64,000 bases of DNA. It comes from Nitrosopumilaceae archaeon (GTDB taxonomy: Archaea > Thermoproteota > Nitrososphaeria > Nitrososphaerales > Nitrosopumilaceae). The notes below the pieces were generated by a model. That model was not told where the DNA came from and made no database searches. It saw nothing but the letters and a program-made list of their open reading frames with translations. Below, one piece after another: positions 1-64,000 of this stretch (positions within the stretch are counted from its first letter, which is position 1; each line of letters opens with the position of its first letter). The stretch covers positions 896,001 to 960,000 of the forward strand of contig CBDBCR010000003.1 in NCBI GenBank assembly GCA_965203465.1, written 5' to 3'. Made by a program: the position numbers and the translations under genes.

Positions 1-37
1 GCTCCACGGGCCCGCCGCGCGCCGGCCCGGTATTTAT

Positions 38-991
38 CTACTTTTGCTCGAATATCTTGATGGCCTTGGGGGGGCAGACGCCCTCGCAGGCCAGGCAGAA
101 TATGCAGTCGGGCTCCTTGGACATGAGCGGCTTGCGCTCGGAGCTGGGGCTGCCCGGCGTGTCGAACCACTCGTAGACCCCGACGGGGCAGGCCTCTATG
201 CAGGCGCCGTCTGCCACGCATATGTCGAAATCGACTGATACGAACTCGCCCCAGACTCCCATGATGCCGTTGCCCGTGCCCTTTCTTCCCCACGTCTTTA
301 TCGTGTGGCCGTCGGCGCTGTACGGCGAGGACGGCTTCATCTTGGACTTGTACTCGATGTCGATGGGGCCCGGCTTTGCGCCGTCGGGCACCTCTATCAC
401 CTCCTCTTCGGCCTCGGCCTGCGCCGGCTCGTCCTCCTGGGCCCCGGGCAGCGGCTTTGCGTTGGGCACTATCTTTGCGAGCGGGGTCATCTCGTCGAGG
501 CGCGCGAGGGCCACCGGCTCGGGCACCTTTTCTGTCTTTATGATGTACTCTACCATCTTGTCTGCCATGACGGTGTTGCGCAACAGGGTGTCTATCATCA
601 TCTTTGCAAAGTGGTCGGCCTTTTTGCGGTAGTCGCTGACCCACAGCGGGTCGCCGAACTTTTCGATGGGGAACACCTGGTATATGATGTCTACTACCTC
701 GCCGGTCACCACCTCCACGGTCACCGACAGGTCGGCCTCGCGGTAGTCGCGCGCTCCCGGATCGTCGGAGCTGCGCTCTGTCCACGTGTAGGTAGCGAAT
801 ATGCGGTCGGCGTACGAGTCCATCTCGAAGGTCTTTTTCATGCCCGCCACGACCGACTTTATCTCGTCGGGATCGACCAGCTCTATGGGGAGGCGGTACA
901 GGCCCAGCTTGTAGCCGTGTAGCGGATAGACGCCGCGCTTGGCGGTGGGGGACTCCATCGTGTATACGCGGTCTTTGAGCAGCAGCGACAC
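38..991 (-). CDS. Zfx-like dicluster (7Fe-type) ferredoxin fused to an N-terminal uncharacterised domain
   Basis: C-terminal motifs CVADGACIEACP and CIFCLACEGVCP. Context GVWGEFVSVDFD...WFDTPG resembles Sulfolobus zinc-ferredoxin. TATA-like TTTAAG lies about 28 bp upstream of the GTG. Confidence 0.85.
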   Translation of the reverse strand: MSLLLKDRVYTMESPTAKRGVYPLHGYKLGLYRLPIELVDPDEIKSVVAGMKKTFEMDSYADRIFATYTWTERSSDDPGARDYREADLSVTVEVVTGEVVDIIYQVFPIEKFGDPLWVSDYRKKADHFAKMMIDTLLRNTVMADKMVEYIIKTEKVPEPVALARLDEMTPLAKIVPNAKPLPGAQEDEPAQAEAEEEVIEVPDGAKPGPIDIEYKSKMKPSSPYSADGHTIKTWGRKGTGNGIMGVWGEFVSVDFDICVADGACIEACPVGVYEWFDTPGSPSSERKPLMSKEPDCIFCLACEGVCPPKAIKIFEQK

Positions 992-1038
992 TGGGCGTGC
1001 TCCGGGGCGTTTACTTAAAAATCTTGGCAGAGGCCGCC

Positions 1039-2545
1039 GATTCCGACAAATCCTCGTGAGCTAGGCGTGGCTCAGGCACGGGCCGCCCGAGTTTATAAAG
1101 AAAAGTTGATCGCTTGTCGAATGTTTTTGGCTAGTCCGGTTAAATGGTAAGCGCGCGAACCGTGCCCGAGTACATTGGAAAAAGGCACGGCAGCGCGCCA
1201 AGCCGTAGTGGCCGAGTGCGGATTTAACCGACTCCTGCGCCGCCACCGCGAGCTCTGGGAAGGCTACAGGATAGAAAACCTGGGCAAAGGCACGTACGCC
1301 GTGCGCTCGCCCGGATCCGAGCGCAGGCGCACCGTGAAGCTGTCCAAGCACGGCTGGTCGTGCAAGTGCCCGTACGCCACGCACCGCAAGTTCCACTGCA
1401 AGCACATACAGGCCGTCGAGGCTCTCTGCCTGCTGCCCGATCCGGAGCAGAGGGCGCCCACTGTGCTCGATCCGATCCCGGAGAACACGTGCCCGAGCTG
1501 CGGCGCGGACGGCGCCACAAAGGCGGGCGTGCGCAAGAACAAAAACTACCGCAACCAGATATACAAGTGCCGCAGCTGCAAGAAGAGGTTCTCGGGCAAC
1601 GCCGGGTTCGAGAGGCTCTGCGGCCCCCCGACGATCGTGTGCAGGACGATCGACGACTTTTTCTCCGGCAAGTCCACCGGAAAAATCGCGCGCGGGCTCA
1701 AGGACGAGATGGAGGACGCCCCCACGCAGCAGACCGTCAGCAACTGGATCAGGCGGTATTCAGCCGCGCTCGGATTCTTCACGAGCACCCTGAAACCGTG
1801 CCTGGGGGACAAGTGCAGATCCGACGGGATGCTCGTCAAGGTGCGCGGCAGGCAGCGGTACCTGCACATGACGATCGACTCGTTCACGCGCCTTTGGACG
1901 GCGTACACGATCACGCCGAACAAGGCGGCCGACGACGTCTCCTGCCTGCTCAGGGCCTCGGCGCGCGTCGCCGGCAAAATTCCGCTGCTGTTTGTCACCG
2001 ACTACGACAAGGCGTACCACAAGGCGTGGCTCAAAGAGTTCCGGTTCGATGAAGACGGAAAGCAGACGTACCACCACCGCCACGTGCATGCCCACTGGGA
2101 CATCAACAACAAGATGGAGCGGTTCAACGGGACGATGCGCGACTTTCTGCGCGGCCTGCAGGAAGACTATTCGCCGCTGCTCGAAGGCCTCCGCGTCTAC
2201 TACAACCACGTCCGCCCGCACGAGGGGATCAGCGAGGGGACCGACGAGGTGACGCCGGGCGAGGCGGCCGGCATCACGGTGAACGGGCCCAAGTGGAAGA
2301 CGCTGATCCAGCACGCCATGCGGTTCATGAAAAAGTACGGATAGATCGGATCCGGCGCGGGGCGGCCCTCGCCGGCGCGGGGCGCGGCCGCGCGAACGCG
2401 CGTTTTTTACGCAACAGCCGGGCGCGGTCCGGGATCCGCATGTCCTCGGTGGCCGGATCCGGCCGCGGCCGGCGCAGAAACACCCGATCGCTAAAGATGG
2501 ACACCTGTGGCATCGGGCCTCAGCTCACGAGGATTTGTCGGAATC
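1039..2545 (+). mobile_element. Complete IS6-like insertion sequence with 24-bp perfect TIRs and an 8-bp target duplication
   Basis: GATTCCGACAAATCCTCGTGAGCT (1039-1062) is the exact reverse complement of 2522-2545. AGGCCGCC is duplicated at 1031-1038 and 2546-2553. Confidence 0.92.
1175..2344 (+). CDS. DDE transposase (IS6-like) with N-terminal SWIM zinc finger and Zn ribbon
   Basis: SWIM CKCP...CKH; ribbon CPSC...YKCRSC; IS6-type SDGMLVKVRG..YL...ID, VTD and MERFNGT; YYNHVRPH...TPGEAAG. Confidence 0.88.
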   Translation: MEKGTAARQAVVAECGFNRLLRRHRELWEGYRIENLGKGTYAVRSPGSERRRTVKLSKHGWSCKCPYATHRKFHCKHIQAVEALCLLPDPEQRAPTVLDPIPENTCPSCGADGATKAGVRKNKNYRNQIYKCRSCKKRFSGNAGFERLCGPPTIVCRTIDDFFSGKSTGKIARGLKDEMEDAPTQQTVSNWIRRYSAALGFFTSTLKPCLGDKCRSDGMLVKVRGRQRYLHMTIDSFTRLWTAYTITPNKAADDVSCLLRASARVAGKIPLLFVTDYDKAYHKAWLKEFRFDEDGKQTYHHRHVHAHWDINNKMERFNGTMRDFLRGLQEDYSPLLEGLRVYYNHVRPHEGISEGTDEVTPGEAAGITVNGPKWKTLIQHAMRFMKKYG

Positions 2546-2598
2546 AGGCCGCCGGCAGGCGGGCCGGCCCGGGCAGAGCCGCGATCGGCTTGCCGGTC

Positions 2599-3510
2599 CT
2601 AGGCCGGGCGCGCGTTTTCGGCCCGTCCTCTGCCGATCCGAGGCCCCCTGAAAATCGCGCCTTCGCGTGTTAGGGCTATATAACGGCGCGGCCAAACGAC
2701 GAGCATCAATCGGGAAATCGCGCGGTTGTGGGGGGGCAGCCTCTCCGCATCTGTGCGGAACTGTCCCCCGACCCCAACGATGGAAACTCTTTGATTCCGT
2801 AGTCGCGCACCTGCCCAAGGTGACGGTATGCTTTTGCCATGATCGTCTAACCACCCGTCGAACCTGGAATCGCCCTTGTAGTGCCTGTTGGCGATGTACG
2901 CTGCCATGTCTGCGAGTTGAACTGTCAGATGCTCGTCCGATCTTACAAAGGCCGGCCCCTGCATGATGTGCTCGATTTGTCGGCGCGGAGTGCCGTTTCT
3001 TATTATTCTTTTGATCGTGTTGCTGATCTCTGATTCGGATGTCTTGTCGCTAGAATCCGTGAAAATCATCCCCCTGTTGGTCTCTTCCGGCATGCGTTTC
3101 AGGAAGTGATCAAAGCGCTCTGCTACGAACGTCCAAGCGTTCTCAGTAGGCTTTGACGCAAGGCATCTAGATCGAATGCGATCTTTGAACACAACCACGA
3201 TGAGCAACGTAACATCTGATCTACAGACGACGTTTGAGACTTGTTGGAAAATCTCCATCTTTTTCGAAGCGTCGAGGCCCATATCCGCCTTGAAGAAGCC
3301 GTTGTTGTTGCAGATCTCGTGCGCGTGCAGCTCCCAGTCCCGCGGATCCATCCGCGGCAGCGCTCTTCTTTTCAGCGCCACGATGTCGTTTTCGACCGTT
3401 TGTAGCCGGCTTTCGTGCACTATCACGCCGCTCAGCACGTACAGTCCGTTGTTCGTCCGATCTCGTTTCATTTTTGTGTCGCCAGAGCCGTCGGCGTAGA
3501 GCAGGTACAC
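2599..3510 (-). pseudogene. DUF3800 family (RNase H-like fold) protein with a frameshift near the 3' end
   Basis: N-terminal MYLLYADGSG, ELHA and QLADMAAY motifs. The usual C-terminus (IMAKAYRHLGQVRDYGIKEFP) lies in another frame from about 2845. The first motif reads DG instead of the usual DE. Confidence 0.75.
2725..2778. ncRNA. Long hairpin directly downstream of the DUF3800 C-terminal motif (candidate DUF3800-associated RNA)
   Basis: Nested stems GTTG/CAAC, GGGGGCAG/CTGTCCCC and TCCGCA/TGCGGA with a 4-nt loop. Confidence 0.4.
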
Positions 3511-3680
3511 GGCGCGGGCCGATCCCCCGCGGTTAAAAACGGATCTGCTGGTTTGCGCCCATGTCCGCCGGACGGCACGCCGAAGCCGGGCGTCGGCATC
3601 GGCGGCCGTCCCGTCCGGCGCCGATCTCGGCCCGCGCCTGCCCGGTTCCGTTATAAGCGGCCGAGCCGGGCGGCACGGCC

Positions 3681-4223
3681 GTGGGCGCGGCCAGAAGAAA
3701 GTGGGTCAGGCGCGAGCGCAGGTACTCCAACGCCATGTGGCACGCGGGCTGGCACGAGATGAAATACGGCAGGTTCGCCGGCTTCAAGCTGGCAGCGTGC
3801 CTCGACGACGCCTCCAGGTGCGCCACCGGGGCGGCGCTCTTCAAGGAGGTGTCCGGGGAGAACGCGGCGGACGTGCTGCGCGGCGCCGTGGGCAGGTTCG
3901 GCGCCCCGGCTGCCGTGGCGTCCGGATCCCGGACGCCCGGCGCATTGGAGGTGGAGCTTGCACGCAGGGGGATAAAGGCCGTAAAGCCGCAGCACACGCG
4001 CGCCTACGGCAAGCTCGCGAGGTTCTACGGCACCGTCGAGGCCGAGATACACCACTACGAGAGCCTGTCGGCGTACGTAGAGTACTACAACGAGCGGAGG
4101 CTCCACTTTTCGCTCGACATCGACGTCTGCCAGACCCCCCTGCGGGCGTTCCACGACAAAAGGGCGTCCCGGGCGGCCAGGAAAAAAGACCCCGGATGGG
4201 CTGAGAGGGACGCGCGCGGCTAG
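3681..4223 (+). CDS. IS481-like integrase core (rve) protein with degenerate catalytic residues and no HTH
   Basis: RRYSNAMWHAGW, LDDASR, GKLARFYGTVE, YYNERRLHFSLD...TP. The usual D (WHTDW), D (SDNG) and E (GKLER) positions are replaced. TTATAA lies 30 bp upstream. Confidence 0.7.
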   Translation: MGAARRKWVRRERRYSNAMWHAGWHEMKYGRFAGFKLAACLDDASRCATGAALFKEVSGENAADVLRGAVGRFGAPAAVASGSRTPGALEVELARRGIKAVKPQHTRAYGKLARFYGTVEAEIHHYESLSAYVEYYNERRLHFSLDIDVCQTPLRAFHDKRASRAARKKDPGWAERDARG

Positions 4224-4547
4224 GCGCGGGTTCGGCCCGCGCGTGGAAACAGCGGCGGCGCTTTTCGCCGCGGTTCGCCCGAGCCCGCGCGCAATCGCGC
4301 AAATGCGCCTTTATCTTACGCCCGCAGATCCGAGCGCGTGCCAGGTTCCGGCGAGGCCGAGATTCCAGTTCTGTACCGACGGCGTCTGGGACGGGTACGG
4401 GGATCGCGGCAGGGCGAGCCGCCGAACCGGGAATACGTGCCGGTAGTCGGCGCGCTTTTGGGCGCGGTGCCCGCCGCGCGCGGGCCGGCGCCGGTTCCGG
4501 CCAACCGGGCCGGCAACTTTCAAATACAAACCCGGGCGGCGCCGGCC

Positions 4548-4922
4548 GTGATAACCGTAGACTGCCGGGACATAGAGGCCATCAGGGACGAGCTGCTCAT
4601 CTACGTGGCCGACAACGTCGGGGCCCTGCCGGCCCTCAAACTGCACGAGTTCGTCCTGACCCCCATAGACGACTCGGCCCCCATAGACCCCGGCGAGGTC
4701 GTCTCGGCGGTGCGCGAGTACCTCGATTCCATAGGCGAGGGCAGGCGGTTCGAGGTCGAGGCGCGCGGCGACATAGTCGAGGTGCGCTCGACCGACGGCA
4801 AGCCCATAGACAGGGAGCCGCGCACCGGCCGCATCGAGGGCATGTTCTCGTGCGCCCACTGCGGGTTCGTCACGCGCTACGAGGCAGAATACCACGCGCA
4901 CGCGCGCATACACTACCTCTAG
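4548..4922 (+). CDS. Small hypothetical protein with C-terminal C2H2 zinc finger
   Basis: CAHCGF...EYHAHARIHY. The likely start is GTG 4548, after an AT-rich promoter-like stretch. Confidence 0.75.
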   Translation: MITVDCRDIEAIRDELLIYVADNVGALPALKLHEFVLTPIDDSAPIDPGEVVSAVREYLDSIGEGRRFEVEARGDIVEVRSTDGKPIDREPRTGRIEGMFSCAHCGFVTRYEAEYHAHARIHYL

Positions 4923-6241
4923 TGGAGCGCCGAGCGCAGCTCCCCGAAGCGCAGGTCCCACGTGTTGGCGCGCGCGAAGGCTGCCAGCCGCGCGCGCTCA
5001 TCGGGCCCCGCGGCCAGGGCCGCGTCGAGTTTTTCCACGAAATCGTCGGCGCCGTCGTACAGCAGGCACCCGAGCCCCTCCAGCTCGGGCAGGCGCGCAG
5101 AGACGACCGGCTTGGCGCCGGCCATGTACTCGTACAGCTTTATGGGGCTGGCCGCGCGCGCCAGCCGGTGGCCGGCCTTGAAGGGTATCATGCACGCGTC
5201 AAAGTCGCGCAGGTACTCGGGCAGCTCCTCGTAGGGGCGCTCGCCGAGCACCCGCACGTTGCCCATGCGCATCAGCTTGCGCACGTCGGCCCCGTACGTG
5301 TCCCCTATCAGCACGAACGTGTACGAGGGCCTCTCGCGCGCCGCGTATTCCACCAGGCCCGCGTCGAACCACTCGGCCACGGCCCCAAAGTACCCCACCA
5401 CGGGGCCGGGCGCGCCGAGGATCCCGCCGCGGCCGCCCGCAAAGTGCCCGTAGTCGCACCCGTTGGGCACCAGCGCGCACTTTTTGGCGCGCGGCGCATT
5501 TTGCTCGTACAGCCGCCGGCTCGAGCAGACCACGAGGTCGGCCGAGCCGACCAGCCTGCGCTCCTCCCCGATCCTCCTGGCCGAGACGTTGGGGAACCCC
5601 GAGACGTCGTCGGCGCAGTCGTAGACCAGCGTGCCGCGCGCTGCCAGCTTTTCTGCCAGCGGCTGCCACGTGGGAAAGGCCGCGTACAGCACGGGCGAGC
5701 TTATCCGGGCGTCCTTCTCGAGTGATTCGAACGAGGATTCCAGCGCGGCCAGCGCGGGGCCGGAGATCCGGCCCTTGTAGACGTCCAGGCGCGAGGGGCA
5801 TCGCAGGTCGGCCCGGAGTATGCCGTCCTCGAGGCGCGCCTCGTAGGGGGAGCCGAGCGGGCCCGGCTCGCCCAGATAAAAGACGCGGTGGCCGGCCCCG
5901 GCGAACCGGGCGGCGATGTGGTGTATGCGCTGCCGCCGGTACCCCCACGGGATGGCCGGGAACACCACCACGTCGCGCCCGCGCCCCGGCTCGCCCAGCC
6001 CGCCGGGGGGCAGCGGCGGGCCGGCCCTGCCCTCCCGCCGCGGGGGGCGCACCGGAAAGAGCCTGCCCAGCGTGGTGTCGTAGGCGTGGAAGAGCCTCGC
6101 CAGCCGGCTCTGGTGCAGTGCCACCACGGAGTTTTGCGAGCGCTCGAGGGCCCCGCGCAGCGCCTCTATCCGGTCCCTGTCTTCCAACCGCGCCAACCCG
6201 CCCGCGCCACGTAAAACGGTTGGCCCGTAGGTTTTTATCAC
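4919..6241 (-). CDS. Glycosyltransferase (GT-B fold, GT4-like)
   Basis: QRIHHIA, YDCADD, VPNGCD, VGYFGAVAEWFD, SPIKLYEYMAGAKPVVS. Confidence 0.88.
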   Translation of the reverse strand: MIKTYGPTVLRGAGGLARLEDRDRIEALRGALERSQNSVVALHQSRLARLFHAYDTTLGRLFPVRPPRREGRAGPPLPPGGLGEPGRGRDVVVFPAIPWGYRRQRIHHIAARFAGAGHRVFYLGEPGPLGSPYEARLEDGILRADLRCPSRLDVYKGRISGPALAALESSFESLEKDARISSPVLYAAFPTWQPLAEKLAARGTLVYDCADDVSGFPNVSARRIGEERRLVGSADLVVCSSRRLYEQNAPRAKKCALVPNGCDYGHFAGGRGGILGAPGPVVGYFGAVAEWFDAGLVEYAARERPSYTFVLIGDTYGADVRKLMRMGNVRVLGERPYEELPEYLRDFDACMIPFKAGHRLARAASPIKLYEYMAGAKPVVSARLPELEGLGCLLYDGADDFVEKLDAALAAGPDERARLAAFARANTWDLRFGELRSALH

Positions 6242-6261
6242 TACCGGGGCGGGGCGCGCGC

Positions 6262-7710
6262 GTGAAGTACGCCTTGGCGCTGCTGGCGGTCTTGGCGCCG
6301 GCGGCAGCCTACGCCCAGGCCGATCTTCCCGATTCTACGACCATAATAGACGTCGGCTCGTCGGCCCTGTGGGCCGAGATCTCGGGCGGCTCCGTCTACG
6401 TGAGCAACCCCGCCGACGGGACCATAACCGTGCTCGACGCGGCCAGCGGGGCCGTGACCGGCGCCATAGATTCCGAGCCGGGCGTGGCCGTCCTCAAGAT
6501 AGTCGACGGCAAGCTGTACACGACGGTCGGCGGCGACGCGGCCGTGCGCGTCTACGATCTTGCCACCGGCGGGGAATCGGCCCGCATAGAGGTGGGCCAG
6601 CCCGACATCACGCTGTCATCGACTGCCGACCAGCCGTACGGCCAGCGCGAATACGTGACGTTTTCTACCGATTCGCTGGGCATCGCGCACAGCGGGTTCT
6701 ACGGCAACCTGTACGCGGTCCATTCGACCGTAAACAGGGTGGTGGCCATAGACTTGGCCTCGGGGAGGGCCACCGCCGAGATACCGGTGGGCAAGACGCC
6801 GCTTTTGATGGTGGTGGACGAAAAGAGGAACGCCGGGTACGTGACAAACTACGAATCGAGCAGCGTCTCCGTCATAGACCTGTTCACCAACGAGGTGGTA
6901 AAGACCCTGCAGACCGGCTTCGCGCCCGCCCAGATGGCCATAGACCCCGACGTCGACAGGCTGTACGTGACCCACCACGCCTCGCCGCACGTGGCGGCCA
7001 TAGACCTGGCCGGCCAGGAGGTCGCGGCCAGGATAAACGTGGGCGCCCCGACCCACGCGGTGGCCCTCGACAGGCAGATGGGGCTGCTCCACGTCACGCG
7101 CCTGCCAGAGAGCGGCGTGACCGGCGCGGGCCAGCCCGGCAGGGTCGACTTTATCGACACGTTCGACAACAGGGTCGCCGGGGGCTTTGAGCTGCCGGAG
7201 AACCCGTTCACCATAGCCGTCGATCCGGGCAGCAGGATGCTGTACGCGACGGTCATAAAGGACGGCAGCGTGGTGGCGGTCGATCTCGGCCTGGACGAAG
7301 AATACCTGCAGGTGGCCCCCGATTCGGGCTCGCCGCAGCCGGAGGGCGGCGGCTGCCTGATAGCTACGGCCTCCCACGGGACCGAGATGGCCGGGCAGGT
7401 GCAGAAACTGCGCGAGGCGCGCGACTTGGCGCTCTCTACGGGTCCGGGCTCGGCGTTCATGGCCGGCTTCAACTCCATATACTACGCGTTTTCGCCGTCA
7501 GTAGCCGACATGCAGAGGGAGAACCCGGCCCTGCGCGAGGCCGTCCGGGCGCTGATCGCGCCCATGATGCACAGCCTGCAGCTGATGGAGCTTGCCGGCA
7601 CCGAGGCGCAGGTGCTCGCGCTCGGCTCTGCCGTGATAGCCCTGAACTTGGGCTTGTACGCGGGGCTGCCGGCGGCCGCTTTTGTGGCCGCGCGCAGGCG
7701 CCTATCCTGA
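6262..7710 (+). CDS. Secreted YVTN/YncE-type beta-propeller protein with CFI-box-CTERM sorting domain
   Basis: Signal peptide from GTG 6262; YVTN and YVTH repeats; GGCLIATASHGTEMA...LRE.RD...FN..YY.FSP followed by a TM helix and basic tail. Confidence 0.88.
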   Translation: MKYALALLAVLAPAAAYAQADLPDSTTIIDVGSSALWAEISGGSVYVSNPADGTITVLDAASGAVTGAIDSEPGVAVLKIVDGKLYTTVGGDAAVRVYDLATGGESARIEVGQPDITLSSTADQPYGQREYVTFSTDSLGIAHSGFYGNLYAVHSTVNRVVAIDLASGRATAEIPVGKTPLLMVVDEKRNAGYVTNYESSSVSVIDLFTNEVVKTLQTGFAPAQMAIDPDVDRLYVTHHASPHVAAIDLAGQEVAARINVGAPTHAVALDRQMGLLHVTRLPESGVTGAGQPGRVDFIDTFDNRVAGGFELPENPFTIAVDPGSRMLYATVIKDGSVVAVDLGLDEEYLQVAPDSGSPQPEGGGCLIATASHGTEMAGQVQKLREARDLALSTGPGSAFMAGFNSIYYAFSPSVADMQRENPALREAVRALIAPMMHSLQLMELAGTEAQVLALGSAVIALNLGLYAGLPAAAFVAARRRLS

Positions 7711-9189
7711 GGCCTGCACGTACATTCCGGGGGGCTTGTTCGCGCTTTCCGGCAGGCCCGTGATGCCCCCGCCGAGGCTCTGCACCGATACCCCCTTGCC
7801 CGCCAGCACCTTGGCCGCGCTGAGCGACGTGTTGCCTGCCATGCAGACGAGCAGGGCCCTGCCCTCCAGGGCGGCGCCCATGCCCTCGGGCACCTGCCGC
7901 GTCGAGAGCAGTTCCCCGACGTCCGAGGCGCTCGTCACGGTTATTTTCGACTTTTCTACGCCCAGCGACCTTGCGAGCATCTCTATGCCTTCCTCGCGCG
8001 GCGCGTAGCGCGGGTGCACCCAGACTATTCTGTCGTATTCAGCGGAGGCGGCCTCTTCGAGCGACACCTCTACCGGCTGGGCGACCTCTAGGGAACGGCG
8101 GTACTTTGCTATGCCGTCTGCCACGATCACGACGAACTTGGACGCTCTGCCGGAGGCTGCCGCGCGGACCGCCGCGTAGAGCGCGAGCGCCGCGCTTTCG
8201 CCCATGTCGTGGCCCCGGTCTACCATGAACTTCAGCATGGGCCGCGCCTTTTCAAAGTCCTCTTCGGTCTGCGAGGCGTACCGGTCGGGCCTGTACAGGC
8301 CGAGGCCCTCGGCGTTGGCCCTCGTGCGGATGCCGGCCACGTCCTGGCCCGGGACCGGGAACACGACGTGCACGGACTTTGCGCCGTATTTTTCCAGCAT
8401 GTGCGAGCTGAGGCCGCCCGACGTCCCCCCGGTGCCGAACGTGCAGAATATCTGGCATCGGCCCGGTTCCTGGCCGGCGGCGCGCAGCTGCGCGTCCAGC
8501 TCCACCGCGGTGACGGTCCGGTGCGCCTCGACGTTGAGTTCGTTGCCGTACTGCTGCGGGCAGAACATGCCGTATATCCCGGCCAAGTAGGCCGCCAGGT
8601 TGATGACGTCCTTGCGGCCGAGCAGGCGCTCTATCTCTTTTGCGTGCCCGTCGAACGTGTCAGTTTCAATGCCCATCTCGGAGAGCCGCGAGCGCACCGT
8701 CGCCGCGGCCGCCTTGGCCGCCAGCTCGTCTGCTTTGTTTTCCATGCCCGGCGCCGGGCATATGTCCACGTCCATGTCTATGATGTTGACGCTGCTGTCG
8801 CGCAGCTGATCGATGACGCCCTCCTGCAGCCTGCGCGAGACCAGCGCTATGACCTTTACGCCCGCGCGCGAGAGCAGCCCGAGGGCTATGCCGAAGTTGC
8901 CCGACGTGGCCTCTATTACCGGCTGCCCCTCGCGCAGCTTGCCCGATTCGATCGCGTCGCGGATGATGTGAACCGCCGGCCGCGTCTTTATGGAGCCGCC
9001 CGGGAGGCCCGACTCCATCTTGCCGTATATCTCAAAGCCGGGCCCCAGCTCGGCCCCGTAGAGCCTGCGCGCGCACTCTGATACGTCGCGCGTCATGTCT
9101 TTGAGCGGGGTCGGGCCCGCCACGGCCCCGCCGTCGGCGCGCGGCACGCCCGAGCCCATCTCCTGCTCGAAGCGCTCCGAAAGGCCCAC
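7702..9189 (-). CDS. PLP-dependent cysteine synthase family protein with C-terminal rhodanese-like domain
   Basis: GGSIKTRPA (PLP lysine), EATSGNFG, GTGGT; C-terminal LLVCMAGNTS...SLGGGI. Confidence 0.85.
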   Translation of the reverse strand: MGLSERFEQEMGSGVPRADGGAVAGPTPLKDMTRDVSECARRLYGAELGPGFEIYGKMESGLPGGSIKTRPAVHIIRDAIESGKLREGQPVIEATSGNFGIALGLLSRAGVKVIALVSRRLQEGVIDQLRDSSVNIIDMDVDICPAPGMENKADELAAKAAAATVRSRLSEMGIETDTFDGHAKEIERLLGRKDVINLAAYLAGIYGMFCPQQYGNELNVEAHRTVTAVELDAQLRAAGQEPGRCQIFCTFGTGGTSGGLSSHMLEKYGAKSVHVVFPVPGQDVAGIRTRANAEGLGLYRPDRYASQTEEDFEKARPMLKFMVDRGHDMGESAALALYAAVRAAASGRASKFVVIVADGIAKYRRSLEVAQPVEVSLEEAASAEYDRIVWVHPRYAPREEGIEMLARSLGVEKSKITVTSASDVGELLSTRQVPEGMGAALEGRALLVCMAGNTSLSAAKVLAGKGVSVQSLGGGITGLPESANKPPGMYVQASG

Positions 9190-9289
9190 GGGCAGGGGCG
9201 CGGCGCGGCCAATTTAAGGCATCGGGAGGGCCGGCGGGCAGTCGGCAATGCAGTTTAGAAGTGCCGAATACGCGCGCAACTGTGCAAGA

Positions 9290-12200
9290 TCAGGTAGACT
9301 CGGCCAAGTCTTCCACCCTGCGCCGTATTTTTTCAATCTCCGCCTCGGGATCCCGCCACCAGTCCCTGCTCCATATCCGGGCTATGGCCCAGCCTTTACT
9401 CTCCAAGAACCGTTGCCGGTACACGTCCCTCTCCCTCGTGCTCTTTGCAGAGTGGTACTGCGCCCCGTCGCACTCGACGCCCAGAATATACCTTGCAGGG
9501 TTGCGGGGATCCACTATGGCGAGGTCTATCCGGTATCCAGATTGGCCCACCTGCATGGCAACCTCGTATCCGTGTTCTAGCAGGCGATCGTGCACCATCT
9601 CTTCAAACGGGCTTTCAAACGCCAAACTGGATCCGGGCTCCGAGGAACCTGCGTCCCGCCTAGCCATGGCGGGCTTGAGTTGGGAAAGAATCTGCTCTAC
9701 GCGCTCGTCGTCGCGTTTGCTCACGGCTCGGGCATATAAGAGAAAGCTTTTGAGAAATCCCGGCCCCTTGTGTGTAAGAGAGTCTGTATTCATGTCATGC
9801 GGATCAAACGAACACACGACTATAATCTGTCGGCTGGCACGCGTGGCAGCTACGTTAAGCCGGTTTTCTCCCCCCTCCTTGTTCAACGAGCCGAACTGCA
9901 TCCGGATCCTGCCCTCCGGATCCTTGGCATAACCTACGGAAAATATTATGATCTCCCGCTCGTCTCCCTGAACGTTTTCGATGTTGCGGATGAAAATCTC
10001 GTCATCCTTCTTTCCGCTCTCAGGATGCTCGGCGAGCGAGTATAGCCTGGCAAATTCCGGATCTTGGCGCTTTAGGTCGATCTGATCTAGAACCGCATCA
10101 CGCTGCTTTACGTTGAACGTGATGACTCCCAGCGTGGGAACCTTGGAACGGCGACGTTCGGCGTCTTGAAGTATCCGGTAAATCTCCCCAACTACCTTGG
10201 TAGCCTCCGCCTGATTGGCCTGGTTTTCCCACACGCCCTTACAGTCGATCCAAGTTATGGACGGCTTTGGGGGGTTTTTCTGCACGTTGGGAGCTACGTG
10301 AAGCCGCCCGTTGTAGAACGCGTGGTTGGAAAAGTCTATCAGTTCCTGGGATTCAGACCGGTAGTGCCACTGCAACATGTGGGTCGGATGTCGCCTTCTG
10401 ACCAGATCTAAAAGGCTCTCGATGGCCGAGACTTCGTCGTCCTCGTCTTCGTCGTCCTGCATTTGGAACAAATCGTGTGGTTTTAGCTGGTTTTCGTCTC
10501 CTGCGATCACTTTGCGTTTCCCCCTGTAGAGGAACGGCATCGTACGCTCTGCCGCAAGCTGGCTTGCCTCATCCACTATGATCATGTCAAACATGCCTTT
10601 TTCCAGCGGAAAGATGTTGGAGACGGTTTCAGGCGATGCAAGCCAGCACGGGACAAGATGGAATATAGCATGCCGGAATTCCTCGATCAGTTGGCGCACT
10701 GGCTTAATCCTCCTCTTTTTTCCAAGCTCATAGTCCAGATCAGTCCGCCTTCTGGTGAGAGGGGCCTTGGCGCCGTCCACTATTTGGCGCGCGATCAGTC
10801 TGGATTTTTCAGAAACGAGCGCCTTGAGATCCTCCGCGTAAGCGGAATAATCGTCAAAGCCCCTCCGAAGTATGGGGTGCTTTGCCTCGAGTGCCTCTAT
10901 CCACGCATCGTACGCTTCCTGCCGCACGGCATGACTCCAGTCATCGCCCGCTTCCAGATGCAGAGAGCATCGCTCCAAAAGATCTCTGGTAAACTTGTCC
11001 AGCTCTTGCTTGCGTGAATCGTGTTGCCTGAGATCCTCAAAATCCGACAGTTTCTCAAGGAGTTTGTCCGCACTCTCTTGCAGCATCTTCTGGTCCGACG
11101 CCACAGTACGCAGCGGGTTGGATTCCGGCTGGAAGAATTGGGAGAGCTGTAGTATTGATTCGTGGATGTGTCTGCCGTTTGCCGCTTTCTGCTTTAGGTG
11201 ATCCGGATCCGAGGCCACGTCTGCGTCGATTCCGTTTTCTTTGAGCAATGCGCGAAGCGATCCGGAAGAGGCGGCCAGTTTTTCCTCGCAGTCGGCAAGA
11301 TCTTCTCCGCACGATCTAAAGTCCGCGATATGCTCGAGCAGGCGATCCTGCTCATTTCGATCAGATAGGACTATCGGATCCCTGATTTCTGCGGGGCTAC
11401 AGCGTAGGTCTTTGGCTATGAGCCACAGTTGTAGGCCGTAGTCCAATCTGCTCGCCATATCCGCAGGGTCGAGTCCGGCATTTTCAGGTCTTGCCAAAAA
11501 CTCTTTCCGCACAGCCACATTCTTGCGTTTTTCCGAATTGAAAATTTTCTCCAAAAACGAAGGGCTGGCCTCGGATAGGGCGCGTATGGCCGTTTGCTGC
11601 CCTTGCAGGCTCTCTTCGATTATAGCACGATCTAGAGCACGGGATATGTTCTGGACGGTGTCAAACTTTGCCCACAGGGACGCACCTGCCCGTGCGTTGA
11701 GTTTTATCTGATCGAGATCTTTGGACAAATTGTCTTTGTCCGCCTTTTTGAGAAGAGCCGAGATCAAGTCTTGGAATGAGTCTGAAGAACTCTGCAAGTC
11801 GATCTTTCGCTTTGCCAGTAACGCGTGCGAAGCGGCCAATTTTGTCAGTTGTCCTTGGGCGTCCAGATCCCGCGCCGCAATGTAGTCTTTCGAGGACGAC
11901 TTTATTGTAGAAAGAAGTTCTTCAATGTCATTTTTGGCAGTTCCGGTGAGACTGGAAAAATCCACTCGCGCAAACCACGGATAAGAAGCCGTCTCGAATC
12001 TTTTGTAGTTTTGCTCCATTCCCGACATCGATTTGAGCGCGCGATGGAGATCAGAAAGCGTCAGATCGTCAATGATCGCGTCCAGCTTTAAGCGACTCTT
12101 GGAACCGGTTCTTTCCGAGACGGAGTAGAGACGCTGCGCATTTATCCCAAAAGATTCGTCGTACAGCGCTGCCGTAATTTCCGCGCGGGACGAAATCAGA

Positions 12201-13627
12201 CGATCTATTTGGTCGGATGTGTGGCGGAGTTCGGTGTCAACCTGCTTCGCGTACTTCCCCGTACGGCGTAGCATTTCTCGAATCTGCGCGTACATTTTGG
12301 GGCGATCTTCCTTTTCTCGGCTCAACAGCACCGCGCGTTTGTCAAGCTCTTTTTCGGCGAGCCTTTGTTGCACCACCTCAAGCGCGGCCCTTTTTTGGCA
12401 GACTACGAGGATCGTCTGTTTTTTAGAGAGGGCGTTGGCGATTATGTTCACTATGACCTGCGACTTGCCCGTTCCGGGAGGACCGCGGACAAGCGTGACC
12501 CGCTCGCTTTGGGATTTGAGCACCACGATGTCTTGCGACGAATCACTGGGAAGCACCATGTTGAGGTGCCGGTCGGCAACCTTGTCGATTTCTGGCTCGT
12601 CTTGGATCTCGCCGCAGTCATCCGCATCCTGCGCGGGATCCTCAGAATCGGCGTCTAGAATGCCAGCTATGAAGCTGTCTGCCCTGCCCGAATCGATCAT
12701 GTCTTCGTAATCCTTGTATATGGCACCCTCTCCTTGCGGAAAGCTTCCCACGATCCTGTAGTTCATTATCTTGAATGTCCGCCCTTCGATCTGGTCGAGT
12801 TCATCCCGGGTCTTGTCCGGAAACCGCCACGGCGAGATCTCGGCCGGATCATGGCCTTCATCTGGAAAGGTGCGTTTGCTCAACTCTACCGGTATGTCGT
12901 TTTTGGACAGGAGTTCAGCCAAGCGTGCGGCAAGATCAAAATCCTTGTCTCTGCTTGAAGACATCAGGTCGTCGAAATCCATCTCGAAATCTTTGGGTGT
13001 TTGGAAGCCACCTATTTTCTTCATAGCTGCGAATAGCGTTCTGTTGAGTATGGGTTCGCTGTCATGTGGTTTTACATACCAGCCGTTTGGCTTGCGTCCG
13101 GTGTCGCGATACACAGACACTGGAAAAAGCACCAACGGAGCTCGTGCATAATAATCCCCGCTCATCCGACCTTCCAGAAATGGAAAGCCTACATAACAGT
13201 ACTGCGCGCCGGTTTCGTCTTCGGCCGATCGTATGCTTCGGTGCATGTTTTTCAAATGCGTGCGGATTTGGTCGGTGCCGTCGGCGGCGTCTGAATCCCG
13301 CAATATGCAGATCGGGGATTTTCGCCCCAATATGCTTTTGACGACCCTGTCCGACGTGCCTTCATGCATTGTGTCCAGTCTAGCCAGGTCAAAATTGTGC
13401 TTGCGGTATATTTTCTTAAGGCAGACGCATCGGTTGTTCCTAGAAATATTCAGGAGTTTGTTTTGGTAGACCTTTAGTTTTCCAGTCAAGATATTCCGGT
13501 TGCCTGAATTGGCAGCATCGTTTCCCTCGTCGGCATAGGTAGAAAAGCCGATGGGGATGGATTCGGTTGCCTCGTGTCCTGCCTGATCGGAATCCGCAAG
13601 CGTCGACTTTCCATCATCTGTGTCCAT
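9290..13627 (-). CDS. DUF4011 + SF1 (UPF1-like) helicase + C-terminal Vsr-like/MTES_1575 nuclease; probable anti-phage protein (Hhe-like architecture)
   Basis: KLLNISRNNR...APLVLFPV (DUF4011), GPPGTGKSQ, IIVDEASQ, GDENQL, HYRS, VQGDERE, RLNVAATRA, FESPFEE...YRIDLAI...ECDG..YH...RERD..RQ..LE..GW. Lower GC than the flanks. Start taken as ATG 13627. Confidence 0.88.
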   Translation of the reverse strand: MDTDDGKSTLADSDQAGHEATESIPIGFSTYADEGNDAANSGNRNILTGKLKVYQNKLLNISRNNRCVCLKKIYRKHNFDLARLDTMHEGTSDRVVKSILGRKSPICILRDSDAADGTDQIRTHLKNMHRSIRSAEDETGAQYCYVGFPFLEGRMSGDYYARAPLVLFPVSVYRDTGRKPNGWYVKPHDSEPILNRTLFAAMKKIGGFQTPKDFEMDFDDLMSSSRDKDFDLAARLAELLSKNDIPVELSKRTFPDEGHDPAEISPWRFPDKTRDELDQIEGRTFKIMNYRIVGSFPQGEGAIYKDYEDMIDSGRADSFIAGILDADSEDPAQDADDCGEIQDEPEIDKVADRHLNMVLPSDSSQDIVVLKSQSERVTLVRGPPGTGKSQVIVNIIANALSKKQTILVVCQKRAALEVVQQRLAEKELDKRAVLLSREKEDRPKMYAQIREMLRRTGKYAKQVDTELRHTSDQIDRLISSRAEITAALYDESFGINAQRLYSVSERTGSKSRLKLDAIIDDLTLSDLHRALKSMSGMEQNYKRFETASYPWFARVDFSSLTGTAKNDIEELLSTIKSSSKDYIAARDLDAQGQLTKLAASHALLAKRKIDLQSSSDSFQDLISALLKKADKDNLSKDLDQIKLNARAGASLWAKFDTVQNISRALDRAIIEESLQGQQTAIRALSEASPSFLEKIFNSEKRKNVAVRKEFLARPENAGLDPADMASRLDYGLQLWLIAKDLRCSPAEIRDPIVLSDRNEQDRLLEHIADFRSCGEDLADCEEKLAASSGSLRALLKENGIDADVASDPDHLKQKAANGRHIHESILQLSQFFQPESNPLRTVASDQKMLQESADKLLEKLSDFEDLRQHDSRKQELDKFTRDLLERCSLHLEAGDDWSHAVRQEAYDAWIEALEAKHPILRRGFDDYSAYAEDLKALVSEKSRLIARQIVDGAKAPLTRRRTDLDYELGKKRRIKPVRQLIEEFRHAIFHLVPCWLASPETVSNIFPLEKGMFDMIIVDEASQLAAERTMPFLYRGKRKVIAGDENQLKPHDLFQMQDDEDEDDEVSAIESLLDLVRRRHPTHMLQWHYRSESQELIDFSNHAFYNGRLHVAPNVQKNPPKPSITWIDCKGVWENQANQAEATKVVGEIYRILQDAERRRSKVPTLGVITFNVKQRDAVLDQIDLKRQDPEFARLYSLAEHPESGKKDDEIFIRNIENVQGDEREIIIFSVGYAKDPEGRIRMQFGSLNKEGGENRLNVAATRASRQIIVVCSFDPHDMNTDSLTHKGPGFLKSFLLYARAVSKRDDERVEQILSQLKPAMARRDAGSSEPGSSLAFESPFEEMVHDRLLEHGYEVAMQVGQSGYRIDLAIVDPRNPARYILGVECDGAQYHSAKSTRERDVYRQRFLESKGWAIARIWSRDWWRDPEAEIEKIRRRVEDLAEST

Positions 13628-13880
13628 GCAGGACAGACTAGAGGGGATTTTAAAAATATTAGTCTGCCCATGTTTGGGCGGCATCGGTGTGCGAAGTGTG
13701 CTGCCTCCCGAGGCCAAAGTCAAAACCCATGTCAGTTCAGGCTGGCCGGGTGCTGTCTTGCGGAAGAACCAGAGGCCTGTATACGGCGTCGAATGCGGGG
13801 ATGGCGGAGCCTGACTAGCGACTGGAAGACGAAGACTCGCGCCAAGGTCGCCAAGAGCATCCAAGATCAAGTCCGTAATA

Positions 13881-15029
13881 TAGTATCTTAGATTGGATTT
13901 CGGTAAAGATCTAAATAGTGGCACGTTGGGGGGGTGCCATGGTGAAGGAGTTCCTCCCCAACGTGAGCTGACCCGCCTGCGTAACATGCAGAGGAAGGAA
14001 AAGAATCGAAAGGCCGGGCTCAGGCTGCTGGTGTGCGTGCACAGGAAGCAGGGAAAGACGATCATGCAGATAGTTGAGGCCACAAACGTCCCGCGCAGCA
14101 CGGTGACCGACTGGATAAAGAGTATCGGGAAGCACGGTTTGAGCAAGAGATACGACATAAAGAACAAAGGGGCCGCGTGCAAGCTCACCAAGCGCCAGCT
14201 AAAGGCGCTCGAGCGGGATCTGGAAGCGGGTCCGGTAGCGGTCGGACTCGGGGCGGGCGCTTGGACGATACCGCTTGTCAGGATGCACATCAAGAAAAAG
14301 TTCCGCGTAGAGTACCACGTACATTCAGTCTGGGATCTGGTGAACCGGCTGGGCTTCGTGTACATCAAGCCCCGCCCCCGCGACGTACGTGGGGCGTCTC
14401 CGGCAGAAATCAAAGATTTCAAAAAAAAGCTCACAGGACCGTAACAATCTACGCTGGGCGCGGGCATCTGGCCGTTTCCTTTGACGAAATGCACGCATCC
14501 ATGCAGAGCGTGGTCCGGAAAGGATGGTACCCCAAGAAAGGGAAGAGGGGCAAGCGCGCCAAACAGGTCAGGGTCGACATCATGGGAAGGCGGAGCGGCC
14601 GGGCCACCCTGCTCGGAGTCGTAGGGGCCGGAGGCCAGAGCTATTTCGAGTTCCACGACACGGGCAACGCCAAGAACGTGGAGGCGTTCCTCCTGAGGGC
14701 CTACAAAAAGCTGGGCAAGCTGCTGATCTACACGGACAACGCCTCGTACCACAGCGAAGCCGTGTTCCAGAGGCTGTACGAGAAAACCGACGGCGGCATC
14801 GTTGTAAGGTTCCTGCCAAAGTACACGCCGGAGCTTGCGCCGATCGAGTCCCAGTGGAGGGAGGTCAAGCGCTACATCGCCAACCAGTTTTTCGACGACA
14901 TCGGGCAGCTGAAACGGGAAGTATTGAAATCTCTAAGATCCGGTCGCATCAAAATCGTAAAGATGCATGACTATCTTACGGTCTGACCATTCGTGCCAAA
15001 AAACTACCGAATGTCAATCTAAGATACTA
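13881..15029 (+). mobile_element. IS630-family insertion sequence with TA target duplication
   Basis: TIR TAGTATCTTAGATTG at 13881-13895 and its reverse complement at 15015-15029, extending to 25 bp with 3 mismatches. TA at 13879-80 and 15030-31. Confidence 0.9.
13939..14986 (+). CDS. IS630 transposase in two ORFs (HTH + DDE) joined by a probable -1 programmed frameshift; possible extra frameshift near the 5' end
   Basis: OrfA WT...LGF.YIKPRP...FKKK ends at 14444; slippery A8G at 14421-14429; OrfB FDEM, TDNASYH, LPKYTPELAPIESQW. The first codons MVKEFLPNVS (ATG 13939) are out of frame with OrfA. Confidence 0.8.
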
Positions 15030-15107
15030 TAAGAGACATGTTCGGGTAACTTGGCAGGCACCCGGCGCAACGGCAAAAATTGCAAGCCAGTCGCGCAATG
15101 TTGTGTT

Positions 15108-15188
15108 CTATAACACCGCTCAGATGTATTCCCCCACCCTAACCTGCACCCGAAGGACGAGGGAAAATGCTTCGGCGTGGTGTTATAG
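15108..15188. repeat. About 80-bp dispersed hairpin repeat, copy 1 (MITE-like or attC-like)
   Basis: CTATAACACC...GGTGTTATAG termini. Interior is similar to 45722-45804. Confidence 0.75.
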
Positions 15189-15616
15189 TGCGGGTGCCCG
15201 TGCCTGAATCCCTTACCGGTGCGGGGCGCGTCGGCGATCCTCGGGCTCATGCGAGTACGCCCCTGAACCGATCGTCTGCGTTTCCGCACGCCGATCCCGA
15301 CTGCGCCAGTCCGACGGGCGCTTTGCCAGCAGGCGGAACGGATCAAAGCCTCAGCTTTTTACTAGGGGACGGTTCTGCGCACGGCGGCGCGCCAGACAAA
15401 AAATGGGCTTCGATGCCCGGGGTTGTCGGCATTCCGACATGAGCTTCCATGCTCGAAAGTCCTGGCGCGCACTCCCATTCCACATCCGCCGGCAGTCCGG
15501 CCGGAGCGCACTTTCGAACAGGGCGCGACGGCGTACAGCATCCCGGTAGACTGGGCCGGCAAATTCGGACTTGCGGCCTAGCGGCGCCCGCCGCGATACA
15601 ATAGTAGCGGGTCTAG

Positions 15617-15632
15617 AGGGTATATATACCCT
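15617..15632. promoter_or_regulatory. 16-bp perfect palindrome containing a TATA-like core (candidate operator)
   Basis: AGGGTATATATACCCT is its own reverse complement and is intergenic. Confidence 0.4.
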
Positions 15633-15954
15633 TTGATGGAAATCCGCGCCTGAGTCCGATCGCAAAAACGTCCAATTTAAGACATGTATCTAATTTTATA
15701 CAAAGAAAAGTTTCCGGCCAAGTGGTTGCGCGCCCTTCCGCGTCGCGGCGCCCCACTGACGGTGCTGTTCAACGGGGGGCGGGCGAGGCCGGGCGCTATT
15801 AAAATGCATCTCGAGCCGCCCCCCCCCCCGGGGATCTCCGAGTCCACGGCCGCATCCGGTTATCGCGGAAAAAGCGCGCGTCCGCGCGGCCGGGCTGGGG
15901 TTGCGCTACCGATTTGCGGGCAATCGTTATAGCGACGGGGCCGCCCGCGCCGGC

Positions 15955-17205
15955 ATGGGCTGGTGCTCGCACGATTTCGTCCGGGACCGGGGCGGCCGCA
16001 CCTGCTCAAAGTGCGGGTACAGGCAGAGGCGCCGCCGCAGAACCGGGTACCGAAACTGGCGCAGGCAGGGGCGGCAGGGGCGCTGGAAGGCGCCGGCCGC
16101 AGTGCTGGCCGCGATCGCGATCGTGGCGGGCGCCCTGGTCGCCTCAGAAGTCTTTCCCGGCTACCAGGCGCCGGGCGCGCTGGGCGGCGCCCAGGCGGGT
16201 TCCGGAGAGGCCGGGGACGCGGCGCCTCCGGGCCCCGGCCCGGGCGCAGCGTACGTCGCCCGGACCGGCTACGGGGCCGAGGCGGGCAGCGCGCCCGGCA
16301 TATCGGACGGCTCAGAGTCGGCCAAGGCGGCGGCCAAGATAGAGCTGTCCGTACTGTACGAGCACGCGCTGGAACTCGCGAACGGGGACAGGGCCAGGCA
16401 CGGCCTGGAGCCGGTCGCGCTGAGCGAGACGGGATCCGCGCAGGATCACGCCGACGACATGATGGAGATCGGGTATTATTCGCACTGGCATTCCGAGGGG
16501 GTCAAGCCGTACGCGACGTACACGAAGCACGGCGGAACCGGGTACGTCGCCGAGAACATAGCGGCCAGCTGGTGCTCCGGATACTGCTCCCCCATAGATC
16601 CGTTCGAGGCGATAAAGGAGCACCAATGGGGCATGGTGTACGACGACGCCAGCTCGGACTGGGGGCACCGCGACAACATACTCGATCCGGCGCACACCCA
16701 CGTCAATTTCGGAATCGCCTACGGCGGCTCAAAGCTGTACTTTGTGCAGCATTTCGAAAGCAACGGCGCCGGCTGGAGCGACGTCCACCTCAAGGACGGC
16801 AGGCTCGTCATGGAGGGAACGGCGCCCTGGGGCGGCGCGCCGCACATTTCGATCTACAGGGATCCCGAACCCGAGCAGCTCTCCGCGCTACAGCTGGACA
16901 CGGTAGAGCCGTACAGCCTGCCTTTCTACGAGATGGGCGAGATGGTGGGAATGGCGGTAAGGGTTCCGTCCGGGGGAGCGTACGAGCAATGCCCCAACGG
17001 GGATCTGCTCACGGAGGGCGGGTGCCATCCGTACTCTTTCTGGCACGCCGACACCTGGGGCGACGGCAGGATCCGCCTCACTGTAGACGTCTCCAAGTGG
17101 GTCGGAACCGGCGGCCTGCACAGCGCCCTGGTGTTCCTGCCGGGCGCCGACGGCGTCCACGTCCCGTCGTCGGTGATCGCGCTCGAATACTTGGGGCAGA
17201 GCTGA
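15955..17205 (+). CDS. Membrane-anchored CAP (SCP-like) domain protein with N-terminal Zn-ribbon
   Basis: CSH...CSKCG, a TM segment, then LELANGDRARHGLEP, AQDHADDM, YSH, AENIA, GHRDNIL...HTHVNFGIA. Confidence 0.85.
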   Translation: MGWCSHDFVRDRGGRTCSKCGYRQRRRRRTGYRNWRRQGRQGRWKAPAAVLAAIAIVAGALVASEVFPGYQAPGALGGAQAGSGEAGDAAPPGPGPGAAYVARTGYGAEAGSAPGISDGSESAKAAAKIELSVLYEHALELANGDRARHGLEPVALSETGSAQDHADDMMEIGYYSHWHSEGVKPYATYTKHGGTGYVAENIAASWCSGYCSPIDPFEAIKEHQWGMVYDDASSDWGHRDNILDPAHTHVNFGIAYGGSKLYFVQHFESNGAGWSDVHLKDGRLVMEGTAPWGGAPHISIYRDPEPEQLSALQLDTVEPYSLPFYEMGEMVGMAVRVPSGGAYEQCPNGDLLTEGGCHPYSFWHADTWGDGRIRLTVDVSKWVGTGGLHSALVFLPGADGVHVPSSVIALEYLGQS

Positions 17206-17260
17206 TCGGTTGCTTTGACCGGAAGCCCAGAGTCCAAGGCGTACGCCTCCTTGTAGTCGA

Positions 17261-17977
17261 CTATCTAGAACTCGCCGGCCGACTCGCCGAAGTCGGCCAG
17301 CACCATACAGACGTTCCGCCGCAGCCCTCGCCGGCAATCCGCTCTATGCTGACCTGAATCCCGTCCATCACCACATGTAGTCCCCGGACATGGTGAGAAG
17401 ATCGTTCTGCAGGGCGAGGGCCTCGGCCGCGTCCATGGGGCTTCTTGGCCGAGGCGTTCTTGATAAGGACGCTTGCGAGTATGAGCGTCATCCTCTGGTT
17501 CCTGGCGGACACGTTATTCTCGTACTTTACGAACAGCGGGTGTTCTAGGTTCATTACGACCTTGTTGGTGCGCGGATCCAGCCACCCTGCGCGCGGGTTC
17601 CTCGGCCTCTTCACGAAGCTCAGCTGTGGCGATCCCCCGCCCCGCTTGCCCTTGCCGCCGCGCCCCCCGCGTGCCTCGGGGTTGAGGAACGCGTACCTTG
17701 GATCCCTGAAGATCTTTCCGAAGAACCGGATCAAGTTCCTCGCGGCCTGATCCAAGTCTTCCACGCCACGCCGTGAAACCCGGCGACGTTTATACCTAGA
17801 GCGGGGCGTCGCCCGGTTGCGGCGTCGCGGAACGGGCGTCACACGCAGGCTGCGTCCAGCCAAGTCCAGCAACTCGGAAGCGGCGTCCCCGTCCCCCGCC
17901 ATGCCGTCGCGCCTCTTGTACGCGCCCATCCTCTCCAGCTGGGGCTGTCGTTCCCGGCAGGCGCACATTACGCGCAC
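17261..17977 (-). pseudogene. Degraded gene fragment(s), possibly the C-terminus of an ATP-binding protein plus the start of the next gene
   Basis: Plausible coding core RAGWLDPRTNKVVMNLEHPLFVKYE...LILASVLIK. Ends are frameshifted and low-complexity. Confidence 0.35.
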
Positions 17978-18208
17978 CCTCTAGAAAGGCGTGGGCCAAT
18001 GGAGCGGACTCGGTTGTAGACAGTAAGCCAGAGACCTACAGAACCAAGGCAGGGGCCAAGCTGGACAAAAGACATGCCGTGCCTATCATCGGCCCAGTCA
18101 CAAGAATTGTCTTTTACCACAACAGCCAAGCCACGGCGATGGCTGCGAAAGCTGCACAGCCGATCTTAAAACCGCCGATGATCTGGTCTCCGACGGCTTC
18201 CACGATAC

Positions 18209-18349
18209 TCATTCGTCGGCCACCTTCTTGATGGTGGCTATCCACTCGCCATCTATCTTGTCTACCACCGATACAGGCACCGTTGCGTACAACGACGAGC
18301 TCTTTTCAGCCGTTAGCGATAGCAACGCGATACTCGTTCTGAATTCCAT
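18209..18349 (-). pseudogene. Short AbrB/SpoVT-like regulator with an apparent internal deletion (46 aa, not in ORF track)
   Basis: MEFRTSIALLSLTAEKSSSLYATVPVSVVDKIDGEWIATIKKVADE. The SLxxTVP motif is present but the LGLxxGD segment is missing. Confidence 0.45.
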
Positions 18350-18607
18350 ACAGGCGAGTAAACCGCCCTCTTTATCAACCTAACCGTGCGGGCAGTGGGA
18401 TGCCCGTGATTCGCGTCTACAGGTTCTATCAGCCCGCGGCCGCCGTCACGCCGCCCCCGCACACGGCTCTACGCGGTGCAAGTCGTTTTTGCTAGAGAAC
18501 CCCAACAGACGAGAATTACACGCACCCAACCGAACCACCCCTTCCAAATTGCGAGCGCGTCTAGCTGGAAACGCCAAGTTATATCCGAATTCCGCCAATA
18601 GCCGCCG

Positions 18608-19354
18608 TTGAACAGGACCGACATACCCGGAGTGGACGAGATCGTGCAGGAGGCGATAGCCAAGATCCGGGAGGAAGATCCCGACGCGCTGACCCCGCAG
18701 GCCGTGCTGAACCACTTCTCGGACGCCGTAGAGACCGTGTTCGGGGCCACGTACGACGCGTACGAAAGGCACGAGCGGGGCAGGATAGAAGCCTACAAGA
18801 AGAGATTCACGGAGGGCCTGCCCGAGGCGATCCCGAAGGAAAGGGCGGGAAAAATCGTGAGCGAGACCGTCGACGGGATCAGGGAACTGAAGAACAGCCT
18901 CGATCAGTCCAGGGCATCCCGGGCGGGCAAGAGCTTGGAGAGGATCGTGCAAAAGCTGCTGGCGCTTGCGGGAATACCCAGCGAGGCCCTGACGCCCGGC
19001 GACAAAAAGTACAATCTGGACAGGATCGGCCTGGTGATACCGGGCAGGCAGACGGCCATCGACAGCCCCGACAAGTCGCATTTCCTCTCTCTCAAGACTT
19101 CGCTGAGGGAGCGCGGGAGCAGGTGGTCGAAGAACAGAAACCGGGGCCGGACCCACCTGATCGCCGTCCTTCGGGGAGAGGCGCCGGGCAGCGGCGTGGC
19201 GCGGGAGATCGTCAAACACGGGGTATTCTTGTACCTGCCGGACAGGATAAAGGACGGCCGCTTCTCGGACGAACCGCGGATCAGGAGGCTGTCGGATCTG
19301 CCCCTCAGCGTGGGCAGGGAATACGTCGACAGGGCCCGGGCGCAGCGTCAATAA
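18608..19354 (+). CDS. EcoRII-C/SsoII-like type II restriction endonuclease, copy 1; active-site segment frameshifted and compensated
   Basis: SRASRAGKSLE and LSLKTSLRER. The canonical W(E/K)QVVEE continuation is in another frame. Confidence 0.75.
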   Translation: MNRTDIPGVDEIVQEAIAKIREEDPDALTPQAVLNHFSDAVETVFGATYDAYERHERGRIEAYKKRFTEGLPEAIPKERAGKIVSETVDGIRELKNSLDQSRASRAGKSLERIVQKLLALAGIPSEALTPGDKKYNLDRIGLVIPGRQTAIDSPDKSHFLSLKTSLRERGSRWSKNRNRGRTHLIAVLRGEAPGSGVAREIVKHGVFLYLPDRIKDGRFSDEPRIRRLSDLPLSVGREYVDRARAQRQ

Positions 19355-19483
19355 TCTAGAACACGGCCGCCCGGCGCGCCAGAGCGACGGCAGGCGCCGG
19401 ATCTGAACTCGGCGGACGGATACGGGGTCGGCCGGCAGAGGCGCCGGACTCGCGCGTTTTGGATTAGGCCTGCCCGTGCCACG
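18611..19483 (+). repeat. About 0.87-kb diverged direct repeat of 35709-36580 (REase gene plus downstream DNA)
   Basis: Long near-identical stretches. Similarity ends at GCCACG, where the IS TIR starts in the second copy. Confidence 0.9.
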
Positions 19484-19488
19484 CTTTC

Positions 19489-19692
19489 CAGGATAGTATT
19501 ATTCAATGGGGTAGGGAAAAACCAGTCGGACTTAAAACACACCTATTTGAAAGTCTCGGAAATCCGTGAACAAAAGTGAAAAACGGGTTTTGTTCAGAGC
19601 GCCCGCGGTCCCGAGGGTCGGGCAGGCAAAGTGTGCCTCAGGAGCCCCTTGAGCGTGTCGAGGCACCCGCAAAAACGCCGTACTGCCAGCCT
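19489..19692 (+). repeat. Diverged duplicate of the upstream region and 5' end of the gene at 20799
   Basis: GGATAGTATTATTCAATGGGG...AAAAACG(G/A)GTTTTGTT...AAAAACGCCGTACT shared with 20683-20890. Confidence 0.75.
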
Positions 19693-20134
19693 ACCGACCG
19701 CGCCAATAGGCGCGGCGTTGCCGGGATCGGAAGCCGCGGTGGATTAGCAGATAGTAGTCGGCCAGATCGGACTCTTCCATCCACAGCGACGAAAGGAGCC
19801 TCTGAGCGTGCGGGTGTTTGCGAAGCCGCCTGGTCCATCGGCCGAGGCCATATGTGTTGAGATCTGCGAATCCTGCAAAGACCACCGACGGCAACGGCCA
19901 GAGGTGGAAGATAAGGTCCGCCGCCTGCTTTGGATCCAGTGGCATTTCGTACCCCAAGATCGCATATGCGGCGATCTCGTCCAAGACGTGTTTCGGAAGG
20001 CACGAGGTCGAAATGACCGCGTCGATATGGGCAGACACGGCAAAGAGCGCCGGTCCTGCCAGGAACAGGATCAGCAAGACGCCCGACACGGAAGCCGTGA
20101 TCTGACTTGCCAAGACAGACTGCCTTCTATGCAT
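19691..20134 (-). CDS. Hypothetical membrane protein
   Basis: Hydrophobic segments VSGVLLILFLAGPALFAVS and LIFHLWPLPSVVFAGFA; AT-rich TTTTTTA upstream. Confidence 0.35.
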   Translation of the reverse strand: MHRRQSVLASQITASVSGVLLILFLAGPALFAVSAHIDAVISTSCLPKHVLDEIAAYAILGYEMPLDPKQAADLIFHLWPLPSVVFAGFADLNTYGLGRWTRRLRKHPHAQRLLSSLWMEESDLADYYLLIHRGFRSRQRRAYWRGR

Positions 20135-20181
20135 GCTTTCTAGCCGCGCTCTGAAGTAAAAAACCTGCGCATGCCACCGAA

Positions 20182-20414
20182 TCAGCGGCCGTCGATCGCG
20201 GCGCTCTCCAGCGCGGCGCGGATCAGCCGAGCTCGCCGCTCCGGCCGCTTTTTGATGTCGTCGTCCCAGAAGCGGATCACCGCGTACCCCGCTCCCTCAG
20301 ATCCAGGTTTACCCGGGCAGTGCCGGCTGGAACCGGTAGCGGATGCCGCCGCGCCGCAGGATCCTGGCCATTTCCCTCTCCGGCCCCGGCCCCCGGCTCG
20401 ATCTTGGACATCAC
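20182..20414 (-). pseudogene. vsr: Vsr endonuclease remnant (internally deleted copy of 34933-35358)
   Basis: Nucleotide blocks shared with the intact copy (TGTCGTCGTCCCAGAAGCGGATCACCGCGTA; ATCTTGGACATCAC). The FCDGSFWHG core is missing. Confidence 0.8.
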
Positions 20415-20798
20415 TTCTGACTACTGTTGGTGGACGTGTCCAACTCGGCAGATCTCATCCGAGGCAACATTTGTTAGAGGCTCCTGCTCGTAAGACCGGC
20501 TTTCGGGGCAGCCTGGCGATCGGTCATCGATACTTAGATTACAGGCAATGGTGCCAAAAGTATGAAAATTACACTAAAAAAATGATTTTTGCCAAATTTG
20601 ATCTGTTTAGGTACTAGAAATACCGAATTTAATGATAACGTCGGCGTTCCTGGCTCCAGGATCGCTCCAGGGGGCGGTTCCTAGGATAGTATTATTCAAT
20701 GGGGGAGGGAAAAACTAGATATGGTTAAAAGGCATCTATTTAAGGCGCTCTGAGATCCGCAAACAAAAGTAGAAAAACGAGTTTTGTTTAGAAAGCCC

Positions 20799-21696
20799 GT
20801 GGCGTCAAGGATTGATGAGGCAAAGGATACCCTTAGAAAGCACTTCGTGAACGTGTTGAACGCACCAGTAAAAACGCCGTACTACCAGCACCAGCTACAG
20901 ATCCTTTACGAAGGCCGTTTCTTCTGGTGGGTGGTAAAAGACGCGCTCGAAGAACTGGTCGACGAGGGGTACCTGACCGTGTTTGACAGGAAGCGTGTGC
21001 CGGATTTGGCCGATCTGAGCCACGTCCAGGCGTTAAAGTTCTATGCAAATTCAGATGCCGTCAAGACTGTCCGGGACGAGACAATTATGAAAACACACGT
21101 GTTGCGCACCGCAAAAATGCTGGACAAGTATAGCGGTGACGAGAACAACAGGGTTTTGGGGAAGCAGCTTGAAAGCCTTGTTGAGAATCAGCTAAAGATG
21201 CTCCAATTCGAAATACTGGACAAGCATACAAACAGCTACGGGGGGGGAGAAATGGCGCCAGACGAATCACAATCTGGATCTCATAGCAAGACGCAACGGG
21301 CTGGTTATAGGCGTCGAGGTTAAAAACACCCTGCGCATCATATCGGCAGACGAGGTAGATACCAAAATAGACATATGCCGCCATCTTGGAATAGTGCCTG
21401 TATTTGCAGTCAGGTGGATCAAGCCGTACATCGAATGCATACGCAGGCAAGGCGGGTTTAGCTGGGTCTTCAAGACACAGATACTTCCATTCGGTCAGGA
21501 ACAGATGGTAAACGACATGTTCGCGAGGCTTTCTGCGTCAGGAAAGAACGAGCGCGGTTACGAACTAAAATTTCCCATCACTGTAAGGAACGACCTGCCT
21601 CCAAATTCCGTAAAAATGTTTGAGCGGTGGGCTAAAAAGGCCGAGACCCATCCCCCCGTGCCGGAAAGCGGCGTGCGGTGTGCTTTCGAAAAATAG
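20799..21696 (+). pseudogene. PD-(D/E)XK nuclease-domain protein split by a G8 homopolymer frameshift
   Basis: After G8 (21240-21247) the alternative frame reads EKWRQTNHNLDLIARRNGLVIGVEVKNTL and runs into the 21394-21696 ORF. Confidence 0.75.
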
Positions 21697-21699
21697 CAG

Positions 21700-21975
21700 A
21701 CAGCGCGACGGCTGGAAGATCCGCCCCTCACGTGCAGCTGCGACTTTGGGGTCAGGCTGCGGTTCTACCTGGCCGTGATGGGCTGCAACTTTTGGTATCT
21801 TGCCAACGCGGCGGCCAAAAAGCGGGCAGAGCAGGCAGGGATGCTGCACGAGCAGGTCGCCAAGATCCACACGGCCCCCAAGGCTTTCGTAAAACTCATG
21901 GCGAAAGTGGCCCAAAGATCTTGGCCATGAACCGCGCCGAGGTCCGGCACTGCCTGGACGGCGGCGGATAGGACA
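21700..21975 (+). pseudogene. C-terminal remnant of an ISH3/IS4-like transposase
   Basis: Frame reads KIRPLTCSCDFGVRLRFYLAVMGCNFWYLAN, resembling the ISH3-type RTTS...VRLFYF..AV..YN.W.L.N segment. Confidence 0.4.
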
Positions 21976-22111
21976 GCACAGGCCGCCGCACAGAAGTCAA
22001 CGAACTCAAGGCTGCCGCCGCGTGCCGTGCCGAATTTGCGCGCGCTGCGGGATGTTTGGGCCCCGGATCGGTTCTTTTGCGCTGTTCGTGCAGAAACGTC
22101 GTGCATGCAGG

Positions 22112-23983
22112 CTACAGATCATTCCTTGTATGCCCGCGCGGTCGGATCTGCGCCGTACCCGTGAGGGGGAACATTTCCAACTTCTGGGTGTGCAGCCTCT
22201 TTGCCACGGCGACTAGATCCGAGTACGTCTTGACGTATATTCTGGCGCTTGCCGCCTGTTTTATGCGAGACGGGATCGCCCGCTTGGATTCGACTTTGCC
22301 GACGATCAGATATCCCGACACCGTTCTGTATCTCCGGTCGGGGGCGTTGCCTAGCTTTTCCTCCACAAACCCGACGTATTCGGTTATTTGATCAAAGTCA
22401 CTCATTTTTGCCGAGTATCCTGGCCTTTTCAATTCTGCGACGTAGATCGTGTCACCTGCTCCGATCGATACGAAGTCCATTCTGCGATCTGGCTCGTCCA
22501 GTTGGTCGTCCGGGAACTGTTCGCGCAGCAGCTTCGAATACGGCACTTCCTCGCTCCAGTGCCCCAGCGTCGGATACAGGATCCACGGCCATTGCTTGAA
22601 ATAGTCGTGCACGGTGGGGACATCCCTGGTGTTCTCTTTGATGTGTTTTTCCAGTTGTTCGATGGCGCGTAGCCTCCCCCTCACAATACGGAACATCCCC
22701 CGGTTCTCTATCACGTTCCACTGCTTGAACATGTTGAGAAGATCCGCCGATTTGGGGCTTTCGTCTAGGCCGGCCACCATGCCCATGAACACTTGGTGGT
22801 CGATGGAGTTCCTCACGAAATTCATGAGTTCGAGGCGCTGGAGGTTGTCCAGCCCGTTGTCTGCGGTCACTGTTTTGATCAGTTTTTTGGCTACCGGCTT
22901 TTCCGGGGATTCGAGCGAGTCTGTCCAAGCGCGCAGTTTGGCGTCTTTCATCAGCTCCTCCTCGTTCCGGGTTTCCCTCTTCTCTGCCAGCTCTTCTGCT
23001 ATGCCACGCAGCCTTTTGTTGCCCCATGCCTTGAGCGCTTCCCCCTCGTCGGTCTCCCATATCAGGGAGCGCCTGTTCGTAGACACCAGATCTTCCTCCA
23101 TGTCGAAGAATTCGGCGGTAATCTCCCCGGTCAGACACGAATAAGAGTACTCGCCGCTTTTGATGTCGAATAACGTCGGCCTCTGGATAAGCTTTTTTCT
23201 GGCCAGTATGGCGATGCCGCGATCCTCCTCGTTTAGCGGGTCTCGCGTGGCCCCTATCCACCCAGTCACCCTCCAGTCCGGTTTCCCGTCCTGTATCAGA
23301 TCGTCAACCTTCCACGTGTGCTCCATGTCCTCCTTCGTCAGTTTGTCGGCGCGCGTGATGGCCTTGCCGTTGATTAGTACTTCGAACCCTCCCCCTATCG
23401 CAGAAAAGTTCTTGGCGATCGAGCGCGTGACCGATTGGATGTTTACCGGCGTTTTTCTTTTGAGGTTGGAGATCGTGACCGTGGTTCCGTCCCCTAGATC
23501 GGTCTTTTCTTTTGCGGCGGTTACCTCCGGCAGGTATTTTCCGGCGTTCTTGGCGCATTTGCGCAGCTCTTCCAGATCCATCTTGAATGAACTGCGCTCT
23601 CCGCCGCGGACGGTCTCGATCTCGACGGTGTTTGCCACGCCAAAAGTTGAAAGCTTGCCGATGCCCTTGCGCCCCATGGGGCGCCTCCCTCCGGGGGTCC
23701 TTTCTCCCCCCGCCTCGTCGCGCCGCTTGCGCCCGACCAGAATGTACTTCTCCCCGATCTCCTCATACAACATGCCGTGCCCGTCATCGCTCACGACTAT
23801 CTTGAAATCTTGGTTTGAGTCTTCGTCGGGTAGCGCCACGTCGACTTTTGTTGCGTCCGCGTCCCACGCGTTGGCGACCATCTCCGAGATTACCGGGGGC
23901 AGATAGCCGTAGAGCTTTATTCCCAGATCCTCAACGACCGAAAGTTGTATCTCCATTTCCAGGGGAGGCGCCTTCGAACCCAT
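22112..23983 (-). CDS. GHKL (MORC/HATPase_c_3) ATPase with C-terminal PD-(D/E)XK-like nuclease motif; R-M-associated
   Basis: EMVANAWDADA, DDGHGM, MGRKGIGKLS, GTTV; C-terminal RMDFV...VAELKRP. Confidence 0.85.
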   Translation of the reverse strand: MGSKAPPLEMEIQLSVVEDLGIKLYGYLPPVISEMVANAWDADATKVDVALPDEDSNQDFKIVVSDDGHGMLYEEIGEKYILVGRKRRDEAGGERTPGGRRPMGRKGIGKLSTFGVANTVEIETVRGGERSSFKMDLEELRKCAKNAGKYLPEVTAAKEKTDLGDGTTVTISNLKRKTPVNIQSVTRSIAKNFSAIGGGFEVLINGKAITRADKLTKEDMEHTWKVDDLIQDGKPDWRVTGWIGATRDPLNEEDRGIAILARKKLIQRPTLFDIKSGEYSYSCLTGEITAEFFDMEEDLVSTNRRSLIWETDEGEALKAWGNKRLRGIAEELAEKRETRNEEELMKDAKLRAWTDSLESPEKPVAKKLIKTVTADNGLDNLQRLELMNFVRNSIDHQVFMGMVAGLDESPKSADLLNMFKQWNVIENRGMFRIVRGRLRAIEQLEKHIKENTRDVPTVHDYFKQWPWILYPTLGHWSEEVPYSKLLREQFPDDQLDEPDRRMDFVSIGAGDTIYVAELKRPGYSAKMSDFDQITEYVGFVEEKLGNAPDRRYRTVSGYLIVGKVESKRAIPSRIKQAASARIYVKTYSDLVAVAKRLHTQKLEMFPLTGTAQIRPRGHTRNDL

Positions 23984-24414
23984 GGCGTGTAAAACATAGC
24001 CTGTAATTAAATACCTAACCGTTGACGTGATGCGCCCGAAAGCGGCCAGATCGGGCCCGAGATCACCGCGGTTTTCCCGGAGGCTGCCTCTCCAAGTCTC
24101 CCAATGGACGACATGATACGGCGATCCAACACGAAACGCGAACCCGCCTGCTGACGGTTTGTGCCACGGAGCCGCGGCGCGCGCGAATCCGAAGCCGGAA
24201 CAGGTGCCGGGCCTGGCGTCAGATGGACAAACTAAGTGCCGCGTACTTTGGTTTCCTGCCGCCGCGCCCGACTAGAATCTGGAGGCGATCCTGGTCGGAT
24301 CCGGCCCGGGCGCCGGATCTGCCGGCCGGGGCGTCGCGGCTACGGCGTGTCCTGCCAGGAAGCGTGAACCCGCGGGCGCGCGGGGGCCTTAAGTGGTACC
24401 GGCGCCCTCCCGCC

Positions 24415-24780
24415 GTGTCAGTCTACGACCGGAGGGTGCAGAAAAAGGAGAGCGGCGGCCTCATCGTGTCCGTCCCGTACCAGATAGCCTACGCGCTCGG
24501 CATAGGCAAGGGCACGACCGTCCGTTTCTGGTCGGTGAACGGCAAGGCCGTCTTTAAGCCGATCGCGCCAGGCGGCCTGACGGAGAAGGACATGGCCGAC
24601 ATCGGCGAGTACGAAGAGGCGGCCGGGGAGAGCCGGGGGCCGGATCCGGTCCTGGGGCAAACCCGCCCACGCGCCTGTGGCCAGTGTCCTGACTGCGGAG
24701 AAAGGCGCCCGGGGGCTCGGGAGGAGACGTGCCGGGCGCCCGGGAATGAAGGCGACATGCCGTGGTGGGCCTTTTTTTGA
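24415..24780 (+). CDS. AbrB/SpoVT-like DNA-binding protein (paralogue of 27003-27425, C-terminus diverged)
   Basis: YDRRVQKKESGGLIVSVPYQIAYALGIGKGTTVRF. CTTAAGTGG promoter motif is shared with the paralogue. Confidence 0.7.
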   Translation: MSVYDRRVQKKESGGLIVSVPYQIAYALGIGKGTTVRFWSVNGKAVFKPIAPGGLTEKDMADIGEYEEAAGESRGPDPVLGQTRPRACGQCPDCGERRPGAREETCRAPGNEGDMPWWAFF

Positions 24781-25054
24781 CCAGGCTCAAGTTCACGACA
24801 GCGCCTGCTTGTGACTGCCGATAGCGTACGACGGAATCTAAACGGCGCCAAAAAGCAAGGTTGGACATGCCAAGGCGGCCGGCCAGGCCGGACGTTCAGG
24901 CGGGCAAGATGCCGCTAGAGTACTGGCCGGTGAGGCCCCGAACCGACAGCCTTACGGCTGCCGGAGATTTTTCATCCAAAAGTCGACGGCTGGGCCCGTC
25001 CCGCGGGGCGCGTACGTCTGGAACAAGTTGCCCGGTTCTGCCCGCCGGCCAGCT

Positions 25055-25273
25055 CTATCGGAGGTCCGCCGGGGCCGGCTGGCCGCCCAGCGACTTTACC
25101 CTGCCGACGCTGCCTTCCCGTAGCCTGACCTTTATCCCGTGCGGGTGCTCCTCGCTGCCGGTCAGTATCGCCTCCACTGTCCCCTCCGTGAGCCTCCCCG
25201 TTCCCTGGTCGGCCTTTGTCTCTATGCCTACCCTATCTCCGACGGCTATGTCGCTCTTCTTGGGCACGCCCAT
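25055..25273 (-). CDS. YwbE/DUF2196 family protein
   Basis: KADQGTGRLTEGTV..ILT....HPHGIKVRL..G.VGRVK signature. Confidence 0.85.
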   Translation of the reverse strand: MGVPKKSDIAVGDRVGIETKADQGTGRLTEGTVEAILTGSEEHPHGIKVRLREGSVGRVKSLGGQPAPADLR

Positions 25274-25575
25274 GCCCCCGCTTGCAAGAGTGCCGATTTA
25301 AAGCCGCCTGTGGTGTCCGTCCGCGAGCTTTGCCCGGCGGCCGGATCCGTCCCACAGGGTTGATTACGGCGCGGCTCGTCCCATGCGCGTGTTCTTCCGG
25401 AGATCGAAGAGGGGCCTGTTCGGTTCCCCGTCCAAGGGCCGCTCCAAGAAGTCCTCCGGGTCCGGCCTGTTCGGTTCCACATCAAGGGCCATCACTAGCG
25501 GTTCCAAGCGGACAATATGAGCCAGCGATCCAACGTTAGACGTGGTCCATCTGCTACCAAGTCGGATTCATTTGT

Positions 25576-25635
25576 GCCATGGAGCCACGGGCCATGGAGC
25601 CACGGGCCATGGAGCCACGGGCCATGGAGCCACGG
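25576..25635 (+). repeat. 4 exact tandem copies of GCCATGGAGCCACGG (15 bp)
   Basis: Read directly from the sequence. It is an expansion of a motif present once in the other two copies of the long repeat. Confidence 0.95.
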
Positions 25636-25945
25636 CGTGCGCGAATCCTGAGCCGGAGCAGGCGCCAGATCAAGATGAGTGCCGCGTACTTTGATTTCGT
25701 GCCGTCGTGTCCGCGAATACAAGCTGGAGGCGATTCTGGCCTGACCGGCCCGGGCGTACGGATACGGGACGGGCCGGCCGTGGCCGCCATCTCCGGGTCC
25801 GGCCGGTGTTCAGCCGGCCGAGACGGTCCGGGACGTGGGCCGCCGACGGGCGGCCCGCTTAGGTCGGGAGGATTCGGGGGAGCCGTGCTCCTCCCGTTTT
25901 GTTTTCGTTTTCGTGGGTAAATGCGAGGGCGGCGCGGCCGTGCCC

Positions 25946-26066
25946 AAAGGCGCCTCCAGGTACAGCAAAAAGGCGCCTTCAAGCACAGCAGAAAAGCGCC
26001 TGCAGGTACAGCAGGTCGTAGCAAAAGCGCCTGCAGGTACAGCAAAAGGCGCCTGCAGGCGCCTTT
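25946..26066 (+). repeat. Five about 21-23 bp iteron-like repeats ending in a 22-bp perfect palindrome
   Basis: Consensus AAA(G)GCGCCTGCAGGTACAGC; palindrome AAAGGCGCCTGCAGGCGCCTTT at 26045-26066. Confidence 0.85.
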
Positions 26067-26771
26067 CTGCTTTCAGTCGGGGCAGTTGACAGGCGCGGAC
26101 AATAGCCGGATGCTGCCCAAACAGGGTGTACATGGCGAGCGTACCCGCCCGGTCAGGAACCAAGAACGGTAGGCCGGAGACGAGATGGCCATGGATGCGG
26201 GCCGCGTGCCCGAATTCTGATCAAAGCTCCAAGATCCCGCGATCCAACGTTAGACGTAGGCCCATCCGCTGACGATTTGCTTGTGCCAATGGTCACGGCG
26301 TACGCGAATCCGAATCTGGAACAGGTGCCGGATCGGGCAGACAGGCCGGGCTCCGCGTACTTTGGATTTTCTGCCGCCGTGCCGTGCCACACGCGAATTT
26401 AATCTGGAGGCGATACTGGGCCGGGGTCGGAGCAAGCGTTGTACGATCCTTGTCAGGCTAGGGTTCTGCCTGCCGGGGCGCCGGCTCTGCCGGCGTGTCC
26501 GGTGGCCGTAAAGTCCCCGCGTTCTGCTGGCGGATCTACTGGCCGTGTCCGGCTCGGGTTCTGCCTGCCCTGGCCATATGGGCGGGATCCGGCCCGGAGG
26601 GGCCGGGCCCAGCTTGGGGGGCGGGGCCTGTGGGCCCCGCGGACGGATGTGGGGTACAGGGGCCGCCGTCGGCTCCCGGAGTCAGCTTTGGTTCGATCAG
26701 ACAGGAATGCGAAGGGCCGGCCGGCCGCGGAATCCCGTCCGGGCGGCGATCTGCCGGGCACGGTCGGGTAC

Positions 26772-26872
26772 GATTTTTGGGTACGTTGCGGGCGGCCGAA
26801 ACTGGGACAAACGTACTGTTGTGCATGTTTCTTGGGTACGTTGCGGGCGGCGAAAATGGGGACGAAAGCGCC
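26772..26872 (+). repeat. Two direct copies of TTGGGTACGTTGCGGGCGG(C)CGAAA..GGGAC
   Basis: About 57-bp period, upstream of the AbrB-like gene. Confidence 0.75.
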
Positions 26873-27002
26873 TTTGTGTACGATTTATGGGCGCGTTGGC
26901 ACAGCGTGGACGGAGGCCCGCCCGTCCAGGCCGGCCCAACTGTACTGTTGTGGGCGATTCTTGGCATGTTTGCGCCTTAAGTGGAAACCGGCCATTCTCG
27001 GC

Positions 27003-27425
27003 GTGAAAGCCTACGACAGAAAAGTGCAGAAAAAGGGGACAAGCGGGTTCTTCGTGGCCATCCCGTCCCCGATAGCCTACGCGCTCGGCATAGAAAAGGG
27101 CAGCATCGTCCGGTTCTGGTCCGTCAACGGCAAGTTCATCGCCAAGCCGGTTTCGGTGGACGGCTTGACGAAGAAAGACCTGGCCGATGCCGACAAGTAC
27201 GAAGAGGCCGTCAGGGGGATCCGCGAAGAGCTGAGGGCGGGCACCATAGGGAGGCCCGGCGGGGCAGCCGGGGACGGAACGGGATCCGGGCAGGCCGACG
27301 GCCGGCGGCCGGAGAACCGGCAGGCCGAGCCGGATCATCTGGGCCAGGAGGATACCAGCCCGGACAGGAGGCGGGGGAGCCGGCCCCTGAGCAACGCCGA
27401 GAGGCTCAAGAGGCTCAGCATCTAG
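27003..27425 (+). CDS. AbrB/SpoVT-like DNA-binding protein with a flexible C-terminal tail
   Basis: YDRKVQKKGTSGFFVAIPSPIAYALGIEKGSIVRF; GTG start about 27 bp after CTTAAG; tail ends LSNAERLKRLSI. Confidence 0.75.
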   Translation: MKAYDRKVQKKGTSGFFVAIPSPIAYALGIEKGSIVRFWSVNGKFIAKPVSVDGLTKKDLADADKYEEAVRGIREELRAGTIGRPGGAAGDGTGSGQADGRRPENRQAEPDHLGQEDTSPDRRRGSRPLSNAERLKRLSI

Positions 27426-30400
27426 ACCACGGTCACCCGGACGGACTTTTTTTCGGCCTCGTCCAGGTCCTCGAATACCTTCAGGACGGCCCTGCTCTTG
27501 GACCATACGTGGCACATGCCGAACCCCATGCCCCTCCACTTGGTCATGTTGTACCTGACGTGCTCGGGGTGGCTCCGCACCTCGCTGACCGATTCTATCT
27601 CGATGCTGACCGGGGTCTTGGTCTCGTAGTCGTAGGCGACAAGGTCCGTCCTGTCGACCCCCTTGCGGACCGTCTGGTCGGCCACGGCCACGAAGAACCC
27701 CTGCTTTAGGTACGCCTCGAAAGCCTGGCGGGCCACGCCCTCCACGTCGTCTGCCGAACCCACGGGGGCGACATCCGGCTCAAAGTACGACTTGCGGGCG
27801 CTCGGCGACAGCTCGTAGGGGGCCGCCCGTCCCCCGTCGGTCCGCCTCAAAATCCCCTTGGCCGCCATGGCCTTGAGTACGGGCAGCAGCTCGGCCCTGT
27901 TTGCCGTCTTCATCTTCAGGGCTATCTCGACCTGCTGCATGGGCTTTTCGGAAAGCAGCAGCATTATCCTCCATTCGGTACGGGGCGGCACGTCCACGTC
28001 CAGCGACGCCTTCCACTGGACGGGTCCGGCGGCGCGGACCGCCCCCTCTACCACGCCGCTTCCGTACTTTGCAAGCTGTGAGGACACGAACTGCTCGAAC
28101 GCGCCGGCCGAGACCAGCCCGGGCGGGGGGCTCAGCCAGAACTGGCAAGGCGGCGGCTGCTCCTTGCCGGGCGGCGCCTTTTCCCTCACCGTCCAGTGGA
28201 AATATTCCTGGCTGGCAAGCTGGTGCTGGAGCGGCTTTTGGAACTGGGGATCCCAGATCTGCGATATGCGGGCCGCGTCCCTGCCGTTGACGCGCCCGAC
28301 GAACTGGGTGCCAGAGTTGCCGGTGATTATGCCCAGCTGCCTGTCGCTGATCTGCTCGGTGGTCTGGTGTGACAGCACCAGCCCGAGGCCCAGCGAGCGG
28401 GCCTGCTCCAGCATCAGCTGCAGAACCTGCAGGTCCTTTACTATCTGGAACTCGTCCAGGGCCAGTACCACCTGGGTGCGGTCGCGCTCCGGTGTCCGGT
28501 CGGCCCGCTCCTGTATGGTAAACCACAGCTTCAGGATGAACGCCTGCATGGCCAGCGGCTGGACGTGCTGGGGCATGTTCAGGGGCGATATGCGGACCAC
28601 CGTGCAGCTGCCCGGCTTGATGAGCTCGTCGAAATCGACGGTCCCGCGCCGCACAGAGAACATCCTCTTGAGCACCGGATCGGTGGCAAACTGCTCCACG
28701 CGGTTCAGCAGGGGCACGAAGGCGTCCCCCTTGAGGGAGGATATGCTCTCGAGGGCCTGGGCCATCTCGGGGTCCGGCTCGCCGTACTCGCGGATGACGT
28801 CGGCCAGCGCGTCCTTGCCGCCCTGCAGCCTCAATATGATACCGTGCATGTCCAGAAAAGTCGGGGCGTCGTGCTTCATGTACATGTAAAAGAGCAGCGC
28901 GCGGAAAATCCTCTCCATCTGCACGTAGCTTGCAGACTGCTGGTACCATTCTTCTATAGTCTTCATAAAGTAGCCGACGTACCGCGAGACCACCTCCTCG
29001 CGCTCCGATTCCTTGTGGGGCGGCAGCTCCAGCGGGTTTATCGAAAAGCGCGTCTCCTGCGGGTCCAGATAGTGGACACGGCCCTCCTCCAGAGAGCCGG
29101 GCAGACACTGCTGGACGAACTTGCGGGAGTCGTCCCCCTTGGGATCCACGTAAATGAACGCGTTGGGGAATTGCCCCGAGTCGTTCCACGCCTCTAGGTG
29201 CTTGGCGAGCAGCCGGATCAGGGAAGTCTTGCCGGAACCGGACCCGCCGACCGCGTACAAGTGGGTGGCAAAGTCGGACGGCGACACCACGGCCGCCTCG
29301 GCGTCCTTGGACCGCACCGTTCTGCCCCACTCGGGGGCGCCGGCGCCGGGCATAAACGAGCCGAGCGGCCCGCCCTCTTTTTCGGATGGCTTTGTGGGCA
29401 TGGCCACGCCGCGGGTTGTGTCTAGATTGGGCGTGGACGGGGACGGCAGATGCACCAACAGCGGCATCTCCGGGAGGGTAAGCATCAGGAATGGCAGGGG
29501 ACGCCGGTCCTTGTAGCCGAACAGGCCGCGCCCGCAATAACCGGACAGCGCCTTTTCTAGGTGCTGCTCGGGGTCGGGCAGCAGGCGGCGCGTGAACATC
29601 TCCAGGCGGTCGAGCTTTTGGCCGCCCGCCCGTATTACGGATTTTTTGGATCCCAGCTGCCACTTCTCCGCGTCGCGGTACCGGAACTTGGTCAGGTGCT
29701 CGTGGCCCGAGCGCACGCTCTCGACCGGGAGCGCCTCGATCTCGTCGAAATTGAGTTCTATGTCGTCGTCGCTGACCGTCAACCCGCGCACGGCCATCAG
29801 CACGTGTGAGCCCTGCATCTTCAAAGTCGCGTGCTTTTGCAGGCCGGCGTAGTTGTTGTCGAAATCCCTGCCCGCCTCCGGATGATCGTGTGGCTTTTTG
29901 TCGGGGTGCATCAGTATCTCGGTATTGGACAGGTAGTTGCCCCGGCGTATCTCGCGGACCTTGCCGTCCAGCCTGGCCACGTGCCGCCTCAGGAAGGGGT
30001 TGAAGGAATACGACTTGAAGACGAACTGTATCCAAGCCTTGTCTGAAAGCTGGACGGTGCTAGCGATCTGCGACATTATCTGGTGGGCGCGCGCCTTGTC
30101 AAAGACGGTCGCGTAGTGGCCGTGGTAGGCGCCTATGTCGAACACGCGGTATTTTCCTGCCGGATCGAACCAAGACGGCGCGGTTTCTGCGTCGGAAAAC
30201 CCCGCGCTGGGGTACATGTTGCGGAACGCCTGCCGGTACCCCGCCATGTCGGCCCTCTCGCAGGCCAGTACCATCCGCAGCTGCTTTTCGGAGCCGTCCC
30301 ACCACACCTCGTAGCTTCTCACGCCGGGGCCTGCCAGCCCGCCGGCCGCCTCGACTGCCTCTTTTTTGTCCATCTCTACGGGTACAGACACCGAGCAGGC

Positions 30401-30439
30401 CGATATGTCGCCGGGCCCTGGCAGGAACTTTTCGGCCAT
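27422..30439 (-). CDS. VirB4/VirD4 (HerA/FtsK superfamily) ATPase with C-terminal winged helix and nuclease-like domain
   Basis: HLYAVGGSGSGKT, YVDPKGD, SINPLE, LALDEFQ, QARSLGLGLVLSHQ; C-terminal RTDLVAYD...SIEIES. Start taken as ATG 30439. Confidence 0.85.
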   Translation of the reverse strand: MAEKFLPGPGDISACSVSVPVEMDKKEAVEAAGGLAGPGVRSYEVWWDGSEKQLRMVLACERADMAGYRQAFRNMYPSAGFSDAETAPSWFDPAGKYRVFDIGAYHGHYATVFDKARAHQIMSQIASTVQLSDKAWIQFVFKSYSFNPFLRRHVARLDGKVREIRRGNYLSNTEILMHPDKKPHDHPEAGRDFDNNYAGLQKHATLKMQGSHVLMAVRGLTVSDDDIELNFDEIEALPVESVRSGHEHLTKFRYRDAEKWQLGSKKSVIRAGGQKLDRLEMFTRRLLPDPEQHLEKALSGYCGRGLFGYKDRRPLPFLMLTLPEMPLLVHLPSPSTPNLDTTRGVAMPTKPSEKEGGPLGSFMPGAGAPEWGRTVRSKDAEAAVVSPSDFATHLYAVGGSGSGKTSLIRLLAKHLEAWNDSGQFPNAFIYVDPKGDDSRKFVQQCLPGSLEEGRVHYLDPQETRFSINPLELPPHKESEREEVVSRYVGYFMKTIEEWYQQSASYVQMERIFRALLFYMYMKHDAPTFLDMHGIILRLQGGKDALADVIREYGEPDPEMAQALESISSLKGDAFVPLLNRVEQFATDPVLKRMFSVRRGTVDFDELIKPGSCTVVRISPLNMPQHVQPLAMQAFILKLWFTIQERADRTPERDRTQVVLALDEFQIVKDLQVLQLMLEQARSLGLGLVLSHQTTEQISDRQLGIITGNSGTQFVGRVNGRDAARISQIWDPQFQKPLQHQLASQEYFHWTVREKAPPGKEQPPPCQFWLSPPPGLVSAGAFEQFVSSQLAKYGSGVVEGAVRAAGPVQWKASLDVDVPPRTEWRIMLLLSEKPMQQVEIALKMKTANRAELLPVLKAMAAKGILRRTDGGRAAPYELSPSARKSYFEPDVAPVGSADDVEGVARQAFEAYLKQGFFVAVADQTVRKGVDRTDLVAYDYETKTPVSIEIESVSEVRSHPEHVRYNMTKWRGMGFGMCHVWSKSRAVLKVFEDLDEAEKKSVRVTVV

Positions 30440-30646
30440 GTCCAAGGCACCTTTCGGCTTGCGCCCGTTGGCCAGCCGCCATTTCCCGCCCACGGTTGCC
30501 GGTGCCGGGCCGCATAAAAGGTACCTATAGGCGCAACCTGAGACTGGTAGACGCCGCACAAATGAGGCATCTTGTCCTGACTGTCCACGTCTCTGACATG
30601 TACGAATTTGGCATGTCGTACGCATGTGTGGCGGCGATAATTGGCG

Positions 30647-31234
30647 TTAATACTCGCACACTGCCAACCCGTACACCTTGCTCTCCAAACCGTCGGTCCA
30701 CATGGGAATGGCGCACCTGCCTTCCGAAGCAAACGTGTCAGTGTCCATGAAGCAGTGCGGTAACCCGTTTCCGGCCGCGCTGGTCCTGTTCCCGTCCACG
30801 ATGATCGTCCGATCTCCCATGGCGACGGGCATGGTGGAATCTGCTATCGAATTCATGATGCCTAAAAACCGCTCGTACAAGTCTTCGTTGTTGGCGTCAG
30901 ACGCACGGACGGTCTTTATGAAGGATCTCCCGATCTTAGTCAGACTGAAGGCCTCTCTCTTCTGCATCGCGTGCACGGCCGCCGTTATGACATCCGTGTT
31001 GGGTTCGGTGAAACATGCTTCCCATTTGTGATCGCGCACTATCAACTTCCTGATCACCTTGGCGTAGTTTTTTCGAGCCACTCCATTCATGATGCCGTCA
31101 ATCTTCAACACATTTTTCTTAAACACGTCAAACTCGTCGTATTGTGCGGAATGCCGAACGTTAATCATGCAATCGAACAGCGCCACAAAGTCTTTGTCGG
31201 ATACCATCTTTTTCTCAAAGTTAAACATGTTCAT
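30647..31234 (-). CDS. Hypothetical protein (low GC, 195 aa)
   Basis: Open frame with protein-like composition. Its ATG overlaps the stop of 31231-31428. Confidence 0.6.
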   Translation of the reverse strand: MNMFNFEKKMVSDKDFVALFDCMINVRHSAQYDEFDVFKKNVLKIDGIMNGVARKNYAKVIRKLIVRDHKWEACFTEPNTDVITAAVHAMQKREAFSLTKIGRSFIKTVRASDANNEDLYERFLGIMNSIADSTMPVAMGDRTIIVDGNRTSAAGNGLPHCFMDTDTFASEGRCAIPMWTDGLESKVYGLAVCEY

Positions 31235-31428
31235 GCTCCCAGATCGGCGGATAGAGCCAAACGCACGCGATCTACGGCAACGCGGACGGCGCGCTCGCAA
31301 ACGACGGCGTTAGCTGCACCGCCACCCGACCCATCCGTCCCTGCCAGCCCGCCGGACGGCGGAGGGGCCGCATCCGGGTCGAAACAGGCCGTGGTCGCGC
31401 AGGACATCACAGAATACTCGGAGAACAC
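31231..31428 (-). CDS. Small hypothetical protein/peptide (65 aa)
   Basis: TTTAAA about 30 bp upstream; ATGA coupling to the downstream gene. Confidence 0.4.
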   Translation of the reverse strand: MFSEYSVMSCATTACFDPDAAPPPSGGLAGTDGSGGGAANAVVCERAVRVAVDRVRLALSADLGA

Positions 31429-31597
31429 GGCGCGCCGACGCGCTCGCTATGATTTAAACCCCGCCGGGGCGTGGCTTTGAGCCGCGGCTTGACCGTGTTG
31501 TCCGGCACACGGCATCGCCGAGGTGCAATGCAGTCATCCAGTTTGCCGGCAGACGCCGTCGGGAAACCCGGTAGCCGGCACTGTCGAAAATCTGGTC

Positions 31598-32419
31598 TCA
31601 AGCTGCCAGCTTGTACAGCCCGCGCGCGTTGCTCATCACGGGGTCGGACGGCACCACGATCTTGCGGCCCTTTAGGCGCGCCTCCAGCTCGTCGCGCACG
31701 CCCGGCATCAGCAGCCCGCCGCCCGAGAGCGCCAGGGGGTACCCGTACTGGCCCGCCACGTCAGAGACCTCGGCCGCCAAGTTCTCGGCCAGCACGCGCG
31801 CGTACTTTTTGCAGACATCCTTGTGCGCCTCCAGCGCGGACGGATCCAAGTGGGCGAACCTGCCCACTTTTTTGGTCACAAAGTCCGAGGCCCAGGCCGA
31901 GCTTGCCCCGTCTATCACTTCCGATCCGTCGACGGCGACTATCTCGGTAGTGCCCTGCCCTATCGAGACCACCACGCCGGTGTCCATGTCTAGATCCACC
32001 AGCGTGCCGCACGCCTGGGCCACCACGCTGCACGAATCCGTCTCCAGCGTGCGCTTTACCAGCTTTGCGACAAACTCGCGCTGGTCGAACGCGTGGTAGG
32101 GCAGGCCCACCACCATGCTCAGTCGCTCGTTCCCGGGCGCCGGCGCCTTTGCCAGGCACCTGATCTGGTACAGCGCCTCGCGCACCAGCATCTCGACCTG
32201 CTTTTGGTGGCGCGGATCCGGCCTGCCCTTCGATATGGGCCCTATCGCCGAGGTCCCCGTCGTTCCCAGCAGGGCCATGGCGCCGGCGCCGACCGCCTCG
32301 GACGCCTTTGTGGACCAGCATCCCCCCGTGCGCCTGGCGTACAGGGTGGGGAACCTGACCGAGCCGACGTCCGAGACGCACTTTACGAACCCCGTTCCCA
32401 GATCCAAGCCGACCTTCAC
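31598..32419 (-). CDS. Actin-like ATPase, ParM/StbA family
   Basis: Phosphate-1 VGLDLGTGFVK, VVGLP, connect AQACG, phosphate-2 VSIGQGTTE, adenosine LSGGG, PVMSNARG. GTG start at 32419. Confidence 0.85.
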   Translation of the reverse strand: MKVGLDLGTGFVKCVSDVGSVRFPTLYARRTGGCWSTKASEAVGAGAMALLGTTGTSAIGPISKGRPDPRHQKQVEMLVREALYQIRCLAKAPAPGNERLSMVVGLPYHAFDQREFVAKLVKRTLETDSCSVVAQACGTLVDLDMDTGVVVSIGQGTTEIVAVDGSEVIDGASSAWASDFVTKKVGRFAHLDPSALEAHKDVCKKYARVLAENLAAEVSDVAGQYGYPLALSGGGLLMPGVRDELEARLKGRKIVVPSDPVMSNARGLYKLAA

Positions 32420-32487
32420 GGATGTAGTGGCCGGGCCGGATTTAAGGGGCAGGCAAGGCTGATATTTGCCGGCGCGGCACCACGGGC

Positions 32488-33099
32488 ATGATCGTAGACG
32501 AAAGCGAGTTTTCGAAGATGGCCGAGCATCTGGGAATCGAGCCAAAAGACCTAGTCAACACCGTCTTGGAGAGCGTGAAGAGCCGCCCGTGGTACGTGTA
32601 CAGGGCTGGTCGCAACAGATCTCTGGGCAAGTCGCTCCAAATATCTCTGAACAGCTCGGAGCTCGCGTACGCTTGGGACGAGGCGATCAAAGACGTAGTC
32701 GGGGGGCGCGAGTACATCGTAGAAGAGTGCGACGTCGACTTGGTAAAGGGCACCACATGGTACGGAATAGTCTTGTCAGGGGACGACGACAGCGAAATAG
32801 ACAGGCTGGATCTCTATTTTGGAGATGGCCCCGGAGAAATCGTGCGTGCGTCGGTGCATGTCGTGTTCGCCGACGGCAAGTTGGGAGACAAGGCCATGGA
32901 AGAAATAGACGAAGTGCTTGACAACGAGATGGTGGATTGCGAGGGCTTGGATTTGGAACACGATTACTACGACGGCGTTTGGTCTTTTGCCATAACCGTC
33001 CACACTAGTCACGATTTCGAACTGCCCGGGTTTGACGAGATGCACGATCTGGTCAAAAAGATCAAAAAAATCGCAAAGGCGCACGGCGCACGCGACTAA
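32488..33099 (+). CDS. Acidic hypothetical protein divergently transcribed from the ParM-like gene
   Basis: 203-aa ORF rich in D/E, lower GC, only 68 bp from the ParM-like start. Confidence 0.65.
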   Translation: MIVDESEFSKMAEHLGIEPKDLVNTVLESVKSRPWYVYRAGRNRSLGKSLQISLNSSELAYAWDEAIKDVVGGREYIVEECDVDLVKGTTWYGIVLSGDDDSEIDRLDLYFGDGPGEIVRASVHVVFADGKLGDKAMEEIDEVLDNEMVDCEGLDLEHDYYDGVWSFAITVHTSHDFELPGFDEMHDLVKKIKKIAKAHGARD

Positions 33100-33213
33100 C
33101 CGGGTCGGCATGCAAGATTCGGACGGCGCGGGCCGCCTCCGGCCCCGCACATCTCGGGACGGATCGGCGCTACGGGGCGGGGCGAGGGGCTGGTTACTGG
33201 GCGAAGAGGGGAT

Positions 33214-33477
33214 CCGGGCGCATTTAAGGCGCCCGCGATCCTCGGGCGATGTGCTCCATAACGGGGACAAAAACGTCCCGGCTATGGGGTACATGTCCTC
33301 CTACAGCCAGGCAGATGGTGTCTGGGATCGCCTGAAGTGGGCCGTACAGCGCGGCCGAGGCCGGCGGGGGCGACCGGGCGCATAAAAGGTGCCCTAGATC
33401 CGCGGGCGATGTGCCCCACAGTCGGGACGCTAGGATCCCGACTGTGGGGTATATGCCCTCCTACAGCCCGGGCCTAG
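33214..33477 (+). repeat. Two tandem about 100-bp units (period 160 bp), each TATA box + long hairpin + micro-ORF
   Basis: Hairpins 33244-33299 and 33404-33459 with compensatory changes; ORFs 33249-33335 and 33409-33477. Confidence 0.8.
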
Positions 33478-33596
33478 TCCGGGCCGCCGGGCCGGGGGCC
33501 GGCGGGGGCCGACTTCAGGAGGCGGCGGGCGCACGCGACGAGCCGCCTGTTCGAATGGTCTGCGAACGGCTCCGAGCAGGAGGGGCAGGCTTTCAC
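33474..33596 (-). CDS. 40-aa zinc-finger-like protein (not in ORF track)
   Basis: MKACPSCSEPFADHSNRRLVAC... (CxxC-H-C); TTTTAT 26 bp upstream of the GTG. Confidence 0.6.
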   Translation of the reverse strand: MKACPSCSEPFADHSNRRLVACARRLLKSAPAGPRPGGPD

Positions 33597-33636
33597 GCCG
33601 CCGGAGCCCGGCTGGCATAAAAGGGCGGCCGCGCGC

Positions 33637-34890
33637 TCACGGCCTGCCCGGCTCCAGCCTGCCCATGATCTCCTCGACCATGTCGAACACCCTGCCGCGC
33701 AGCTCGCGCTCGCTGTCGGCCTCTTTTTTGAGCGACTTTATCCGCTTCCTGCCGGCCTCCTCTTTCCTGCGCATCGCGGTCAGCTCGTCTATCCTGGCCT
33801 GCTTGGCCGCGGCCTCGGCCCTGAGCCGCTCCTCGTCCGAGACGGTCAGCAACGGTATGGCCTTCCTGTACTCGGGGAACCGCTCAAAGTCCTCCTCGTT
33901 GTACCGCTCGTAGTGGGATTCGAGGCCCACCTTGTGACCCATCATGTCCTCCTTGTCCAGGTAGTCAACCTTGGCCCGCCTCAGCATAGTGTTGAAGTAC
34001 TTGCGGAACCCGTGGTCGAGGCTCACCTCGTGCCTCCTGCGCCTGTCCCCCGGCGGGCGGAGGCCGACGCGCGCGACCAGTTTGGACACCCGGGCCTTTA
34101 CGCTGTTGGAGCCGAGCCGGACCGGCTCGTCGTACCGCACCGAGACGAGCAGCGGATCGGAGCCGCGCGGCTCCCTGCCGAACCTGTGCTTCCACTCTTT
34201 GCGGTACAGGCCCACGGTCCCGTACGCCTCGGGGGTCACGAACGTCCAGTACTCCTCGGGGTACCCGCGGTACACCCGCAGCGCGGCCCCCTCCGGCGGC
34301 TCGCCCACCGGCACCAGATCCTCCCAGCAAAAGTAGTCCCACGCCCCGACCCGGAAGCCGCCCGACGAGAACAGCAGCACTATGACCTTGTCGGTCAGGC
34401 CGGTCGAGCCGGCCAGCATGGCCTTGAGCTCCTCGCGGGTGTACGCGCGGTCGCGGCTCTTGACGGGCGGCGGCATCATCCTGTTGACGGCCTTCCAGGA
34501 TATCCCGATCTCGGAGGCGGCCAGCAGCGCCTTTACGGGCTTTATCTTGTTGGGGACCGTGTTGGGGTTCATCTCGCCCCGTTCCACCAGGTCCTTGAGC
34601 CCCTTTACGTAGCTGCGCACGGCCGCCTTGGCCGCGTCGGGGTTGGACCGCGCCAGGCCCACGAACGCCTCGCACATGTCCTCGATGCCCCTCGAGCGCG
34701 GCGGGCCCCCCGCGTACCTCTCAAAGACCCCGTCGGGCACCGCGGCCATGAACGCGGCCAGGTTGCCCCCGTACGACCGGCGGGTCTCGGCGCTGCCCAG
34801 CGAGGCCATCATGTCCGAGTATGCCGCCCCCTCCATGGAGGCCACATCTATCTCCACCGATCGTTTCGGACTCTGTTCCTGATAAGGCAC
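33637..34890 (-). CDS. Tyrosine recombinase/integrase with C-terminal coiled coil
   Basis: SSGGFRVGA (R), VYRG..EEY.TF.TPEA, HGFRKYF (HxxR), MMGH...LESHY (H, Y). The start may be ATG 34837. Confidence 0.9.
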   Translation of the reverse strand: MPYQEQSPKRSVEIDVASMEGAAYSDMMASLGSAETRRSYGGNLAAFMAAVPDGVFERYAGGPPRSRGIEDMCEAFVGLARSNPDAAKAAVRSYVKGLKDLVERGEMNPNTVPNKIKPVKALLAASEIGISWKAVNRMMPPPVKSRDRAYTREELKAMLAGSTGLTDKVIVLLFSSGGFRVGAWDYFCWEDLVPVGEPPEGAALRVYRGYPEEYWTFVTPEAYGTVGLYRKEWKHRFGREPRGSDPLLVSVRYDEPVRLGSNSVKARVSKLVARVGLRPPGDRRRRHEVSLDHGFRKYFNTMLRRAKVDYLDKEDMMGHKVGLESHYERYNEEDFERFPEYRKAIPLLTVSDEERLRAEAAAKQARIDELTAMRRKEEAGRKRIKSLKKEADSERELRGRVFDMVEEIMGRLEPGRP

Positions 34891-34932
34891 TAAATGTGGG
34901 CGGGTCTTCGGCGACTATCAAGTTGCGCCTGA

Positions 34933-35358
34933 TCAGCGGCAGGGCGGCGCGCTTTCCAGCGCAACCCGGACCAGCCGGGCGCACCGCTCCGGCCGCTTTT
35001 TTATGTCGTCGTCCCAGAAGCGGATCACCGCGTATCCTGCCTCCCTCAGCTCCCGGTTCACCCGCCGGTCCCGCCGGCGGTTGCCCCCTATGTGCTGCAG
35101 CCAGTACTCTGGATTGTCGCCTCCGGCCAGTTTCTTCCTCAGCTTTGGCCAGTTGCGCCCGTGCCAGAACGAGCCGTCGCAGAACACGAGCAGGCGGCCC
35201 TCGACTATGAAGTCCGGCGAGCCGGGCAGTTCCGGCTGGGACCGGTAGCGCATGCCGCCGCGCCGCAGGATCCTGGCCATCTCCCTCTCCGGCCCCGTCC
35301 CCCGGCTCCTGATCTTGGACATCACCTCCGAGCGCTTTTCCTTGGTGAGCGTGTCCAA
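34933..35358 (-). CDS. vsr: Very short patch repair endonuclease
   Basis: DTLTKEKRSEVMSKIRSRGTGPE, LPGSPDF, FCDGSFWHG, N..RD...L...GY.VIRFW. TTG start at 35358. Confidence 0.92.
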   Translation of the reverse strand: MDTLTKEKRSEVMSKIRSRGTGPEREMARILRRGGMRYRSQPELPGSPDFIVEGRLLVFCDGSFWHGRNWPKLRKKLAGGDNPEYWLQHIGGNRRRDRRVNRELREAGYAVIRFWDDDIKKRPERCARLVRVALESAPPCR

Positions 35359-35704
35359 CGCGCCGGGGCGCCGGAGAGGGGTTAAACGTGCTTTGGCCGG
35401 GCGCGGCTCCGGCGGGCGCCCCCGTCCAAGCGTCCGCTGCGTGCTATGCAGGCGTCCGAATCGGCGTCCGGGACATCGCGGATCGTAGCTCGCCCGCAGC
35501 CGATGCGGCGCGCAGAAGCGGCGGATCCGGGAGGGCCGGCGCGGCCGGATCGTGGGCGCAGAAAAGGCCCCCCTTCCGGCTGCCGGTTTGCGGACGCGCG
35601 GAGCTTGCGTCGTGCGTCCGCCGGCGCTCCCGATTTGGCCGCGCCGCACGCACGCCAGCTTCGCCCCGACCCAGGCTTATAACCAAGTTCCGGCAATGCA
35701 CGCC

Positions 35705-36454
35705 ATGGGCGACACCGGCATCCCGGGAGTGGAGGAGATGGTGCAAGACGCGATTGCGAAGATCCGGAGGGAAGACCCCGGCACGCTGACGCCGGAGGCC
35801 GTGCTGAACCGGTTCTCGGACGCGGTAGAGGCCGTGTTGGGCGCCACGTACGACGCGTACGAAAGGCACGAGCGGGGCAGGATAGAAGCCTGCAAGAAGA
35901 GATTCACGGAGGGCCTGCCCGAGACGGTCCCGAAGGAAAGGGCGGAAAAAGTCGTGAGCGATACCGTCGACGGGGTCAGGGAACTGAAGAACAGCCTCGA
36001 GCAGTCCAAGGCATCCCGAGCGGGCAAGAGCTTGGAGAAGATCGTGCAAAAGCTGCTGGCGCTTGCGGGAATACCCAGCGAGGCCCTGACGCCCGGCGAC
36101 AAAAAGCACAATCTGGACAGGATCGGCTTGGCGATACCGAACAAGCAGACGGCCATCGACAGCCCCGACAAGTCGCATTTCCTCTCGCTCAAGACTTCGC
36201 TGAGGGAGCGCGGAAGCAGGTGGTCGAAGAACAGAAACCGGGGCCGGACACACCTGATCACCGTCCTTCGGGGAGAGGCGCTGGGCAACGGCGTGGCGCG
36301 GGAGATCGTCAAACACGGGGTATTCCTGTACCTGCCGGACAGGATAAAGGACGGCCGCTTCTCGGACGAGCCGCGGATCAGGAGGCTGTCGGATCTGCCC
36401 CTCAGCGTGGGCAGGGAATACGTCGAGAGCCCGAGCGCAACGTCAGTAATCTAG
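35705..36454 (+). CDS. EcoRII-C/SsoII-like restriction endonuclease, copy 2, with the same compensated active-site frameshift
   Basis: Paralogue of 18608-19354; TTATAA 27 bp before ATG 35705. Confidence 0.75.
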   Translation: MGDTGIPGVEEMVQDAIAKIRREDPGTLTPEAVLNRFSDAVEAVLGATYDAYERHERGRIEACKKRFTEGLPETVPKERAEKVVSDTVDGVRELKNSLEQSKASRAGKSLEKIVQKLLALAGIPSEALTPGDKKHNLDRIGLAIPNKQTAIDSPDKSHFLSLKTSLRERGSRWSKNRNRGRTHLITVLRGEALGNGVAREIVKHGVFLYLPDRIKDGRFSDEPRIRRLSDLPLSVGREYVESPSATSVI

Positions 36455-36614
36455 AACACGGCCGCCCGGTGCGCCAGAGCGACGGCAGGCGCCGGATCTG
36501 CGAAGTCGGCGGACGGATACGGGGTCGGCCAGCAGAGGCGCTGGACTTGCGCGTTCTAGATTGGGCCTGACCGCGCCACGGGGTGCATGTAATATACGTC
36601 GGCCAGCATTTTCG

Positions 36615-36788
36615 CTAGTCCCTGGCCGCGGTCACCTCTATTTTCCCGCGCACGATCCTGTAGGTTATGCGGGAGGGGCACCCCAGCCTGTCCATGACCG
36701 GCTTCGGAAGGTACCCCTGGCAGCCCCGGGTATCGTGGTAGGTGACGCTGACGGTGAACTCTTTGGCGTCCTTTTGCCATCTTCCCAT
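36615..36788 (-). CDS. Small AbrB-like protein (IS passenger)
   Basis: MGRWQKDAKEFTVSV...LPKPVMDRLG.P..ITY....KIEV; identical copy at 39032-39205. Confidence 0.75.
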   Translation of the reverse strand: MGRWQKDAKEFTVSVTYHDTRGCQGYLPKPVMDRLGCPSRITYRIVRGKIEVTAARD

Positions 36789-36838
36789 GTCAATTCCGGG
36801 CACGCCGTTTGTTAAAAACTATTATTCCACGTGTTTAT

Positions 36839-37996
36839 ATGCCCGTCGCCGCGGCCGGAGGCGTGGATCGGCTGCTCGCGCTCAGAAAAGGCGGATACCG
36901 GCCGTCCGCGGCCCGCGGACCGGTGGTGCGGCACGACCGGTGATATTCGGTGCAGTCCTACACGGTTCCGGGGAAAAAATACACGGTGCTCGACGCGGGC
37001 GGCCCGTGGGTCTGCACGTGCCTCTGGCACTGCTACGTGCACGTCGATTGCAAGCACATCTTGGCGGCGCGCGCCGCGTTCGGTTCGCGCGCGCCCGAGG
37101 AGCCCGAGCCGGCAGTGATACCGGAAATAGAGCCGGGCACGTGCCCCGAATGCGGCTCTGCCAACTCGAAAACTGACGGCGTGCGCGTGAACAAAAACTA
37201 CGAGAACCAAAAGTACAAGTGCCTCGACTGCGGCAGGCACTTTTCGGCAAACGCCGGGCTCGGGGACACCGTGCTTCCCCCCGCATTCGTGACGCGGGTG
37301 ATAGAGATGGCCTCCTCCGGCATGCCGTACCCCAAGATAGCAAAGTGGCTGGCCTCAGAGAAGGTGAAAGTGTCCACAAAAACCGTGTGCAACATAGTCC
37401 GCCGCTTCTCCAAAATCCTGATCGAATACTGCGCCCGGCTGCGGCCGGCCGTCTCAGAGTTGTGGAGGACCGACGAGAAGCGCGTCGCGGTGGCCGGCGG
37501 CAAGCCCTACCTGCACGGCCTGATGGACTCGGGGACGCGGCTGCTCCTGTCGGTGCAGCTGACGCCCAGAAAGGGCGAGGACGACGTCGCTCCCATGTAC
37601 CGGGCCGGCGCCGACTGGGCCGGCAAGGTCCCGCACCTGCTGGTCTCGGACGGGGCGCCGTCGTTCCGCGCGGCGTGGAATTCGTGCTACCGGCCCAACA
37701 GGAAGGACCAGAAATACTCCGATCACGCGGCCATGATCCACCTAGACGGCAACATGAACAACAACATGATGGAGTCGCTCAACCGCGAGCTTGGCAGGCG
37801 CATGTGGCCGGCGCGGTTCGTCCCGGCAGAGGCGGCGGCCGCCATGGCCGAGCGCGTGCGCCTGTTCTACAACTTTTTCCACGAGCACTCGGGCCTCGGC
37901 GGCAGGACGCCGGCCGAGGCGGCCGGCATCTTGGTGCGGGGCGACAACAGGTGGAAGACGCTGCTGCGCAACGCGCACGCCAACGCTCCAAGATAG
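36839..37996 (+). pseudogene. SWIM + Zn-ribbon + DDE transposase with an in-frame TGA at 36941 (or a shorter product from GTG 36950)
   Basis: CTC...CKH, CPEC...YKCLDC, WRTDEK, VSDG, MESLN, YNFFHEH...TPAEAAG. The inverted copy has sense codons at the TGA position. Confidence 0.8.
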
Positions 37997-38203
37997 CGCC
38001 ACCCGGCGCCGGCCCGCCCGGACGGGCGGGGAAGCGCACGCGCCGGTCCGGGATTTGGACGCAGACGGGCCCCGATACGGCGCGCCAAAGGGCCCGTCCC
38101 GGTCCTGGACGCGCCCGCCGCCCGGCGCGGGGCGGCCTTTGCGGCGAATCCGTGGTTCTTTTTTGCTCTGGAAAATTCATCGACGACGTATATTACACGC
38201 ACC

Positions 38204-39239
38204 CGGCGCCGGCCCGGTACATGGGAGCGACGTCGTCCTCGCCCTTTCTGGGCGTCAGCTGCACCGACAGGAGCAGCCGCGTCCCCGAGTCCATCAGGCC
38301 GTGCAGGTAGGGCTTGCCGCCGGCCACCGCGACGCGCTTCTCGTCGGTCCTCCACAACTCTGAGACGGCCGGCCGCAGCCGGGCGCAGTATTCGATCAGG
38401 ATTTTGGAGAAGCGGCGGACTATGTTGCACACGGTTTTTGTGGACACTTTCACCTTCTCTGAGGCCAGCCACTTTGCTATCTTGGGGTACGGCATGCCGG
38501 AGGAGGCCATCTCTATCACCCGCGTCACGAATGCGGGGGGAAGCACGGTGTCCCCGAGCCCGGCGTTTGCCGAAAAGTGCCTGCCGCAGTCGAGGCACTT
38601 GTACTTTTGGTTCTCGTAGTTTTTGTTCACGCGCACGCCGTCAGTTTTCGAGTTGGCAGAGCCGCATTCGGGGCACGTGCCCGGCTCTATTTCCGGTATC
38701 ACTGCCGGCTCGGGCTCCTCGGGCGCGCGCGAACCGAACGCGGCGCGCGCCGCCAAGATGTGCTTGCAATCGACGTGCACGTAGCAGTGCCAGAGGCACG
38801 TGCAGACCCACGGGCCGCCCGCGTCGAGCACCGTGTATTTTTTCCCCGGAACCGTGTAGGACTGCACCGAATAGCAGCTCCGGCCGTGCCGCACCGCCAG
38901 TCCGCGGGCCGCGGACGGCCGGTATCCGCCTTTTCTGAGCGCGAGCAGCCGATCCACGCCTCCGGCCGCGGCGACGGGCATATAAACACGTGGAATAATA
39001 GTTTTTAACAAACGGCGTGCCCGGAATTGACATGGGAAGATGGCAAAAGGACGCCAAAGAGTTCACCGTCAGCGTCACCTACCACGATACCCGGGGCTGC
39101 CAGGGGTACCTTCCGAAGCCGGTCATGGACAGGCTGGGGTGCCCCTCCCGCATAACCTACAGGATCGTGCGCGGGAAAATAGAGGTGACCGCGGCCAGGG
39201 ACTAGCGAAAGGCAAAACGACGTATATTACATGCATCCG
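38204..39239 (-). mobile_element. Inverted, 3'-truncated copy of the AbrB-carrying IS6-like element
   Basis: Reverse complement of 36581-37613; TIR at 39219-39239; the transposase breaks off exactly at the right TIR of the first copy. Confidence 0.88.
39032..39205 (+). CDS. Small AbrB-like protein (second IS copy)
   Basis: Identical to 36615-36788. Confidence 0.75.
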   Translation: MGRWQKDAKEFTVSVTYHDTRGCQGYLPKPVMDRLGCPSRITYRIVRGKIEVTAARD

Positions 39240-39951
39240 TGTACGGTGCCCACCGAGACGGGCAGGCCGTCGCGGCCCATGCGGCCGGCGTTCATCCTGT
39301 GCGGCATGCGGTCGGCGAAGTTGCCCACGATGCTGGCGCACGCGTTGCGGCCCGGGTTTCCCTCGTCGGGCAGGCCCGTCTCGGGCTCCATGCCGCAGCT
39401 GTCGCACTCGGCGCAGTCGTAGACGTTTACCGTATGGCACGTAGTGGTCGCCCTGACGGGGCGCGGGGCCTCGTGACGTAGCGTATCTTTTTCCTGACGA
39501 CCCGTATCCTGCGCGAGCCGCAGCCGCTGCACTCGCTCATCTTGTGCTCTTCGAACTTATCCGGCTTTGGCTTGCGCGTCTTGTCCGGGTGCCCCTTTTG
39601 CGCGCCCCTCTTCCCGCCCGACGGGGCCGCGCCCCTGCCTATCTTGTCCTGGGTTTCCGTCCTGTGCGACGGCGGCGTGTGCGTGTTGTCGTACCGTTTC
39701 TGGATCTTTTCCAGCTTTTCCGCCCGCGCGGCGAGCCGGGCCGCCGAGCCCTCCGCCCTCCGCCTCGCTTTCCGCTCCCCCGCCAGCTCCTGCTTGGCGA
39801 ACGCAAGCTCCGCCTGCGAGTGCAGATAGTCGAGTTCGGCCCTGTCGGCCTCGGCGTTCGTCCGCTGCTCGGCCTGGAGCCTCCCGGTCCTTTCCTCCTT
39901 GAACCTGCGCTTCCATTCCGCGCACTTGCGAGCCGCTTCCCTGCAATCCAA
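39240..39951 (-). pseudogene. IS66-family transposase N-terminal fragment, frameshifted and truncated by the IS6-like copy
   Basis: Coiled coil, YDNTHTPPS, KRGAQKGH, CSGCG Zn finger; downstream frame CAECDSCG...LPDEGN.G. Confidence 0.8.
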
Positions 39952-40192
39952 CGGCTGACGTAAAACGTACTAGTATTTAGATCGCTGCTGTCAAAAAATT
40001 TCATCACGGAGTGAAAATTCAGGCACGACGTGAACACATACCTTGCGTTTTGTAGGCGTATCGTGGTTCTTTACCGTCTTTACATATCTCTCCACGGGTG
40101 TGCTTATCCGTATGATTATAAGAACATTCCGTATCAGCACGAATGATATCATATCGAATAAGGCTTAATAAGGCTCCTCCGGAGGGGTGGCC

Positions 40193-40360
40193 GTGTCGAA
40201 GTGGAAGAGCGGCGAGACGGACTTCACGGTGAGCGTAAGCAGGGACAATAGAGACTCTTATGTGTGCCGCCTGCCCAAACCGCTCGTGAAAAAGCTGGGC
40301 TTGGACGGCAGGATACGCTTCCGCGTGTTCAAGAGCCGCGTGGAGGTGAGCAAGCCTTGA
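40193..40360 (+). CDS. Small AbrB-like protein (55 aa, not in ORF track), coupled to the methyltransferase
   Basis: MSKWKSGETDFTVSVSRDNRDSYVCRLPKPLVKKLGLDGRIRFRVFKSRVEVSKP is homologous to the IS passenger. Its TGA overlaps TTG 40357. Confidence 0.75.
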   Translation: MSKWKSGETDFTVSVSRDNRDSYVCRLPKPLVKKLGLDGRIRFRVFKSRVEVSKP

Positions 40361-40923
40361 CCGGCCGTGCGACCGGTGGAAAATACAAGACGGTCGTCAT
40401 CGACCCTCCTTGGAGAATCACCGCCACAGGCCCCAACTCGAAACCGTGTCGTGGGGTGCTCAAGCGCCGTTTGGATTACAGAACCATGACCGACCGAGAG
40501 ATCGCCGACTTTCCAATAGACGATTTTGCCGCATCCTCGTGTAACCTTTTTGTCTGGTCTATCCAGAGCCGCTTGCCGTTCACGATGGATCTTATACGCA
40601 AGTGGGGATTCAACTACTACTGCACATTCACATGGGTGAAAAATACAGGCATTACGATGCAGGGCGTCTTTCGCAACAGTGAATTCGTAGTATTCGGATA
40701 TCGCGGACCTTTCAATATACCGTTCACCGGAAGGGCGGTACCAGCCGCATTCAAGGCCCGTACTGGAATCCACTCCCAGAAACCAAGCGAATTTTACGAA
40801 CTGGTGCGAACCAAGACCAAGCCTCCTAGAATAGATGTGTTTGCACGCCAAAGACATCCCGGTTTCGATGTGTGGGGAGACGAGGCTGTCGAGAGACCCC
40901 TCATCGAAGAGTGCCTATTCTAG
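40357..40923 (+). CDS. MT-A70 family amino-methyltransferase (probably m6A DNA MTase)
   Basis: YKTVVIDPPW, YRTMT..EI..FPI, LFVWS, WGF.Y....TWVK, HSQKPSEFY, RIDVFAR...GFDVWGDE. Confidence 0.9.
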   Translation: MTGRATGGKYKTVVIDPPWRITATGPNSKPCRGVLKRRLDYRTMTDREIADFPIDDFAASSCNLFVWSIQSRLPFTMDLIRKWGFNYYCTFTWVKNTGITMQGVFRNSEFVVFGYRGPFNIPFTGRAVPAAFKARTGIHSQKPSEFYELVRTKTKPPRIDVFARQRHPGFDVWGDEAVERPLIEECLF

Positions 40924-40984
40924 CGGGCGTTGAAAATTTCGCCTCCCCCTCCACGCATCAGACAGGCGGGGGCAAAATCTTCCA

Positions 40985-41186
40985 TGACCGGCAGACCCTG
41001 TATCAAATCTTATCTGGGAGGGGAGCATGGCTCTCCGAGATGGGCCCGAGAGTTGAACTATTCTTACCCCGCATGAGGGTGACCGGCAGACCCTGTATCA
41101 AATCTTATCTGGGAGGGGAGCATGGCTCTCCGAGATGGGCCCGAGAGTTGAACTATTCTTACCCCGCATGAGGGTGACCGGCAGAC
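40985..41186 (+). repeat. Exact 95-bp tandem duplication of the IS110 left end
   Basis: 40985-41079 equals 41080-41174, plus a third TGACCGGCAGAC at 41175-41186. Confidence 0.95.
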
Positions 41187-41255
41187 TAACTCACAACAAT
41201 AGGCGGACGGGGTACTACCCCACAGAGGGTGAATGGGAGCTTTCCGCTCAATCGG
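41095..41255. ncRNA. Bridge/seek-RNA-like ncRNA with two internal loops
   Basis: Loop A: stem GAGTTG/TAACTC, strands AACTATTCT and ACCGGCAGAC, cap TACCC-N7-GGGTG. Loop B: stem GCGGA/TCCGC, strands CGGGGTAC and AATGGGAGCTT, cap TACCC-N6-GGGTG. Loop A strands match the element's circle junction. Confidence 0.75.
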
Positions 41256-41295
41256 GCAAATCCACAAATCCAATGGCTTCGAAGGAGGTGACACA

Positions 41296-42369
41296 TTGAT
41301 CAACATTGGGATAGACGTGCACAAAAAGATGTGCGTGGCGACAATAAAAGGAAACGGCAAGGATATAATAGAACAGACCGAATTCAAGAACAGCAAAAAA
41401 GACATAGAGGCGTTCGCGGCACACGTAAAGAAGACGCACGGCAAAAACGCCAGGGCGGTCTGCGAGGCGACCGGCAATTACTGGATGATACTGCACGACA
41501 CGCTGGAGGACTGCGGCATCGACACGATCCTAGCTCACCCGGCCAAGACCAAGGCCATAGCCCAGGCAAAACTAAAGGACGACAAGGTGGACTCGGAGGT
41601 GCTCGCGGACTTGCTACTCATGGACATGGTTTACGAGTCGTTCGTGCCTGACGAGCGCTACAGGAACCTGCGCAACCTGGCCAGAACCCGGCTCGACAGG
41701 GTCCGCACGGCGACGGAGCAGAAGAACAAGATAACTGCGCTTCTGGCCAAATACGAGCACAAGCTTCCCACAAAGACGAAATTCTCAAAGACCAACTTGA
41801 AGTGGATGCGAACCGTAAGCGTCTCGCCGGTGGACAGGCTGTCGCTGGACTCGTACCTCGACACGCTGCAGCTGATGCAGAAACAGACGGAAACGCTGGA
41901 GCGCGAGATAGCTTCCGAATGCATGGACGACGATAGGGCAAAGCTCGTCATGACGGTCACCGGAATAGGATACGTTACCGCGCTGACCATAATCGCAGAG
42001 ATAGTAGACGTAAAGAGATTCAGGACGGCCGAAAAACTCGTCTCGTACGCGGGCCTTTCTCCGTCCCACCGGAACAGCGGCGAGACCAAGCGCGGCGGCG
42101 GCATAACCAAAAAGGGGTCCGTCTGGTTAAGGAACGCCATGGTGGAGGCGGCCAACGTCGCGGCGCGCTACGACGCTCGAATGTCTTCGACCTACGAGCG
42201 GCTGTCGAAAAGGATAGGCAAAAAGAAAGCGAGGGTGGCCATCGCGCGCCGCCTGACGGAGGTAGTCTGGCACATACTGACCGACATGGCCGAATACCGG
42301 ACGCAGGACAAGGATCTAGTGCAGCGAAAGTATAAAGCGGCGGCGGCCAAAGCCCGCCCGCCTGACTGA
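41296..42369 (+). CDS. IS110-family DEDD transposase/recombinase
   Basis: IGIDVHK, CEATG, KDDKVDS, GIG...ALTIIAEI, YAGLSP...NSG, ITKKG...LR, A.VAIARRL. SD GGAGGTG precedes TTG 41296. Confidence 0.95.
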   Translation: MINIGIDVHKKMCVATIKGNGKDIIEQTEFKNSKKDIEAFAAHVKKTHGKNARAVCEATGNYWMILHDTLEDCGIDTILAHPAKTKAIAQAKLKDDKVDSEVLADLLLMDMVYESFVPDERYRNLRNLARTRLDRVRTATEQKNKITALLAKYEHKLPTKTKFSKTNLKWMRTVSVSPVDRLSLDSYLDTLQLMQKQTETLEREIASECMDDDRAKLVMTVTGIGYVTALTIIAEIVDVKRFRTAEKLVSYAGLSPSHRNSGETKRGGGITKKGSVWLRNAMVEAANVAARYDARMSSTYERLSKRIGKKKARVAIARRLTEVVWHILTDMAEYRTQDKDLVQRKYKAAAAKARPPD

Positions 42370-42463
42370 GCACACACTCGTTTGCAGTGGCCCGTCAATC
42401 CGGGAAGATTTGATATGGGAGAATAGGCAGCTAATCTAAATAGTGGCATCGTCAGGATCCCAC

Positions 42464-43003
42464 ATGAGCCGTCGCGAGAAAGCACCGGTGCAAGATCAGG
42501 GGCGCGAAGAAAAGATGATCCGCATGCTCGGCCTTAGAGGGGTTGTCGGACGCCTTGGCCACGACGCGGAGGACGATGATGGCCATACATTCGAACTAAA
42601 GTCAACAACGAAGAACAGTTTCGGAACCGGCAGAGATGTCTCTATCAACATGATCGGTAGGTGGAGGACGCGCCACTGGATATTCGCTGTTGGCACCAAC
42701 TACAGGGATGGTTTTGAGATAGATGCCATGTACCTCTGCACCCCGACCATGATGAAGGAGCAGTTTGATCTATTTGAAGCGCGGTTTGGGCCCGATCTGA
42801 CTCTACGCGACACGGTGATCGGATACATCAAAAAGCTCCTGAAAAAGAGTCAAATTGAGCGGCTCACATACCTCATAGATCGCGGGATGACGTATAACAA
42901 CCCACACATCAGCCTCAAATACGTCCGAGAACATGGAATAGAACTAGATTTGGCAGATGCCGCCCAAAGCCTAAAGCGGGCGATGAATCAGCATGCCAAC
43001 TAA
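42464..43003 (+). CDS. PvuII-like PD-(D/E)XK restriction endonuclease
   Basis: GHDAEDDDGHTFELKS...IGRWRTRHWIFAV...NNPHISLKYVREHG mirrors PvuII (GNDAVD...ELKS...IAKYR..PWIFA...NNPKI...YV.EHG). Confidence 0.75.
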   Translation: MSRREKAPVQDQGREEKMIRMLGLRGVVGRLGHDAEDDDGHTFELKSTTKNSFGTGRDVSINMIGRWRTRHWIFAVGTNYRDGFEIDAMYLCTPTMMKEQFDLFEARFGPDLTLRDTVIGYIKKLLKKSQIERLTYLIDRGMTYNNPHISLKYVREHGIELDLADAAQSLKRAMNQHAN

Positions 43004-43179
43004 GCGTTTGTCACGAATTTACGAATGCGTGTAATGCATCTGTTGCCCTTGCGCCGGCCTTTTGGCATTGCCTTTTTGTTCTGCCCGTGCACGATCTCGT
43101 GCGTGACGTAGGGAAGATCAGACTCCTGCCGAGGCTGGCTCGATCGGAGACGCCTAGCAGACGCAAATTATATGCGTTT

Positions 43180-43640
43180 AAATTGAAAAGATAAGAGGCC
43201 TGAGAAGGCCGAAAAAGGAAAGTACAGGGCCAATGCGACCCTGTACGAGAGCTCCACGCCCCGTTGTCTAAAGTCGCCGTTCAACTCTAGGCACAAGTGC
43301 CGCAAAAAACACGGAGCGCGCGGAAGCGACGGATCCGGCTCGGACAGGCCGGTGCGACCGGACGGCGAGGGTGCAAGAGGTCCGCCGGAGGGGCACACTG
43401 GCGTCTCGCACACCAACGTGCCCGTGCTGTGGAGAAAATACGAGATCTAGTGCTGCGCATGCGGGGCAGAGTTTCAAGACGTGGGCTGCATACACAAGAC
43501 GGTGTCCAATTTCGACAAGTGCAAAAAGATGGTTACGTTATGGCGGTTCTAGAGACGGGCGGTGCTCGGACTGCAATAAGCGGGTCGGTGCCCCGTCCCC
43601 GTTCCTAGAGGGCACATCGCGGGGGTCAGTGGCGTTCGGT
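43180..43640 (+). pseudogene. Degenerate IS66-family transposase fragment
   Basis: GPPEGHTGVSH, CACG, CSDC...SPFLEGTS parallel the adjacent IS66 protein; contains stops and frameshifts. Confidence 0.6.
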
Positions 43641-45561
43641 GTAGACTCAGGTCGACTTGGAGGCCGTGCCTGAGGACGCCGGCACCGGAGGCCGCCGGTG
43701 GGGGTTCTGGCGGCGTTTCGGGCCGCCGGGTCATTTTTCAGCACTTCAAAGCTGTATTTTTTTGACCATACGGGTTTATCGATCTCCGGATCCAGGGCAG
43801 GTCCGTGCCGGACTCGGAGACCACGATAGTGCGCAGGGAGCTCGTCAAGGTCGTGCGGGAGAAAGATCAGCTCGAGAAGGATCACGCCGGGTACAAGGAC
43901 TACGCGGAAGCGCGGTTTCTGGGGTACGAGCGCGAGATAGCGGAGCTGAAGCTGAACTCGGCCGCCAACGCCGGACCCTGCCCCCGCTGCGCGGGCGGGC
44001 AGGGCAAGGACGCGCAGTCCGAAAGCGACCTGGTGAAGGAACTCAGATGCCAGATAAAAGAGGCCAACAGAAAGCTGGACATGTACGACAGCCACAACAA
44101 CCCGAGCGCCAAGGACTACAACCGCAAGCGCGCCGAGTTCCGCAAAAAGCACGGGACGTACGACAGGCAGGCCGGAACCGGGCGGATCGGCCCGCCGGTG
44201 GGGCACAAGGGGGTCTCGCACGGCCGCAAGGCAGACGAGGTCGCGCGGTACGAGCTGGACGCGTGCCCCGTGTGCGGAAGCGCCGGGAGCCTGTCGGCCG
44301 AGCGCCCGAGCGTAAAGCTTCTGGTGGAATGGGACAAGACGGTCACGATCGTGGCCGCGAGGGCGTGGTGCTGCAGGTGCAGGACGATGGTGGTGGCCGA
44401 CTCGCCGTCGATCAGGGGCACGCACATGGGCCCGCGCATGCTCGGAATCGTGGCCGAATACGCGGCCGAATGCTCCACCGACAGGGCGATATCGCGCTAT
44501 CTGGAGAGGCTGCACGGCCTGCGCGCCTGCCCCAACTCGGCGCGCTCGGCGCGCATGGCGCTGACCTCGCTCTTGGAAAAGCTGGCGCTGCTCGTGCGCG
44601 ACTACATAATCAAGCACGCCGACTACGTGCACCGCGACGAGACGCCCATCATAATCGCCGGCAAGATCGGGTACGTGTGGCTGGTCTGCTGGGGGCCGGC
44701 CGTCTTCATCGTCGTGGCCGGCAGCAGGGCGCGGGCCGTCCTGGACGTCTTTTTTCCGGCATGCACGACATCCCGTCCGTCACCGACGAGTACGCCGCGT
44801 ACGCGTACCTGTCGGTGAGGCAGTCGTGCCTGATCCACATACTGCGCCGCGCCGAGAAATGCGCCGTGCGGTCCGGCAAGGGGTCGGACTTGATACCGTA
44901 CCTGCTCCTGCTCGGCATGTACTTTCGCGTAAAGCGCATGGACACCGCGCCCCCCGAGGCCGTGGCGGAACTGGAGGGGCAGGTGCGGGCGATCGCCGAC
45001 ATGTACGGGGAGGGCCACGAGATAAACACCGCCCTGACCAACTCGCTGCCGACCATGTTTACGTTCCTAAAGCACCCGGGCATACCGCCCCACAACAACC
45101 GCGCCGAGCAGGAGCTGCACGCCGGGCCGTCCAAGGAGAAGCGGGTGCGGCGGCAGCTGAAGAACCACAACGGAATGAGGTGCATGTCGGTCCTTTCGAC
45201 GGTGTTCCGCACTGCCGAGAACCTCGGCGTCTGGCCGTCCACCGTAGTGCGGATGACGGCGCGCGACCCGGACTGGGACATGTGCGCGCACGCAGACGGC
45301 CCCGGCCGCCCCTTGGCTCGCAGGCCCGGCGCCCGGCAGCCTTTTCGGGCGCCGCCGCCTGACGCGCATCCGTCCACGGCGCAAACGCGCGCCGCAAACA
45401 GGGGCCGTTCTCCGGCCCCGGTCGCAGTTGGGCCGGTCCGCCGCCGGGCGGCGGCCCGGCGCCGTTTCCCCACGCAGCGGAGCCCGAGCCTGCGCGCGAC
45501 GGCGCCGCGCATGCCAAACCGGAGCAGCCTAGGCACGCCAGTCAAATCGACCTGAGTCTAC
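43641..45561 (+). mobile_element. IS66-family (single-ORF type) element
   Basis: TIR GTAGACTCAGGTCGA(C/T)TTG at 43641 and its reverse complement ending at 45561; no direct target repeat seen. Confidence 0.85.
43805..45555 (+). pseudogene. IS66 transposase frameshifted at a T run near 44750
   Basis: YDSHNNPS, GPPVGHKG, CPVCG, HRDET; second frame VTDEYAAY, QSCLIHILR, HNNRAEQEL. Confidence 0.85.
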
Positions 45562-45721
45562 ACGCGGAACCTGGGATTCTGCCGTTTCCGGTTCCCGGAT
45601 CGTGCGCCCGGACTGCTGAGCCGCGGTTGTCGAAGGCCCGTCTCTGATCGGCGGTAGTCACGGAACTGGCACCGACGGCAAGGCGGCGCCTGTTCACGGC
45701 CGCGGTCTCGCATGCCGACTC

Positions 45722-45804
45722 CATAACACCACTCAGATGTATTTCCCCCCACCCTAGCCTACGCCCGAAGTACGAGAGGGAAATTGTTTTGGCGTGGTGT
45801 TATA
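45722..45804. repeat. About 80-bp dispersed hairpin repeat, copy 2
   Basis: ATAACACCAC...GTGGTGTTAT; ATTTCCC/GGGAAAT inner stem; similar to 15108-15188. Confidence 0.75.
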
Positions 45805-45911
45805 GGATTGGAAACGCCGCCGTGCAGGCTAGACTGTCGGCCGCGTCCGTCCGCATTATGGCAGTACCGGAGGCATCCCTGCTTTGAGCCACGGCTGGAT
45901 CATGTGGGATC

Positions 45912-47198
45912 TCACACGGTCGGATCCGATATCTTGCCCATGAACAGTATAAGGCCGCTCTGCTCGTCGTATATGGCGAACAGGAACGGGCGGTCGGCGT
46001 TGAAGTACGACAGGGGCGGGGGCGCTGACTCGCGCAGTGTTATAACCGTGACGGCCGCCGCTTCCGTCCCTTCTTCGTTCACCTTTACGTACGCGTCGTG
46101 CGTTGCCCTATCTACATACAGACTGTCGTTGTCGGAAAGATCGCCCAGATCTGCCCTGGAAGTGAAAACATCAGACATTCCCAGATCTATGAGGTCTGTC
46201 TTTAGGTCATACTTCGTCTTTGTCTCAAACTTTGGCAACGACACTACTACGTCTTGTGGTTCCAGCATCCCGATATACTCCGACATTTGCTTGGCGGACA
46301 TTTCGGCCTCCAGTCTTTCTATGCCGCCCGTCTCGCTAGGCAGCACCGTCAGCATGGAGAGCCGGTCTCCCTCGTACGGCAGCCGGAGAATCTGGGCGCC
46401 CTCCGTGTCGGCATAGTCGAAGTTGTTCTTTACGTGCATAAATTCTGCGTCAATGCCATCCTCGTCTATCCAAAACTTGCCCTCTCTCGTGTCCTCTTTC
46501 GGAAACTGGACCAGCCAAGTCCCCTTGAAATAGACGGCGTTGGTGATCACCGCGGCGGTGGAGCCGTCGACGTCTCTGTCGTCGAGCACCTCTTGGATCT
46601 TGCCTCTGGTCTTTTCAGCCGCCCAGTCGTTCACCTTTTTCACGCCCGGCTTTCCTTCCCCCGCAAAGTCGACCGTCTCAACGGTCGCAAGGTACGTATT
46701 GCGCGCGATGTCAAGATACTGCTCGTACGGCTCGAACCAGTCTGCAAGCCACAGCGCGTTGGCCGTCTCGAGGACCGCGTGCGGGTCTTCGGCGTTTAGC
46801 GCGGCCATCATGTTCGCGGAGGCGGAGTGGCGTGCCGCGTCGTCGGGCTCGAACCCGAACACGTCGAGCATCTGCCCGGCCGTCTCGCCGCGCGCCCCCT
46901 CGTACAGCACGGAAAAGGCCGTATAGACGCTGACCGGCGAGAAAAAGACGTTCTCGTCTGTCTCGTACACTTTTCTGTAAAAGTCAAAGGCGAATTCGTT
47001 GACAGACTCTGCAATCTGCGGGGGCACCTCGGGCGAGTCGAGGGCGGAGGCGTGCAGTATCTGGACGGGTTCCGGGGGGCCTCTTGCGGGATCCTGCGGG
47101 GTTCCTTGCGGCATCATCGCTGGCAACCCTGCCGAACCAAGCGCAAGGACGGCGGCCGACGCCGCGGCTGCGATCATAGCAGTGTAGATCCGCTTCAT
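45912..47198 (-). CDS. Secreted serpin (serine protease inhibitor)
   Basis: Signal peptide; NVFFSPVS, TNAVYFKGTW...F, LPY, VSLPKF, hinge EEGTEAAAVT, FNADRPFLFAI...ILFMGKI.DP. Confidence 0.95.
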   Translation of the reverse strand: MKRIYTAMIAAAASAAVLALGSAGLPAMMPQGTPQDPARGPPEPVQILHASALDSPEVPPQIAESVNEFAFDFYRKVYETDENVFFSPVSVYTAFSVLYEGARGETAGQMLDVFGFEPDDAARHSASANMMAALNAEDPHAVLETANALWLADWFEPYEQYLDIARNTYLATVETVDFAGEGKPGVKKVNDWAAEKTRGKIQEVLDDRDVDGSTAAVITNAVYFKGTWLVQFPKEDTREGKFWIDEDGIDAEFMHVKNNFDYADTEGAQILRLPYEGDRLSMLTVLPSETGGIERLEAEMSAKQMSEYIGMLEPQDVVVSLPKFETKTKYDLKTDLIDLGMSDVFTSRADLGDLSDNDSLYVDRATHDAYVKVNEEGTEAAAVTVITLRESAPPPLSYFNADRPFLFAIYDEQSGLILFMGKISDPTV

Positions 47199-50100
47199 TG
47201 GATGACCACGAGGAACGGCTCGCGCTCGGACTCTTTACCGTCCGAGGCGCTTATCCAAAACACGTACGTGCCCGCCGGCACGGACGCAGCACTGAGGGTG
47301 ACAGTCGCGGTGCCGTCGCCGCCGTCTGCCACCGATATGGCAGAGGCGGGGAGCATGTCCGGAATTGCCGTAACCGTAACCGCGTCGCCGTCCGGATCCG
47401 AGACCCTCACGTCCAGGGAAGTCTGCTGTCCGGCGGCAAGCGGTATGCTGCCGGTCACGGCGGTGCCACTGGAGAGCACCGCGATCTCTGGACCGTCGTT
47501 TTCTGCTCCGGCCGGCTGCGCCGCGGATTCGGACGAGCTGGAGCCGGAGTAGACCCGGCCCGTGGTGAGGCCGCGCGGATCGTCCATGCGGTTGCCGGTC
47601 GCGAACACCGACGTGGTTCCCGACGCTATTTTTACGATGTTGTCGTCGTCCTTGTTGGCAACGTACAGGACGCCGGCGCCGTCCATGTCCATTCCGTACG
47701 GCTCGTCAATGAGCGAGGTTATCTGGCGCACCAGCCGAGAGTTGGTGGGGTTTATCTCGTTGACGCGCCCCCTGTCGTCGCCGCTCTGGTACAGGCTGGT
47801 GCCGGAGCCGGACATGGCCGTGCCGCACTCTACCCCGGTGGCCCTGTGCGTGTTGGGGGACGAGCCCGATATGGTCCCCAAATAGGTGCCCGCAGAGGCG
47901 GTATAGTACAATATCTTGCCGCCGGACCTGTCGGCCACGTACATGCGGTTGTCGGGGCAGAACACCACATCGTACAAGCTGCGGATGGAGGGGGCGCCCG
48001 ATGTCGACGGGTTGCGCGAGGCGTCCCCAAAGTAGCCCAGCGACGTTCCCGTAGACGAGAACCGCTCCACTCCCATGGAGGTCGCCACGTACAGCGTGCT
48101 ACCGTTCCATACGAGACCGCGCGGGTACCCCTGGGTCGTGGCCCACCCGGAGCTGGTGCTGATCGGGGCACCGGTGGATCCGTTGTACTTGCGGATCTTG
48201 CTATACGAATCGTCCGACACGTACAGGTGGTTGTCCGGGCCGAACGCCACATCCCACACCTTGCCGAGGCCGCCCGATCTGGCCGTGACGAACACGCCCT
48301 GGTAGGCGCCCGTCTTTGAGAACGCCAAGACCTCGCGGTCGTCGGTATCCGCAAGATACACCGTGTAGTTGCTAGACGAAGGCGGCGTGGGCGTCGGGGC
48401 TGGCGTGGGAGCAGGCGTGGGCGTTGGTGTCGGGGCTGGTGTTGGCATGGGCGCAGGCGTCGGTGTTGGCGCGGGCGCCGGAGCGGTCGTGCCCTTGGCC
48501 GTGGCGGTTATCCTCACGTTGTCTATCTGTATGTCCTCGGCGGTGCTGCTCTGGTGCGAGACGAACCTTATCTTGAAGTTGGACACGGTCAGGTACGACG
48601 AGAGGTTGTAGGATTCAGAGTGCCACCGGTGGTCGTCCCCCGAACCGTGCGACCAGTTGAAGACGGTGTTCCACCGACTGCCGTTGTACAGTTCTACCTT
48701 TAGGTACTCGCCGCGATCCAAGCTGGAATCCAAGATCCTCGAGAAGGATAGCGTGGCCGCGGAGTACGTCGTGAGGTTTATGGGTGTCTTTAGCGTCATC
48801 GTGCACGTGTTGTCGCAGTTGTCCGAGCCGAGAACCTTGTTCGTCGACGAGCTGCCCGGCAGCGTCGGGATGCGCTGCGCCTGCGACGTGGTCGTCCTCC
48901 AGTTGCCGTCGCCCGTCTCGATCCACTTCGACAGGTTCGACTCAAAGTCGTCTGAAAACACTACAGACGAAGCGGGTGTGGGGGACGTGGTGGATGCGGG
49001 CGGTGCCGGCCTGTACGTGGCGTTTATGCTCCACGACTTTAGCACGCCCGTGTCTCCGCCCGCATAGTCGCCCACCGACAGCGTCCAGTTCCCTTTGATC
49101 GATGAATTCAGCATGGTGCCGAACACGCCGGAGTAGGTGGCCTTTATGTTGTCCGCGCCGCTTCCCTGCCTGTTGTGTAGCGTCACCTGCGTGCCGCTAG
49201 CCGAGGTGAGCACCACCTTGAGGTCGCCGCGATAAGAGTGCGTGATGTCAACCGAGACCGACAGGGCGGTGATGGTGCCTCTCTCCGTTATCGTTATGGC
49301 GTCGGAGACGGACTGTAGGCGCGTGTTGTCTGGGATGGCCGTCCCGGGGCTGGAGGTGGCGCGGTACGAGGCCGTGGCGGGGCACGAGTTGGATGCGGAG
49401 CTGGCGCCGGATGCGCTGGACGAGCCGGATGCGCTGGACGAGCATGTGCTGGGAACGTAGCCGACGAACATGCGTATGTCCGACCTGGCCGTCGATCCTT
49501 TCCAGCTGTGCGCGGCCTCTTCGTCCACGCCGTCGGCCGACAGGGTGACGGATCTTACGGATATCGGGGAAGATAACTGGATCATCCTGACGCCGCTCTC
49601 CGGAACGGCCACGGTGTACTTTGTCCCGCCCGTCGTGGTCAGGGACAGGTCCACCCCCTCCATGTTTTCGGAACCCACGTACAGCGCAGATACGGAGTAG
49701 CTTTGGCCGGAGAACGTCTCGGAGTGACTCGACTGGCTGGCCGTGCGGGGGGTGTGCGTGTCCCAGCCGCGCACGCTTGCAGAAGTCGCCGCAACGTCTC
49801 TGGCGCCGGCCGGAAGCGACTCCGCGGTGAGCGTGATCGTGGCCGCTGTGCCCGAGACGAGCCCGTCGTGCGGCGTGACCTGGAACGTGTCGGTGCCTGC
49901 AAAGTTGTCGTTGGGCGTGTACGTGACCCGCGATATGGTCTTTGTGAGCAGCTCGTCGGTGGTCACGGTGCCCCTTACCGGATCGCGCGAGACGCGGTAC
50001 GAGACCGCATCGCCGTCCGAATCGGTCGACGACAGGTGCACCGACACCTCCTGTCCGGGGCTCACCACCACGGAGCCTGATTGGGCCACCGGCGCGCGGT

Positions 50101-52078
50101 TTGCGGGCGAGGTGGGCAGCTCGGTGAGCGGGTTGGTGCTCGCCAGGGCGAACGTCTGCACGGGCTTGTTGAGCGAGGCCGTGTTGGAGCCGGACACCGT
50201 GACGGTGTACGTGCCTGTGACCTTGGGCTTGAAGACTGCAAACTCGGTATTCTGCTTGGACGAGTTGGCGCTTATGGCGCTCCCGCTGGGCGGCGTGATC
50301 GTAAAGTCTAGGTTGGCCACCGGGACTGTCGCCGTGCTCCTCACCTGATCCTCTATGCCGCCGTGCGGGTGTGCCATCCACGCCAGTATCACCTTTACCT
50401 GCTTTGAGGTGTCGGTCACCACGAACCGGTACTGCTTCGATGCCGGACTGGCGACTGCGTCCAAGTACCCGGAGACCACGTAGGACGTCAGGCTGTGGAC
50501 GTACTTTAGCGAGTTTGCGGTGTCCAGTATGCCGAACCCAGTGTTGTTGAGTATTCCGAGGGAGGCCGCGTTGTTTGCTTTGTCAAAGTCCGCAGATTCA
50601 CTGAACTGCCTAGCGTAGGAACAGTTGTCGGTAGATACGTTGGCCTCGTACTGTACGGAGGTGCACGGAACGGGCCCCTGCCAGTCGGCGCCCAAGAGCA
50701 GGGCCGCCTTGACCTCGGCGGGCGTGAGCTCGGGCTCCAGCTGCAGCATCATGGCCGCTGTGGCGCTTACCTGCGGCGCAGCGTAACTGGTGCCGCTTCT
50801 CGGACTCGTTGCGGAACCGGTCGTGTTGTTTAGCGTGTCTATGTCGTGGGCGGGCGCCACTATGTGGGGCACCAACCTGTGTTCGGTACTGCTGACTGGT
50901 CCCCTGCTTGAAGCCGTGTACATTTTGATGGTAGATTCTCGGTCGTTTATCCCTCCGACCGTAATGGAGTTATGCGCACAGCCAGGATTTGTTATCGATG
51001 CATAAGAAGGAGAAGCTCCGCTACCATTACCTGCAGATTTTACCACCACCACCCCTTTGTCTACGGCCTCGTTTAAGATCAAGTTATGGGTGGTGCTTGG
51101 GCTTGAGGCACAACTACCAAAGCCAGCGCTGATGTTGGCTACGTCGGCCCCGTTGACATACGACCAATCCAGAGAATGAGCCAAGCTACGTGTAGATGCG
51201 GCGCCAAACTGGGCGTCCAACAGCGTCACTCCCGTGGCGATTCCGTTGTCTCTCGGCATCCCTGACGCGGCGAGCACCTGTGCTACTTGTGTGCCATGCG
51301 TTGCAATAGAATTGTTCAAACTAGAAAGTGCAGGCGAAGATAGGTTGGTTCTTCCGGTGATGCGGCCGTTGACAACCGGGCAGTTGTCGTCAAGGCAGTA
51401 TATCCGTTCTGTTACTTTGCTGTTCAAGTATACGCTGTTTATGCCTGTATCTACGACGGCTACTACCACGCCGGTGCCGTTCGGCGTGCGGCCCACGGCC
51501 GTGCGCAGGTCTCCAGATGTAGCGTTTATCGTAGTCCTTGCCTTGTCTACATCGAGCGTGACGGGCAGCTCCCCGTCGCCGATCGCGTACACCTCGTCGT
51601 GCAGCGAGAAACCAGGCACGTCGGCTACCGGCACGGACGCCGTCACGAACGAGAGCGACTCGGCGGCCGTTATGTCGCGCGCGCCGAGCAGCTGCAGCCG
51701 CTTGACCACGGCGTCCTTGTTTTCCTTTGCTGTTTCGTCCGAGCCCCTGCCGTCGCCGTCGTCCCTGCTCACCACGATCAGCACGTTGTAGTAGCGCTCG
51801 CCGTCATAGACGCCCGGATCCCCGTCTGTCGGAGACTCGGCCATCAGGCCCCTGATCTTGTCGTAAAACCCCCCGTCGAACTTGTACTCGGCGGCGTCCA
51901 CGTTGGCCACCGGCCCGGGCGCATCGTCGTCTGGGATCAGGCCGCCTGGAACTGTGGGGGCGCCGCCGGCCGCACCCGGCCCCCCGAACGGGGCGGCCCC
52001 GTCGGAGGACTGCGCGTATATGGCCGCGGCCGGAGCGGCCAGAAAGGCCGCCAAGACGATCGGTAGCAGCTTGTGCAC
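47195..52078 (-). CDS. Large secreted S8 subtilase with Ig-like, P (convertase), MAM-like, Pro/Thr linker and NHL-like propeller domains
   Basis: Triad VVDTG, HGTQVA, SGTSYAAP; oxyanion SAGNG; VSVDITHSYRGDL...GNWTLSVGD (P domain); (PT/PA)n linker. Stop overlaps the serpin ATG. Confidence 0.92.
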   Translation of the reverse strand: MHKLLPIVLAAFLAAPAAAIYAQSSDGAAPFGGPGAAGGAPTVPGGLIPDDDAPGPVANVDAAEYKFDGGFYDKIRGLMAESPTDGDPGVYDGERYYNVLIVVSRDDGDGRGSDETAKENKDAVVKRLQLLGARDITAAESLSFVTASVPVADVPGFSLHDEVYAIGDGELPVTLDVDKARTTINATSGDLRTAVGRTPNGTGVVVAVVDTGINSVYLNSKVTERIYCLDDNCPVVNGRITGRTNLSSPALSSLNNSIATHGTQVAQVLAASGMPRDNGIATGVTLLDAQFGAASTRSLAHSLDWSYVNGADVANISAGFGSCASSPSTTHNLILNEAVDKGVVVVKSAGNGSGASPSYASITNPGCAHNSITVGGINDRESTIKMYTASSRGPVSSTEHRLVPHIVAPAHDIDTLNNTTGSATSPRSGTSYAAPQVSATAAMMLQLEPELTPAEVKAALLLGADWQGPVPCTSVQYEANVSTDNCSYARQFSESADFDKANNAASLGILNNTGFGILDTANSLKYVHSLTSYVVSGYLDAVASPASKQYRFVVTDTSKQVKVILAWMAHPHGGIEDQVRSTATVPVANLDFTITPPSGSAISANSSKQNTEFAVFKPKVTGTYTVTVSGSNTASLNKPVQTFALASTNPLTELPTSPANRAPVAQSGSVVVSPGQEVSVHLSSTDSDGDAVSYRVSRDPVRGTVTTDELLTKTISRVTYTPNDNFAGTDTFQVTPHDGLVSGTAATITLTAESLPAGARDVAATSASVRGWDTHTPRTASQSSHSETFSGQSYSVSALYVGSENMEGVDLSLTTTGGTKYTVAVPESGVRMIQLSSPISVRSVTLSADGVDEEAAHSWKGSTARSDIRMFVGYVPSTCSSSASGSSSASGASSASNSCPATASYRATSSPGTAIPDNTRLQSVSDAITITERGTITALSVSVDITHSYRGDLKVVLTSASGTQVTLHNRQGSGADNIKATYSGVFGTMLNSSIKGNWTLSVGDYAGGDTGVLKSWSINATYRPAPPASTTSPTPASSVVFSDDFESNLSKWIETGDGNWRTTTSQAQRIPTLPGSSSTNKVLGSDNCDNTCTMTLKTPINLTTYSAATLSFSRILDSSLDRGEYLKVELYNGSRWNTVFNWSHGSGDDHRWHSESYNLSSYLTVSNFKIRFVSHQSSTAEDIQIDNVRITATAKGTTAPAPAPTPTPAPMPTPAPTPTPTPAPTPAPTPTPPSSSNYTVYLADTDDREVLAFSKTGAYQGVFVTARSGGLGKVWDVAFGPDNHLYVSDDSYSKIRKYNGSTGAPISTSSGWATTQGYPRGLVWNGSTLYVATSMGVERFSSTGTSLGYFGDASRNPSTSGAPSIRSLYDVVFCPDNRMYVADRSGGKILYYTASAGTYLGTISGSSPNTHRATGVECGTAMSGSGTSLYQSGDDRGRVNEINPTNSRLVRQITSLIDEPYGMDMDGAGVLYVANKDDDNIVKIASGTTSVFATGNRMDDPRGLTTGRVYSGSSSSESAAQPAGAENDGPEIAVLSSGTAVTGSIPLAAGQQTSLDVRVSDPDGDAVTVTAIPDMLPASAISVADGGDGTATVTLSAASVPAGTYVFWISASDGKESEREPFLVVIQ

Positions 52079-52229
52079 GCCCTCGCCCCCTTCGGCTTCG
52101 TTAAAAGAATGCCGGTCGGACGCAGGCTAGTGGCAACAGGCCGTTCCGGACGCAGGCCCGTCCAGCGCGCCGCGGCCACGCCCGATCCGCGGCGCGGGCG
52201 TCTCTTGCCGGATCACGGCGCGCCCGTCG

Positions 52230-55200
52230 TCATCCCGGTTGCGGTATGAACGAGTCCTCGTCCGAGTAGAGCTTTTGCTTGCCGAACCACTCGAACACCT
52301 TGTACGTCACCTGCTTGCCGTACCACTCGGGATTTACGGAGTCTGTCGTTTCCGTGCCGGCGCCGGGCTGGTTTTCTATCTCGGCGAACGGGCCGCCGTC
52401 GACGGAGCGCTCGACGCGGTACCTGCCGTCTCCCTCCCCGTTGTAGTCGTCCCACCGGATCTGTACGGAGCCGCCGTCCTGCCGCGCCGACAGGTAAAGC
52501 CCGGGATCGAACGGCTGCGTGCCGGCCTCGGCCGTGCGGACGTTCACCGACGCCTGCGTGTAGTCGTTGCCCCGCTCGCCTACCGAGACGGCGTACTCGG
52601 TGCCCGGGCTCAGGTTCACGAAGCGGTAGCTGTCCGCGCCCCCGGACACGGCGTCTGCGAACTTGGCGGACGGATCCGAGGCCGGGCGTATGACGACCTT
52701 GTACTCGCGCCCCCAGTCGTCGTGATCCCACGATACCAGCACGCTGTCCTCGTGGGCGCGCTTTTCGACGATCACTACCTTGGAATCGGCGTGGGCCTGC
52801 ATGGCGAGCAGCTCGCCGACGGTGAGCAGGTTGGGCGGCTCCGGCGCGGCTTGGCCGGGCTGGCCGGACGCGGCCGACGCGCCGGACGGGCCGGGCGGCG
52901 CGGCCGGGACCAGCTCGACCGAGACGTTGTCCACGTACAGCTGCTTTTTCCACGTGTAAGACCAAAAGTCCCCGGTGTACGCGTACAGCTCGCACGGGCA
53001 CAGGGCCGGGCCGACTTGCGGGACCACCGCGGTCACGCTCCTCCAGCCCGTGTCGTTGAGGATCCCCGGCTCCTTGCCGGTCAGCGGCTTGCCCAGATCC
53101 AGCAGGCGCCCCTGCGAGTCCGAGATCGTAAAGTGCATGTTGTTGACGTGGTTGATGTGCGTGTACTGCTTCAGGTCGGCTAGCCCCCGGTAGTCGAACG
53201 AGGCCACCAGCGTCGAGGTGGCAGAGCCGGGCGCCACCGAGAACGCCGAGGCGATCCCAGAGTGGCCGGACCAGCAATCTTCGGAATATTTGAGGTGCGC
53301 CGAGCCCCCCGCCTCCTGCGAATGCGACAGCGAGTACACGGACGTGGCCGAGCTGGTGCTCGAGGCCATGGCGCCGCAGACGCGCCCGTTCTCGTTCCAG
53401 GTCGTCTCTTTGAGCAGCGCGTTGCCGAGCCCGCCGTCGAACCCGTTTTCGTGCACCGACGCGCGCGTGGCGCCGGACGCCTCCACCAGCACGTAAAAGT
53501 GGCGCAGCCTGACGTTGCCCGAGGCGTCCGAGACGGAGCAGTCGACCTTTGTGGTGCCCTCTTGGAAGGCCGAGCCGGACGGCGGGTTGCACGTGACCGC
53601 CGGCGACGGGTCGTAGTCGTCCCAGACCGTCATGGTGCTGTACGAGACGGTGGCAGTCGACGAGAACGGCCTGACCGCTATGTCGGGGGGCGCCGGAAAC
53701 GCGGGCGCGAGCGTGTCGTGCTGGGGCGCCACGAGCGTCACGGGCCTGGACACCGTGGCGCCGTTGCCGCTCGTGTCGGTGGCGCTGTAGTGTATGACCG
53801 TGGTGCCGATGGGGGCCAGCTCCGGCCTCACGCTGCTCTCGCGTATGCCGGACAGGTCGCTTGGATGCATGCGCGCAAACGAGTCCGTGCGCGTCATGGA
53901 CGTGTTGGCCTCTACCCTGCTGGGAGTCGACACCATGATGGTGGGCGGCGTGGTGTCGCGCACGGTGACTGCCTGCTTTGCCGAGGCGCTGTTGCCCGAA
54001 CTGTCCGTGGCGGTCCACGTTATCGTGGTGGTGCCCAGCGGGAACGAAGATGGGGCGTTGCTGGTCACGGTCACCGAAGAATCCACCGCGTCGGTGGCAG
54101 TCGCCGTGCCTATCCGGACCGACATTGGCACCCCGGTCAGCTCTGCCGTGATGTCGGGCGGGGCCGTGACGGCGGGTGCCGTGGTGTCCCGCACGGTGAC
54201 TGCCTGCTTTGCCGAGGCGCTGTTGCCCGAATCGTCGGTGGCGGTCCACGTTATCGTGGTAGTGCCCAGCGGGAACGAAGAGGGGGCGTTGCTGGTCACG
54301 GTCACCGAAGAATCGACGGTATCGGAGGCAGTCGCCGCGCCCGTCTGGACCGATGTTGCAGAACCGGCGGCCTCGGCGGTCACGTCCGGCGGGGCCGTTA
54401 TGGCGGGCGCCGTGGTGTCGCGCACCGTCACGGTCTGGGTAGCAGTGGCGGTGTTGCCCGCCGCGTCCCTGGCGGTCCAAGTCACCGTGGTGGCGCCGAG
54501 CGGGAACGTGGCCGGCGCGTTGCTCGTCGCGGCCACCGTGCCGTCGCGGGCGTCCGTGGCCACGGCCGTCCCGACGGATACGGCGGTGCGGGTGCCGGTC
54601 GCCTCTGCGGTCACGTCCGGCGGCGGCGTGATGCGCGGCGGCGTGCTGTCCGGCGGCACGGTCACCGTCACGGCAAAGGACGTGCTGGCCGACAAAGAGC
54701 CGGCCGTGGCCGTCACCGCCATGGTGTACTTGCCGGCGGCCGACGAGGCCGCGGGGCTGACTGCCACCGTGCCCCTGCCGCTCCCCCTGTCCGAGAGGGA
54801 GACGAAGCTTGGGTTGCCCGATATGGAGAGCCGTATGATGTCCCCGTCCGGATCCGACGCTGTAACCTGTCTGGTGGCCGAGGCGCCCTGCGCCAGCGTG
54901 ACGTCCTGTATGGCCGATATGGACGGCGCGCGGTCGGGCCTGGGTATGGGGGGCGCGGTGGCCGACGTGCCGTTGTGCAGCATGGCGCCCCCTCCCAGGT
55001 CGACTGTCCGTCCCGTGTACGTGACCTTTACGGCCGTGTCGTAGGATACGCCGGAAATCGCGAGGCTGCGCGCGGCCGAGTTGGGAGAGTTTGTCACGGA
55101 GGATATGTTGCCGGCGCTGACGGTAAAGTCCGAGGCGGCAAATACGTGCGATGTCGACTTTGAAAAGACCAACGATACGGAGCTGCGCGCGTCGTTGAGT

Positions 55201-57395
55201 CGGGCCGTGAACGTGACATCGGGCAACGCCTGCGAGGGGCGGTACACGCTGAAATTGTCCACCTCGACTGTCTCGCCGCTGCCGTTGGACTTTGCGTGAA
55301 GGCGGATCTGGGCGGAGCCCTCCGGCACGGATAGCCCGATGACCTCGCGCTCCCACCTCGACGTGTCGTCGCCCTTGGCGCCCGTGTACGAGGCCAGCTC
55401 GGTCCAGGTGGAGCCGTCCGTGGAATACTCCACGAACAGCCCCTCCCGGGTGTCTATCTTACGGTCGACGTACCTGTCGAACTCGATTGTCAGCGGCTCG
55501 ACCGTGTTTAGCTTTGAGCGGAACGTCGCGACGCAAGAGTCGTCGCACGCCTCGGACAGGAGGACCCGGTTGGTGCGGATGGGCAAGCCCGGAACGTCCA
55601 TTTCGGACGGCTCGCCTATCCTCCAGTTGGCATCGCCGGACAGCGTCCAGGACCGCGTCAGCCTCGACGTGAACGAATCGCTCGCGGAAGTGAGGGCGCC
55701 CGAGGCCGGAGACGGATCTGTCACGTCACGCGCCGCTGCCACGAACGTGGCCCCCGAGGTGGGCGCCTTTGCTACCGGGTTGCCGAACCGGTCGCGCGCG
55801 TTGGAGAACAGCAGGCTCGTGGTGCCCGACTCTCCGTCGAGCACGTGCGAGTACGTGTAGACTGTGTCGGAGACCTTTGTCATGGTGGCGGTCGTGCTCT
55901 GCGTGCCGTCCGTGACGGTCAGGTTGGGCGGGAACGCGCCGTGGATGGGCTCGCTGAACACGGCGCGTATCTCCATGCTGCCGCTCGCAGGTATCGTGGA
56001 CGGGAGCGTGATGGCGCCGGTGGGTGCCACAGAGTCGTACGACTGCGCCGCCCCCCTCAGCGAGGCGACGTGCGGGCCGGTCGCAAAGAGCGCCTTTGCG
56101 TTCCATGCCTCGACGGTTCCGGCCGGGGTCAGCCTGCCGAAAAAGTTCCGGTGCGGATCCGACCATATTTCCTTCTGGGTGCAGGCGTACCGGCTCGGGT
56201 AATCATTCGAGCCGCAGTAGGCGCCTCCCGGGATCATGACGGTGCCGAAAGTCGTCCGCTGATTGCTAGTGCTGTACGCTTGCGCATAACTGAATTCTGA
56301 GTTTCGGACGCCCGCGAAGCCCGCTCCCTGTAGCACCCCGATCGCCGCGGTGGCGTGGTGGTTTATGACGCAGGCGTGGTGCACCACGGCGAACGCGGTC
56401 GCCGTCCTCTTTGCCAGCGTCTCCTGCGCCTTGCCGCAGTCGCGGACATCGGTGGAGCCTGGAGAATTGTGTACCAGCAAGATCACCAGATCCGCGTCGT
56501 TTCTTTCCGCCAGTATATGGATCCGGCGCGTGGCTGTATCACTCGGTGTCACAAGCTTTTTCAGATCATCGGCCACATCAGAACCCTCTCTATATCCGGT
56601 TATCCCGTCGTGCACCGTGTCTATCCGTATGGGCAGGTCGTTGGTTCGGTACACCCTGTTGGCCTTTGTCTCGATCATGCGAACCAGCGACGAAGACGAC
56701 GGCTCCGCGTTGCTGTCAGCTGCGCGCGTCGTGGCAACCATCACCTTGATCGTCACCGTACCGGCGATGGCTGGCGTGCTGTAGTCTCCGTCGTACTCTA
56801 CCCAGCCCAGATACGCCGACTCTAGCTCCGATATCCGGGCGCGGTCTATCCTAGACGACGCGCCGGCGACGGCCGACGCGCTTGCGTCTCCCGTCGCGTC
56901 GGGGCCCAGCAGCGGCGGGAACAAGGCTGGATCCAGCTCCAGCACCTCGTGCAGATCTCCGGGGACGGCCACAACGGCGTACGTGCCGGCCGCGGTCTCT
57001 ATCGTCCCCAGCACCGACGTGCCGTCCACGATCAGCACGGCGACCGAGCCGGCATCGTCGACGCCCTCCCACGCCAGTATGCCATTCTTGGTAGTGGCCG
57101 TATCGCTCGACAGGGTCAGGTCTTGGCCCAGCGCCGCAAACCTGACGCTCTCGGTAGAGGCCGAAGGGGCCGTCACCCGCACAAACTCGGATCGTACCGC
57201 GTAATCGTGGTACAGGCTGTGTTTTTGTCCTTCCGGCGCCTGCGCCGCCGCTATCAGATCCAAGGGGGACTCTTGCGCCCATGCGCCAGGGGTACCCACG
57301 ATGGCGGGCACGATGATTGCTGACGCCAGCGCGCAAACCAAGATCGCTGGAAGGGGCCGTCTGCGGCGCGTCATGCGTGTTTCGGCAGGCTCCAT
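52230..57395 (-). CDS. Large secreted protein: inactive reprolysin-like domain, MAM-like domain, HYR/Ig repeats, FN3-like C-terminus
   Basis: TM/signal; ADLVILL...CG.A...AFAVV...C then HATAAIGVLQGA where HExxHxxGxxH is expected; repeated DTTAP.ITAPPD.TAE...SFPLGTTTITWTATD.SGN. ATG 57395 overlaps the upstream TGA. Confidence 0.85.
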   Translation of the reverse strand: MEPAETRMTRRRRPLPAILVCALASAIIVPAIVGTPGAWAQESPLDLIAAAQAPEGQKHSLYHDYAVRSEFVRVTAPSASTESVRFAALGQDLTLSSDTATTKNGILAWEGVDDAGSVAVLIVDGTSVLGTIETAAGTYAVVAVPGDLHEVLELDPALFPPLLGPDATGDASASAVAGASSRIDRARISELESAYLGWVEYDGDYSTPAIAGTVTIKVMVATTRAADSNAEPSSSSLVRMIETKANRVYRTNDLPIRIDTVHDGITGYREGSDVADDLKKLVTPSDTATRRIHILAERNDADLVILLVHNSPGSTDVRDCGKAQETLAKRTATAFAVVHHACVINHHATAAIGVLQGAGFAGVRNSEFSYAQAYSTSNQRTTFGTVMIPGGAYCGSNDYPSRYACTQKEIWSDPHRNFFGRLTPAGTVEAWNAKALFATGPHVASLRGAAQSYDSVAPTGAITLPSTIPASGSMEIRAVFSEPIHGAFPPNLTVTDGTQSTTATMTKVSDTVYTYSHVLDGESGTTSLLFSNARDRFGNPVAKAPTSGATFVAAARDVTDPSPASGALTSASDSFTSRLTRSWTLSGDANWRIGEPSEMDVPGLPIRTNRVLLSEACDDSCVATFRSKLNTVEPLTIEFDRYVDRKIDTREGLFVEYSTDGSTWTELASYTGAKGDDTSRWEREVIGLSVPEGSAQIRLHAKSNGSGETVEVDNFSVYRPSQALPDVTFTARLNDARSSVSLVFSKSTSHVFAASDFTVSAGNISSVTNSPNSAARSLAISGVSYDTAVKVTYTGRTVDLGGGAMLHNGTSATAPPIPRPDRAPSISAIQDVTLAQGASATRQVTASDPDGDIIRLSISGNPSFVSLSDRGSGRGTVAVSPAASSAAGKYTMAVTATAGSLSASTSFAVTVTVPPDSTPPRITPPPDVTAEATGTRTAVSVGTAVATDARDGTVAATSNAPATFPLGATTVTWTARDAAGNTATATQTVTVRDTTAPAITAPPDVTAEAAGSATSVQTGAATASDTVDSSVTVTSNAPSSFPLGTTTITWTATDDSGNSASAKQAVTVRDTTAPAVTAPPDITAELTGVPMSVRIGTATATDAVDSSVTVTSNAPSSFPLGTTTITWTATDSSGNSASAKQAVTVRDTTPPTIMVSTPSRVEANTSMTRTDSFARMHPSDLSGIRESSVRPELAPIGTTVIHYSATDTSGNGATVSRPVTLVAPQHDTLAPAFPAPPDIAVRPFSSTATVSYSTMTVWDDYDPSPAVTCNPPSGSAFQEGTTKVDCSVSDASGNVRLRHFYVLVEASGATRASVHENGFDGGLGNALLKETTWNENGRVCGAMASSTSSATSVYSLSHSQEAGGSAHLKYSEDCWSGHSGIASAFSVAPGSATSTLVASFDYRGLADLKQYTHINHVNNMHFTISDSQGRLLDLGKPLTGKEPGILNDTGWRSVTAVVPQVGPALCPCELYAYTGDFWSYTWKKQLYVDNVSVELVPAAPPGPSGASAASGQPGQAAPEPPNLLTVGELLAMQAHADSKVVIVEKRAHEDSVLVSWDHDDWGREYKVVIRPASDPSAKFADAVSGGADSYRFVNLSPGTEYAVSVGERGNDYTQASVNVRTAEAGTQPFDPGLYLSARQDGGSVQIRWDDYNGEGDGRYRVERSVDGGPFAEIENQPGAGTETTDSVNPEWYGKQVTYKVFEWFGKQKLYSDEDSFIPQPG

Positions 57396-59392
57396 CAGCG
57401 TATCATCTCGTCGGTCAGCCATATCGTCTCATAGATATACCCTTTGGGCCACTTGGAGGCGAACGTGACTTTGCCGTCCTCCAGAAACCACACGTTCTCG
57501 TCCTCAAAGAAGCTGTTTCTCCACCTAATGTCCGAATCCCATTCCTCGTTCTCCCGGAACCAGGCGGTCTGGCCGTCGAGCGCGTCGACGAACACGTCCA
57601 CGTTGACTTCGTGCGCGCGGTTGAATATGTGTTGGTGGTACGGCACGTAGGGCGCCTTGTCCATGCCGGCAGAGTCTATCCAGCCCGCGGGAGTGATGCG
57701 GATTTCCGTGTTGTCCTCCCAAATTTGCCTGCACAGCGACGGATCGTCCACCCAGTCATCCAGTTGCCCGTCTGTCATATCCCACCGCGCGTCGACTACT
57801 GCGTGACTTTCTTCCATAGTGATCAGATCTTCGCGTGAAGCTATTTTGCCTGCGTGGCACAGGTCGTGGCGCACCTCGCAAGCCCCCATGTCCACGACCC
57901 AGAACGGCGCGCCGGCCACCTGATCCAGATAGACGTGCCGGGGCCGGTCCTCGGCCGACCTGTCCTGAACGGACAGGCCGCACTCGGGGCCGGACAGCAC
58001 CTGGTCGGCCGCTGCAAACTCCAGCGCCCGCTCTATGGCCTCCGTCCGCGATACGGCCGGTTTGGGTATCGGATAGTCCGACCACCCCTCGAAATCGCCC
58101 GTCAGCCCGTCGGGTACGGGGCCAACCGATATCCACCCCGTCCCGTCGTTGTACGCTATCAACGGAATATGGTCGGTCTCGAAGCGATCGAAGATGGCGT
58201 CTTTGTACAGGCCGTAGTTGTCGCGTACGTGCCGCACGCTGTCCGTCATTCTTTCCGGATTCAGTTCCGGGTCGCCCCGCGCATCCTGTATAAACGAGGT
58301 CACTTGCTGGACCGTCGGCCCGGTCGTCTCGTAGCGTTCCTTGAGGTCGGTGGTCTGATCCAGCACGGTCCCGTGGATCATCCCCGAGCCCCAGACTTTC
58401 CCCACGTATGGAGCCCAGTTGTCAAAGCCCATCGTATCCATGAACTCGGCGGCAAATTCCAGGCTGGTGGGCGAGCCCGGCACCGAACTGTACCTCTGGT
58501 GATGGATCTTGCCGCCGTCCAGCCCGTTGTGAGCCGTGAACCAGCCGTCGCGCACATGCCACTTGTACTCGTATTGGTCGGCGTGAAAGTCGAAATCGTC
58601 GCCCGCAACCGGCAGCCCGGAACCCCGCCACCGCGCGTTTTCAAAACCGGCGCCCAGCGCCGCCGGAAGCCAGTCGTATTCGTCGCCGGACAGGACGTAC
58701 GGATCAGAGCCGATGATAAGGTGCGTGTGTATTTCCGGCCCCAGCGCGCCGGCGAGCCTCGGCAGCAGCTCGTCGAGTTCGGCCTTTGTGGCCGTGGACC
58801 AGTAGCCGGTGCGGTCCGGATCCACCATTATCGTGGTGCGGATCGGCTCGCCTTTGAAATACGCAAGAAACACCAGCGGCTCGCGCTCTTTGGGCGGGGG
58901 CACGTCCGAGACCACGAAGCACTTGCCGTGCTTGGAGCACTGCGCCCCGTGCAGGCCCGCGTAGGTTTCCGACGAGGGCGAGACGGCGTAGCACTGTTCC
59001 CAGACGCACTCGAGCCGCTCGCCCGTTTCCGGATGCTGGATGGCTGGCTTGAAGTCGGGCGCAGGCACCAAGGCGTGCGCCTTGACTTGGGCAGAACCCT
59101 TCTCGGGCTTACCAGTCAGGTCTGCGAGCGCGCCGTCGTATACAGCAGGGGCGTCCGCGTGGCCGTATCTTTCGGAACGCTGGATTATCTCCAGGTCCAG
59201 CCGGTCGGCGGTAGCAGGCCTCAGGCACGCGGCGCCGGAGGCGCGCATGACCAGCACCAGGCCCTCGTTGCAGAGCACCTCGTCCGGCGCCGCGCCCGCC
59301 TCTTCCTGCGCCAGAGGCGAGGCCAGCTGGGCACCGGACTGCGAGAGTGCCAGCAGCGCGGATAACGCCGCGCACGAGGCCAACGCCTTCAA
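57395..59392 (-). CDS. Secreted hypothetical protein with a Nitrososphaerota-type N-terminal SPLxQ...C..GL.L...AC..P.TA module
   Basis: TTG start 29 bp after TTATAT; signal peptide; SPLAQEEAGAAPDEVLCNEGLVLVMRASGAACLRPATADRL. Confidence 0.7.
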   Translation of the reverse strand: MKALASCAALSALLALSQSGAQLASPLAQEEAGAAPDEVLCNEGLVLVMRASGAACLRPATADRLDLEIIQRSERYGHADAPAVYDGALADLTGKPEKGSAQVKAHALVPAPDFKPAIQHPETGERLECVWEQCYAVSPSSETYAGLHGAQCSKHGKCFVVSDVPPPKEREPLVFLAYFKGEPIRTTIMVDPDRTGYWSTATKAELDELLPRLAGALGPEIHTHLIIGSDPYVLSGDEYDWLPAALGAGFENARWRGSGLPVAGDDFDFHADQYEYKWHVRDGWFTAHNGLDGGKIHHQRYSSVPGSPTSLEFAAEFMDTMGFDNWAPYVGKVWGSGMIHGTVLDQTTDLKERYETTGPTVQQVTSFIQDARGDPELNPERMTDSVRHVRDNYGLYKDAIFDRFETDHIPLIAYNDGTGWISVGPVPDGLTGDFEGWSDYPIPKPAVSRTEAIERALEFAAADQVLSGPECGLSVQDRSAEDRPRHVYLDQVAGAPFWVVDMGACEVRHDLCHAGKIASREDLITMEESHAVVDARWDMTDGQLDDWVDDPSLCRQIWEDNTEIRITPAGWIDSAGMDKAPYVPYHQHIFNRAHEVNVDVFVDALDGQTAWFRENEEWDSDIRWRNSFFEDENVWFLEDGKVTFASKWPKGYIYETIWLTDEMIR

Positions 59393-59610
59393 CGAGTCGG
59401 CCGGGGCGCGCCGCGATATAATGTATTCCGAGGTTTTGTACGGCCTGCCTGCGCGCCCGGCATTGTGCCCAGAGCCCGCGCCGGCGGGCGCGGCGCCGCC
59501 TAGATCGGAAGCCACGGTAGACGGTCTGGTAGTCGCACCGGGGTTAGGATTCGGTGTGCATCCTGCAACGAGAGTTCATCCAGTCTTGCTTCTGAGATGG
59601 GGTTATTGGA

Positions 59611-60612
59611 CTAACTGCCAGACGGATCGCTCCTATTGGAGACATACGGCCCAAGGAATCTCTCGCCGTCAAAATGAATCATGTGGTCTGGCTCGTCTGC
59701 TATCCACACGTCCGTCTCCCAAGATATGTGCTTGAAGTATTTCAGCATGGCCTCTTTGTTAAGAAACGCGGTAACGTACACTATGCCTACAGTCGAATGG
59801 GCAAACAGCTTTTGCAGTTCTTGCCGCCGGGTCGGATCTATCGGCCCGTGGCTTGTCACTGCCTCTACCACGATCAGCCAGTCGTTTTTTGTGTCGTGTA
59901 TGATTACATCTGGAATCTTGCCGTGCGGCTTGATCGTGATGCCGAGCTTCTGGAGACCGCTTCTGTCGTGGTATCCGGATTTTCTGGCAGTATCCCCCAC
60001 CAGAAGAGCGGTTCCGCCCGGAACAAACCTGCTTCCAAAATCACAGCAGATCTTCCTAACCAGCACGTTTTGTCCGCCGGGCGACAGCTTTAGCGTCGTA
60101 CCGTCGGGCATCCGTAGCGGGATCTTGTTCATCGTGCGCCTCATGGAATACTCCTCTTGCAGCGACTTGTGGGATTTTTTGTATTCTGCAAGATTGTGAC
60201 TCCATCTGCGCGTCCCAAAGCTCCGGATTAGGCGTAGCACGTCGCCCTCGATTTGGTATACGGTCTTGCCGCTGTTGGTTGGCCTGTCGGGCTTGTCGGG
60301 GTTTTCAAGCACAATTGAAGCCTGTAGGAATTGATGCACCGTCTGCTTTCTTACGGTCTCGCGGCTGTTTGGCGCATACTTTCTGCCGTATCTTTTACGA
60401 AAGAATTCAAGCATCGGGGTTATCCCCACGAGCGGGTTGCCCGCCATCGTCCACGATTCGTTTGCCCCCAGTCCCAACAACGCCAGCAACGTGAGTGCGG
60501 ATCTGTCGTTTTGCTGTCGCCGCCCGAATCCTATCTGGCGCAGGATCTCAACAGCTTCCCGGATTCTCATGCGTATGTCCGCATCCGACGGTTCGCCTGC
60601 GCCTTTGCTCAA
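59611..60612 (-). CDS. BsuBI/PstI family type II restriction endonuclease
   Basis: YAPNSRETVRKQTVHQF, LSPGGQN, HGKIPDVII, EAVTSHGP, ISWETDVW...PDHMIHFDGERFLGPY. Confidence 0.93.
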   Translation of the reverse strand: MSKGAGEPSDADIRMRIREAVEILRQIGFGRRQQNDRSALTLLALLGLGANESWTMAGNPLVGITPMLEFFRKRYGRKYAPNSRETVRKQTVHQFLQASIVLENPDKPDRPTNSGKTVYQIEGDVLRLIRSFGTRRWSHNLAEYKKSHKSLQEEYSMRRTMNKIPLRMPDGTTLKLSPGGQNVLVRKICCDFGSRFVPGGTALLVGDTARKSGYHDRSGLQKLGITIKPHGKIPDVIIHDTKNDWLIVVEAVTSHGPIDPTRRQELQKLFAHSTVGIVYVTAFLNKEAMLKYFKHISWETDVWIADEPDHMIHFDGERFLGPYVSNRSDPSGS

Positions 60613-62183
60613 AACAACACCCTCTCCACTACCGAGTCAACCTCTGGTTGCGAGGTAAACGTGCCGTTGCGACGGCAGTGCCTGCCGATCTCTACAATCT
60701 GGGCGCGTTTTGGGTACCGGAGGTACCTCAGATCCGTGGCGTTTACTTGTGTGTTGCCGTTGAACTGCCTGAAATACGCGTCCACCAGTGTTGAGTTCAG
60801 AAATGCGGCCAAGCCCAACGCCGTAAGAGGTTTTAGTGGGCCTCCTCCTACGTGGAAATAGTTCACCCTGTTCTCAAAACCCACAAGCTTTGAATCCCAC
60901 GTATCGCAGGTCCAGACTGCCGCGACTACACGCCTTGCCTCCTCCACTGTGGTAAAGCGCTTTACAACCACATAGCTGCCGTTATCCACCATCATCTTGG
61001 AAGTTTCAGAATCTGCCACTATGAAATTGTGGTGCTTTTTGTGGGCGGCAGGAAACGCCACGCCGCCTATGCGTCCTCCGCTTATGTTGAGCGGCCTGAC
61101 AAGCGGAACGACGGCACGGCGATCGTCCTTGGGATCAAATCGCAACTGTTTCCTTGTCCGAAAGTCTATTATTTTGCCGGTGGATACGCCCAGCCCCAGA
61201 TCCTCCAACACGCATTTCATTGCCTTCATCCTGTCTGCGGTTCCGGCGTCAGCCGGACTTATGTGTATGAACTGTTGCGGGTCGTCCTCTCTGACTACCT
61301 CTGACGCATAAACGCGCCTTGTAGTCACTTTGGTCTCTGGACCACTGCTGGACGAGATTGTGATCAGGCCGCCGCGTTTCCTGTCAGAGCTGCCGTTTTT
61401 TCCACCGCCCGTCCCAACGGCAGAAACGATCACGTTTTCCTGTAGTACGGAATCATCTCGAAAGGGGGAGGTGCGCAGGCCAAACAGGTGTATCTTTCTC
61501 AGGCGGACAGATTCTAGCAGACTTCTTCTGAATCCGCAGAAGTACGCCCCGTTGCAGAAGCTCCTCGGCGATATGAATGCAAGCTGCCCGCCGATGCGCA
61601 GCATCCTGCACGCTACGGCGATAAACGCGGCGTACTTGTTTGGTACCGGCGTCATCCCCATATCCTGCACGGCGCGGTACATGTCAGACTTTACGCCAAT
61701 CTTTCCGTATGGCGGATTCATGATTATGTGTGTGAATCTGCCTAGCCTGCTCGTCTCCGTCATGTCTCCGCACCCAGACACAAAGTCCCGGTTTTCCAAC
61801 CTGTACGCAAAGTCGATCCCCGCCTCACGGCACTGATCACTGGCCATCTCGAGGGACTCCCGGAGCCTTCCTAGAAGCGTCCCGTCTATCTCGTAGGCCG
61901 TCACCGACACTCTGTCGGGTTTTTTGCCTGCATTTCCGGCGCAAATCTTCTCGATGCAGGCGGCGAAGAGAGTTCCGACGCCAGCTCCTGGATCTAGCAG
62001 TTCTATCTCCCTTTGCCGTCCGTACGTCATCATGGATGCCATGAGCCGGGCAAGCGGCGCGCTTGTAAAATATTGATCTAGCCGCTCTTTCTTTTGCAGA
62101 CCCACATCCAGCATTGTGCGTCTTACAGAATCAGCGTAATCAAGCGCGCCGCCGGCCAGATTTTGTCGCATAGCCAGAGTCAT
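60609..62183 (-). CDS. N6-adenine DNA methyltransferase (gamma class, BsuBI/PstI-like)
   Basis: QYFT, LLDPGAGVG, IMNPPY, SPRSFCNG.YF, VLQEN, FRQFNGNTQVNATDLR. Confidence 0.93.
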   Translation of the reverse strand: MTLAMRQNLAGGALDYADSVRRTMLDVGLQKKERLDQYFTSAPLARLMASMMTYGRQREIELLDPGAGVGTLFAACIEKICAGNAGKKPDRVSVTAYEIDGTLLGRLRESLEMASDQCREAGIDFAYRLENRDFVSGCGDMTETSRLGRFTHIIMNPPYGKIGVKSDMYRAVQDMGMTPVPNKYAAFIAVACRMLRIGGQLAFISPRSFCNGAYFCGFRRSLLESVRLRKIHLFGLRTSPFRDDSVLQENVIVSAVGTGGGKNGSSDRKRGGLITISSSSGPETKVTTRRVYASEVVREDDPQQFIHISPADAGTADRMKAMKCVLEDLGLGVSTGKIIDFRTRKQLRFDPKDDRRAVVPLVRPLNISGGRIGGVAFPAAHKKHHNFIVADSETSKMMVDNGSYVVVKRFTTVEEARRVVAAVWTCDTWDSKLVGFENRVNYFHVGGGPLKPLTALGLAAFLNSTLVDAYFRQFNGNTQVNATDLRYLRYPKRAQIVEIGRHCRRNGTFTSQPEVDSVVERVLF

Positions 62184-63970
62184 GCGTCTTCAAACCCCGC
62201 AAGAAATTTGCTTATGCGATCGTTGGCGTCGGGAAGCTGCACCGGAATAGGAAGCCCGTCTATTCCAGTCGCGCTGTGGCTTATCAGCAGCCACTGGCCA
62301 GCGCTAAAACGCAACGACTCTTGGATGGTGTCGTCTGACAGGCCAAACGCCTCCTGTATCTTTTCGCGGTCTGATGCACGTGGAAGCTTGCTGACGAAGT
62401 AGGTGTGGGGTTGCCCCAAGATGTTCGTGTCTAGATACACTATTCTCTGCGTTGCTATGCCTATGCCTAGCCCGTACTTTCTCCCTCTTCTTGCCAGCTG
62501 TTCTGCTGTCTGCTTGGACTCTTTCATTCCGGGTTGTCTGTCGTCTTGCGCTATGAATTGATCTGCCTCATCATAAACGAAAGACACGGGGGGAGATATT
62601 ATTCCGTCCCTCCTTCTGCTGTCGAGCATCGTGTTTCCAAGTTTGCGTGAAAACATGCGCACCTCGCTGTCGTCGCCATCCTGTATTATGTATAGCGCCC
62701 CGGTGCCGGATCCGTTTAGATTGTCCGTCATCTGCTCAATCGTGATCTTGAATTTGTCGCGTATGTTTTCACTTGTTCTCAACCGATTACGGTGCGATTC
62801 AAGCTCGCGCTTAAGTTTTTTCCTGAGCTCTTCCGCCTTTGCCGCGCTAGTCGTGGGCATCTGGTATTCGTCTATCTGATTTAAGAGACTAGTGATGCTT
62901 TGTACAGTAACAGAGCCTGTGGTTGTGTTACGCTGAACGTGCGCAATGAACTGGCTCTTAGCCTGAGACTGCTGTCCGGTTGACTCATCGACTATACCCG
63001 AGACTAGATTGCTCAATGACTCGCTACCAGAGATCGCAAGCGCCTTTAGCTTTCCCTCGCGTAGTATTTTCCGTATTGGGCCAACGAACTTTTCTCGCTG
63101 TGTTGCAAGCATTTTTGGCAGAATCGTGGTCTTGACAATGTCGTTCGCCGCCGTATCTAGGTTTTTGTCGGTAGGGTCACTCCAGAACGCAGCTACCGAT
63201 CTTGGAACAGCGCGATCTGAAAGGAACACCACGCATGCGTCTGCTCTGGCAGACAGTACATCGATCAAGAGCGCGCTGTACTCGCCCATCAGATCGTAGA
63301 TGACGATTTTTGCCGAATTGCCTGCCTTGGAGGACACCTTGGACGCAACGGTGCTGAGAAGATTGGACTTTCCGGCATTGGTATATGCGAACACGCCGAA
63401 GTGTGTGCGAATCATGCTGTCCCAGATGGCAAGTATGTCCACGTCTTTGGAATTTGTAAGATTGCCCACTGTTATGACTTCGTCAGTGCGTTTTTGCAGG
63501 TCGTGGTTGATTATACGTCTAGTCCACTCGATGTCCAAGACTCTCACCCTTTCTCCGGGCATTGGCATGTTGCTTTCCCGAGCCATTGCGGGTTCGCCTC
63601 CAGTCAATCTCGGCTTTCTTATCTCAAAGGTGCTCGGTATCGCATCGCATTCTATCTTTGTTGTGTCCTCTATAGGGCGATCCTGTTCCCAGTCCTTAGA
63701 GGCGCTCATGGCGGCCTCTTCCACGAATCCTGGATATCCGTCCTTGCCGGCCATCATGGCGTAGTGCCTTGGCATGATCGATGTTATTCGCATTACGCTG
63801 TAGCGATCCTCTTCGTCGGTGCTAGCAAAATTCTTCACCGCTATCAAGGATCCCTCGCGTATCCTCCCCATGTGATTTCGCACGAACGGAAACCACACAA
63901 CAAAACCGAGTTTGGTCTGGTCGGATTTTTTTATGTCCATCAACGTGCCTTGAATATCGTCCTCAAACAT
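62180..63970 (-). CDS. HerA-like ATPase (HAS barrel + DUF87)
   Basis: HFGVFAYTNAGKSN, IYDLMGEY, VYDEADQF, ARRGRKYGLG..IATQR; GGAGG SD; ATGA overlap with the MTase. Confidence 0.88.
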   Translation of the reverse strand: MFEDDIQGTLMDIKKSDQTKLGFVVWFPFVRNHMGRIREGSLIAVKNFASTDEEDRYSVMRITSIMPRHYAMMAGKDGYPGFVEEAAMSASKDWEQDRPIEDTTKIECDAIPSTFEIRKPRLTGGEPAMARESNMPMPGERVRVLDIEWTRRIINHDLQKRTDEVITVGNLTNSKDVDILAIWDSMIRTHFGVFAYTNAGKSNLLSTVASKVSSKAGNSAKIVIYDLMGEYSALLIDVLSARADACVVFLSDRAVPRSVAAFWSDPTDKNLDTAANDIVKTTILPKMLATQREKFVGPIRKILREGKLKALAISGSESLSNLVSGIVDESTGQQSQAKSQFIAHVQRNTTTGSVTVQSITSLLNQIDEYQMPTTSAAKAEELRKKLKRELESHRNRLRTSENIRDKFKITIEQMTDNLNGSGTGALYIIQDGDDSEVRMFSRKLGNTMLDSRRRDGIISPPVSFVYDEADQFIAQDDRQPGMKESKQTAEQLARRGRKYGLGIGIATQRIVYLDTNILGQPHTYFVSKLPRASDREKIQEAFGLSDDTIQESLRFSAGQWLLISHSATGIDGLPIPVQLPDANDRISKFLAGFEDA

Positions 63971-64000
63971 GCCTCCACACTACCTCCCGAAACTGTTCCT

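Follow-up and report, generated by a model that had tools for sequence, protein, structure and literature searches.

RNA guidance is an established principle among insertion sequences, and the rules by which the guides of IS621 read their DNA partners have been described (Durrant 2024, PMC11208160). The same work reports that many IS1111 members have a multi-loop for their donor guides, and infers that an intermediate IS110/IS1111 architecture existed. The guide order is reversed in IS1111 relative to IS110, and a few IS1111 relatives have an upstream non-coding region (Siddiquee 2024, PMC11187229). Large bridge RNA surveys exist as well, covering 32,190 loci (bioRxiv 10.64898/2026.10.21.760802). 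Against this background, we analyzed a 64,000-nt stretch of archaeal DNA (referred to as the window), in which positions 40995-42419 very probably represent an archaeal IS110-family insertion sequence with its own two-loop bridge RNA gene—present in four copies in the genome, and with RNA guidance predicted from the sequence. By its features rather than by phylogeny, the element appears to join IS1111-like repeats and guide polarity to an RNA gene located upstream of the recombinase.

The extent of the element and the layout of its ends are as follows.

40995..42419, + strand: insertion sequence body, from copy comparison and the empty-site contig; 1425 bp here versus 1330 bp in the canonical copy
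41001..41011, and again at 41096-41106, + strand: left subterminal inverted repeat TATCAAATCTT (pairs I7 and I8, 11 nt, 100% complementary)
42405..42415, + strand: right subterminal inverted repeat AAGATTTGATA (pairs I7 and I8)
42416..42421, + strand: right-end tip TGGG and second copy of the AG core (core at 42420-42421), from copy comparison

The three further copies in the genome align solely to window positions 41083-42427/8. CCGGCAG is found directly before all four copies, and all four finish with ATATGGG-AG before diverging, with the sequences past the right end reading, copy by copy, AATAGGCAG, ACTAGGTGC, AATAGGCCA and ATCAGCCCG. Moreover, one contig of run X5 represents an empty site, fusing 40992 to 42420 with three ambiguous letters while keeping AATAGGCAG. 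The overlap between occupied and empty sites amounts to AG(A) only, i.e., a short core without other target duplication. A preliminary description of this DNA had placed the boundaries at 40985-42436 and had named differing boundaries in other copies as an outcome that would count against them; the other copies do differ in this way and, together with uninterrupted copies of the host repeat and the empty-site contig, give 40995-42419. The GGCAG that it considered common to both junctions is indeed present at 40990-40994 and 42426-42430, with the second occurrence lying in the flank, as the copies end earlier. Because the element body spans 40995-42419, AGAATAG is target DNA and not an end of the insertion sequence, and the circle junction proposed on that basis, with AGAATAGG, is therefore wrong.

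The non-coding left end is 301 nt long here and 206 nt in the canonical copy, the right end spans 50 nt, and the subterminal repeats are set 6 and 4 bases inside the element ends. In two homologues (L028 and L030), the sequence of these repeats has changed with complementarity kept, the pairs being 10-14 bp long. The host repeat is flanked by genes for an MT-A70 methyltransferase and a PvuII-like endonuclease, and the named relatives are Nitrosopumilus/Nitrososphaera-type MAGs. A 58%-identical paralogue is located in the same genome (C1:168967-169968, - strand), with an upstream region that appears truncated and with no match to our RNA covariance model. One contig of run X3 fuses 40992 to 41313, skipping 320 bases; this joint is unexplained.

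The gene carried by the element is the following.

41296..42369, + strand: IS110-family DEDD transposase/recombinase, 357 aa, with a TTG start after GGAGGTGA (Pfam, NCBIfam and PDB match)

A longer open reading frame from the ATG at 41233 would start within loop B of the RNA described below, and the homologues begin at a position aligned to the TTG start. The translated product, which includes a GLSPSHRNSG motif, matches PF01548 (E=7e-26) and PF02371 (Transposase_20, E=1e-25) in Pfam and scores 249 bits with NCBIfam NF033542 (cut-off, 140), and it matches IS621 in the PDB (8wt6, E=6.6e-17). Judged by these matches, the recombinase combines the N-terminal DEDD/RuvC-like and C-terminal Transposase_20 domains that define the IS110 family in the broad sense. 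Together with an rRNA operon that fits archaeal Rfam models, they uphold the earlier identification of an archaeal IS110-family element. Plasmid matches of the recombinase reach an identity of 38% at best, and are labelled just 'IS110 family transposase', with no subgroup.

Three features define the site in which the element lies.

40913..40994, + strand: left part of a ~85-bp genomic repeat with inverted termini, which carries the target (11 other genomic matches, 76-96% identity)
40985..40994, + strand: left target TGACCGGC and AG core (40993-40994), the same as the loop A 3' strand at 41175-41184
42422..42427, + strand: right target AATAGG, tail of the interrupted ~85-bp repeat, from uninterrupted copies and the empty-site contig

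The insertion point is the AG core within the target CCGGC-AG-AATAG, and TGACCGGC-AG-AATAG forms the terminal inverted repeat of the ~85-bp genomic repeat, the final 6 bases of which pick up again at 42422-42427, beyond the element. All 11 uninterrupted copies of this repeat show the joined target, ending with CCATGACCGGCAGAATAGG, and the exact 12-mer target occurs at four unoccupied genomic sites, against an expectation of 0.28 from base composition. Two IS110-family elements of Pseudomonas putida, ISPpu9 and ISPpu10, target REP sequences. The archaeal element resembles them in its insertion at one defined position of a multi-copy palindromic intergenic repeat; these two elements, in contrast, are bacterial, and since the archaeal ~85-bp repeat has inverted termini, its target is offered at either end. 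The copy L002 occupies the opposite end of the repeat, in the opposite orientation.

Single-sequence minimum free energy (MFE) folding of positions 41090-41300 gave z-scores of -0.17 on the + strand and +0.94 on the - strand. Because these values are near zero and the internal loops were not recovered, comparative analysis was chosen to define the RNA structure, which comprises the following parts.

41139..41257, + strand: bridge RNA gene core, with the outer stem P0 (41139-41144 with 41252-41257) around two guide-bearing stem-loops; comparative stems and covariance model
41145..41192, + strand: loop A, predicted to bind the target; basal stem 41145-41149/41188-41192, cap stem 41159-41164/41172-41177
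41202..41248, + strand: loop B, predicted to bind the donor; basal stem 41202-41207/41243-41248, cap stem 41216-41220/41227-41231

The predicted bridge RNA is ~120 nt long, and each of its two stem-loops holds a large internal loop. Structure counts were made on 13 aligned sequences, i.e., the first 19 except L034, L035, L039, L040, L062 and L066, which have long cap insertions. In this set, stems P1-P4 (22 pairs in four helices) are 88.2% paired compared with 32-46% when the partners are slid; eight pairs have changed on both sides, with compensatory changes in all four stems, and the covariation score is 0.309 versus 0.187 in shuffles (reached by 0/500). The outer stem P0 has at least six contiguous pairs in 9/13 sequences, and near-invariant U·G pairs close the base of both cap stems (in 11/13 and 10/13 sequences). 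The TACCC...GGGTG cap previously noticed on both loops is present (41160-41176 and 41216-41231). A covariance model of the RNA scores 115-116 bits on the window, on the transposase strand. A scan of positions 40500-42900 against Rfam, with E-values up to 10, returned two chance-level matches alone (18.2 and 17.5 bits, with gathering scores of 45 and 110, respectively), and no curated Rfam family covers the bridge RNA of 41139-41257.

Each internal loop carries two segments related to DNA at the element borders. In loop A, the 5' guide CTATTCT (41153-41159) is complementary to the core and right target, while the 3' guide TGACCGGCAG (41175-41184) is identical to the left target and core and is directly followed by AC (41185-41186), i.e., bases 1-2 of the left end. 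In loop B, the 5' guide CGGGGT (41208-41213) pairs with left-end bases 6-1 with one G·T, and the 3' guide ATGGGAG (41233-41239) repeats the sequence of the right-end tip and core. The two strands that had been singled out in loop A, CTATTCT and GGCAGAC, are thus found where expected, the latter within TGACCGGCAGAC at 41175-41186.

These relationships were examined in a table of 30 homologous elements from 11 genomes, in which duplicate guide-plus-flank pairs were counted once; L057, L064 and L066 (no left flank or guide by motifs) and ten rows without a right end in the fetched DNA were left out of the guide tests. The permutation tests take the elements as unrelated, and the left junctions were set by a left-end motif with an invariant AG. 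On these terms, the left-target guide agrees with its own left flank at 83/136 positions across 17 distinct guides (permuted mean 41.0, maximum 67; reached by 0/100,000 permutations), and the longest Watson-Crick runs between the right-target guide and its own right flank sum to 70 in 13 representatives (permuted mean 39.9, maximum 58; 0/20,000). Likewise, the donor 5' guide matches left-end bases 1-6 at 48/72 positions over 12 distinct pairs (permuted mean 31.7, maximum 46; 0/100,000), this guide being short, pairing over 3-6 bases and leaving the core uncovered. The donor 3' 7-mer equals the right-end tip in 20/20 readable elements, with a joint change to ATGGAAG in three of them. Natural retargeting is seen inside single genomes, e.g., between L029 and L069 or L030 and L056. 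Some elements fit poorly, either at the left flank (L032, 3/8; L056, 2/8; L065, 2/8; L062, 3/8) or at the right flank, with a longest run of 3 (L002, L028, L033, L056 and L072; L028 reaches 6 with G·U).

The loop strands therefore covary with DNA, as the preliminary description had anticipated, with loop B following the element ends and not the targets as it had supposed. Its assignment of loop A to the donor and loop B to the target has to be reversed, as loop A tracks the flanks: judged by these sequence relationships, loop A would be the target loop and loop B the donor loop. On the + strand the target loop consequently precedes the donor loop, as it does in IS621, and the guides run up to the core instead of starting there (three out of four; the donor 5' guide lacks the core). 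The 6/7 match of GGGAGCT to the right half of the target is explained by ATGGGAG as the right-end tip plus core. In addition, the 2-base extension of the target loop agrees with left-end bases 1-2 at 29/34 positions (permuted 23.4; 75/20,000 reach this value), while that of the donor loop shows no significant agreement with right-flank bases 1-2 (12/30; permuted 9.9; 4,591/20,000), the window copy having CT as a mismatch to AA. A handshake-like extension is thus modestly supported for the target loop and unsupported for the donor loop.

The window copy differs from the others by a repetition of its left end.

40985..41186, + strand: perfect 95-bp tandem duplication forming two nested left ends, each after TGACCGGCAG (TRF: period 95, 2.1 copies, 100% matches)

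In the assembly, the first 95 bases of the element are present twice (40995-41089 and 41090-41184), while the three other copies have a single unit, such that the duplication belongs to the window copy only. The RNA model gives a partial match of 24.5 bits on the first unit. Among the contig pieces listed for runs X1, X3, X5 and X10, none bridges the duplication, which is read from the assembly. This feature was absent from the preliminary description. The 12-bp sequence TGACCGGCAGAC occurs once as flank plus left end and again as left-target guide DNA plus its 2-base extension, and the extra unit most likely arose by recombination or slippage between these 12-bp repeats. An unlikely origin is the element's own RNA-guided recombinase, for which the left-target guide DNA (TGACCGGCAG followed by AC) would have been a half-matching decoy target—either through a nested insertion and subsequent deletion between the two copies or through sister-chromatid exchange. 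The repeat junction falls exactly at the core after TGACCGGCAG, the right side of the decoy (ACTAA) agrees with AATAG at 3/5 positions, and recombination at half-matching sites has been reported for IS621 (bioRxiv 10.64898/2026.08.31.748434). However, slippage or unequal exchange between the 12-bp direct repeats yields an identical product, and the duplication is found solely in the copy with the longest flank/guide identity (12 bases versus 9). Furthermore, no second case was noticed among the homologues examined for other purposes, and the duplication is known from the assembly alone.

The strand from which the RNA would be read was considered on the basis of the pairing of its stems. G·U pairs outnumber A·C pairs by 30 to 3 on the + strand, and for this reason the bridge RNA is predicted to be sense to the recombinase gene. 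Since + strand sequences went into the covariance model, its strand calls are not independent. The stems are largely complementary on both strands, and the MFE is similar, which would be compatible with a functional RNA read from the - strand, in antisense orientation to the recombinase gene. Yet the 30 G·U pairs would turn into A·C mismatches, and this RNA would have its donor loop ahead of the target loop and its guides beginning at the core—an arrangement that fits neither the IS621 rules, with which the - strand reading had been equated, nor IS1111-type seekRNAs (PMC11187229). We hence consider an antisense RNA very improbable. Even less credible is the proposal that no guide RNA exists, with the left-end segments acting as DNA sites or single-stranded DNA hairpins read by the transposase and the flank similarity reflecting captured target sequence. 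The left-target guide DNA does literally copy the left junction, but compensatory changes extend over four stems, the 5' guides are complementary and not identical to their DNA partners, and the protein is homologous to experimentally RNA-guided recombinases. The claim that the left end encodes a two-loop bridge RNA, in turn, is borne out by the stems and by the covariation of the guides. Finally, next to no credence can be given to an element running from the GGCAG at 40990 to that at 42430, with loop A as donor loop (AGAATAG-GGCAGAC junction) placed before loop B as target loop, since GGCAG at both places and the fit of both loop A strands to the proposed junction are outweighed by the lack of the right-hand GGCAG in three other copies, the position of AATAGG within an uninterrupted genomic repeat, the retention of AATAGGCAG in the empty-site contig and the loop A strands following flanks, and loop B strands element ends, across homologues.

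With the sense-strand, two-loop bridge RNA as the preferred reading, a mechanism can be outlined in which the first internal loop would bind the target and the second the donor, formed where the right and left ends meet in the excised circle. Each loop carries on its 3' side the top-strand sequence that leads up to and includes the core, and would pair there with the bottom strand. On the 5' side, the target loop is complementary to the top strand beginning at the core and continuing to the right, and the donor loop to the top strand just right of the core, with the core excluded. In loop order, and in having the core as the 3' terminus of three out of four guides, the layout is as in IS621, with the left and right sides swapped as in IS1111-type seekRNAs. 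Read from the opposite DNA strand, the geometry equals that of IS621, and the RNA-recombinase cassette would then be inverted with respect to the ends. The comparisons above establish the boundaries, target and RNA stems, along with the covariation of all four guide segments with their DNA partners; by homology to IS621 and ISEc11, we infer that the RNA is made, is bound by the recombinase and directs circle formation and insertion.

In 10 Nitrosopumilus loci, the covariance model found matches (81-136 bits) ahead of the recombinase gene and in its orientation; further matches fell in six Methanophagales/Methanosarcinales/Methanobacteriota loci (54-58 bits) and three Bathyarchaeia loci (21-25 bits). 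The latter two groups follow the same guide logic by eye, with TG as the core in the Methanophagales type. No match to the RNA model was found at the outgroup loci from Rhizobiales (L076), Halococcus (L077) and Klebsiella (L078)—the first two being the closest outside the archaeal clade, and the third distant, at 24% identity.

Compared with the IS621/IS110 group (Durrant et al. 2024; Hiraizumi et al. 2024 and 2026), the archaeal element has the same type of DEDD recombinase (PF01548 and PF02371) and a left-end RNA gene that precedes the recombinase gene in the same orientation. The target loop precedes the donor loop as in IS621, both loops have similar cap stems, three of its four guides finish at a dinucleotide core (CT on the opposite strand, as in IS621), and the 3'-side target guide is followed by two bases that match the post-insertion junction in the manner of a handshake guide. 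In contrast to IS621, the guide sides are swapped in each loop, with the complement of the top strand on the 5' side in both the window and the homologues; the two loops sit inside an outer stem, the donor 5' guide misses the core, and the recombinase is a distant relative of that of IS621 (E=6.6e-17 to 8wt6). Its subterminal inverted repeats span 11 bp, whereas those of IS621 and the strict IS110 group are absent or span 2-3 bp.

The IS1111-family seekRNA elements (ISEc11, ISKpn4 and ISPa11; Siddiquee et al. 2024) share subterminal inverted repeats of this length (7-17 bp in the IS1111 group, on either side of the donor-specifying bases) and site-specific insertion into repeated or palindromic sequences. 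As in these elements, the order from the 5' side is first the complement of the top strand and then the segment matching it (CTATTCT before TGACCGGCAG, and likewise in loop B). Unlike theirs, which is located downstream of the gene, in the right end, the RNA is here upstream, and the donor guides occupy a simple internal loop and not the multi-loop of many IS1111 members. ISHvo10 is an element from a haloarchaeon. By their descriptions, ISMtsp17 (upstream) and ISHvo10/ISAcp5 (double non-coding region) are IS1111 relatives with the same exception pattern (PMC11187229). The layout thus does differ from that of IS621 in a mirror-like fashion, as first proposed, although this guide order has already been published for IS1111 seekRNAs (PMC11187229). 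The proposed combination of IS1111-like subterminal repeats with a left-end RNA holds, through the 11-bp pair 41001-41011/42405-42415. A literature search covering main-text passages found no description of an archaeal left-end bridge RNA with IS1111 polarity, although such a layout could already figure in the supplementary phylogeny and ISMtsp17 data of Siddiquee 2024 or among the six diverse RNAs in Extended Data Fig. 10c of Durrant 2024.

Taken as a whole, the element could typify a clade extending across Nitrososphaeria, Bathyarchaeia, Methanophagales and Methanosarcinales, in which a cassette inverted relative to IS621, IS1111 polarity, long subterminal repeats and a simple two-loop RNA in the left end would represent an IS110/IS1111 intermediate, with guide DNA acting as a decoy half-target having produced the 95-bp nested left end—a joint reading that we put forward tentatively, considering it rather doubtful in its entirety. 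The combination of a left-end RNA with IS1111 polarity and long subterminal repeats is a modest variant of the known architectures. In this natural archaeal system, target, donor and four guide segments can be read straight from genome comparison. The compact recombinase/RNA pair (357 aa and about 120 nt) adds an archaeal example for engineering. The mix of features that otherwise separate IS110 from IS1111 bears on how the RNA gene moved between element ends, and suggests that guide polarity goes with the ends and not with the location of the RNA gene.

Comparing the copies of the IS110-family element within its host genome, together with uninterrupted copies of the repeat that carries it and a contig lacking it, places the element body at 40995-42419 and defines the target as CCGGC-AG-AATAG. 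The genome holds three copies besides that in the window; CCGGCAG precedes all four and ATATGGG-AG ends all four, with AATAGGCAG, ACTAGGTGC, AATAGGCCA and ATCAGCCCG as the flanks beyond. The overlap is AG or AGA—an ambiguity arising because A follows AG on both sides. The left flank (40913-40995) is part of a ~85-bp repeat found in at least 11 other places at 76-96% identity, whose uninterrupted copies end in CCATGACCGGCAGAATAGG and carry this end's inverted complement at their start. One copy of the element (L002) occupies the other end of one of these repeats and has the opposite orientation. In a contig from sequencing run X5, 40992 is joined straight to 42420, three letters being ambiguous; the contig represents an IS-less allele of the window locus itself. 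The exact 12-mer target occurs at four unoccupied sites, against 0.28 expected.

Features of the element and its surroundings (window positions unless a contig is named)
40264-40923 and 42443-43003: flanking genes, with the element and carrier repeat between them
40913-40994 plus 42422-42427: interrupted ~85-bp repeat (other loci, L008-L018)
40995-42419: element body
41139-41144 with 41252-41257: outer (fifth) stem of the predicted RNA
41145-41192: loop A, reading the target
41202-41248: loop B, reading the donor
C3:728917-730065 and C1:501207-502317, same genome: insertion sequences interrupting element copies

The neighbouring genes encode an MT-A70 methyltransferase (Pfam E=2.9e-18) and a PvuII-like restriction endonuclease (E=4.7e-09); lying between them, the element therefore splits a probable restriction-modification pair. 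The carrier repeat, a candidate MITE-like or REP-like sequence, has inverted termini (CCTATTCTgGC... / ...CCGGCAGAATAGG) that each make a target available. Two of the four element copies are themselves split by other insertion sequences having terminal inverted repeats, one family of ~1154 bp (six copies, one of them inside the window, at 13878-15036) and another of ~1114 bp (six copies). In a contig from a further run, X3, 40992 is joined to 41313, skipping 320 bases (shorter side 30, four ambiguous letters); either a deletion variant or chimerism of the contig could account for this.

The recombinase ORF is intact and belongs to the IS110 family (Pfam PF01548, E=7e-26; PF02371, E=1e-25), scoring 249 bits against NCBIfam NF033542, 'IS110 family RNA-guided transposase' (cut-off 140), and E=6.6e-17 against the solved IS621 protein. 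Translation probably begins at the TTG at 41296, which is preceded by GGAGGTGA and with which the starts of homologues align; an alternative upstream ATG, at 41233, falls within loop B. Named relatives come from Nitrosopumilus, Nitrososphaera and Thaumarchaeota MAGs (49-69% identity), followed by Bathyarchaeia, Methanophagales and Methanosarcinales MAGs (~36-42%). The host genome itself is archaeal, with an rRNA operon scoring 1441.8 bits against the archaeal SSU Rfam model and 1105.1 bits against the LSU model. A paralogue on contig C1 (168967-169968, - strand; L006/L024) shares 58% protein identity; its upstream region is shortened, retaining the left-end start and outer-stem motifs, and gives no match to the RNA model, so this copy may have decayed or may lack the RNA.

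The predicted RNA in the left end is supported by an alignment of 13 elements, in which four helices (22 pairs) are 88.2% paired, against 32-46% when the partners are slid by 1-3 columns. Two-sided changes occur in eight pairs, and the covariation score is 0.309 vs 0.187 for shuffled alignments (0/500). The outer stem forms at least six contiguous pairs in 9 of the 13 sequences and carries compensatory variants. Folding of single sequences was uninformative. Read on the + strand, the pairings include 30 G·U and 3 A·C, with a near-invariant U·G at the base of each cap stem, which speaks for an RNA in the same sense as the recombinase gene. Two elements of another genome, L064 and L065 (G065), carry a ~100-nt inserted stretch with the same starting sequence—between loops A and B in L064, upstream of loop A in L065—that looks like a small mobile insertion.

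With the boundaries set, the guides can be read directly. In loop A, the 5' strand CTATTCT is what AG plus AATAG gives when reverse-complemented, and the 3' strand TGACCGGCAG repeats the ten bases through the end of the core; the AC directly after it matches element bases 1-2. In loop B, the 3' strand ATGGGAG combines the final five bases of the right end with the core, and the 5' strand CGGGGT can pair along left-end bases 6-1 (ACCCTG), one of the pairs being G·T. The preliminary description had taken loop A as the donor loop and loop B as the target loop; these roles are reversed. All the strings it quoted were found in place. Its observation is confirmed in part, and its interpretation holds in part, with the loop assignment reversed. 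The GGCAG it saw at both junctions and the circle junction built on it follow, given the corrected boundaries, from a chance resemblance in the window copy's right flank.

Covariation of the loops with their DNA was examined in homologues: a same-family search found the recombinase in 28/201 genomes (E<=1e-40), and flanks, ends and loop strands were tabulated for 30 elements from 11 genomes. Loop A tracks the flanks and loop B the ends. The permutations ignore relatedness among elements, and left junctions were set by a left-end motif containing the invariant AG.

Agreement of guides with their own DNA
Loop A 3' strand, left flank: 17 distinct guides, 83/136 identities; permuted mean 41.0, maximum 67, 0/100,000 reaching 83
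Loop A 5' strand, right flank: 13 representatives, summed longest Watson-Crick run 70; permuted mean 39.9, maximum 58, 0/20,000 reaching 70
Loop B 5' strand, left-end start: 12 distinct pairs, 48/72; permuted mean 31.7, maximum 46, 0/100,000 reaching 48

In 20/20 elements the right-end tip is identical to the 3' 7-mer of loop B, including a joint change to ATGGAAG in three. Loop A strands differ even between related elements of one genome (L029/L069; L030/L056): in L029 and L069 each fits its own flanks, and L056 fits poorly. Poor fits occur at the left flank in L032 (3/8), L056 (2/8), L065 (2/8) and L062 (3/8), and at the right flank, with a run of only 3, in L002, L028 (6 with G·U), L033, L056 and L072. 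Insertion off target, or drift afterwards, may account for such cases. At the left junction of L062 (G065), an additional TAG separates the guide-matching 8-mer from the element start; in its sister L063, the same guide directly adjoins the element. Some 100-150 nt upstream of L032 (G006) lies a right-end-like sequence end of a different subgroup, CATATGGGAG, and the site after it fits the left-target guide of L032 at 7/8 vs 3/8 at the occupied site.

The preliminary description overlooked a perfect tandem repeat at 40985-41186 (95-bp unit, 2.1 copies, 100% matches). The other three copies align to the window from 41083 to 42427/8 only and have a single unit, so that the canonical element measures 1330 bp, vs 1425 bp in the window copy. 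In the assembly, the window copy reads flank, TGACCGGCAG, unit, unit, ACTAAC, each unit being element bases 1-95 and itself ending in TGACCGGCAG; the downstream RNA gene is intact and the element would gain two nested left ends. The left-target-guide DNA and the two bases extending it reproduce 12 bases of the left junction at this locus, an identity of only 9 bases in the other copies. The duplication is most simply explained by slippage or unequal exchange between these 12-base stretches; its production by the recombinase, with the DNA that encodes the guide serving as a decoy target matched by half (compare bioRxiv 10.64898/2026.08.31.748434), is possible and unsupported here.

A covariance model built from the 13-element alignment gave four full matches in the host genome (115-116 bits) and a partial match (24.5 bits) on the duplicated unit. 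Across the class sample, 10/151 genomes matched, one of them unpublished (G077): 8/80 of family f1 plus the host genome, 1/3 of f3 and 0/67 of the other ten families. The match lies upstream of, and sense to, the recombinase gene at 10 Nitrosopumilus loci, at six from Methanophagales/Methanosarcinales/Methanobacteriota and at three from Bathyarchaeia; none was found at Rhizobiales, Halococcus, Klebsiella or Bryobacteraceae loci. By eye, the Methanophagales-type elements (core TG) and those of Bathyarchaeia follow the same guide logic.

IS621 is described as binding the target with its first loop and the donor with its second, with the core included in all four guides (Durrant 2024, PMC11208160). 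The present element shares this loop order, three of its four guides end at the core, and its core is CT when the opposite DNA strand is read; unlike IS621, its donor-loop 5' guide stops short of the core and the two sides are exchanged in each loop. The two bases after the 3'-side target guide, in the place described for the IS621 handshake guide (PMC13626964), match the post-insertion junction at 29/34 positions (permuted mean 23.4; 75/20,000 reaching 29); a donor-loop extension is unsupported (12/30). Siddiquee et al. (2024, PMC11187229) describe IS1111-family seekRNAs as carrying the top-strand complement 5' of the bottom-strand one, the IS110 type having the opposite order, and IS1111 members as having subterminal inverted repeats; the non-coding region of these members usually lies downstream, ISMtsp17 being one of a few exceptions. 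Our element shares this guide polarity and has an 11-bp subterminal repeat that covaries in homologues, whereas its RNA lies upstream of the gene and has a simple two-loop fold. The simplest description is an IS621-like synapse with the RNA-recombinase cassette inverted relative to the ends. Given 662 reported archaeal IS110 recombinases (Vaysset et al. 2024, bioRxiv) and a survey reporting 32,190 bridge RNAs and 86 models (bioRxiv 10.64898/2026.10.21.760802), this layout may already be present in such data or in paper supplements. RNA expression and activity of the element are predicted, and we infer its mode of action from homology and covariation; the element is a genuine RNA-guided insertion sequence that belongs to a known family and shows a variant arrangement.
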